NCBI GenBank assembly: GCA_038129265.1
Contig: JAYPLD010000004.1
Location: forward strand, 1-28,904
Source: Crocinitomicaceae bacterium
Lineage (GTDB): Bacteria; Bacteroidota; Bacteroidia; Flavobacteriales_D; Parvicellaceae
DNA length: 28,904 bases
Direction of reading: 5' to 3'
Shown piece after piece: positions 1 through 28,904 of this stretch. Positions within the stretch are counted from its first letter, which is position 1. The number at the start of each line of letters is the position of its first letter. Under the pieces are notes generated by a model. The model did not search any database. It was not told the origin of the DNA and worked only from the letters and a program-made list of their open reading frames with translations. The position numbers were made by a program, and so were the translations under genes.

Positions 1-31
1 ATTAAGGCGGTGCTATTTCCTCAAAATGGAA

Positions 32-436
32 TTATTCAAGATTGGCTTCCTGACATAATTCAACAAGAACTCCGTTAGTTGATTTGGGGTGCAAAAAACA
101 AATTAACTTATTATCTGCTCCTTTTTTAACTTCTCCCAATACCTTAAATCCTTCTTCAACTAATCTCTTCATTTCTGAATGAATATCTTCTACATGAAAA
201 GCTATGTGATGTATTCCTTCTTTACGGTTTGCAATAAACTTGGCAATGGGACTTTCTGGATTTGTTGCTTCCAGTAATTCGATTTTTGACTCTCCCATTT
301 GATAGAAGTAGGTATTCACCCCCTCAGATGGCACCTTTTCTGTCTTGTAAGGCTTAGCATTGAACAAAGCATTAAACGTACTTATGGCTTTATCAGCATT
401 AGCTACAGCAATGCCTATATGCTCAATTTTTTTCAT
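32..436 (-). CDS. mce: Methylmalonyl-CoA epimerase (VOC/glyoxalase fold)
   Basis: 134 aa. VOC metal-ligand pattern IEHIGIAV ... KIELL ... GIHHIAF ... FLHPKSTNGVLVELCQ is typical of MCE. Confidence 0.9.
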   Translation of the reverse strand: MKKIEHIGIAVANADKAISTFNALFNAKPYKTEKVPSEGVNTYFYQMGESKIELLEATNPESPIAKFIANRKEGIHHIAFHVEDIHSEMKRLVEEGFKVLGEVKKGADNKLICFLHPKSTNGVLVELCQEANLE

Positions 437-451
437 GAAAATTTCTTGTTA

Positions 452-1279
452 TTATTTTTTACTGACTACCTCTCCTGTTTTGGAGTCGTAATTCACGTAA
501 TATAATCCTTTTTCTAGGTTTTCTACGCTTATACTTTGGCCGTATCCCTTTTTAACTAGATTGCCATACGTATCGAAAATCTCATACAATGTGTTCTCAG
601 AAAAATCTAAAGATTTTTTAATTTTTGGATTGATTAACGATACCGGTGATCTTGAATCGTCTTGGAACATGGTGCTTTTTGTGGGTCTAGGTCTTCCTGT
701 GTAATCTACCTGCTTCGCTCTAAATTTATTCTGGCCCGAATGTAAATGAGATGATACACTGAACTTATAATCATTCTCTTCTTCTAAACCAGTCCCATCA
801 ACCTCACCAATTTTAACCCACTTATTCCATCTGTATTGCTCCACTATGTAAGTGAGTTTACCTTGTTCTTTCTTAGTTTTCCAATGTAATATCTGGTCTT
901 TATCTACGTTAATGGATAAATTTTCAAATGTGCTTTTTGGTCTAAGTACTTCAGGATTCAACACCTTTGGTAAACAATCGCTTTTGTGTTGAATTCTTAC
1001 ATTAACCGCATCTCCTTTTTGAATGGGGGTGTTTGAAAAGTCTATTTCGAATGCACTGGAGTTTACCTGATCTGTAGTCACATCATCGTTAATATATACT
1101 GCAATTACACAGAAACCAACACCTGAGCCGGCAAAAGGATTCTGTACGTAAAGATTTTTACCTTGATAATGCCCCTCCAAAACTACACTAGATTCATTGC
1201 TTTGAGCATTAATAGCAAGGTTTAATACTAAAACGAGGATAGTAAAAAGAGTAAGCTTTTTATTAAAATTTCTGATCAT
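452..1279 (-). CDS. Secreted hypothetical protein with Ig/Fn3-like module and probable T9SS type A C-terminal sorting domain
   Basis: ATG at 1279 preferred over the track GTG at 1300, giving signal peptide MIRNFNKKLTLFTILVLVLNLAINA-Q. LHWKT..EQ...Y.VE...W..IGEV.GTG...Y.F...G.N.FR.KQVDY.G resembles the module that precedes many Bacteroidota CTDs. Tail YEIFDTYGNLVKKG...LEKGLYYVNY..KK is CTD-like. Confidence 0.6.
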   Translation of the reverse strand: MIRNFNKKLTLFTILVLVLNLAINAQSNESSVVLEGHYQGKNLYVQNPFAGSGVGFCVIAVYINDDVTTDQVNSSAFEIDFSNTPIQKGDAVNVRIQHKSDCLPKVLNPEVLRPKSTFENLSINVDKDQILHWKTKKEQGKLTYIVEQYRWNKWVKIGEVDGTGLEEENDYKFSVSSHLHSGQNKFRAKQVDYTGRPRPTKSTMFQDDSRSPVSLINPKIKKSLDFSENTLYEIFDTYGNLVKKGYGQSISVENLEKGLYYVNYDSKTGEVVSKK

Positions 1280-1378
1280 GTAAATTTCAATATTTATCAC
1301 AATAATAATGGCTATTTTATACTTTTCAAAGTAAAGTCGTATTTGTTTTTTAGATTCAAGTTTTTCTATTCACAATTT

Positions 1379-1409
1379 TTTGAAAACTATCAAATTAAAT
1401 GTATTCTTG
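1379..1409 (+). promoter_or_regulatory. Candidate Bacteroidota sigma-A promoter for the SBP-Lacal_2735-rnr unit
   Basis: TTTG (1379-1382), 19-nt spacer, TATTCTTG (1402-1409; one mismatch to TAnnTTTG), 36 nt upstream of ATG 1446. Confidence 0.5.
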
Positions 1410-1445
1410 TACATATCGAGTAGTTAATTCAACCGTTTATTTAAC

Positions 1446-3164
1446 ATGTCTATCAAATCATATATCAGTTTCTTTTACATCACTGGATTTCTTTTATTGC
1501 TCAGTTCTTGTTTAAACGACAATTCAGATGCCATAGATAAAGATCCCGTTTTATCTGATACATCAAATCCTATGCCAGGTGGCGTACTTGAACTTATTGA
1601 AAAAGAATTTTACCGTAGTATTTTTCCTTACTCTATTGAAGAAAATATAGGATATAAAATCACATCACAACTTCACAATGGGTTATTAAAGATGAACCCT
1701 AAGTCACTCGCTATAGAACCCAATATAGCAAAGTCATGGGATATAAATGATGAGCAAACTGAATACACCTTTCACTTGAGAAACGATGTCAGATTTCATG
1801 AAGATTCTTGTTTTTCATCGCCTGAAGAATCGATTATGACGGCCAATGACGTTGTTTTTTCTTTTGAATTGATGTGCGGAGAATTTTACAATAGCGGTTA
1901 CAACTTACTCATGAAAAACCTTATTGGAGCAGAAGCATTTTATAATGATAAATGTGATTCCATTTCAGGTATTGAAGTTGTTAACGACTCTACTATTGTG
2001 TTTAAATTATCTGAGCCTGCTCCCACCATTATCTATTTACTTGCATCATCAAAAGCTTCTGTCATTAGCGAAATGGCTTATAAGGCATATGGTCATAATT
2101 TACACGTAGGAAATGGTCCTTTCACTTTTTTAAAAGTAAATACAGATAGTACTGAAATATCATTAGTAAAAAATGAAAATTACTTTAGAACAAGTGATAA
2201 TGGAGATAAACTTCCATACCTTGATGGAGTTCATATTAGAGTGGTTGAGAATGAAAAGGAACGAACTGATTTGTTTTTAAACAAAGAAGCTATGGTTCTT
2301 TTTGACATTTCTGAAAATAAAGTAGAATCCTTATTTGAATCTCATCATTCCTCTTTCGATAATGGTGTTTTTGTGGTAGATAGAAAACCTGTTATGGCAA
2401 CAGATTGTTATGAATTTAATTTGAGTCGAGCACCTTTCAATAATATCCACGTAAGAAAAGCATTTGCACACGCCATCAATAAAAAGAAACTAATTGAAAA
2501 TGTATTAAACGGTCAAGGCAGAATAGGGAACAAAGGAATTGTCCCAGTTGTTAACACCCTGAATAACTATAATTTTGACACTATACAAGGGTATGATTAC
2601 AATCCTGAACTTGCTAAAGAACATTTGTCCAAAGCAGGTTACCCGAATGGTGAAGGGTTCCCAGAAGTAGTCTTAGAATTAACATTTGGCCACCCCCTTC
2701 AAGAAAGTGTCGCTAAAGAAGTTCAAAATCAATTAAACAATACGCTTAACATATCCATCACCATCGAGGAAGAGAAAATGAGTACGCTGATTGATAGAGC
2801 AGCACATGGTAAATCCCAAATGAATCATTTTACATGGTTAGGTGAATACCCCTCTCCAATGGATTTCCTTAATGTGTTTTATGGAGGCGTTGATTTAGAG
2901 AATGACACATCATACTCATGGCCAAACACCACTAGATACAGAAATAAAGAATACGATGCTATCCTAGAGAAAGCACTCGTTACTTCGGATAAAGAAAATA
3001 GATTTAGATTGTATGAAGAAGCAGAGTCAATCCTCATGAAAGATGTTCCGGTAATTATATTGTGGTATCCGGAAGTATATAATATTATCTATGGTAATGT
3101 CCACAATTTATTCTTCAACGAAATGTTACATTTCGACTTTTCTTGCGTTTATTTGAATTCATAA
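1446..3164 (+). CDS. ABC transporter substrate-binding lipoprotein, family 5 (OppA/DppA-like)
   Basis: Lipobox LLLSS-C. SBP_bac_5 motifs IEPNIAKSW, YTFHLRNDVRFH, ANDVVFSFE, VGNGPF, VRKAFAHAIN, YDYNPELAKEHL.KAGYPNG, RFRLYEEAE.ILM.D.P.I.LWY. Confidence 0.88.
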   Translation: MSIKSYISFFYITGFLLLLSSCLNDNSDAIDKDPVLSDTSNPMPGGVLELIEKEFYRSIFPYSIEENIGYKITSQLHNGLLKMNPKSLAIEPNIAKSWDINDEQTEYTFHLRNDVRFHEDSCFSSPEESIMTANDVVFSFELMCGEFYNSGYNLLMKNLIGAEAFYNDKCDSISGIEVVNDSTIVFKLSEPAPTIIYLLASSKASVISEMAYKAYGHNLHVGNGPFTFLKVNTDSTEISLVKNENYFRTSDNGDKLPYLDGVHIRVVENEKERTDLFLNKEAMVLFDISENKVESLFESHHSSFDNGVFVVDRKPVMATDCYEFNLSRAPFNNIHVRKAFAHAINKKKLIENVLNGQGRIGNKGIVPVVNTLNNYNFDTIQGYDYNPELAKEHLSKAGYPNGEGFPEVVLELTFGHPLQESVAKEVQNQLNNTLNISITIEEEKMSTLIDRAAHGKSQMNHFTWLGEYPSPMDFLNVFYGGVDLENDTSYSWPNTTRYRNKEYDAILEKALVTSDKENRFRLYEEAESILMKDVPVIILWYPEVYNIIYGNVHNLFFNEMLHFDFSCVYLNS

Positions 3165-3337
3165 TGTTTGGATTATTTAAGAAAAAATCAAAGAAAGATA
3201 TTCTTTTAGCTAAGTACAAAAAGTTAAATGAAGAGGCTTATAAGCTCTCCCATCACGACCGAAAAGCAAGCGATCAAAAGCTAAAAGAAGCCAATGACAT
3301 CCTTGAAGAAATCAATGCTTTAGAAGAAAAAGCATAA
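3164..3337 (+). CDS. Lacal_2735 family small protein (57 aa)
   Basis: ATG at 3164 overlaps the upstream TAA (TAATG). MFGLFKKKS...L..KY.KL.EEAY.LSH.DRKASD.K..EA matches the family pattern as I recall it. The track start at 3143 is probably too far upstream. Confidence 0.75.
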   Translation: MFGLFKKKSKKDILLAKYKKLNEEAYKLSHHDRKASDQKLKEANDILEEINALEEKA

Positions 3338-5439
3338 TGAAAGATAGAGCACTTTCAAAGTCCATCATCCAAGTATTGACTCATGATGCTGAAAATGCAT
3401 ACAACTATAAACAAATTGCAGCTGTCCTTGGGGTTAAGGATCCTTATATTCGAAAAAGAATCGTCACTTTATTAGATCAACTAAAAAAAGATGGACAACT
3501 AGATGAAATCTATAGGGGAAAATATCAAATTAAAGATGGATCTCAAGAACTGACCGGGTACATTCAATTTATTAGTAAAGGGGGTGCTTTTTTCATTCAC
3601 CCTAATATTCAAAAAGACATTTACATTCACCCCTCTAATCTTAATAAGGCATTAAATGGAGATAAAGTTCTTATTAAATTAGTGTCTTTTAAAGGCAAAA
3701 GTGAGGGGAAAGTATTGAAGGTATTGGAAAGAACTAAAAAAGAATTTACGGGTATTGTAGACGGAAACAAAAATGTATTTTTCTTAATTCCAGATGATAA
3801 ATCAGCTAAAACCCACTTCTTCATCGATAAAAAGCACCTGAATGGAGCAAAAAAAGGCCAAAAAGTGAAAACGAAATTCTTGTCTTGGCCTAAACATGTA
3901 AAAAGCCCTCAAGTAGCAGTAACCGAAATTATAGGTAACCCTGGTGAGTTAAATGTAGAAATGAATTCCATTTTAGCGGAATTTGGGTTTCCATCTAGAT
4001 TCCCAAAGCGTGTCTTAAATGAAGTTGAACTTATAAAAGAACCCAATTACGCCATAGAATCTAAAAAGAGGAAAGATTTCAGAGCTAAAACTACTTTTAC
4101 CATCGATCCACATGATGCAAAAGATTTTGATGATGCCATAAGTATTGCTTTTTTAGCATCAGGTAATATGGAAATTGGTGTACATATTGCTGATGTAGGT
4201 CATTATGTTAAACCTGAATCTTTCCTTGATAAAGAGGCTCTACTTAGAGGAAATAGCGTATACCTAGTAGACAGAGTAATTCCCATGCTTCCGGAACGCT
4301 TAAGCAACGAACTTTGCTCGCTTAGGCCTCATGAAGATAAACTTACGTTTTCTGCCGTGTTTGAATTAGACCCAAATTGTAAGGTGTTATCCAGTTGGTT
4401 TGGGAAAACTATCATTCACTCCGATCACCGATTTACTTATGAAGATGCTCAAGAAATTATTGAAGGTGGGGACGGTCCATTTAAAAAGGAAATAACTCAA
4501 ATAAATAAACTAGCTCAACAATGTAGAAAACAACGCCTTTCAAATGGAGCATTAAATGTAAAGAGTAATGAAGTACGCTTCAGACTCGATGAGGAAGGGG
4601 AGCCTATTGAAACGGTACTAAAGATTTCTAAAGAAGCTCATCAGCTCATTGAAGAATTTATGTTATTAGCCAACAGAGAAGTGGCTAAAAAACTAGCTAA
4701 ACCGGAGAAAAACATCAAAAAAGGCATCAACGTATTTCGAATTCATGACAACCCAAGTGAAGAGAAATTAAATGACCTGAAATTATTTCTAACCAGCATG
4801 GGATATGAAATTGTTCGAAAAAAAAATAAACCCATTACATACTCTCTGAATAACATCATGAAAGATGCTGAAAAGAGAGGCGAACTGGATTTAATTTCAC
4901 CCATGATTATACGTGCCATGTCAAAGGCTGTATATAGTACCGATAATGTCGGGCATTATGGTCTAGCATTTGACTATTACACCCATTTTACTTCCCCCAT
5001 AAGAAGATATGCAGATTTAGTGGTCCATCGATCACTAATTGATTTTTTAGATGGACAAAAGATAAGTACAGATTCAAAACACCTCAACCACATATGTAAT
5101 CATATTTCAAAAATGGAAAAACAAGCTGTTGATGCAGAAAGAGCTTCCATTAAATACATGCAAGTTAAATTTCTAAGTAAATTTATTGGTGACACATTTG
5201 AAGGCACAATATCTGGTTTAACAGAGTGGGGGATGTATGTAGAGTTATCAGAAAATAAGTGTGAAGGAATGATTTCTTTGAAGAGTATGTCTGATGATCA
5301 ATATTTTTTTGACCCTGGCACCATGACTGTTACTGGTTATCATAGCCAAAATTCATTTAAAATGGGGCAGGAAGTAAAAGTTAGAGTCAAAAAAACTAAT
5401 CTTTTTAAGCGACAAATTGATTTTATTCTCGAAGATTAA
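3337..5439 (+). CDS. rnr: Ribonuclease R
   Basis: N-terminal HTH, two cold-shock domains, RNB catalytic TIDPHDAKDFDDAIS, YTHFTSPIRRYADLVVHR, C-terminal S1 domain. Confidence 0.96.
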   Translation: MKDRALSKSIIQVLTHDAENAYNYKQIAAVLGVKDPYIRKRIVTLLDQLKKDGQLDEIYRGKYQIKDGSQELTGYIQFISKGGAFFIHPNIQKDIYIHPSNLNKALNGDKVLIKLVSFKGKSEGKVLKVLERTKKEFTGIVDGNKNVFFLIPDDKSAKTHFFIDKKHLNGAKKGQKVKTKFLSWPKHVKSPQVAVTEIIGNPGELNVEMNSILAEFGFPSRFPKRVLNEVELIKEPNYAIESKKRKDFRAKTTFTIDPHDAKDFDDAISIAFLASGNMEIGVHIADVGHYVKPESFLDKEALLRGNSVYLVDRVIPMLPERLSNELCSLRPHEDKLTFSAVFELDPNCKVLSSWFGKTIIHSDHRFTYEDAQEIIEGGDGPFKKEITQINKLAQQCRKQRLSNGALNVKSNEVRFRLDEEGEPIETVLKISKEAHQLIEEFMLLANREVAKKLAKPEKNIKKGINVFRIHDNPSEEKLNDLKLFLTSMGYEIVRKKNKPITYSLNNIMKDAEKRGELDLISPMIIRAMSKAVYSTDNVGHYGLAFDYYTHFTSPIRRYADLVVHRSLIDFLDGQKISTDSKHLNHICNHISKMEKQAVDAERASIKYMQVKFLSKFIGDTFEGTISGLTEWGMYVELSENKCEGMISLKSMSDDQYFFDPGTMTVTGYHSQNSFKMGQEVKVRVKKTNLFKRQIDFILED

Positions 5440-7496
5440 TTTTTAATAAACGATTTCGTTTGAATAGCCTTGTTTTCATGGGATATCTTAACATGATAAA
5501 ACCCTGATTTTAATGTTGTTATATTTAAAGGGACCGTAAAGTCATTAATTTCAGATCGTTCCATAACTGTTCTCCCAGCGCAATCAACAACTAAAATTTG
5601 ATCCATTTTTTCTTCAGATAAAACCCGTAATTCGTTCTTTGCAGGATTTGGATAGATAGTTGTTTCCACGGGTTGCATGTCACTCAGAGATGTAGTGTTG
5701 TTATATGATATATTGATGTTATCTATATAGAGGTCATTACCTCCCCCAGAAATAAATTCCAGTTTGAATCTAAAATTAGAAACACACATATTTCCAACTA
5801 GACTAGAAACTGAAGCTTCTTTCCATTCCGAAAAAGTAGGTATGAAGTTGGACTGAATTGGGGCTGTTTCTAATGAGCTTGTGGGAATCACTTTTCTTAC
5901 CGACCATGTCTTACCACAATCATTAGACCCCAAAACTTTTAAACGATCCGTATTTTCATAGCTTCTTTTAGCAAAAGCATATCGAAATGTGAAATAGGCT
6001 TTAGTCGTATCGCTTACGTTGATGGTTTTACTTTCAATCTCATGTTTAGTCCCACTGATTAGGCCGCCAACTCCACCATTATTCACTTTTATGCAATAAT
6101 TTCCATTGTAAGAGGTTTCGTTTGTAAGTTCCCAGTTTCCGATGTTAGAAATCCATTCTGGGTTAGTTATGGTCGTATTTTCAAACCCTTCAAAATAGGG
6201 GAGAGAAACCCCATCATAATCCATCACCACAATCTGATCGTTTTTTTGCTCTGTAAGAAACGAAAGGCTATCTCCACTTGAAGACAATTCCACATCGTAT
6301 AACCCTGGACTTCTGTAAGTGACATAAACTTCTTCAAGATTAGAAGTGTCTGGATCACCTCCTTCAAATGACCAGCTCCAAGCAACTGGATTATGATATG
6401 AATAATCTTCAAAATAAAGACTATCACCCGTGCATGTAATGTATCGATCGGCAAAAAAATCAGCAGAGCAAAAAGGTGGAGCAACGTCAATTCCCGTAGC
6501 AGCTTGATTTTGTGGTGTTATTAAATTGTTCCTTCCCCCAACATTAGACAGAAGAGCTGTGCGCATTCTTGCTTTTTGTCCAGCTGTAAACATTTTTCTA
6601 CAACTACTGTATTCCATGTGATTTTCAATATTTGATCTCGAACCACATGTGGTCTCATTATAATTACACCATGTTGATCCAATGGTGTTAGGTGTGTCGC
6701 TTACGCCATCATCCATGTTGCAATTAGATGCAATTCCAGGTTCATTTGAGCTACCCCAAGTGTGGGGTAGATTTAACCAATGGCCTACTTCATGAATAAA
6801 CGTTCTTGAACGATACAATGACCCGGTACCGATGCTCCCACAATAGTCATGTCTTAACCATATCCCGTTGGCCATAGAAGTGCCAAACCAACCTGAAGGA
6901 TAATACGTGTATCCCGCTATTCCTGCCCCTACTGCTCCACAAACAAATACATTTAAATATTCATGGCCCGACCAATTTCCTTGATATACATCATTGGACA
7001 TCATTACTGCGTCAACCTGGTCATCGCCATTTATATTCCCCGTGTTAAACGAATACGGAGATTCTGTGTAAGTAATTCCACTGAAACAAGTTCCATCTGG
7101 GGCTTTGGTGGCCAAAACAAATTCAATTTCATTATCTGCTGCTATATTAACAAATGCAGAATCTATAGTAGAAGTATCTGGATCTAACAGTCGTAAATCT
7201 CGATTTAAAATAAACAGCGCATCCAAAATTTGGTCTCTATCAATTTTTTCTTCTCCATTATTATGTACCACATGGAATACCACTGGAATAGTGTATACAA
7301 CTCCCTTACTACCTGAATACAAATTAGTTAATGAATCTAGATGCGTTTGCTCTTTTAAATGTAACTTTTGATAGGCACTACTTTTAAGAAGTTTATCTTG
7401 AAGCACTTGCTGGCCGCACCAAATAGGAGAAACCTGTGTATGAACACAAATAAAAAGGCACTGCATCAACAAAAAAATGGTAACTAATTTTTTCAT
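5436..7496 (-). CDS. M43 (pappalysin/ulilysin-like) zinc metalloprotease with PKD domain and T9SS type A CTD
   Basis: Signal peptide, propeptide WCGQ, YTIPVVFHVVH, zinc motif HEVGHWLNLPHTWG, Met-turn NHMEYS, PKD (WSWSFEGGDP...Y..PGLYDVEL), CTD IYPNPAK...SGFYHVKI...KSFIKN. Confidence 0.9.
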   Translation of the reverse strand: MKKLVTIFLLMQCLFICVHTQVSPIWCGQQVLQDKLLKSSAYQKLHLKEQTHLDSLTNLYSGSKGVVYTIPVVFHVVHNNGEEKIDRDQILDALFILNRDLRLLDPDTSTIDSAFVNIAADNEIEFVLATKAPDGTCFSGITYTESPYSFNTGNINGDDQVDAVMMSNDVYQGNWSGHEYLNVFVCGAVGAGIAGYTYYPSGWFGTSMANGIWLRHDYCGSIGTGSLYRSRTFIHEVGHWLNLPHTWGSSNEPGIASNCNMDDGVSDTPNTIGSTWCNYNETTCGSRSNIENHMEYSSCRKMFTAGQKARMRTALLSNVGGRNNLITPQNQAATGIDVAPPFCSADFFADRYITCTGDSLYFEDYSYHNPVAWSWSFEGGDPDTSNLEEVYVTYRSPGLYDVELSSSGDSLSFLTEQKNDQIVVMDYDGVSLPYFEGFENTTITNPEWISNIGNWELTNETSYNGNYCIKVNNGGVGGLISGTKHEIESKTINVSDTTKAYFTFRYAFAKRSYENTDRLKVLGSNDCGKTWSVRKVIPTSSLETAPIQSNFIPTFSEWKEASVSSLVGNMCVSNFRFKLEFISGGGNDLYIDNINISYNNTTSLSDMQPVETTIYPNPAKNELRVLSEEKMDQILVVDCAGRTVMERSEINDFTVPLNITTLKSGFYHVKISHENKAIQTKSFIKN

Positions 7497-7557
7497 AAGC
7501 GCATTAAATTATAAAAAAAGAAGGTTGTTAGTTCATTTGTTCTTCAGAATTCCGAAG

Positions 7558-8277
7558 CTATGTTAATTGTATAAAATCTTCACTAATTAGTGGTTTACCC
7601 TCATATCTCCTAAATAATTGAATGGTTGCCACCACATCTTTTTCACAATAAGATACAATACGTTCTAAATGTTGATCCTCATAATATACCTTAGCCACCA
7701 TGCTTCCATCAATATCATCTTTGGGAGTAGGAATATCAAAGACGTATGTCAGTAAATCTAATGAGGTGTAATTTTTGTAATCCCCAAATTTCCATTGTTC
7801 CATGGTATCGATGTGCTTTATCTCCCATGGCTTTTTACCTGCAATATTTAATAAAAAAGGAAGTTTTAGTCCATTTATCAAAATTCTGCGACATAGAAAA
7901 GGGATATCAAATTCTTTTCCGTTATGTGCGCACAACATGTAATCAGGGCTAGCGTAATAACTATCTAAAAGATCTATAAATTCTTGTAATAGCTTTTTTT
8001 CTTCTGTAGAAGATATGCTCTTAATTCTAATTTGTTCCTCACCATCCTTTTGAAGCACAAACCCCATTGAGATACATACTACCTTGCTAAACTCAGCATA
8101 AATACCCGCTTTTTCATACGTTTCTTCAGCTGTTAGATTATCTCTTTCTTGAATGTATTTACTTTTCTTATCCCATAATTCTTTTCCCCTCTGATCAAGG
8201 TCATTAAAATCATAAGTTTGTGGAACTGTTTCAATGTCAAAAAATAATATTTTACTGTAATCTATATTTTTAAACAT
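7558..8277 (-). CDS. Stand-alone 3'-5' exonuclease related to the PolB proofreading domain (DEDDy)
   Basis: ExoI FFDIETVP, ExoII AHNGKEFDIPFL, ExoIII YCEKDVVAT. No polymerase domain (239 aa). Confidence 0.85.
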   Translation of the reverse strand: MFKNIDYSKILFFDIETVPQTYDFNDLDQRGKELWDKKSKYIQERDNLTAEETYEKAGIYAEFSKVVCISMGFVLQKDGEEQIRIKSISSTEEKKLLQEFIDLLDSYYASPDYMLCAHNGKEFDIPFLCRRILINGLKLPFLLNIAGKKPWEIKHIDTMEQWKFGDYKNYTSLDLLTYVFDIPTPKDDIDGSMVAKVYYEDQHLERIVSYCEKDVVATIQLFRRYEGKPLISEDFIQLT

Positions 8278-8281
8278 CCCT

Positions 8282-8671
8282 TTATTTAATCATAACTCCC
8301 ATCTTATTCATCAATGGTAATTTAGTTTTATTTTCAATAATGATGGACTCTGGTAAAAATATATACTTTTTATCATGAATCACATTGTCTAAATAATACG
8401 TTAATAAAAACTCATTAGTCAACCCAAACACATCTTTACTCATCATCTCAATTTTTTGATACGATTTTCCCATTACCGTTCCCAAATAATGGCTAAAAAA
8501 AGTAGTTTTTTTAGGTTTTTCATGAATTGTACCATAGCCCTTAGAAGAGATCAATACATTTTCCAGCGAGAAGGAATTTTGATTTATTAAATACGCATAC
8601 CATTCTTCGGATTCTTTTACAATAGCTATGGCTATATTAGAAACTACAGGAATATGAATGTCTTTCTTCAC
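8282..8671 (-). CDS. Conserved Bacteroidota hypothetical protein (129 aa)
   Basis: GTG start 1 nt after the lipB stop. MKKDI.IP.V...IA.V...W.AYLIN...LE.VLI.S.GYG pattern recalled from Bacteroidota hypotheticals. Fills the operon gap exactly. Confidence 0.75.
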   Translation of the reverse strand: MKKDIHIPVVSNIAIAIVKESEEWYAYLINQNSFSLENVLISSKGYGTIHEKPKKTTFFSHYLGTVMGKSYQKIEMMSKDVFGLTNEFLLTYYLDNVIHDKKYIFLPESIIIENKTKLPLMNKMGVMIK

Positions 8672-8672
8672 C

Positions 8673-9368
8673 CTAAGTATTCAATTTAAATTGAAACTGG
8701 GAAGACAAATGATACATTAAGCGTTCTTTAACCTCACTCATATCTATTTTTTTTCCTAACTCATTTTGCATAGATGTCACCGCTTTATCCTCAATACCAC
8801 ATGGTACTATATGGCTAAAATATGAGAGATCGGTATTTACATTAAATCCAATTCCATGCATGGTTACCCATCGACTAGATTTTACCCCTAAAGCACATAT
8901 TTTTCTGGGGTTCTTTTCTCCCACCCAAACGCCTGTAAATTCTTCTATTCTATAACCCAGAATTCCATACTCTGCAATGGTTTTAATGACTGCCTCTTCT
9001 AAATATCTTAAGTACTTATGAATGTCCGTAAAAAAATGGTCCAAATCAAAAATAGGATACACCACCCATTGTCCAGGGCCATGGTAGGTGATGTCTCCCC
9101 CTCTGTTAATAGGGTAATAATCTATTTTCTTTTCTGAAAGGTCAGTTTTACTAAGAAGCAGATTATCTTCTGATCCGCTTTTTCCTAGTGTATACACGTG
9201 AGGATGCTCACAAAAAATAAGGTGATTTTCTGTATCCTTATACGAAGCTGGTTCTTTCCTGTTTTTTATTTTTTGTTGAACAGTAGCTTCGAAAAGCCTT
9301 GTCTGATAGTCCCAACACTGCTTATAATCTATAGATCCTAACTCATGAAGATTAACAGCGCGGTTCAT
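8673..9368 (-). CDS. lipB: Lipoyl(octanoyl) transferase LipB
   Basis: CEHPHVYTLGK, RGGDITYHGPGQ, KICALGV, HGIGFNVN, IVPCGI. Confidence 0.95.
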   Translation of the reverse strand: MNRAVNLHELGSIDYKQCWDYQTRLFEATVQQKIKNRKEPASYKDTENHLIFCEHPHVYTLGKSGSEDNLLLSKTDLSEKKIDYYPINRGGDITYHGPGQWVVYPIFDLDHFFTDIHKYLRYLEEAVIKTIAEYGILGYRIEEFTGVWVGEKNPRKICALGVKSSRWVTMHGIGFNVNTDLSYFSHIVPCGIEDKAVTSMQNELGKKIDMSEVKERLMYHLSSQFQFKLNT

Positions 9369-10351
9369 CAGATTTTAGCCAACTCTGCCTTCAGGTAATC
9401 TATTACTTTTACCTCAACAGAATCAACTTTATTTAAATCAGCTAAATAAACAGAAATCCAATCGCCAAGAAGGATGTGATAAAAAGATTGTGCGATCAAA
9501 CTATTCCCCTTAGCATTACACTCTACAATGGAGGATGTTTTCTTTTCCATAATCTCTTTAGAAATGTTTAATCTAACTGATGATCGGGGGTGTTCATAAT
9601 CTGATCTGAACATTACCACAGCATATTCCTCTTTACCTCCTGCCCATCCCACAAGTTCATTGTGGTTCATTTCGGGGATTACGTGTTGCCATCCCAAACA
9701 TTTTGCATTTTCGTTGATTTGTTGTCTAAAGCGAGTGATTACTCCCTGCATGGACGAATCAGAATAGGCGATAGTAGTTCTAGTATGTAACATTAAAGCG
9801 ATCTGGTGTGCTAAATCTTTAATGCTGACTTCTTCCGATTCTAATAGCTTTACTGTCTCTTTCACTTCTTCTATAAAATGATCATTTATCAAATCGTAAT
9901 GATGAAACATAAATAATTGCTGAACTACGGAATAGGTTAACATGGCTCTAGGAGAAAAAGCTTCAGGTAAGGTGATCAAGTTGTACCCCATTTCCTTTGC
10001 AATTTCTGTTAGTTTACCTCCGGAAGTAATGCATGCAATCTCAGCGTTTTTATCTTGAGCTACCCTTAATGCTTCCAATGTTTCTTCTGTATTTCCAGAA
10101 AAACTAGACACAATGACCAACGTATTTTCACTTACAAACGTGGGTAAGGTATAGTCATTGTTAATACAAACTGGTATTTGAAGTTGATCTGATACAAGTT
10201 GTGTAGCTATCATTCCACCAATTCCGGATCCACCCAGTCCAGTGATGACCATATTTGATATGGGAGATTTTGCCGCTTTTAGATTTGCGTTTTGACCAAT
10301 TTCTAACGCTTCTGTTAACTGATTTGTAAACTGACTAACTAATCTTTGCAT
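9368..10351 (-). CDS. Bifunctional phosphoglucose/phosphomannose isomerase (SIS domain)
   Basis: GLGGSGIGG, SFSGNTEETL, ITSGGKL, PRA, INENAK, PEMNHNELVGW. Its stop overlaps the lipB start (TGATG). Confidence 0.88.
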   Translation of the reverse strand: MQRLVSQFTNQLTEALEIGQNANLKAAKSPISNMVITGLGGSGIGGMIATQLVSDQLQIPVCINNDYTLPTFVSENTLVIVSSFSGNTEETLEALRVAQDKNAEIACITSGGKLTEIAKEMGYNLITLPEAFSPRAMLTYSVVQQLFMFHHYDLINDHFIEEVKETVKLLESEEVSIKDLAHQIALMLHTRTTIAYSDSSMQGVITRFRQQINENAKCLGWQHVIPEMNHNELVGWAGGKEEYAVVMFRSDYEHPRSSVRLNISKEIMEKKTSSIVECNAKGNSLIAQSFYHILLGDWISVYLADLNKVDSVEVKVIDYLKAELAKI

Positions 10352-10363
10352 AATTTGAATAAT

Positions 10364-10792
10364 TTAAATGGTAGCTATGCATTTTAATTCAATGGCAATT
10401 GGGGTCGGCAAAGAATTAATGGCTACGGTTGTTCTACATGGCTGATTAGTACTAAAATAATCAGCATAAATTTTATTAAAAGTTTGAAAATCTCTTTTCA
10501 TATCCACTAAAAAAACAGTGATATCCACTAAGTTTTCCCAAGAAGAACCACTCTCTTCTAAGATGGTCTTTACGTTTTGGAAAACACTATGGCATTGTGC
10601 TTCAAAATCAAAAGACTTGAAATTACCATTGTGGTCCAATTCTAATCCAGGAACATGACTATCATTGGGTCCCGACCCTGCCTTTCTTGGGCCAACACCC
10701 GAAAGAAACAATAAGTTTCCTACTTTTCTTGCATGGGGATAAAGCCCTACCGGTTTGGGGGCATTTTCTGCATTTATTTTATTTGAACTCAT
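10364..10792 (-). CDS. RidA family protein, probable 2-aminomuconate deaminase (NbaF/AmnD-like)
   Basis: APKPVGLYPHARKVGNLLFLSGVGPR N-terminus is NbaF-like. Conserved Arg (PCRTT) and Glu (IELKC). Adjacent to the ALDH below. Confidence 0.82.
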   Translation of the reverse strand: MSSNKINAENAPKPVGLYPHARKVGNLLFLSGVGPRKAGSGPNDSHVPGLELDHNGNFKSFDFEAQCHSVFQNVKTILEESGSSWENLVDITVFLVDMKRDFQTFNKIYADYFSTNQPCRTTVAINSLPTPIAIELKCIATI

Positions 10793-10798
10793 GTTTTT

Positions 10799-12244
10799 TT
10801 AATTTAAACTAATACACACATTGGTTGGTTCAGTAAAAAATTGAAGTGCATAATAACCACCTTCTCTTCCTACTCCTGAATTCTTTACTCCACCAAAAGG
10901 AGTTCTTAAATCTCTAACCAGCCAGCAATTTATCCAAACAATTCCAGCTTTTAATTCTTGTGCCATTTTATTTGCCTTTGAAAGGTCTTTTGTCCAAACC
11001 GTACTGCTTAATCCATACTGTGTTCCGTTAGCATATTCTAATACTTCTTCTACCGTATCAAACGGGGATAACGTTACGACTGGTCCAAAAATTTCTTCTT
11101 GATTTGTTCTGCAATTTTGAGGTAATCCTTCAATTACAGTAGGAGAAACAAAAAATCCATTCTCGCATCTTCCTGAAAGTAAAATACGTTCTCCACCATG
11201 CAATATTATACCTCCCTCTTCTGTGGCTACTTTAATGTGTTGTAATACCTTATGCATATGATCTTCGGAAACTAATGCTCCTATTTGTGTAGATGCTGAA
11301 AGAGGATCCTGAACCACTAATTTTTTTACTTTTTTAAGAAAAGCTTCTTTGAATTTATCATATATCTTACGTTCAATGTAAATTCTAGAACCACATAAAC
11401 ATATTTGTCCTTGATTAGAAAATGAACTCAATACAGAAGTAGAAACCGCCTTTTCAAAATCGCAATCAGCAAATACAATGTTAGGATTCTTACCCCCCAA
11501 TTCTAAGCTCATTTTTTTAAACATAGGCGCTGCAACTTTAGCAATTTCTTTTCCAGTAGCTGTACCACCTGTAAAAGATATAGCTTTAATTTTTGGGTGT
11601 TTTGTTATGGCTGCACCAACTTTACCTCCATATCCGTGAACTATATTTAATACTCCTTCAGGGAGACCAGCTTCCTTACATATTTTTGAAAATAAGTAGG
11701 CGGTCATAGGAGTAACTTCTGAGGGTTTTGCGATTACAGTATTACCTGCGGCTAATGCAGGAGCAATCTTCCAAGTAAATAGATAAAGGGGTAGATTCCA
11801 TGGCGAAATACACCCCACAACTCCTATTGGTTTTCTTAAAGTATAATTGATCGCAACGTTGTTCATTTGATGGGAATCAGCAGAATCATGCTTTATGGCC
11901 GAAGCAAAAAAAGCTATGTTTTTTGCTGCTCTCGGAATGTCAATTTTCTTTGCTAAACTGAGCGGCTTACCGTTGTCTATACTTTCTGCCCTGGCTAAGT
12001 CATCTATATTTTTTAAAATCAGCTTAGCTATATTAGTTAAAACCTTTGATCGGTAATCAATTGATGAATTACTCCAATTATCAAAAGCCAATTCGGCAGC
12101 CTGTACGGCTTGTTCAACATCTTTATCTTTCGAGTCAGGGATTAAACTATATACTTTCCCAATAGAAGGATCCACATTGTTAATCCAACCTTTGTCCACA
12201 GATTCAATAAATTCTCCATTTATATAGTTTAGTATCTTATCCAT
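10799..12244 (-). CDS. Aldehyde dehydrogenase, probable 2-aminomuconate/2-hydroxymuconate semialdehyde dehydrogenase (ALDH8A1/NbaE-like)
   Basis: ISPWNLP, AKPSE, FTGGTATG, LELGGKNP (catalytic Glu), FSNQGQICLCGSR (catalytic Cys), EEIFGPV. Subfamily Arg motifs IDIPRA and WLVRDLRTPFGG. Confidence 0.87.
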   Translation of the reverse strand: MDKILNYINGEFIESVDKGWINNVDPSIGKVYSLIPDSKDKDVEQAVQAAELAFDNWSNSSIDYRSKVLTNIAKLILKNIDDLARAESIDNGKPLSLAKKIDIPRAAKNIAFFASAIKHDSADSHQMNNVAINYTLRKPIGVVGCISPWNLPLYLFTWKIAPALAAGNTVIAKPSEVTPMTAYLFSKICKEAGLPEGVLNIVHGYGGKVGAAITKHPKIKAISFTGGTATGKEIAKVAAPMFKKMSLELGGKNPNIVFADCDFEKAVSTSVLSSFSNQGQICLCGSRIYIERKIYDKFKEAFLKKVKKLVVQDPLSASTQIGALVSEDHMHKVLQHIKVATEEGGIILHGGERILLSGRCENGFFVSPTVIEGLPQNCRTNQEEIFGPVVTLSPFDTVEEVLEYANGTQYGLSSTVWTKDLSKANKMAQELKAGIVWINCWLVRDLRTPFGGVKNSGVGREGGYYALQFFTEPTNVCISLN

Positions 12245-12248
12245 AGGA

Positions 12249-12482
12249 TTACCTACAATTGTTTAGCGCTCCAAAAAAGACATCTAACTCGGGAGTCCCT
12301 TTTAAGTCATTGATGTTTGTTTGTAATAATTGTTCACAAGAATCCATTATTTGATTTCCCTTTTCAGAATCCCACTCTCTATGAACAAGCGTGTAGCAAT
12401 CACATAGTTCAGTTGCTGCTGGGTGTTCATTGGAACAAGAAAACAAAATCACAAATAGAGATATTGAACATACCTTTTTCAA
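12249..12482 (-). CDS. Small Cys-containing lipoprotein
   Basis: TTG at 12482 gives MKKVCSISLFVILFS-C (lipobox); the track start TTG 12491 is an alternative. Mature part has LCDC...C...CR. Confidence 0.65.
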   Translation of the reverse strand: MKKVCSISLFVILFSCSNEHPAATELCDCYTLVHREWDSEKGNQIMDSCEQLLQTNINDLKGTPELDVFFGALNNCR

Positions 12483-12493
12483 TTCAGCCAAAA

Positions 12494-13378
12494 TTAATTA
12501 TAAAATTCGGGTTTAAATTTAGTAATGGTAATCAAATTAGTTTTAAGATCTTGAGACAGAACTGTTTTTAAAATAAAGTTTGATTGATCATACAAAATTT
12601 CTTTGTGTTTTATACGCACGTTTTTTCTATACTCATCAATAAAACTGACATTTCCCCATTCATCGTAATTGTATAAAAACCCTTTAATTGGGATGGTGTC
12701 TTTATGATCATAATATTGTATAGATTTTAATAATCCTTTTTCATTATACGCAAATACTTCTTTAGAAACTTGATTATTAATAAGTAATTTATTTTCTACT
12801 TTAATCAGATAACCGAGAGTATTATAAAAGTGCTGTTGTCTTTGGTATGGTCTGCCATTACTGTTTAAAATTACCTTCGTTTGAGAAGAATCTGTAACCT
12901 CAGTTTTATATCCTTCTTCAAAAACTACGTATTGTTCACCCAGCTTAAAATTAATTTTAGACTTGTTGGCATTTTTTTCTCTAGCATACACTTTTTTAAC
13001 CATTTCGTTCTGGTCATTATATGTGTAGGTATAGGAATAAAACCCATAAGAATCACTGAATCTTTTTACAATCATATTTTTATTCTTATCGTATTCGTAG
13101 AAAATGAAACTGGTGTCATTTTTTGGATTAACCTGAAAAGACCCGCCTAAAGAGCCATTTTCATTAAAAAAATAAGCTTGTTTTTTTCCTGTTTGTTTTA
13201 TGGTGCCTAGTTCTTTTTTAGTTGAAATAGTTCCTGTCAACGATTTTAGCTTAACGGAACGGATAAACTTTTCATTAAAAAAAGGATGGTCACTAAATAT
13301 GGTGCCTTTTTCGTTTTCCATCATTTGACCAAAGCCAAGAATAGGGATTAAAACAGAAAGGATATTAAATAACTTCAT
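12494..13378 (-). CDS. Secreted hypothetical protein with degenerate YD/RHS-like beta-hairpin repeats
   Basis: Signal peptide MKLFNILSVLIPILGFG-Q. Recurring units YFFNENGSL, YEYDKNKNM, YTYNDQNEM, FYNTLGYL, FAYNEKGLL, YNYDEWGNV. Confidence 0.72.
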   Translation of the reverse strand: MKLFNILSVLIPILGFGQMMENEKGTIFSDHPFFNEKFIRSVKLKSLTGTISTKKELGTIKQTGKKQAYFFNENGSLGGSFQVNPKNDTSFIFYEYDKNKNMIVKRFSDSYGFYSYTYTYNDQNEMVKKVYAREKNANKSKINFKLGEQYVVFEEGYKTEVTDSSQTKVILNSNGRPYQRQQHFYNTLGYLIKVENKLLINNQVSKEVFAYNEKGLLKSIQYYDHKDTIPIKGFLYNYDEWGNVSFIDEYRKNVRIKHKEILYDQSNFILKTVLSQDLKTNLITITKFKPEFYN

Positions 13379-15287
13379 TGTAAAGTTTTATGGCGTCTTT
13401 TATGGATTCTACAGACTCAAAACAATATTGGTCACCACAGACAAATATATTTCTGTTCGTTGAATTATATTTTCCCTTAAATAAAGTTATTGACACTTCT
13501 TTCTCTAAAACATACGTAAAGTCTATTGATTTTATGTGTTGAATTAGATCACAAATAGTTGAAAAATCAACATTGCACATGACTATTTTAGGATTTGAAT
13601 GATCGTACTTTCGTTTAACATGCATCCAATTTGAGTAATTGGGCAACCATTTTTTAGCTTTTTCTGCAACCACATCAAACATTTGTAGGGCTAACTTCTG
13701 GTATTTTTCTATCCTAGTCACTTCAAAAAGAGTTAACAAATTCTGAGCCATTATTGAATTTGATGATGGTATGACCTGATCTTCCACTTCAAACTTTGCT
13801 TTATATAAGTTTTGCTCATTGGAGTAACGAAACAATTTTTTTTCATGATCAAAAAAATCATTAATTACCGCCTCCATTAGATGAATAGCTTTTTCAAAAT
13901 AAAAACCAGCATGGTGAATAGATCCCATTTTGATCATAGCTGCAATAAACCAAGCATAGTCTTCTAAACAACCTTCCTTCTTCCCATGATTATACCTAAC
14001 TCGATAAATGGTTGTATCCTCCAAAAAGACCGTTATCATTTTTTGTAATACGATTTCAGCTTCCTTAGCCCATTTTTCATTTTTGTAAGCAATAGCGGCA
14101 TCTATTAATCCAATGACCATGAGTGAATTCCAACTGCATATTTGTTTAAAATCTATTGCTGGACTTGGATGAGTCGCTCTTATCTCACTTAATTTTTTTT
14201 TGATTTTCTTTTTTTCTTTTGATACTTGATTTACATCTCCATGCAAATGCCATCTATCCTCCCATGGTTTATTGACTGATGAAATGAAATAAGTTTGAAA
14301 GTACTCTTGCTCTACTTTTGAAAAGTTCTTCAGAATTTCTTCTTGAGAAAAGGTATAATATTTTCCCTCTCCTTCAATATTATCTGCGTCAATTGATGAG
14401 GCAAATAAGGAAGTATAAAAATCCTTGTATAAGAAAGTAATCGTGTCGAATACGGGGTATTTATATCGGTTATTACTGTGAAGCAAATCATATCTAGATA
14501 ATAAAGAAATCAATTGCGCATTATCATACAACATTTTTTCAAAATGTGGAATGTGCCACTCTTTATCTACACAATACCTAAAAAATCCACCATCTAAATG
14601 ATCATATAAACCTCTATTTACAATAGCGTCTAATGACAATGTAACATGATGCTGAAATCTATCATCTGGGATATACATCAAAAAATGAGGAACAGTAGGC
14701 ATCGGGAATTTTTGAGAATAATTTAAATTACCGTGTTCTAAATCTAAAAATTTCACCCACTCCAACCAATCCTCTTGAACTTTGAAAATTTCAGTAGAAT
14801 ACGTTTTGTTTTGAAATTCTATTTGTTCAATTACATCTAAAGCAATGTCTTTTAGTTTTTGTGGATTTTCATTGTATAAGAACTGAAACCTGCTTAATAA
14901 TTGAATCCATTGATCCCTTTTAAAATAAGTCCCTGCATAAATGGGCTTTCCGTCAGGTAAAAGGATGCAATTTAGCGGCCAACCTCCATTACCTTTAGTC
15001 TCTAATAAGAAGTCCATGTAGACGTGATCCACATCTGGATGTTCTTCACGATCCACTTTTATGGAAATAAATTGGCTATTCATCAAGTTTGCCACTATTG
15101 AATCAGCAAATGTTTCTTTCTCCATGACATGACACCAATGACAAGCAGCATAGCCTATACTTAAAACAATTAATTTATCTTGCTGTTGAGCGCTTTCTAA
15201 TGTTTTCTGAGACCAGCTTTTCCAATGTATTGGATTTTGAGCGTGTTGTTTCAAATATAAACTTTCGGCTTTTTTAAGCTCGTTCAT
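13365..15287 (-). CDS. YyaL/SPATA20 family thioredoxin-domain (DUF255) plus (alpha/alpha)6-barrel protein
   Basis: YLKQHAQNPIHW, IGYAACHWCHVMEKETF, IKVDREEHPDVD, GGWPLN, PHFEKMLYDNAQL. Confidence 0.9.
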   Translation of the reverse strand: MNELKKAESLYLKQHAQNPIHWKSWSQKTLESAQQQDKLIVLSIGYAACHWCHVMEKETFADSIVANLMNSQFISIKVDREEHPDVDHVYMDFLLETKGNGGWPLNCILLPDGKPIYAGTYFKRDQWIQLLSRFQFLYNENPQKLKDIALDVIEQIEFQNKTYSTEIFKVQEDWLEWVKFLDLEHGNLNYSQKFPMPTVPHFLMYIPDDRFQHHVTLSLDAIVNRGLYDHLDGGFFRYCVDKEWHIPHFEKMLYDNAQLISLLSRYDLLHSNNRYKYPVFDTITFLYKDFYTSLFASSIDADNIEGEGKYYTFSQEEILKNFSKVEQEYFQTYFISSVNKPWEDRWHLHGDVNQVSKEKKKIKKKLSEIRATHPSPAIDFKQICSWNSLMVIGLIDAAIAYKNEKWAKEAEIVLQKMITVFLEDTTIYRVRYNHGKKEGCLEDYAWFIAAMIKMGSIHHAGFYFEKAIHLMEAVINDFFDHEKKLFRYSNEQNLYKAKFEVEDQVIPSSNSIMAQNLLTLFEVTRIEKYQKLALQMFDVVAEKAKKWLPNYSNWMHVKRKYDHSNPKIVMCNVDFSTICDLIQHIKSIDFTYVLEKEVSITLFKGKYNSTNRNIFVCGDQYCFESVESIKDAIKLYNEVI

Positions 15288-15289
15288 AG

Positions 15290-16297
15290 CTAATATTTAC
15301 TGGCTACCTTTTTAATTTCCTCTGCTATTTGCTCTCTTAACGATAATGGTGCAATCACTTCACAGTCACTACCATAACCTAAAATGGTCATTTTTAGTTC
15401 ATAAGTTACCAGTAAAAAGTAGGAAAAAAGATGGTCTCCATTATTATGTACTTCACTCAACTTTTGAGAATGATGTAATGGCTGTGATGTAAGGTATTTT
15501 GAAAGAATATTGTTGGTTTTAAGTATTATTTCTTGAGGTTTCTCATCAAAAACCGTAATACCTATAGAGTGCTGAAAAAAATAATCTGGATTAAAAGTAG
15601 CATCTACAGAAAATTGATTTTCCAACGTTTGCAAGTTTGAAATTCTATCCAGTCCAAATGTGATTACTTTATTTTTTAACTCACTTTTTCCTATGAGATA
15701 CCATCTGTTACGATATTCTTTTAGCAAATACGGATGAACTCGCCTAACCGTTTTTACATCTTTGATATAATTATAATATTCAAACTGCAATACATTTCTT
15801 TTCTTGATCGCTTCTAAAACAGATTCTAAATATTCATTCCCTGAAATAGTAGGTAATGTTTCGAATTGAATGTTATTTTCTGTGTTATTGAATTTTTGTT
15901 GAGAGGTAACTGCTCTATCTAATATTTTATCAATTGCAAACTGATACTGACTAAATAGACTTGTGCTTTTAAATTGATGTAAAATGGTAGATGCTGCCTT
16001 GATAGCCGAAATGTCTTTCTCCGTAAGTGGAACATCATCCATCGTAAATTCATCATTCGTATAGTAATATCCTTTTTCTCTTTTGCTGTAAGATATGGGG
16101 GCGTCATGCTCCATTCTCATAGCAAAAATGTCTTTTTCAATAGTGGAGTGGCAAATATGTAAACCTTCTGAAGTGCCATAAATTTCTTCCTCACATGCTT
16201 GCCTTAATTGTTCTTTTGTTGGGTAAGGATTATATTCATTTCGAATAGATCTATCTATGATTCTATATCTTAATAAAGCATTCTTAATGGCTGGCAT
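15290..16297 (-). CDS. WYL domain transcriptional regulator (wHTH-WYL-WCX)
   Basis: N-terminal KNALLRYRIID...STIEKDI..MR wHTH. WYL core VHPYLLKEYRNRWYLIG ... FGLDRI. WCX tail ILGYGSDCEVIAPLSLR. Confidence 0.93.
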   Translation of the reverse strand: MPAIKNALLRYRIIDRSIRNEYNPYPTKEQLRQACEEEIYGTSEGLHICHSTIEKDIFAMRMEHDAPISYSKREKGYYYTNDEFTMDDVPLTEKDISAIKAASTILHQFKSTSLFSQYQFAIDKILDRAVTSQQKFNNTENNIQFETLPTISGNEYLESVLEAIKKRNVLQFEYYNYIKDVKTVRRVHPYLLKEYRNRWYLIGKSELKNKVITFGLDRISNLQTLENQFSVDATFNPDYFFQHSIGITVFDEKPQEIILKTNNILSKYLTSQPLHHSQKLSEVHNNGDHLFSYFLLVTYELKMTILGYGSDCEVIAPLSLREQIAEEIKKVASKY

Positions 16298-16300
16298 TAT

Positions 16301-18031
16301 CTAAAATTGAAAATAAATAAATGGTTGTAGGCTTGTTGAAGCAATTTGGTAAATTAAAAATACCACTAGCAAAGATGTTAAAATCTGAAAACCTACATGT
16401 AGATTGGCAAAATAATTTCGATAATAACTTTTTACTTTTTCAGGAATAAAATGAATTATAAAGCCTATTAAAATGACCAATAACACCTCGTAATATGCAC
16501 TAACCACATCCGAGATTAATGCCCATCTAAAATCAAATATCAATTGATAAAGCATTTCATTTGCAGTGAACCATTCAGAAAGGATGTTATGACCACCGTC
16601 CATATCTTCCCAAGAATTGGTGGATCCGCTTCTAAACCAAATTCTCGTAAATGAGACAAAGTTAAAGGTGATTAGTATCCCCCAAGCCCTATTCCACCAT
16701 TTAGATTTATTACCCCAGGGGCTGAATTTTCTCCAAATTTTATAAATAACTATGCCCAATCCATTTAGACCTCCCCAGAGAACAAAATTCCAACTTGCTC
16801 CATGCCATAAGCCTCCCAATAACATGGTAAGCATTATGTTGACATTAGTAATATACCAGCCCTTAAACGATGGAATAAATTCCCCTAAAAGTTGAACAAG
16901 AAAAATTATAGATAATATTAAAAAGAGTAATACCCATGAACCACTTATTAAAAAAACAAATAGTACAATAAAGGAAAGTGCAATTACGCTGAATAACGAT
17001 CCTCTTCGGTTTCCTCCCATTGGGATATACAGGTAATCTTTTAACCAAGTTGACAAAGAAATATGCCATCGTTTCCAAAAATTACCACAATTATCAGCTT
17101 TGTATGGAGAATTGAAATTTTTTGGTAGATAAAACCCCATAATCATAGCAATTCCAATAGCAATATCCGTATACCCCGAAAAATCAGCATAAACTTGCAG
17201 TGAATAGCCATAAAGAGCCAATAAATTTTCTAGACCTGAGAACATGCTTGGGTTATCAAAAACTCTATCCACAAAATTAACTGCGATGTAATCTGCCAAA
17301 AGAAACTTTTTAAGCAGGCCATTTAGAATCCAAAACACAGCCATTCCAAATTCTTTTTTTGTGACGGCATATGGCTTGTAAATTTGAGGTATAAATTCTG
17401 ATGCCCTCACGATTGGCCCTGCAACCAACTGAGGAAAAAACGAGACATAAAAAGCAAAGTCAATTACATGAGAAACAGGCTTTAACTTCTTTCTGTAAAT
17501 ATCAATGGCATAGGACATTGTTTGAAAAGTATAGAATGATATACCAATTGGTAATAATATTTGATCTACTCGAAAGGTAGTGCCTGTAAGCTTATTGGTG
17601 GCAAGTGCAAAATGATTTATGGGGTGCCAAGAAGAATCAAAAATGGCATTGAAAGAATCCGCAAAGAAATAGGCATATTTGAAATACACTAATAAGGTTA
17701 GATTTAATGTAACACTCACTGCTAACCAAAGAGTGGATTTTAGTCCATCTAAATTTCGATAAATTCTTTGCCCAATTACAAAATCAAGGATGGTAGAAAA
17801 GAGTAAAATGGAGAAGAAGAACCCACTGGTTTTGTAATAGAAATATATGCTCACCAAGAAGAGAAATAAACTTCTAATTCGAAGCCTTTTGTGAAATAAG
17901 CTGTAACCTGCTAAAACAACAAGAAAGAATATCCAAAACGGATACTCCGTAAAAATCATTGGATGTTCCCCCTGATCTATAAAAGGAGAAAAGATCTTTG
18001 CTACAAATTTAGAAACGTCAAATTCTCCCAT
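16301..18031 (-). CDS. MBOAT family O-acyltransferase, AlgI/PatA type, with fused C-terminal FIYFQF motif
   Basis: LPIGISFYTFQ, SFFPQLVAGPIVRA, YADFSGYTD, NFNSPY, FWKRWHISLS.W.KDYLYIP, GGLWHGA (His410, codon 16802-16804), terminal PFIYFQF-stop. Confidence 0.93.
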   Translation of the reverse strand: MGEFDVSKFVAKIFSPFIDQGEHPMIFTEYPFWIFFLVVLAGYSLFHKRLRIRSLFLFLVSIYFYYKTSGFFFSILLFSTILDFVIGQRIYRNLDGLKSTLWLAVSVTLNLTLLVYFKYAYFFADSFNAIFDSSWHPINHFALATNKLTGTTFRVDQILLPIGISFYTFQTMSYAIDIYRKKLKPVSHVIDFAFYVSFFPQLVAGPIVRASEFIPQIYKPYAVTKKEFGMAVFWILNGLLKKFLLADYIAVNFVDRVFDNPSMFSGLENLLALYGYSLQVYADFSGYTDIAIGIAMIMGFYLPKNFNSPYKADNCGNFWKRWHISLSTWLKDYLYIPMGGNRRGSLFSVIALSFIVLFVFLISGSWVLLFLILSIIFLVQLLGEFIPSFKGWYITNVNIMLTMLLGGLWHGASWNFVLWGGLNGLGIVIYKIWRKFSPWGNKSKWWNRAWGILITFNFVSFTRIWFRSGSTNSWEDMDGGHNILSEWFTANEMLYQLIFDFRWALISDVVSAYYEVLLVILIGFIIHFIPEKVKSYYRNYFANLHVGFQILTSLLVVFLIYQIASTSLQPFIYFQF

Positions 18032-19244
18032 TTTTTTCTATGAATTCTTTGTATGATTTAATGAAGGCTTCAAAAAACAAATCTCCAGTTAATTTATAAC
18101 CTTTGGTGGTGAAATGAATTTTATCAGATTTAGCAAGACCGTTTTCTTCCCATTTAACGATGCTATTCATCCCCCCCATAACAGAAAATAAATCCCAAAT
18201 TACGCCATCGTGTTTTTTAGCTAACTTATACATTGTTTTTTTAGCTTCAATCACACGTTTATTTACCACTTTCTTCTTATAATAACTATCGTTATTAGTC
18301 GTAAATAAAAAATTGGCATCTGGAAATTGATCTTTAATCAGATTGATTAATGTGTCATAATTTTTAAAATAGGTTTCCGGTAAGAATGAAGGTTCATATG
18401 CGTCATTGATTCCAATAGAAAAGATGATCAAATCAGGGTTGACTAGATCAAGTTGATCCATAAAATATTCGCATCTTAAATAGCTAGGAACACTAGCCCC
18501 ATTTACTCCAACTGAATGATACGTAATTCCCTTTAATTGTGATGAAAAATTTAGTCCAAATAGTGAAAATTTCCCTTTTTCATGATTTTCTCTTTCAATC
18601 CGTACTATAACTGAGTCAACGAGGTTAGATAACACAAATGATTGTCTATCCTCCCTCAGCTCTATTGAAACAGTCGAGTCGGTAAGTATATCTATACAAT
18701 GATTATGTAAAGAATCATCTACTAAAAAGTCAATTTGATCAAAAAAACAATTCACGCAATGTTCTTTGTTTACATAAAAAGTAATTAATGATGTAGAGTC
18801 CATTAACTCTGCTCTAGCCCCTAAAAGACCAAATGGTGAATCGTGATAAGAAACCGAATTTCTAAAGCCATTCCATTCTCCACTGTGAGTTGTTTTTAAA
18901 TACGGTGATGCATTGGATTTTATTAACTTAAACGGGAAATACAAGCCTCTTGAAGCACCATTATAAGGAACTATATGCTGAAAGTGATCTCTTAATCTAT
19001 TAGACCAAACGTCTGCTTGAATGTGTGAACCACCAAATTGGATGATATTAATTTCCTCTCCTCCATAAAGCCATTGATTACGTATTTTGCTTAAAAAGCT
19101 ACCCCACTTTTTTTTATTAAAAATAACCAGTTCATTATCCTTTTCGTCTATAAAATTATATTGCGAATGATCGTGTGGATAATGCTGAGCGTGAGAAAAA
19201 GAACAAATCAACAAGCCAAAATATATACTTAGAAAAATCTTCAT
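18018..19244 (-). CDS. SGNH/GDSL family protein (PatB/Ape/AlgJ-like)
   Basis: Signal peptide. Block I GGSHIQAD, block II GVNGAS, block III GINDA, block V DKIHF. Confidence 0.85.
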   Translation of the reverse strand: MKIFLSIYFGLLICSFSHAQHYPHDHSQYNFIDEKDNELVIFNKKKWGSFLSKIRNQWLYGGEEINIIQFGGSHIQADVWSNRLRDHFQHIVPYNGASRGLYFPFKLIKSNASPYLKTTHSGEWNGFRNSVSYHDSPFGLLGARAELMDSTSLITFYVNKEHCVNCFFDQIDFLVDDSLHNHCIDILTDSTVSIELREDRQSFVLSNLVDSVIVRIERENHEKGKFSLFGLNFSSQLKGITYHSVGVNGASVPSYLRCEYFMDQLDLVNPDLIIFSIGINDAYEPSFLPETYFKNYDTLINLIKDQFPDANFLFTTNNDSYYKKKVVNKRVIEAKKTMYKLAKKHDGVIWDLFSVMGGMNSIVKWEENGLAKSDKIHFTTKGYKLTGDLFFEAFIKSYKEFIEKNGRI

Positions 19245-19246
19245 TC

Positions 19247-20671
19247 TTATTTATTCTCCTTGTAAAAAGTGTAACATTCCATTAAATCTGCTATGAACAT
19301 ATCTGCTACTTCCCTTGCCCCTTTATTTGTAAAATGAATGTAATCTCTTGCTGCTAGGGGTGGTTTCAATTTAACCCAATCTTGAATGGATCCTTCTCCT
19401 CCCATATTGAGGTAGGTATCCCAATAGCAAGAATTTGTTTCAAAAGCTGCTTTTTTAAGGGCTTGACGAACTTCATTAATATAAGGATAACTTATAAAAG
19501 ATGTGGACTCTTTTTTAGCCATATCTGCGGGACCTATCACAATAACTTGAGCCTTTGGATTTATTCTTTTCAACTTTTTGATTTGGCTTTTGAAGTAATT
19601 TCCATATCGTGCGCTGCGCTCAATGCTTTTCATGTGGGGTATAGCATTACCACCAAATTCTAACAAGAATAAATCCGGTGATAATTGAGTTAACATTTCT
19701 GAAAGACTGGTTTTATCAATTCTCGCAAATTCAGTTCCTGATGCCCCTCTTAAAGGTATATTATCAACTACCACTCCATTATTTCCTTCCAAAGCAATAC
19801 CATATACTAGTGGTGAAGACGTAGATTTCATTTTAATTTCAAAATAAGATGGTGCTCTATTAAAACTGATCGACTTTTTTTGAATTTGAGATGAAGGAGC
19901 AATGGTGTCCACGCGAATAATGGAATCAGCTAATAGAAATGAAAATATAGTGGTATCCTGATTTGTGAAAAAGATGTCAAAATGGGTATAGTTACGACAG
20001 TGTTTGTACGATTTAGTTGGTTTTCCAATTTTAATCCATCCTTCATAAATTAAAGACGAATCTTTTTTTATTGGTTCAATTTCACAAAATGAAAATAGCG
20101 CTCCATACTTTTTATGTTTTACTATGGTATCAACATAAGGGCCGAATCCAGTTCTACGGATCCAATTGGAAGAATATTCATTTTTTATACTGATTTTTCG
20201 AGTTGCAGGAATTACAGCATATGCACCGGCCCCTAGCCCTCCAAAGTCTTTTTGTAACCTTTCTCTCAATCTGCCTGAAATTCGATCTGCTTCAATCTGT
20301 GAATCTCCGTAGTGCATTACGCGGACCTTTTTATTTTTTGCTTTTTCCAGTTTTTTAAAAAAGGGAAATAATAGGGTTATATCGTTTTGAGGAAATTGGA
20401 TTTTCTTTTCTGCGTTTAGAACCGAATCCTCGTACTTTTTTCTAATTAATTCCTCTACTTTTTTAATACTGTCTGCCAAAAACTTTTCTCTTGCAATTAT
20501 GGAATCTAAATTGATTTTATTTTTCAATTCAATGGGTTCTGTGTTTAGATTCGAATCTACATATGCTGTTTTATCAAAAAAACGAAAGTTTACCTGACCA
20601 ATATGAATACCATTTTCAGGAAAAATGAAAAAGACCATCATTAAAGCGGCAAACAATGAACAGAAATACAA
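19247..20671 (-). CDS. Membrane-anchored SGNH/GDSL family protein (PatB/AlgX-like); start codon uncertain
   Basis: N-terminal TM segment. Block I GDSQIEAD, block II LRGASG, block III FGGN, block V DYIHF. Start is TTG 20671 or a non-canonical ATA 20692 (see findings). Confidence 0.82.
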   Translation of the reverse strand: MYFCSLFAALMMVFFIFPENGIHIGQVNFRFFDKTAYVDSNLNTEPIELKNKINLDSIIAREKFLADSIKKVEELIRKKYEDSVLNAEKKIQFPQNDITLLFPFFKKLEKAKNKKVRVMHYGDSQIEADRISGRLRERLQKDFGGLGAGAYAVIPATRKISIKNEYSSNWIRRTGFGPYVDTIVKHKKYGALFSFCEIEPIKKDSSLIYEGWIKIGKPTKSYKHCRNYTHFDIFFTNQDTTIFSFLLADSIIRVDTIAPSSQIQKKSISFNRAPSYFEIKMKSTSSPLVYGIALEGNNGVVVDNIPLRGASGTEFARIDKTSLSEMLTQLSPDLFLLEFGGNAIPHMKSIERSARYGNYFKSQIKKLKRINPKAQVIVIGPADMAKKESTSFISYPYINEVRQALKKAAFETNSCYWDTYLNMGGEGSIQDWVKLKPPLAARDYIHFTNKGAREVADMFIADLMECYTFYKENK

Positions 20672-20688
20672 TAGTGCGTAGTGGGGCT

Positions 20689-21867
20689 TTATGGATTTTT
20701 CTTCTTTAATATTATTTTAAAATTTTGTTTTTGATATGGGTTGTATTCATTAATCTCTCTAACTGAGCAGTCATATTTTTTAGCAATTTCCCAAAACTGT
20801 AATGACTTATCTTTTTGAAATGTATGTGTTTCGAAACTATCACTATTTTCATTTCTACCCACAATAATATTTTGATCCACATAAATTAATGAAGAACTTA
20901 GGTTATTCCAGTTCATCAAATTCCTTACTGATACATTGTATTTTAAGGCAATTTTTCCTAATACATCTCCTTTAACCACTTTATGAATTTTATCTTCTGT
21001 TAATAGGTCACTTTGAAAAAATGAATTTTCATTCAATGAATCTTGTAACGATGAAATTTTGGACTCATTTTTCTTTAGAAAGTCTCCTACATCCTTGCTT
21101 AGCAAAATAGGATAATCTGCTGGCAATACATTCCTGAGAAGTACCTGATTATTTTGCAAAATTAGTTCGAAGTCTAGTTTTTTAAAATCATATATAGCAT
21201 CAAAACTAAGAGGCTTTGAAAATCTAAAATAGGATTGGTCTGTTTTTGTATTGTTATCATATATTTTATCGTAATGAAAACGGGCAGAATCTAAACTCAA
21301 AAGCATATCAATTTCTTGGATATATGGAATTAGTAAATCTGGTCTTTTTTCCAGATTTAAAACAAAATTTGGAGATATTAAAAAAGCAAGTAGAGTGGCT
21401 TTCTTTTGACCATAAATTTTCCAAAGACGATTCAATTCATTGGCAGCCGCTATTGTTGATTTTTTATAATTCAGCCTTTCATCAATAAAATAATTCATGA
21501 TTAAGCCATTGTTCAGAGCGGTAATGTAATTTAAATTCCATACCCCAACGCCTAAATGACTGGGAGATTTTAGATTAGAATAAGATGTAATGATGGGGAT
21601 TTTGGAAAAGAAGGAAGGTAAATCAAATGGCTCAAATACAGAATCCATATAATTAACCATGTCTAAATGTTCACAAATCAAGGATTTTATTTTTCTTTTC
21701 TCTTTTTTACTAACTAGAGAAGCAGCGATAGAAGAATGAAATTTAATATGACACGTATTGTCTTCATTAAACTGTAGATCATTCAAAGGGAAATAAGCAC
21801 TTTGCGCGTTTATCAACTGGTTAATGATGATGAAAAATAATATCCCAATTCCACATGATTTATACAC
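20689..21867 (-). CDS. MltD-like lytic transglycosylase-LysM protein, apparently catalytically degenerate
   Basis: GTG start, signal peptide. SLT-like segment LPSFFSKIPIITS...GVGVWNL...IDERLNYKKSTIAAANEL..LWKIYG...LLAF. One clear LysM (HKVVKGDVLGKIALKYNVSVRNLMNWNNL) and a degenerate second. Confidence 0.8.
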   Translation of the reverse strand: MYKSCGIGILFFIIINQLINAQSAYFPLNDLQFNEDNTCHIKFHSSIAASLVSKKEKRKIKSLICEHLDMVNYMDSVFEPFDLPSFFSKIPIITSYSNLKSPSHLGVGVWNLNYITALNNGLIMNYFIDERLNYKKSTIAAANELNRLWKIYGQKKATLLAFLISPNFVLNLEKRPDLLIPYIQEIDMLLSLDSARFHYDKIYDNNTKTDQSYFRFSKPLSFDAIYDFKKLDFELILQNNQVLLRNVLPADYPILLSKDVGDFLKKNESKISSLQDSLNENSFFQSDLLTEDKIHKVVKGDVLGKIALKYNVSVRNLMNWNNLSSSLIYVDQNIIVGRNENSDSFETHTFQKDKSLQFWEIAKKYDCSVREINEYNPYQKQNFKIILKKKNP

Positions 21868-21871
21868 TTTA

Positions 21872-21879
21872 TAAATTTG
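21872..21879 (+). promoter_or_regulatory. Candidate -7 promoter element for the DUF3078 gene
   Basis: Exact TAnnTTTG (TAAATTTG) upstream of ATG 21934/21955. No clear -33 element. Confidence 0.4.
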
Positions 21880-21933
21880 ACTTATTTAAGTGAAAAGAAC
21901 ATATAAATTCAAAATAATTTTTAACAGTTAAAA

Positions 21934-22968
21934 ATGGAAAATCAAGTAAAATCAATGTATTATAAATTCATACTGATTGCTTTTCTATTCAACATCTTAC
22001 AAATTCATACTCAAGATTTAAAAGATTGGCAAAAAAAAATCACCCTACCAGACACCACTTTTAATGTGGATTCTAGCTATTGGATTAAAGGTTCTATTTT
22101 TAATATTGGATTTAACCGAGTTGGTCTCTACAACTGGGCTGGTGGTGGACAGAACTCCATGTCTGTCCAAGGATTAACAAACAATTATCTATTACTAAAA
22201 CATCGTAAAATTTCATGGATGAACCAACTCACCTTATCTTATGGAATTATTCGAAATGGATTTGGAGATAGTATTCCTTGGCTAAAGAATGATGATCGTA
22301 TAGAACTGACATCAAAATTTGGGAGAAAAACAAAATATAAATGGGATTATTCCATCTTATTTAATTTCAGAACTCAATTTGAAGAGGGATTTAACTCCCC
22401 TGATGATGTTACTGAAAACAACTACTTTTCAAAGTTTTTCTCTCCAGCATATCCCCTTTTGGCAATGGGTTTTGATTATAAAAAAGATCAAGAATTTTCT
22501 TGTTTTTTGTCGCCAGCCACACTTAAATCAACCGTTGTACTAGATGAGTTTTTATATTCACAAGGTGTTTTTGGGGTAGAAGCCGGTAGGAAATTAAGGG
22601 TAGAGGCCGGTGGTTATTTAAACCTAAACTATCGAAAAGCTTCATTTTTAAACGTAAGAGACTTAAACCTAAGATCTAATCTAAGTTTATTTAGCAATTA
22701 CGTGGAACAACCTGAAAATATCGATGTTACCTGGGAAACGTTAATTTCTTACAAGCTTAAAAAATTATTTAGCATCACCTTTTCATCTTATCTAATTTAT
22801 GATCATGACACTAAAATACCTAGGTTTAACAAGGACGGTAGTCCAGTTCACTTGTTAAATAGCCAAGGCTTCCCTTATTTGGACGAAAACGGAAATAAAA
22901 TTCAAAAGAGGGGTGCTGCAGTTCAGTTTAAAGAAGTGCTTACACTTGGAATTTTATTGTCTTTTTAG
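21934..22968 (+). CDS. DUF3078 family outer-membrane beta-barrel protein
   Basis: Signal peptide (ATG 21955 is an alternative start). YNWAGGG.NS, KNDDRIELTSKFG, LFNFRTQF..G, FFSPAY, SLFSNY...PENIDV.WE, QFKEVL.LG. Terminal Phe. Confidence 0.8.
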   Translation: MENQVKSMYYKFILIAFLFNILQIHTQDLKDWQKKITLPDTTFNVDSSYWIKGSIFNIGFNRVGLYNWAGGGQNSMSVQGLTNNYLLLKHRKISWMNQLTLSYGIIRNGFGDSIPWLKNDDRIELTSKFGRKTKYKWDYSILFNFRTQFEEGFNSPDDVTENNYFSKFFSPAYPLLAMGFDYKKDQEFSCFLSPATLKSTVVLDEFLYSQGVFGVEAGRKLRVEAGGYLNLNYRKASFLNVRDLNLRSNLSLFSNYVEQPENIDVTWETLISYKLKKLFSITFSSYLIYDHDTKIPRFNKDGSPVHLLNSQGFPYLDENGNKIQKRGAAVQFKEVLTLGILLSF

Positions 22969-24665
22969 AGGATTTCTACTGTTAAGCTATTATCTGTTTT
23001 AACCACTTTAGTAAGGCCTTGTTTACCTAATGATTTTATAGACTTATCCCATTGTTTATTTGATAATCCTGATAAGTTTTTGAGCTCAGCGAGGTCCATC
23101 TTTTTTTCTTTTGATAACGCATCAAAAATGATTTTTTCGTTATCAGTGAGATTGTTTTTCTGATCATCGTTTTGCCAGACTTCTGGCTTCATTTGCGGAA
23201 AGAAGAGCACTTCTTGAATGGAAGGCTGATTACATAGAAACATAACTAATCTGTCAATTCCTATACCCATCCCTGAGGTAGGTGGCATACCATATTCTAA
23301 AGCTCTTACAAAATCTAGATCTATAAACATGGCTTCATCATCACCTTTTTCAGCTAATTTAACTTGTTCTTCAAAGCGTTCTTTTTGGTCTATTGGATCA
23401 TTTAGCTCTGAATATGCATTGGCTAATTCTTTTCCATTTACCATCAGTTCAAATCGTTCTGTAAGTTCGGGGTTATCTCTATGTTTTTTACAGAGTGGCG
23501 ACATTTCTACAGGATAATCCGTGATAAAAGTGGGTTGGATATAATTGCTCTCACATTTTTCACCAAAAATTTCATCAATTAGCTTTCCTTTACCCATAGA
23601 TTCATCTACTTCCACACCAAGATTTGTACATACTTCTCTAATTTCAAACTCGTTCATCTTTGAAATATCTACACCAGTGTGTTCCTTAATTGAATCTAGC
23701 ATGGCAATGCGCTTAAAAGGACTTTTAAAGCTTACTGTTTTTTCACCTATTTTTACTTCTGTTGTTCCCAAAACTTCTAAACATATACTTTCAAGCATCT
23801 TTTCCGTAAAATCCATCATCCATTTGTAATCTTTGTAGGCTACATAAATTTCCATTTGTGTGAATTCAGGATTATGGGTTCTGTCCATGCCTTCATTTCG
23901 AAAATCTTTAGCAAACTCATACACCCCTTCGAATCCTCCAACAATAAGTCTCTTTAAGTAAAGTTCGTTAGCAATTCTCAAATAAAGCGGGATATCTAAG
24001 GTGTTGTGGTGCGTAATAAAAGGTCTTGCTGCTGCCCCACCAGGAATAGGCTGTAAAATGGGTGTTTCCACTTCTAAGTAGCCATGATTGTTCAAAAAAT
24101 TACGCATACTAGACATGATTTTTGAACGTTTTATAAATGTTTCTTTAACGTGATTGTTGACTACTAAATCAACATATCTTCTTCTGTATCGCAGTTCAGG
24201 GTCATTAAATGCATCATACACATTGCCATCCTTGTCGGTTTTTGGTAATGGCAACGGTTTTAAAGACTTACTTAACAGATGAAAATGATGAACATCAATA
24301 GTGATTTCGCCTACTCGTGTTTTGAAAACCTCTCCTTCGATACCTATAAAATCACCAAGATCAAGCCACTTTTTAAACACATCATTGTAGCTGCTTTTAT
24401 CATCATCTGGACAAATTGTGTCTCTATTGAAATATACTTGGATTTTTCCTTTGGCATCTTGGATCACTCCAAAACTAGCTTTACCTTGAATTTTTCTCCT
24501 TAATAACCTTCCAGCTATAATTACTTTTTCTCCTTCTTTGTAATTATCTAATATTTCTGAAGAATAGTGAGACCTACAAAATTCACTTGCTGGATAAGGA
24601 TCAATACCATATTCTCGAAGTTTCTGAAGGCTTTCCCTTCTTATAATTTCTTGTTCTGAAAGCAT
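22965..24665 (-). CDS. lysS: Lysine--tRNA ligase (class II) with C-terminal extension
   Basis: OB anticodon domain (QGKASF). Motif 1 GYLEVETPIL, YLRIANELYLKRLIVGG, motif 2 FRNEGMDRTHNPEFT, motif 3 GMGIGIDRL. Confidence 0.97.
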   Translation of the reverse strand: MLSEQEIIRRESLQKLREYGIDPYPASEFCRSHYSSEILDNYKEGEKVIIAGRLLRRKIQGKASFGVIQDAKGKIQVYFNRDTICPDDDKSSYNDVFKKWLDLGDFIGIEGEVFKTRVGEITIDVHHFHLLSKSLKPLPLPKTDKDGNVYDAFNDPELRYRRRYVDLVVNNHVKETFIKRSKIMSSMRNFLNNHGYLEVETPILQPIPGGAAARPFITHHNTLDIPLYLRIANELYLKRLIVGGFEGVYEFAKDFRNEGMDRTHNPEFTQMEIYVAYKDYKWMMDFTEKMLESICLEVLGTTEVKIGEKTVSFKSPFKRIAMLDSIKEHTGVDISKMNEFEIREVCTNLGVEVDESMGKGKLIDEIFGEKCESNYIQPTFITDYPVEMSPLCKKHRDNPELTERFELMVNGKELANAYSELNDPIDQKERFEEQVKLAEKGDDEAMFIDLDFVRALEYGMPPTSGMGIGIDRLVMFLCNQPSIQEVLFFPQMKPEVWQNDDQKNNLTDNEKIIFDALSKEKKMDLAELKNLSGLSNKQWDKSIKSLGKQGLTKVVKTDNSLTVEIL

Positions 24666-24681
24666 CCTAGCAATACTAATC

Positions 24682-25512
24682 TTACCTTACTAATATGCTA
24701 CCTGAAGCAATAGTAGATTTCAGAGGATTAAGACATAATACAGGAACTTTTGCTTTATTCGCAATAATTTCTTGTTGATAAGAGCTCCCCAAAACACCCA
24801 TTAGTGAATTTTTCTGAAGATTCATTATCGCAATCAGATCCGCTTCAACTTTTTTAGATAATTTAAAAACTCCCTCTAACAGGTTATCTCCATCATCTAC
24901 AATTTGGGTGGTAAACTTGACATTTTTTCCCTTAAGGTATTTAGCAGCCCAAATTCTATTTGCTTTTAGTTTATTAGACAAGAACTCATCTGATTCGTTG
25001 GGTGTTATTAAATGAACTTCTGAATCAAAATAATGAGCAATACTAGCAACCATTTCTAGCTTTTGTTTAGTTTCATTATTTAAATCTAGTGGAACAACAA
25101 TACTATCATATCCTGTGTCATTCATAAGTTGATCTTGAACTACAATAAATGGAACTGAGGAATTCGTTATTACCTTCAAAGCATAACTTCCCGTAATTTT
25201 TTGCCATCCACTTGCTCCATGGGTCCCCATAATGATTAAAGAAACGCCCAATTCAGAAGCTGCATCACCAATATCATCAAATATATTTCCAACTCTAACA
25301 ATGGAGCGAACTTCAATTTGATCATTGACTTTTTTGGCCCAATTCTCTTCTTCCTTAAGTTTAGATGTAGCAGCAGGTATATCTGACTTATCCTTAACTA
25401 CATTTAATAAGATTACTTCAGCTTGAACAATGACACCCAATTTTACTGCATGTTGAATGGCAGAATGTGCTTCATTCGTAAAATCGGTGGGTACAAGTAA
25501 TTTAGTCTTCAT
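24682..25512 (-). CDS. Universal stress protein (tandem USP domains)
   Basis: KLLVPTDFT, LIIMGTHGASG, GSYALKVITNSSVPFIVV. Second domain SIVVPLD...ADLIAIM...VPVLC. Confidence 0.88.
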   Translation of the reverse strand: MKTKLLVPTDFTNEAHSAIQHAVKLGVIVQAEVILLNVVKDKSDIPAATSKLKEEENWAKKVNDQIEVRSIVRVGNIFDDIGDAASELGVSLIIMGTHGASGWQKITGSYALKVITNSSVPFIVVQDQLMNDTGYDSIVVPLDLNNETKQKLEMVASIAHYFDSEVHLITPNESDEFLSNKLKANRIWAAKYLKGKNVKFTTQIVDDGDNLLEGVFKLSKKVEADLIAIMNLQKNSLMGVLGSSYQQEIIANKAKVPVLCLNPLKSTIASGSILVR

Positions 25513-25531
25513 GGTTGCAAATATTTGAGGC

Positions 25532-25556
25532 TACAAATTTAGAATTAAAATTTGTA
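25532..25556 (-). promoter_or_regulatory. USP promoter -7 element embedded in a perfect 9-bp inverted repeat
   Basis: Minus-strand TAAATTTG at 25534-25541 (exact TAnnTTTG). TACAAATTT(25532-40)-N7-AAATTTGTA(25548-56). Confidence 0.5.
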
Positions 25557-25570
25557 TCTATATCTGATTA

Positions 25571-26017
25571 TTACGCAGTTTTTTCTTGAAGAACTTTTTC
25601 AGGTTCTTGAATTTTATCCTCGTTAGTTGAAATATCCTTTAAAACTGCACCCATTTTACAATTACCTGAGAAGATAGCACCTGGTTCTATAGATAACTTA
25701 TTGGTTGAAATTTCTCCTTGCAGTTTAGCTGTGCTTTTTAATGATAATAACTCATCTACTTCTATAACCCCATTCAGCTTTCCTTCAATATCTGCGTTTT
25801 TACAGAAAATGTTTCCATCAATTTTTCCAGTCGGGCCAAGCACTAGTCTACCTTTCACATTTATTATCCCTTTTACATAACCGTCTATTCTAATATTAGA
25901 ATCTGATTTTATGTCACCCTCTATGTGAGTTCCTTCCACAATTCGGTTTAGTCTTTCAGGGGACTGACTTCCATTTGAATAACCTGCCATAGTATGTTTA
26001 TCTGATTTAAATACCAT
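25571..26017 (-). CDS. Bactofilin (polymer-forming cytoskeletal protein, CcmA-like)
   Basis: NRIVEGTHIEGDIKSDSNIRIDGYVKG...LVLGPTGKIDGNI.C..ADIEG...LSIEPGAIFSGNC.M. Start ATG 26017 (or 25990); the track TTG 26029 lies inside the promoter element. Confidence 0.9.
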   Translation of the reverse strand: MVFKSDKHTMAGYSNGSQSPERLNRIVEGTHIEGDIKSDSNIRIDGYVKGIINVKGRLVLGPTGKIDGNIFCKNADIEGKLNGVIEVDELLSLKSTAKLQGEISTNKLSIEPGAIFSGNCKMGAVLKDISTNEDKIQEPEKVLQEKTA

Positions 26018-26026
26018 AATAAGGTG

Positions 26027-26034
26027 CAAATATA
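26027..26034 (-). promoter_or_regulatory. Bactofilin promoter -7 element
   Basis: Exact TATATTTG on the minus strand in the sprE-bactofilin intergenic gap. Confidence 0.55.
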
Positions 26035-26058
26035 TAAAAAAGGATTTTTATGGTCATT

Positions 26059-28746
26059 TTACAGGTAAAAGGCCTTAAAAAATTTAAGATAATTGTCCAT
26101 TTTCTTCTCCAGATACAGGGATTTTAAATTCTCGGGTGTAAGTAAACAAAAGCTTTGATTGCTGTAATTTTTAATCTTCCCTTTGTTTACTCGAAAAGCA
26201 TCATAATAATTCATAGCTTCAATCGAATTTGGAAATGACTTAACAATTATCATTTGATCAGAAGTATTTAAGAACTTATTAGATGTTTTGAGATTATATG
26301 ATGAAAATGATGCCGAATTAAAGTCAGCTACTGCAATTTTAGCTTTATTTATGTCAAATGCTTCTTTTGGAGCAAATAATATAAAATAATGAATGGTATC
26401 TGGTGAAAAGGTGAAGTTCCATTTATCTTTTGAACTAGCATTTATCACTTTCAAATTTTTTAAAATTTCGTAAGCTTGGTCTCCTTGACTTGTTCCCATA
26501 CACCTAGCGACAACTTCCTTTAACTGCGCTATTAAACGTGTATTAGAAGAGTCATCAGCGTTAGGTATTTTTGCTAAACTGTAAGCACTCAAAAGACTGT
26601 AGGAGCAGTACAAGGGGTTCAACGTATCTCTCATAGCTGCTTGAGCGGAATCAAAAGCTAATTCATAATTTCCATTTACATACAAACCATATGCCTTAGC
26701 GTAGCGACTGTTTTCCTTTAGATATTGACTTTTATCGTTATTAAGATCATTATTCAATAATTTGGCATACTTGCTATTGGGGTATTTTTTTAATAATAAA
26801 GATTTCATTTCAGTTTTAGAAGCATTGTTTTTTAGCTCTTCGTGGATGAGGTAAAGTTCATAAATTGATGCAATAGCGGATTCATTGGGTTGATGGTTTG
26901 CCACAATCATATTAAAGAAATAAATCGCCTTCATTAAATTTTCAGTCTCATAATGATGTGTTAGCCCTAAACTAAACATAGATTCTAGTGTCTCCTCTTT
27001 TAATTTATTTATTTTATTAGTGTCGTCACAAGGTAATCCGTCTAATAATTCTTCATAAATTCCATTTGACTCTTCAACTCCTGTATCTTCAAATTCATCA
27101 TCACTCAAACTTGTTTTTTTATTGGCTCTCCTCCAATTATCTTCTAATTTTCTAGTTCCCCATTTTGAGATAAAGTTGGATTTTCCTCGCTCAAGCATAT
27201 TTTGATCCCAAAAAAACATTATTTGAGTTATCGGTAGATTACTTGATGGCATTTGAAGGCCATTACTGCTTGCCATCAATTTTTTGGATTCTGCCAATTC
27301 CTTTTCTCTCTCCAGTATGTCAACCACATCAAATAACTTTTTTGACCTTTCTTCGGGGCTTAAAGCACAAATATTAAGAATACTGTCATTATCCGTAATT
27401 GTTTTTGAGTTTTGATAAATAAGCTCAAGTGTCTTATACCTCTTCATTGTTTTTGACTTGGCTACACTATCATTATCCCATACTTGTTGTATCGTGTCAT
27501 AATATTGATAAGCTAACAAATATTCATCTTTCATGTAATTCCAGTCCCCTAATTTTTGTAATGATTTTGCTTTTTGTTTTTTATTCTTAACACTAACTCT
27601 AACTGATGTCATCAAATACTCGATAGCTAAATCTTCTTGGCCATCTGAAAAAGCGATTTCGGCTAAAGCAAAGTAGATTTGATCAAAATATTCAATATTC
27701 TTATCATCCTTTAACATCTTTAATAACTGTGCCTTGATTGCTTTTGAATCACCTCCGCTAAATGATAGTGCCCTGTTAATTTTGGCTTGAAAAGCCATAT
27801 CATAATCTGGGTTTCTTTTTACTACCCATTCATAATATGTGGAAGCCTTAAAATTCCCCTCTTCTGCGTAAAGCTGAGCTAAAATAAAAATGAGTCTGGT
27901 TTTGAATTCCTTTTTATGTTTGCCCATTAAAGCATTCTCTAAAAAGGTAATTGCTTTTTGATCATCTCCTGATTTTAAATAAAGATCTGCGAGAGTGGGA
28001 TAAATTTCATTGATCAGCTTGATTGGTACTTTGAAATCTTGATTTTCTAAGAACTCAATTCTCTCCTCGTAATTGGTCTTAGTTATCCATTTGTCGCGAA
28101 ACGTTCTTTTCTTTTTTGACGTCAAAATATAGGGTTTGAGCCGAGTAGAAATTTCATCTAAAAACGGTTGCTCTTCAATCTCTTTTTGCTGTTCCTCATA
28201 TTTGGTTATTAATTGAAGTAAAATTTCTTCTGCATCTTCAAATGCCTGCATCTCGATATAAGTTTTTGCCTGCCAGTAAAGACTTTGATAATAGCTGTTT
28301 TCAAGTTCATATTTAGACTCCACGTATTGAAAAATCTTTAGTGCTTTCCCATATTCTTGTTTGTAAAATTTGGTCTGAGCTATGGTCATCCAATTATCAT
28401 CAATCCAACTACACCATTCCATATTTCTCGATCTGCCTTTTTTGGAATGAGGCATTCTATGTTTGAAAATCACCAATTCACATTTTGCAGCAGCTGTATC
28501 CATTGGCGAATACCAATTTTTTGACTCGTCTTTATCTGGAAGTGGGTATATGGGGAGGAGTTCTGAATAATCCTCCACTCTTTCGCTATCAAAAGTATTG
28601 TACGTTGATTTTATTATTTCATTAGCATTGAAAAATCCATTGTATTTTGCGTGAAGATTGTGGAATGTTCGGTGAACAACGGTATTTTTTTCTGTAGTAC
28701 ATGAAAAAAACAAAATGGATACTAATAGAAAAAATAATTTTTTCAT
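26059..28746 (-). CDS. sprE: T9SS/gliding periplasmic TPR lipoprotein SprE/PorW
   Basis: ATG 28746 gives MKKLFFLLVSILFFS-C lipobox followed by TTEKNT..HRTFHNLHAKYNGFFNA. Multiple TPRs. LLKMLKDDKNIEY.DQIY.ALA and F.SKWGTRKLEDNWRR are SprE/PorW signatures as recalled. Adjacent bactofilin. Confidence 0.8.
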   Translation of the reverse strand: MKKLFFLLVSILFFSCTTEKNTVVHRTFHNLHAKYNGFFNANEIIKSTYNTFDSERVEDYSELLPIYPLPDKDESKNWYSPMDTAAAKCELVIFKHRMPHSKKGRSRNMEWCSWIDDNWMTIAQTKFYKQEYGKALKIFQYVESKYELENSYYQSLYWQAKTYIEMQAFEDAEEILLQLITKYEEQQKEIEEQPFLDEISTRLKPYILTSKKKRTFRDKWITKTNYEERIEFLENQDFKVPIKLINEIYPTLADLYLKSGDDQKAITFLENALMGKHKKEFKTRLIFILAQLYAEEGNFKASTYYEWVVKRNPDYDMAFQAKINRALSFSGGDSKAIKAQLLKMLKDDKNIEYFDQIYFALAEIAFSDGQEDLAIEYLMTSVRVSVKNKKQKAKSLQKLGDWNYMKDEYLLAYQYYDTIQQVWDNDSVAKSKTMKRYKTLELIYQNSKTITDNDSILNICALSPEERSKKLFDVVDILEREKELAESKKLMASSNGLQMPSSNLPITQIMFFWDQNMLERGKSNFISKWGTRKLEDNWRRANKKTSLSDDEFEDTGVEESNGIYEELLDGLPCDDTNKINKLKEETLESMFSLGLTHHYETENLMKAIYFFNMIVANHQPNESAIASIYELYLIHEELKNNASKTEMKSLLLKKYPNSKYAKLLNNDLNNDKSQYLKENSRYAKAYGLYVNGNYELAFDSAQAAMRDTLNPLYCSYSLLSAYSLAKIPNADDSSNTRLIAQLKEVVARCMGTSQGDQAYEILKNLKVINASSKDKWNFTFSPDTIHYFILFAPKEAFDINKAKIAVADFNSASFSSYNLKTSNKFLNTSDQMIIVKSFPNSIEAMNYYDAFRVNKGKIKNYSNQSFCLLTPENLKSLYLEKKMDNYLKFFKAFYL

Positions 28747-28770
28747 GCTGGAATAATGCAATATTAACCA

Positions 28771-28805
28771 CAAAGATTACAACTTATTGTGTAATCAGTT
28801 GATTA
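28771..28805. promoter_or_regulatory. Near-consensus sprE -7 element overlapped by short inverted repeats
   Basis: Minus AATCTTTG (28771-78, one mismatch). GATTACA(28775-81)-N8-TGTAATC(28790-96) and TAATCA-GT-TGATTA (28792-28805). Confidence 0.33.
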
Positions 28806-28867
28806 AACCCAAATCTATTTAGAGAAATAATTGTTTATTTTTTTGATATTTGTCTTAAAAGCGAATT

Positions 28868-28904
28868 GTGGCTAAAAAAAACAAAGAAGCATCTAAATTT
28901 CGTA
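28868..28904 (+). CDS. Possible 5' fragment of a divergent gene (MAKKNKEASKFR...), truncated by the window edge
   Basis: GTG at 28868, open to the edge, Lys-rich N-terminus, near-consensus GATATTTG element upstream. Only 12 codons visible. Confidence 0.35.
   Translation, partial: MAKKNKEASKFR

Follow-up and report, generated by a model that had tools for sequence, protein, structure and literature searches.

Peptidoglycan O-acetylation controls autolysins and lysozyme resistance. In Bacteroides and Porphyromonas, an O-acetylpeptidoglycan (OAP) cluster with the gene order ape1b-ape1c-pat has been described, and the same work found 69% O-acetylation for the peptidoglycan of B. fragilis against 27% for that of B. 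thetaiotaomicron (Weadge, Pfeffer & Clarke, 2005, PMC1199599); a 2024 review cites MurNAc O-acetylation of 56-66% for Bacteroides (PMC11382707). In the PatA/PatB/Ape1 systems of Neisseria and Campylobacter, the C-terminal FxYxxF-type tail of PatA was shown in 2025 to become auto-acetylated and then to be used by PatB (Anderson et al., 2025, PMC12148441).

The window analyzed here (28,904 nucleotides of contig JAYPLD010000004.1 from a Crocinitomicaceae bacterium, an uncultured marine organism with a Flavobacteriales-like genome) contains a four-gene operon, in which the genes are separated, from 5' to 3', by 17 nt, 2 nt and a 14-nt overlap, the last of these between the Ape1c-position SGNH gene (P0002) and the MBOAT gene (P0001). 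The coordinates of the operon and its features are given in Table 1. Pfam assigns a LysM domain to the first protein, Lipase_GDSL_2 to the next two (E 1.5e-10 and 7.8e-13) and MBOAT to the last (E 3.8e-22). The last three genes and their order are those of the Bacteroides/Porphyromonas cluster, with two Apes that are both of the Ape1 family (GDS-type Ser and DxxH motifs) followed by an AlgI-like MBOAT, whereas the gene order is reversed relative to that of Neisseria and Campylobacter. The same one-strand order of two Ape1-family SGNH genes and an MBOAT gene can be found in approximately 50 related loci, and the trio is also present in the Bacteroidales loci L065, L066 and L076.

The locus departs from the Bacteroides cluster in its upstream gene, which in Bacteroides encodes a cation-efflux transporter, with no LysM/MltD-like gene mentioned (PMC1199599); here, as in many relatives from the Flavobacteriales and Cytophagales, the operon is headed by an MltD paralogue that lacks the catalytic Glu. 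By their MAG labels, carriers of the four-gene operon include Vicingaceae, Crocinitomicaceae and Cyclobacteriaceae. The initial annotation had regarded the whole architecture as undescribed. This does not hold for the core trio, which is ape1b-ape1c-pat, and the acyl shuttle from an MBOAT tail Tyr to an SGNH Ser, which that annotation cited as known, is published (PMC12148441); the under-described feature is the Glu-less MltD in first position. A WYL regulator, a DUF255 protein and a 294-aa ORF downstream of the MBOAT gene were considered and rejected as module members, as they occur 3' of the MBOAT gene in the four closest loci only. A scan of the locus for sigma-70 promoters and terminators, ill-suited to Bacteroidota promoters, returned fewer sites than in shuffled sequences.

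Table 1. Features of the operon (positions in the window).
Feature	Position	Strand	Basis or remark
LysM/MltD-like gene (P0004, 392 aa)	20689-21867	minus	ORF; first in operon
Degenerate SLT (family 1D lytic transglycosylase) core, residues ~52-200	21268-21714	minus	alignments
Lost catalytic position Thr94, codon ACA	21586-21588	minus	aligned with catalytic Glu of MltD-type transglycosylases
LysM domain 1, intact, residues 295-336	20860-20985	minus	Pfam PF01476, E 2.2e-14; whole-genome scan agrees
Second LysM-like repeat, degenerate, residues 345-388	20704-20835	minus	aligns with last LysM of canonical MltDs
Ape1b-position SGNH gene (P0003, 474 aa)	19247-20671	minus	ORF
Ape1c-position SGNH gene (P0002, 408 aa)	18018-19244	minus	ORF
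PatA-like MBOAT gene (P0001, 576 aa)	16301-18031	minus	ORF
MBOAT His410, in LWHGAS	16802-16804	minus	conserved in 76/76 relatives
MBOAT last six residues, FIYFQF, including Tyr573	16304-16321	minus	putative acyl-shuttle tail

The MBOAT protein, the only one encoded in this 93%-complete genome, has the two features expected of a PatA-like enzyme. The catalytic His and the C-terminal hexapeptide reported in the initial annotation were both confirmed, the latter taking the form FIYF[QAVI]F in all 76 relatives with a match extending to the C-terminus. An invariant His and a C-terminal FxYxxF are likewise found in the PatA proteins of Neisseria and Campylobacter; the tail reads FIYANF in NgPatA as against FIYFQF here, and C. 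jejuni PatA is approximately 130 residues shorter, as judged by Tyr445 versus Tyr573. By analogy with the PatA mechanism, the MBOAT would take acetyl groups from cytoplasmic acetyl-CoA and acetylate its own tail at Tyr573.

Both SGNH proteins have the architecture of Ape1 esterases, and a PatB-type transferase was not found. Their catalytic residues are intact, as first annotated, and invariant across approximately 47 relatives each: Ser124 (in GDSQ), Asp443 and His446 in P0003, and Ser73 (in GGSH), Asp374 and His377 in P0002, with Ser73 appearing as X in one aligned row. P0003 consists of an N-terminal membrane helix, a long helix (residues 47-88) and an SGNH domain with a beta-sandwich insert at residues ~149-306; P0002 begins with a signal-peptide-like stretch and is otherwise without a membrane helix. 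The best Foldseek matches of the AF2 model of P0003 (pLDDT 86.8) were Ape1 of C. jejuni (8GKD, TM 0.78) and of N. meningitidis (4K3U, TM 0.80). Superposition on Ape1 showed that the match includes the beta-sandwich insert, so that the CBM35-like insert of Ape1-type esterases, also shared with the Ape1 of the Neisseria/Campylobacter systems, is present. Family profiles gave the same result, with E 1.1e-28 for P0003 against 4K3U, and with E 6.2e-35 (N. meningitidis Ape1) and 2e-29 (C. jejuni Ape1, nearly full length) for P0002; the strong matches of both profiles among solved structures were Ape1 esterases only. The Ser-to-His spacing is 322 residues in P0003 and 304 in P0002, compared with approximately 170 in PatB-type SGNH proteins, which have no inserted sandwich. 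Neither profile retrieved a PatB chain at E <= 1, and the top 50 Foldseek matches of the P0003 model included no PatB entry. There was also no match to PF04311, which we take to be the PatB family and which counts as weak evidence.

These relationships argue for a peptidoglycan O-acetylation/de-O-acetylation module, as initially annotated, since among solved structures both SGNH proteins are closest to the two peptidoglycan O-acetylesterases, with xylan esterases far behind. Alginate, cellulose and secondary wall polymers are also substrates of MBOAT-SGNH pairs (PMC12148441), Ape1-like folds occur among phage tailspike deacetylases (PMC12115436), and close paralogues of the MBOAT with the same tail are found in another context, adjoining a CE4 deacetylase and a methyltransferase. 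The module could accordingly act on a capsule, exopolysaccharide or LPS sugar, with the LysM/MltD-like protein serving only as a wall anchor. We consider this decidedly unlikely: no glycosyltransferase or polysaccharide export gene was detected among the ten ORFs scanned (12494-25512), and the peptidoglycan of Bacteroides species that carry this trio is O-acetylated (PMC1199599). Peptidoglycan is thus the probable substrate.

With an Ape1 fold in both SGNH proteins and no PatB-type transferase identified, the acetylation would have to fall to one of this Ape1-like pair; no additional Ape-like gene was found in the genome. The slightly better candidate for the transferase is the membrane-anchored P0003, in the Ape1b position, rather than P0002, in the Ape1c position. 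In Zymomonas, however, Ape1b is paired with Ape2/PatB (Weadge et al., 2005, PMC1199599). This would imply the opposite assignment, with Ape1b as esterase and Ape1c as transferase, and counts against P0003. Whichever protein it is, the transferase would receive the acetyl group on its catalytic Ser and pass it to O-6 of peptidoglycan MurNAc, and the other SGNH protein would take it off again.

The first gene encodes a catalytically dead MltD-LysM protein. Its place at the head of the operon, given in the initial annotation along with its inactivity, was confirmed by the ORF and the LysM match, and the inactivity is supported by the fold match and by Thr94 in place of the catalytic Glu. The signal peptide of the protein is of the ordinary kind and does not end in a lipobox Cys. 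Pfam recognizes the SLT core only below threshold (17.1 bits), but the best Foldseek match of the AF2 model (pLDDT 74) is P. aeruginosa MltD (8RHF/8RHE, E 1.7e-9), with which it shares an SLT-type helical core, a linker module and C-terminal LysM repeats (8RHE/8RHF/8RHI, PMC11327851). In contrast to that enzyme, P0004 has kept neither the catalytic Glu nor the Gln of GLWQ or the Asn of AYN, and only one good LysM is left; the degenerate repeat is modelled as beta-alpha-alpha-beta and draws no Pfam call. Beyond the Glu, the losses comprise Q, F and M in GLWQFM and N in AYN (GLWQ and AYNxG read GVWN and AFLIS here), those of the Gln and Asn extending across the whole dead-MltD family. The catalytic Glu is missing in 29/29 operon-linked copies and kept in 34/34 unlinked MltDs, and a single tree split (support 94/91) parts dead from active proteins. 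With the catalytic Glu and other active-site motifs lost, the dead MltD is predicted to be unable to cut glycan.

This Glu-less copy is real and under purifying selection. Measured against the related locus L003, its dN/dS is 0.22, versus 0.04-0.15 for the neighbouring genes, and it evolves at four to five times the rate of Ape1b and the MBOAT. An intact, selected ORF in which S95 (directly after the lost Glu), G108, W110, D129, R131, T138 and A140-141 are retained might suggest an enzyme using another catalytic residue, given that the Ser, D129 and R131 are conserved. This is highly improbable. The retained residues look structural because they are also conserved in active MltDs, the dead family has no new invariant acidic residue, and the Glu position is variable and mostly hydrophobic (Leu 14, Cys 5, Ile 4, Thr 2), in addition to the loss of the Gln and Asn. 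We also considered a LysM-rich 586-aa protein on contig C55 as the true MltD of this genome and rejected it, as it is a LysM protein with a periplasmic-binding domain.

The initial annotation had treated conservation of the LysM gene beside the trio as a test of its reading. Among the nearest relatives of the MBOAT the association is common: of 43 informative loci, 30 have the dead MltD as the gene immediately preceding the trio. Among Ape1b-bearing genomes drawn evenly from the phylum, only one of 26 informative upstream regions contained it. In genome G087, moreover, a Glu-less copy has genes for an MFS transporter and a prolyl oligopeptidase as neighbours, while the lone Ape1b-like gene of that genome lies elsewhere. 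A phylum-wide profile built from the dead-MltD alignment matched 300/301 genomes, because active MltDs score too, and was usable only as a control set. The count of 1/26 implies that the OAP trio works without the dead MltD in most lineages and, together with the unlinked copy, that the dead MltD is a lineage-restricted accessory and not a core subunit.

The same figures, and the faster evolution of the dead MltD relative to the three enzymes, lend some weight to a reading in which the trio is an OAP system and the dead MltD a mere neighbour, for example a general peptidoglycan-binding structural or regulatory protein that competes with or shields against active transglycosylases and has no direct role in acetyl handling. 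Against this stands the tightness of the linkage: in the survey of related loci, every one of the 29 Glu-less copies recovered immediately precedes a co-directional Ape1b gene, in many cases with a 4-nt stop/start overlap, whereas none of 29 sampled active MltDs has an Ape1b gene within 1.5 kb on each side. We therefore regard a mere neighbour as unlikely.

Our preferred reading, to which we assign a probability of about 0.6, is a Bacteroidota-type OAP operon in which the dead MltD, where present, is a non-catalytic peptidoglycan-binding helper. As an exported MltD paralogue in which the transglycosylase fold and one good LysM are preserved, it would bind glycan without cutting it and, in carrier lineages, would most likely help to place the acetyl-handling enzymes on glycan strands or modulate them there. 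The dedicated targeting subunit of the initial annotation is likewise a putative role. A possible precedent is LtgA of N. meningitidis, which binds Ape1 and makes it a more active esterase even when the two have no substrate in common (Williams et al., 2020, PMC7083599), and in which a transglycosylase-fold protein is likewise functionally tied to an Ape1-type enzyme; LtgA, however, is a catalytically active enzyme of the Slt70 type with its gene at a separate genomic location, whereas the candidate partner here is an inactive MltD-type paralogue within the operon. By this analogy, the dead MltD may make physical contact with an acetyl-handling enzyme. Complex prediction for the dead MltD (residues 23-392) and the Ape1b-position protein (31-474) gave 'no answer' (score 0.00) in two runs, which speaks neither for nor against binding. 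A more specific proposal, which we offer tentatively and with the odds against it, is an O-acetylation machine without PatB, in which the dead MltD serves as a pseudoenzyme subunit, binds nascent or O-acetylated strands and presents them to an Ape1-fold SGNH protein turned from esterase into O-acetyltransferase.

In the openly accessible literature searched, we found no description of a dead transglycosylase within an OAP cluster. The value of the finding is limited by the fact that the core cluster was already described in 2005 and that the helper is confined to some lineages. To our knowledge, the mechanism of Gram-negative O-acetylation has been worked out for PatA/PatB only, and in Bacteroidota, including gut Bacteroides with heavily O-acetylated walls, PatB is absent and two Ape1-like proteins are found instead. 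A conserved, selected and dead transglycosylase sharing an operon with these proteins would offer a clear example of the recruitment of a cell-wall pseudoenzyme to a helper function, and a way into the question of how particular glycan strands are targeted for acetylation. If it is indeed a pseudoenzyme subunit, the site and amount of wall acetylation in carrier lineages would depend on a former wall-cutting enzyme.

The four minus-strand genes of the operon, spaced in transcription order at 17 nt and 2 nt, with the last pair overlapping by 14 nt, are best read as a system by which peptidoglycan is O-acetylated and de-O-acetylated, with an MltD relic as a putative non-catalytic, glycan-binding helper. 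What the initial annotation had observed of this module proved correct in every detail (LysM gene at the head, two SGNH genes, MBOAT with His410 and FIYFQF tail). The closest public locus lies in a single-cell genome of marine origin that bears the label uncultured Bacteroidetes (MBOAT 96% identical), and the second-closest in a Crocinitomicaceae MAG. Downstream of the MBOAT gene follow genes for a WYL/WCX regulator, a DUF255 protein and a 294-aa protein, the first two starting after gaps of 3 nt and 2 nt and the third overlapping the second by 14 nt; we rejected them as part of the conserved module because, of the related loci, just the four nearest (L003-L006) carry them in this position.

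Coordinates of the operon, its downstream genes and features of related loci (L-numbers)
Feature	Position	Strand	Remarks
Dead MltD ORF	20689-21867	minus	392 aa, Pfam LysM; transcribed first
Ape1b-position SGNH ORF	19247-20671	minus	474 aa, Pfam Lipase_GDSL_2; second
Ape1c-position SGNH ORF	18018-19244	minus	408 aa, Pfam Lipase_GDSL_2; third
MBOAT ORF	16301-18031	minus	576 aa, Pfam MBOAT; fourth
WYL/WCX regulator	15290-16297	minus	
DUF255 thioredoxin-like protein	13365-15287	minus	
294-aa ORF	12494-13378	minus	no Pfam match
Small GDSL/SGNH gene upstream of ape1b	L133:227-949		family f30
Small GDSL/SGNH gene upstream of ape1b	L134:1552-2250		family f30
Small GDSL/SGNH gene upstream of ape1b	L136:1442-2215		family f30
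MBOAT paralogue locus	L022:6248-9686		
Intermediate MltD	L052:3611-5218		Lentimicrobiaceae, operon-linked
Glu-less MltD	L166:4187-5584		G087, contig C8
Ape1b-like gene	L167:744-2207		G087, other contig
LysM ORF	L085:1213-2970		window's own genome (G000), contig C55; 586 aa, open-ended

Both SGNH proteins match N. meningitidis Ape1 and C. jejuni Ape1 (8GKD/8GLD), the two peptidoglycan O-acetylesterases with solved structures. The catalytic triads of both SGNH proteins are invariant among relatives. In searches against solved structures with single sequences and family profiles, matches to N. meningitidis Ape1 (4K3U) reached E values of 1.1e-28 (474-aa family) and 6.2e-35 (408-aa family), with no PatB chain at E <= 1. 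For the 474-aa protein, AF2 (pLDDT 86.8) predicts a membrane helix and a long helix besides an SGNH domain into which a beta-sandwich is inserted; the model superimposes on both Ape1 structures with TM scores of 0.78-0.80, xylan esterases following far behind. Catalytic Ser and His are 322 (474-aa protein) and 304 (408-aa protein) residues apart; in the transferase PatB (Ser133, His305) the spacing is about 170 (PMC12148441).

The MBOAT, the only one found in this 93%-complete, 2.16-Mb genome, carries His410 within LWHGAS and Tyr573 in its C-terminal FIYFQF, and a FIYF[QAVI]F tail ends all 76 relatives whose match reached the C-terminus. PatA auto-acetylates the Tyr of its own C-terminal FxYxxF motif, and PatB acetylates peptidoglycan from this acetyl-Tyr (Anderson et al., 2025; PMC12148441). 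We also observed 27 close MBOAT paralogues (L012, L019, L022, L025 and about 23 other loci; 52-59% identical) that share the FIYFQF tail and have no Ape-like neighbours; at L022, CE4 polysaccharide deacetylase and methyltransferase genes lie upstream.

The two SGNH genes and the MBOAT gene have the same arrangement as the ape1b-ape1c-pat cluster of B. thetaiotaomicron, B. fragilis and P. gingivalis (Weadge, Pfeffer and Clarke, 2005; PMC1199599). Peptidoglycan O-acetylation in Bacteroides has been measured at 27-69% (PMC1199599) and is given as 56-66% in a 2024 review (PMC11382707), and we think it quite improbable that the operon acylates another glycan. The peptidoglycan role initially proposed is upheld by homology, but the module is less new than initially thought: given the 2005 cluster order, the published PatA tail mechanism and the conserved tail and SGNH triads, the three-enzyme core is already known, and the dead-MltD head is what differs. 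Our literature search found no description of a dead MltD partner of O-acetylpeptidoglycan genes.

Unlike the PatA/PatB system, the operon has no PatB-type transferase; none was found elsewhere in the genome, nor any further Ape-like gene. The predicted transferase role must therefore fall to one of the two Ape1-fold proteins. We lean slightly towards the Ape1b-position protein, whose uncleaved N-terminal membrane helix and spacer of roughly 100 residues recall PatB; the Ape1c-position protein has no membrane helix and is similar to true Ape1 from end to end. Favouring the latter, its gene overlaps that of the MBOAT, and Zymomonas pairs Ape1b with Ape2/PatB, suggesting that Ape1b is the esterase (Weadge et al., 2005; PMC1199599).

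The 392-aa protein comprises a signal peptide and a helical core, together with a strong LysM and a second repeat that is LysM-like but degenerate. In structure, the AF2 model (pLDDT 74) comes closest to P. aeruginosa MltD (8RHF, E 1.7e-9), and the protein's Pfam SLT match is slightly sub-threshold. The fold is shared with P. aeruginosa MltD, but the catalytic Glu, the GLWQ Gln and the AYN Asn are missing: aligned with active MltDs, it has Thr94 at the Glu position, GVWN for GLWQ and AFL for AYN. None of 29 operon-linked copies (29 loci) retains the Glu (Leu 14, Cys 5, Ile 4, Thr 2, others); Gln, Asn and several further active-site positions are also lost, while the Ser after the Glu position, G108, W110, D129, R131 and a KST-AA stretch are kept. 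Catalysis through different residues is very improbable, since no new invariant acidic residue has appeared in the family and Gln and Asn have gone as well.

As controls we took the 29 best matches of the dead-MltD profile in a 300-genome phylum sample and five further MltD homologues from a protein search. IVES/GLWQF/AYN was intact in 34/34, and in none of the 29 control loci did the fetched flanks, 1.5 kb to either side, contain an Ape1b gene. In a maximum-likelihood tree, the 29 dead sequences all fall on one side of a single split (support 94/91) and the 34 active ones on the other, the dead ones on much longer branches. The L052 copy is intermediate, with Leu for Glu and GLWQ kept, and adjoins the active clade. 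Compared with its closest relative, the window shows a dN/dS of 0.22 for the dead MltD, 0.05 for Ape1b, 0.15 for Ape1c and 0.04 for the MBOAT; the dead MltD is therefore under selection, looser than its neighbours. At least one active SLT-domain protein (IES and GPFQLM motifs) is encoded elsewhere in the genome; no full-length active MltD was found. The LysM ORF on C55 was ruled out as a transglycosylase: it encodes three LysM domains and, after them, one that is periplasmic-binding-protein-like. Five operon- or MBOAT-bearing contigs (L010, L011, L013, L016 and L063) are labelled Comamonadaceae, Gammaproteobacteria or Desulfobacterales; the L010 and L016 dead MltDs fall within Bacteroidota clades, which suggests mis-binned or mislabelled MAGs.

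The LysM gene had been expected to be conserved beside the trio, and this held for most near relatives but not across the phylum. Among the best 80 MBOAT relatives, 43 loci were informative (trio plus enough upstream sequence); in 30 a dead MltD gene immediately precedes the trio on its strand, and its stop codon often overlaps the next start codon (genomes labelled Crocinitomicaceae, Vicingaceae, Cryomorphaceae, Cyclobacteriaceae, Roseivirgaceae and Lentimicrobiaceae), and in 13 the upstream genes are unrelated. An even sample of 150 further Bacteroidota genomes held an Ape1b-like gene in 28, with a dead MltD in one of 26 informative upstream regions, the genome concerned belonging to the same order as the window; the other regions held housekeeping genes, except in one family where a small third GDSL gene took their place. 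In that family (f30, Ape1b in 8/8 sampled genomes) this gene (~230-260 aa) directly precedes ape1b, and the clusters may hold three SGNH proteins. In G087, a 6.1-Mb genome of the window's order, the Glu-less MltD adjoins an MFS transporter and a prolyl oligopeptidase, and the sole Ape1b-like gene has no adjoining Ape1c or MBOAT. Given 30/43 among relatives but 1/26 across the phylum, and the unlinked G087 copy, the dead MltD is a lineage-restricted accessory outside the minimal machine. That it is only a neighbour of the trio is unlikely, though the least unlikely of the alternatives.

The nearest precedent for such a helper is the N. meningitidis transglycosylase LtgA, which forms a complex with Ape1 and stimulates its esterase activity even when the substrate is not one that LtgA uses (PMC7083599). 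By analogy with this complex, the dead MltD would serve the acetylation and de-acetylation enzymes as a non-catalytic, glycan-binding helper.

What the first reader, a model, noticed from the sequence alone, without database searches (positions are those of the whole stretch)
21358..21666. MltD paralog with the catalytic Glu replaced by Thr (pseudo-transglycosylase)
Seen: KIPIITSYSN aligns by eye to the MltD-type KYLPIIESALN, putting Thr94 (codon ACA, 21586-88) at the catalytic Glu. ACA is at least two changes from a Glu codon, so a read error is unlikely. GLWQ has become GVWN and AYN has become AFL, while DER and KST..A are kept, the ORF is intact and LysM is retained. Inference: a maintained pseudoenzyme that binds glycan strands, shielding them from active lytic transglycosylases or presenting them to the acylation machinery.
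Basis: partly seen in the sequence, partly recalled or inferred. Interest (0 to 1): 0.7.

Follow-up and report, generated by a model that had tools for sequence, protein, structure and literature searches.

The report
Dead MltD heading wall-acetylation operon
This gene encodes a copy of the cell-wall-cutting enzyme MltD that has lost its catalytic residue and most of its sugar-binding groove. It is nevertheless kept under selection in front of peptidoglycan O-acetylation genes in 29 marine Flavobacteriales genomes, so it most likely helps those enzymes without catalysing anything itself.

Summary
Observation confirmed. ORF 20689-21867 (-) is an MltD homologue: the clade profile matches P. aeruginosa MltD at E 3e-25, and the model matches it at Z 14. 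Thr94 (ACA, 21586-88) sits at the catalytic Glu. The Q of GLWQ, the AYN motif and the Tyr that orients the Glu are also gone. DER, KST..A and LysM remain.

The loss is ancient and maintained. All 29 Glu-less copies examined, from three families, form one clade (99/100). The Glu site varies (T/C/I/L/N/Q/V/S), every ORF is intact, and dN/dS is about 0.2. Every copy lies directly upstream of SGNH-SGNH-MBOAT, the Bacteroidota-type O-acetylpeptidoglycan cluster (ape1b-ape1c-patA). All 13 MltD genes examined outside that cluster keep the Glu.

No LysM-bearing active MltD was found in this genus; only a 319-aa Glu-bearing SLT protein.

Best reading: a non-catalytic, LysM-targeted adaptor of the acetylation machinery. 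A complex model places the former cleft against the soluble Ape1-like SGNH protein (score 0.70, best control 0.07). Where the dead MltD is absent, that SGNH protein sometimes carries its own LysM.

Earlier notes of this scan report the same arrangement in other Bacteroidota genomes. No paper describing it was found.

The parts
20689..21867 (-). Glu-less MltD-like ORF (pMltD), 392 aa, GTG start, stop codon included
21799..21867 (-). N-terminal signal-peptide-like segment (residues 1-23, hydrophobic core then INAQ). There is no lipobox Cys in the usual position.
   Evidence: Read from the translation. Helix 3-20 in the model. Inference; no signal-peptide predictor was run.
21292..21705 (-). SLT-like (family 1D lytic transglycosylase) domain, residues about 55-192, with degenerate catalytic motifs
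   Evidence: VIA-align Z 14.0 to 8rhe_B over model residues 47-270; Foldseek E 2e-10; column analysis
21586..21588 (-). Thr94 codon ACA at the position of the catalytic Glu (E144 of P. aeruginosa MltD)
   Evidence: PMC11327851
21097..21285 (-). Beta-alpha-alpha-beta module (residues about 195-257) equivalent to the LysM packed on the catalytic domain of P. aeruginosa MltD. N240 is invariant.
   Evidence: Secondary structure; aligned to 8rhe through residue 270; PMC11327851
20860..20985 (-). Canonical LysM domain (residues 295-336), the most constrained part of the protein
   Evidence: Pfam E 2.2e-14. dN/dS 0.04-0.18 in unsaturated pairs. Core residues invariant in the clade.
20698..20835 (-). 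Second, degenerate LysM-like module (residues about 345-390). The GDxLW motif is eroded in this genus and better kept in genera g6 and g10.
19247..20671 (-). SGNH_A: membrane-anchored Ape1-family SGNH protein (ape1b-like), 17 nt after the pMltD stop
   Evidence: Pfam Lipase_GDSL_2; best PDB match N. meningitidis Ape1 4K3U/4K7J at E 8e-14 (identity of 4K7J)
18018..19244 (-). SGNH_B: exported soluble Ape1-family SGNH protein (ape1c-like), the predicted binding partner of pMltD
   Evidence: (4K3U at E 6.5e-18)
16301..18031 (-). PatA-like MBOAT ending in the acyl-shuttle motif F-I-Y-F-Q-F. It overlaps SGNH_B by 14 nt.
   Evidence: Pfam MBOAT; translation; FxYxxF motif described in PMC12148441

Best explanation
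The gene encodes a catalytically dead descendant of the family-1D lytic transglycosylase MltD, here called pMltD. It arose by duplication of an active MltD and joined the Bacteroidota-type O-acetylpeptidoglycan cluster (two Ape1-family SGNH proteins plus a PatA-like MBOAT). It then lost the general acid/base Glu and the polar lining of the sugar groove, but kept the fold and a canonical LysM domain. Proposed mechanism: pMltD is exported to the periplasm, anchors to peptidoglycan through LysM, and uses the remodelled former cleft to dock the soluble Ape1-like esterase/transferase SGNH_B. That would target or stabilise O-acetyl turnover on the glycan strand. Shown here: homology, loss of motifs, clade-wide retention under purifying selection, and strict gene linkage. 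Inferred: lack of lytic activity, peptidoglycan as the substrate of the cluster, direct binding to SGNH_B, and a targeting or stabilising effect.
For: 1. Homology and dead site. The clade profile matches MltD chain 8rhe_A at E 3.3e-25. The AF2 model (pLDDT 81.5) matches 8RHE/8RHF at Foldseek E 2e-10 and Z 14.0 over 215 residues. In the clade, E94, Q111, Y162, N163, Y185, E181, Y144 and the YFPxFE block are lost, while P91, S95, G108, W110, D129, R131, T138 and A141 are kept. No new acidic residue is conserved.
2. Maintenance. The 13 Glu-less sequences form one clade at 99/100 support. All ORFs are intact. dN/dS is about 0.20, against 0.05-0.07 for SGNH_A and 0.08 for DUF3078.
3. Linkage. In all 29 genomes (4 genera of family f1, plus f4 and f10) the Glu-less gene lies immediately upstream of SGNH_A on the same strand. 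All 13 MltD genes outside that position keep the ES motif.
4. The cluster looks like peptidoglycan O-acetylation. Both SGNH proteins match only Ape1 among solved structures. The MBOAT ends in an FxYxxF motif. The ape1b-ape1c-patA arrangement and heavily O-acetylated Bacteroides peptidoglycan are published (PMC1199599).
5. Complex model of pMltD 55-280 with SGNH_A and SGNH_B. The model supports binding but does not show it. Score 0.70, best of 3 controls 0.07. That mark was reached by 58 of 80 solved complexes and 2 of 110 mismatched pairs; the counts hold only roughly here, because my own alignments and three chains were used. The runs agree in at least 75% of contacts and the partner's pLDDT is at least 78. 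All contacts listed for the best run are with SGNH_B. On pMltD they include clade-specific conserved Y114, S165 and P166 in the former motif II/III region.
6. Complementary domain distribution. In OAP clusters without pMltD, the SGNH_B-type protein carries a C-terminal LysM in L029, L031 and L034 (Pfam E 4e-13 to 2e-14). No SGNH_B next to a pMltD does.
7. Precedent. The Neisseria SLT-family enzyme LtgA forms a complex with Ape1 and stabilises its esterase activity on a substrate that LtgA does not use (bioRxiv 10.1101/607697).
Against: Nothing was measured biochemically. Inactivity is inferred from residues alone. In this species E185 aligns with the Tyr that lies next to the catalytic Glu in P. 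aeruginosa MltD. It is D or K in congeners, and that stretch of the alignment is gappy.
The complex score comes from a model with shallow custom alignments. The SGNH_B N-terminal segment in the predicted interface (QxYPH) is conserved only within family f1 and is absent from pMltD-bearing families f4 and f10. Overlap of clade-specific conserved residues with the interface is modest: 3 of 9, against about 1.6 expected.
dN/dS is 3-4 times higher than in the neighbouring genes. Two Glu-less MltD-like proteins from metagenomes are not shown to be next to SGNH genes: P0263 is flanked by unrelated genes, and the contig of P0271 ends at the gene. The link to OAP clusters is therefore not universal.
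That the cluster acts on peptidoglycan is inferred from homology and from LysM.
Confidence: 0.6

Rival explanations
1. pMltD is a free glycan-strand binder that shields peptidoglycan from active lytic transglycosylases or competes with them. It would act independently of any contact with the SGNH enzymes.
For: The fold and LysM are retained. This genus has few lytic transglycosylases: only a 319-aa SLT protein was found, plus MltG in a congener.
Against: The residues that hold sugars in subsites -2 to +4 of P. aeruginosa MltD are not conserved in the clade. O-acetylation itself already blocks lytic transglycosylases (bioRxiv 10.1101/607697). Strict operon linkage with SGNH_A/B in 29 of 29 genomes is unexplained if it acts alone.
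Confidence: 0.1
2. The protein is still an enzyme. Another residue (for example D129/E130, or E185 in this species) or a different chemistry replaces the lost Glu, so it cleaves or modifies glycan strands.
For: D129-E130-R131 is strongly conserved. E185 aligns with the Tyr next to the catalytic Glu in P. aeruginosa MltD. dN/dS of about 0.2 shows constraint on the domain.
Against: D-x-R is equally conserved in active MltD, so it is not compensatory. Position 185 reads E, D, K, N, Q, W or Y across the clade. The Glu site itself holds T, C, I, L, N, Q, V or S. Motifs II and III and the orienting Tyr are lost together. All characterised family-1 enzymes use the single Glu (PMC11327851).
Confidence: 0.07
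3. The four-gene module acylates a different GlcNAc-containing envelope polymer (an exopolysaccharide or capsule, in the AlgI/AlgJ/AlgX manner). pMltD would be its LysM-type carbohydrate-binding subunit.
For: MBOAT-SGNH pairs acylate several polymers (PMC12148441). LysM also binds chitin-like glycans (PDB matches). The genomes carry several other MBOAT paralogs.
Against: Both SGNH proteins match only O-acetylpeptidoglycan esterase Ape1 among solved structures. The same gene trio is the published Bacteroides/Porphyromonas OAP cluster. The accessory protein derives from a peptidoglycan enzyme. No glycosyltransferase or export genes flank the module.
Confidence: 0.1
4. It is a decaying relic with no function of its own, carried along by the operon.
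For: It evolves 3-4 times faster than its neighbours. The second LysM is eroded in this genus. Pfam SLT falls below threshold.
Against: There are no stops or frameshifts in 29 genomes that span three families. dN/dS is about 0.2 in every region. LysM1 is nearly invariant. Clade-specific residues are newly conserved (S88, L112, Y114, F162, S165, P166, Q275).
Confidence: 0.03

Closest known systems
MltD, family 1D lytic transglycosylase (P. aeruginosa MltD, PDB 8RHE/8RHF/8RHI; E. coli MltD)
   Same: Same fold and module order: catalytic-type domain, a LysM packed against it, a linker, then free LysM modules. P91, S95, G108, W110, the D-E-R motif and the KST..A motif are kept.
   Different: It lacks the catalytic Glu of the ES motif, the Q of GLWQ, the Y and N of AYNxG, the Tyr that orients the Glu, and the N-terminal helices that build the + subsites. 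It is about 100 residues shorter at the N-terminus. It is encoded inside an O-acetylation operon.
Bacteroides/Porphyromonas-type O-acetylpeptidoglycan (OAP) cluster: patA, ape1b, ape1c (Weadge, Pfeffer and Clarke 2005, PMC1199599)
   Same: Same trio: a PatA-like MBOAT with an FxYxxF tail plus two Ape1-family SGNH proteins.
   Different: The published clusters have no MltD-like gene. Here, and in 28 related genomes, a dead MltD is the first gene.
LtgA-Ape1 complex of Neisseria meningitidis (bioRxiv 10.1101/607697; published as eLife PMC7083599)
   Same: An SLT-fold protein is paired with an Ape1-type esterase. LtgA stabilises Ape1 activity independently of its own catalysis. This is what pMltD is proposed to do.
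   Different: LtgA is an active enzyme of another subfamily and is not encoded with ape1. Binding of pMltD to SGNH_B is only predicted.
Degenerate LytM factors EnvC and NlpD, catalytically dead peptidase-fold activators of cell-wall amidases (established knowledge, not tested here)
   Same: The same logic: a peptidoglycan hydrolase fold that has lost catalysis and serves as a regulator or adaptor of another wall enzyme. NlpD also carries LysM.
   Different: The fold (M23 peptidase) and the target enzyme are unrelated. No activation has been shown for pMltD.
SpmX, a co-opted phage lysozyme domain used for localisation (bioRxiv 10.1101/418723, title and abstract only)
   Same: A muramidase-type domain is repurposed for a non-lytic housekeeping role.
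   Different: It belongs to a different fold family. From my own knowledge, SpmX keeps its catalytic Glu.

Membership tests
Family 1 / 1D lytic transglycosylase (GH23, Pfam SLT PF01464; MltD) | Goose-lysozyme-like SLT fold with detectable homology to MltD | tested here: met
   Clade profile against 8rhe_A at E 3.3e-25. Foldseek E 2e-10. Z 14.0, 215 residues, rmsd 5.2.
Family 1 / 1D lytic transglycosylase (GH23, Pfam SLT PF01464; MltD) | [quoted passage not shown] | tested here: not met
   Thr94 here. T, C, I, L, N, Q, V or S across 29 genomes. The role of E144 is described in PMC11327851.
Family 1 / 1D lytic transglycosylase (GH23, Pfam SLT PF01464; MltD) | Motif II G-L-W-Q in the clamping loop | tested here: not met
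   G and W are invariant, but the Q is N, G, A or E in 8 of the 9 clade representatives and kept only in the f4 member.
Family 1 / 1D lytic transglycosylase (GH23, Pfam SLT PF01464; MltD) | Motif III A-Y-N-x-G | tested here: not met
   It reads A-F-[LIWY]-x-S-P in the clade. Y becomes F, and N and G are lost.
Family 1 / 1D lytic transglycosylase (GH23, Pfam SLT PF01464; MltD) | Pfam SLT gathering score | tested here: not met
   14.9 bits against a cut-off of 21.3 for this protein. Basal clade members pass with 23-36 bits, but only from profile position 25-36 onward.
Family 1 / 1D lytic transglycosylase (GH23, Pfam SLT PF01464; MltD) | Formation of 1,6-anhydro-MurNAc products from peptidoglycan | not testable with these tools
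   This needs an enzyme assay.
LysM peptidoglycan-binding module (PF01476) | Match over the Pfam threshold with conserved core residues | tested here: met
   53.5 bits against a cut-off of 20.9, residues 295-336. Z 9.3 and rmsd 1.0 to 4uz2.
Bacteroidota-type OAP cluster (patA + ape1b + ape1c) | MBOAT with a conserved His and a C-terminal FxYxxF acyl-shuttle motif | tested here: met
   Pfam MBOAT at E 4e-22. The C-terminus reads F-I-Y-F-Q-F. The motif is defined in PMC12148441.
Bacteroidota-type OAP cluster (patA + ape1b + ape1c) | Two Ape1-family SGNH proteins with an inserted domain between block I and the rest of the fold | tested here: met
   Best PDB matches are N. meningitidis Ape1 at E 8e-14 and 6.5e-18. 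The GDSQ and GGSH block I motifs are separated from the remaining SGNH blocks by about 160 residues.
Bacteroidota-type OAP cluster (patA + ape1b + ape1c) | O-acetylation of MurNAc C6 that depends on the cluster | not testable with these tools
   This needs muropeptide analysis. It has been measured for Bacteroides (PMC1199599) but not for this lineage.

The most novel reading that the evidence does not exclude
The dismantled active-site cleft of a lytic transglycosylase has been converted into a docking surface for an Ape1-type O-acetylpeptidoglycan esterase/transferase. The result would be a two-protein, LysM-targeted acetyl-editing complex. The SLT fold would then be a dedicated non-catalytic regulator of wall O-acetylation, much as dead LytM factors regulate amidases, and the LtgA-Ape1 partnership of Neisseria would be one case of a wider, ancient coupling.
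Probability: 0.35. Interest if true: 0.75.

Novelty: new variant of a known kind. Interest (0 to 1): 0.6.

Why it matters
Lytic transglycosylases and O-acetylation are antagonistic controls on peptidoglycan turnover, because O-acetyl at MurNAc C6 blocks the transglycosylase reaction. How the acetylating and de-acetylating enzymes are aimed at the right strands is unknown, and it is especially unclear in Bacteroidota, where both SGNH enzymes look like the esterase. A conserved, selected, catalytically dead MltD wired into the operon gives a concrete candidate for that targeting or regulatory subunit. It also adds a well-sampled natural example of a pseudoenzyme to the SLT/GH23 family. The idea is directly testable with three soluble proteins. 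It occurs in abundant uncultured marine Flavobacteriales, and earlier notes of this scan report it in other Bacteroidota.

Tried and rejected
1. Active-site overlay. The AF2 model's coordinates cannot be read with these tools, so the check for another acidic residue in the site was made only through alignment columns.
2. phmmer of residues 50-290 alone against the PDB gave only chance hits. The clade profile was needed.
3. The search for related loci with the clade alignment failed for lack of a conserved block. With the single protein it found only close relatives, named as uncultured Flavobacteriales/Bacteroidota MAGs and one single-cell genome.
4. Co-occurrence test of the predicted interface. 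The SGNH_B N-terminal QxYPH motif is absent from clusters without pMltD, but it is also absent from pMltD-bearing families f4 and f10. The test is inconclusive.
5. Expression. Short contigs from marine metatranscriptome libraries of two studies lie on all four genes at 95-100% identity. One spans the pMltD/SGNH_A junction (20601-20768). DNA carry-over cannot be excluded and contigs do not show a transcript, so this is a weak hint only.
6. The sigma-70 promoter and terminator scan gave fewer hits than shuffled sequence and is not suited to Bacteroidota promoters.
7. Searches of the own genome for MltG, SLT_2, MltA and RlpA-type families found nothing. MltG is present in a congener, so these blanks probably reflect the 93% complete assembly and are not used as evidence.
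8. Literature searches for a Glu-less or pseudo lytic transglycosylase in OAP clusters found no description.

Full report
**The observation**

The finding lies in a 392-aa ORF on the minus strand, 20689-21867. Codon 94 is + strand tgt at 21586-88, which is ACA (Thr) on the coding strand.

Pfam finds a clear LysM at residues 295-336 (E 2e-14). It finds SLT only below threshold (14.9 bits against 21.3), and that match starts after the catalytic region.

Alignment with MltD-type proteins from the protein database and from related genomes puts Thr94 at the Glu of the 'VESALN' block. GVWN aligns with GLWQ, and AFL with AYN. DER and KST..A are kept.

A profile of the Glu-less clade matches the solved P. 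aeruginosa MltD (8rhe_A) at E 3.3e-25, with the clade consensus 'llPlvisgsn' opposite 'LLPVIESAYN'. An AlphaFold2 model (mean pLDDT 81.5) has MltD as its best structural match: Foldseek E 2e-10 and VIA-align Z 14.0 over 215 residues. MltF, Slt70, MltE and MltC follow at Z 10-12.5.

**How far the active site has gone**

I compared nine representatives of the Glu-less clade with twelve Glu-bearing MltD proteins of the same order, column by column. I read the result against the P. aeruginosa MltD structure paper (PMC11327851).

The clade has lost more than the Glu (E144 in P. aeruginosa MltD):
- the Q of GLWQ (Q162);
- the Y and N of AYN (Y214, N215);
- the Tyr that hydrogen-bonds the Glu (Y249);
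- Y195 and E245;
- the N-terminal YFPxFE block, which belongs to the helices that form subsites +2 to +4.

Kept are P91, S95, G108, W110, L122, D129, R131, T138, A141 and the LysM core. No acidic residue is newly conserved, and D-x-R is just as conserved in the active enzymes.

Residues newly conserved only in the clade are S88, L112, Y114, F162, S165, P166 and Q275. I could not make a coordinate overlay because the model's coordinates are not exposed. E185 of this species aligns with Y249, but that position is D or K in congeners.

**Distribution and selection**

Among 41 relatives and then 301 genomes sampled across the order, a clear score gap separates 29 genomes that carry this form. They are 7 of genus g1, 11 of g5, 3 of g6 and 5 of g10 (all family f1), 2 of family f4 and 1 of family f10.

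Every one lacks the Glu. The site reads T, C, I, L, N, Q, V or S. Every ORF is intact.

A maximum-likelihood tree puts 13 Glu-less sequences in one clade with 99/100 support, on a long stem, within the order's MltD proteins. This fits a single loss after duplication.

G016 and G027 carry both a Glu-less and an active LysM-MltD. In genera g1, g5 and g6 only the Glu-less copy was found, plus a roughly 320-aa SLT protein with an intact ES motif and no LysM.

Nei-Gojobori dN/dS among the g1 species is about 0.20 overall. In unsaturated pairs it is 0.16-0.28 in the SLT-like part and 0.04-0.18 in LysM. The neighbouring genes give 0.05-0.07 (SGNH_A) and 0.08 (DUF3078). The gene is under purifying selection, though a more relaxed one than its neighbours.

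A profile search of 1.8 billion representative proteins found 15 further Glu-less cluster representatives.

**Context**

In all 29 genomes the gene sits directly upstream of, and on the same strand as, three genes: a membrane-anchored SGNH protein, a soluble SGNH protein and a roughly 580-aa MBOAT. In the window the spacers are 17 nt, 2 nt and a 14-nt overlap.

None of 13 Glu-bearing MltD genes examined is next to such genes.

Both SGNH proteins match only N. meningitidis Ape1 (4K3U/4K7J) and two related entries among solved structures. The MBOAT ends in F-I-Y-F-Q-F, the FxYxxF acyl-shuttle motif shown for PatA.

This trio is the Bacteroides/Porphyromonas OAP cluster, patA-ape1b-ape1c, of Weadge et al. 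2005. That paper also measured 27-69% O-acetylation in Bacteroides peptidoglycan. The published clusters have no MltD-like gene.

The trio also occurs without the dead MltD in at least six other lineages of the order.

**Mechanism**

Two results point to a protein-protein role.

First, a complex prediction of pMltD residues 55-280 with both SGNH proteins supports binding; it does not show it. The score is 0.70 and the best of 3 controls is 0.07. That mark was reached by 58 of 80 solved complexes and 2 of 110 mismatched pairs, and the counts hold only roughly here because my own alignments and three chains were used. The runs agree in at least 75% of contacts, and the partner's pLDDT is at least 78.

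All contacts listed for the best run are with the soluble SGNH_B. Replacing SGNH_B with an unrelated protein drops the score to 0.01. On pMltD the contacts fall on residues 105-129 and 164-181, which is the former clamping-loop and motif III region. They include clade-specific Y114, S165 and P166. On SGNH_B the contacts flank the N-terminal ends of the core strands. From the usual SGNH topology I infer that this is away from the catalytic Ser.

Second, in OAP clusters that lack the dead MltD, the SGNH_B-type protein carries its own C-terminal LysM in three cases (L029, L031, L034). No SGNH_B beside a dead MltD does. LysM targeting therefore seems to be supplied in cis in some lineages and in trans in others.

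There is a published precedent. Neisseria LtgA, an SLT-family enzyme, forms a complex with Ape1 and stabilises its esterase activity on a substrate that LtgA does not use (bioRxiv 10.1101/607697).

Weaknesses are as follows:
- The interface's N-terminal SGNH_B motif is specific to family f1.
- The enrichment of conserved residues in the interface is modest.
- Two Glu-less MltD-like proteins from metagenomes are not shown to be next to SGNH genes, although a third, more distant one is.

**Verdict**

Its core inference, a maintained pseudo-transglycosylase tied to the acylation genes, is supported. The idea that the dead cleft holds or shields glycan strands is not supported.

The best reading is a LysM-anchored, non-catalytic adaptor of the Bacteroidota peptidoglycan O-acetylation machinery (confidence 0.6). 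It is a new variant of known kinds: MltD, the OAP cluster, and dead-hydrolase regulators.

Earlier notes of this scan describe the same arrangement in at least five other Bacteroidota genomes, and they agree with what I found independently. No paper describing it was found in the searchable library.

Noticed in passing
L034 3670-5148 (-) and 6554-8173 (-) (G031:C8): A second MBOAT-linked module in one relative has an SGNH_B-like protein fused to a C-terminal LysM (Pfam E 4e-13). The main OAP clusters of G031 (L029) and G018 (L031) show the same fusion.
   Followed up: partly
L037 645-1985 and L038 2823-4187 (metagenome contigs): Two Glu-less MltD-like proteins (I or L at the Glu site) are not shown to be next to SGNH genes. 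P0263 is followed by IMPDH and rotamase genes. The contig of P0271 ends at the gene, with NusB upstream. Loss of the Glu in MltD-like proteins may be wider than the OAP-linked clade.
   Followed up: partly
L035 4510-8712 (metagenome contig): A distant Glu-less MltD-like protein (P0255) is followed by two GDSL/SGNH genes and then by a HAD hydrolase where the MBOAT would be expected.
   Followed up: no
window 15290-16297 (-); L015 1234-2247: A WYL/WCX-domain gene starts 3 nt after the MBOAT stop. Its orthologue (55% identity) lies about 5 kb from the active MltD of G010, together with the DUF3078 gene. This hints that the pMltD locus descends from the ancestral MltD neighbourhood.
   Followed up: partly
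window 21934-22968 (+): A DUF3078 gene is transcribed divergently, 66 nt from the pMltD start. This pairing is conserved in genera g1 and g10. The gene also lies near the active MltD in G010 and G013.
   Followed up: partly
G016:C3:253393-255065: In G016 the cluster's MBOAT matches in three pieces with stop codons between them. The cause could be a frameshift, a pseudogene or an assembly error. This is one of the genomes that also keeps an active MltD.
   Followed up: no
own genome G000, whole assembly: No MltG/YceG, SLT_2, MltA or DPBB_1 match was found in the 93% complete assembly. MltG is present in the congeneric G007, so at least that blank is probably an assembly gap.
   Followed up: partly
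window 20601-20768 and 21106-21977: Short contigs from marine metatranscriptome libraries of two studies match pMltD and its junction with SGNH_A at 95-100% identity. This is compatible with expression but is not proof.
   Followed up: partly
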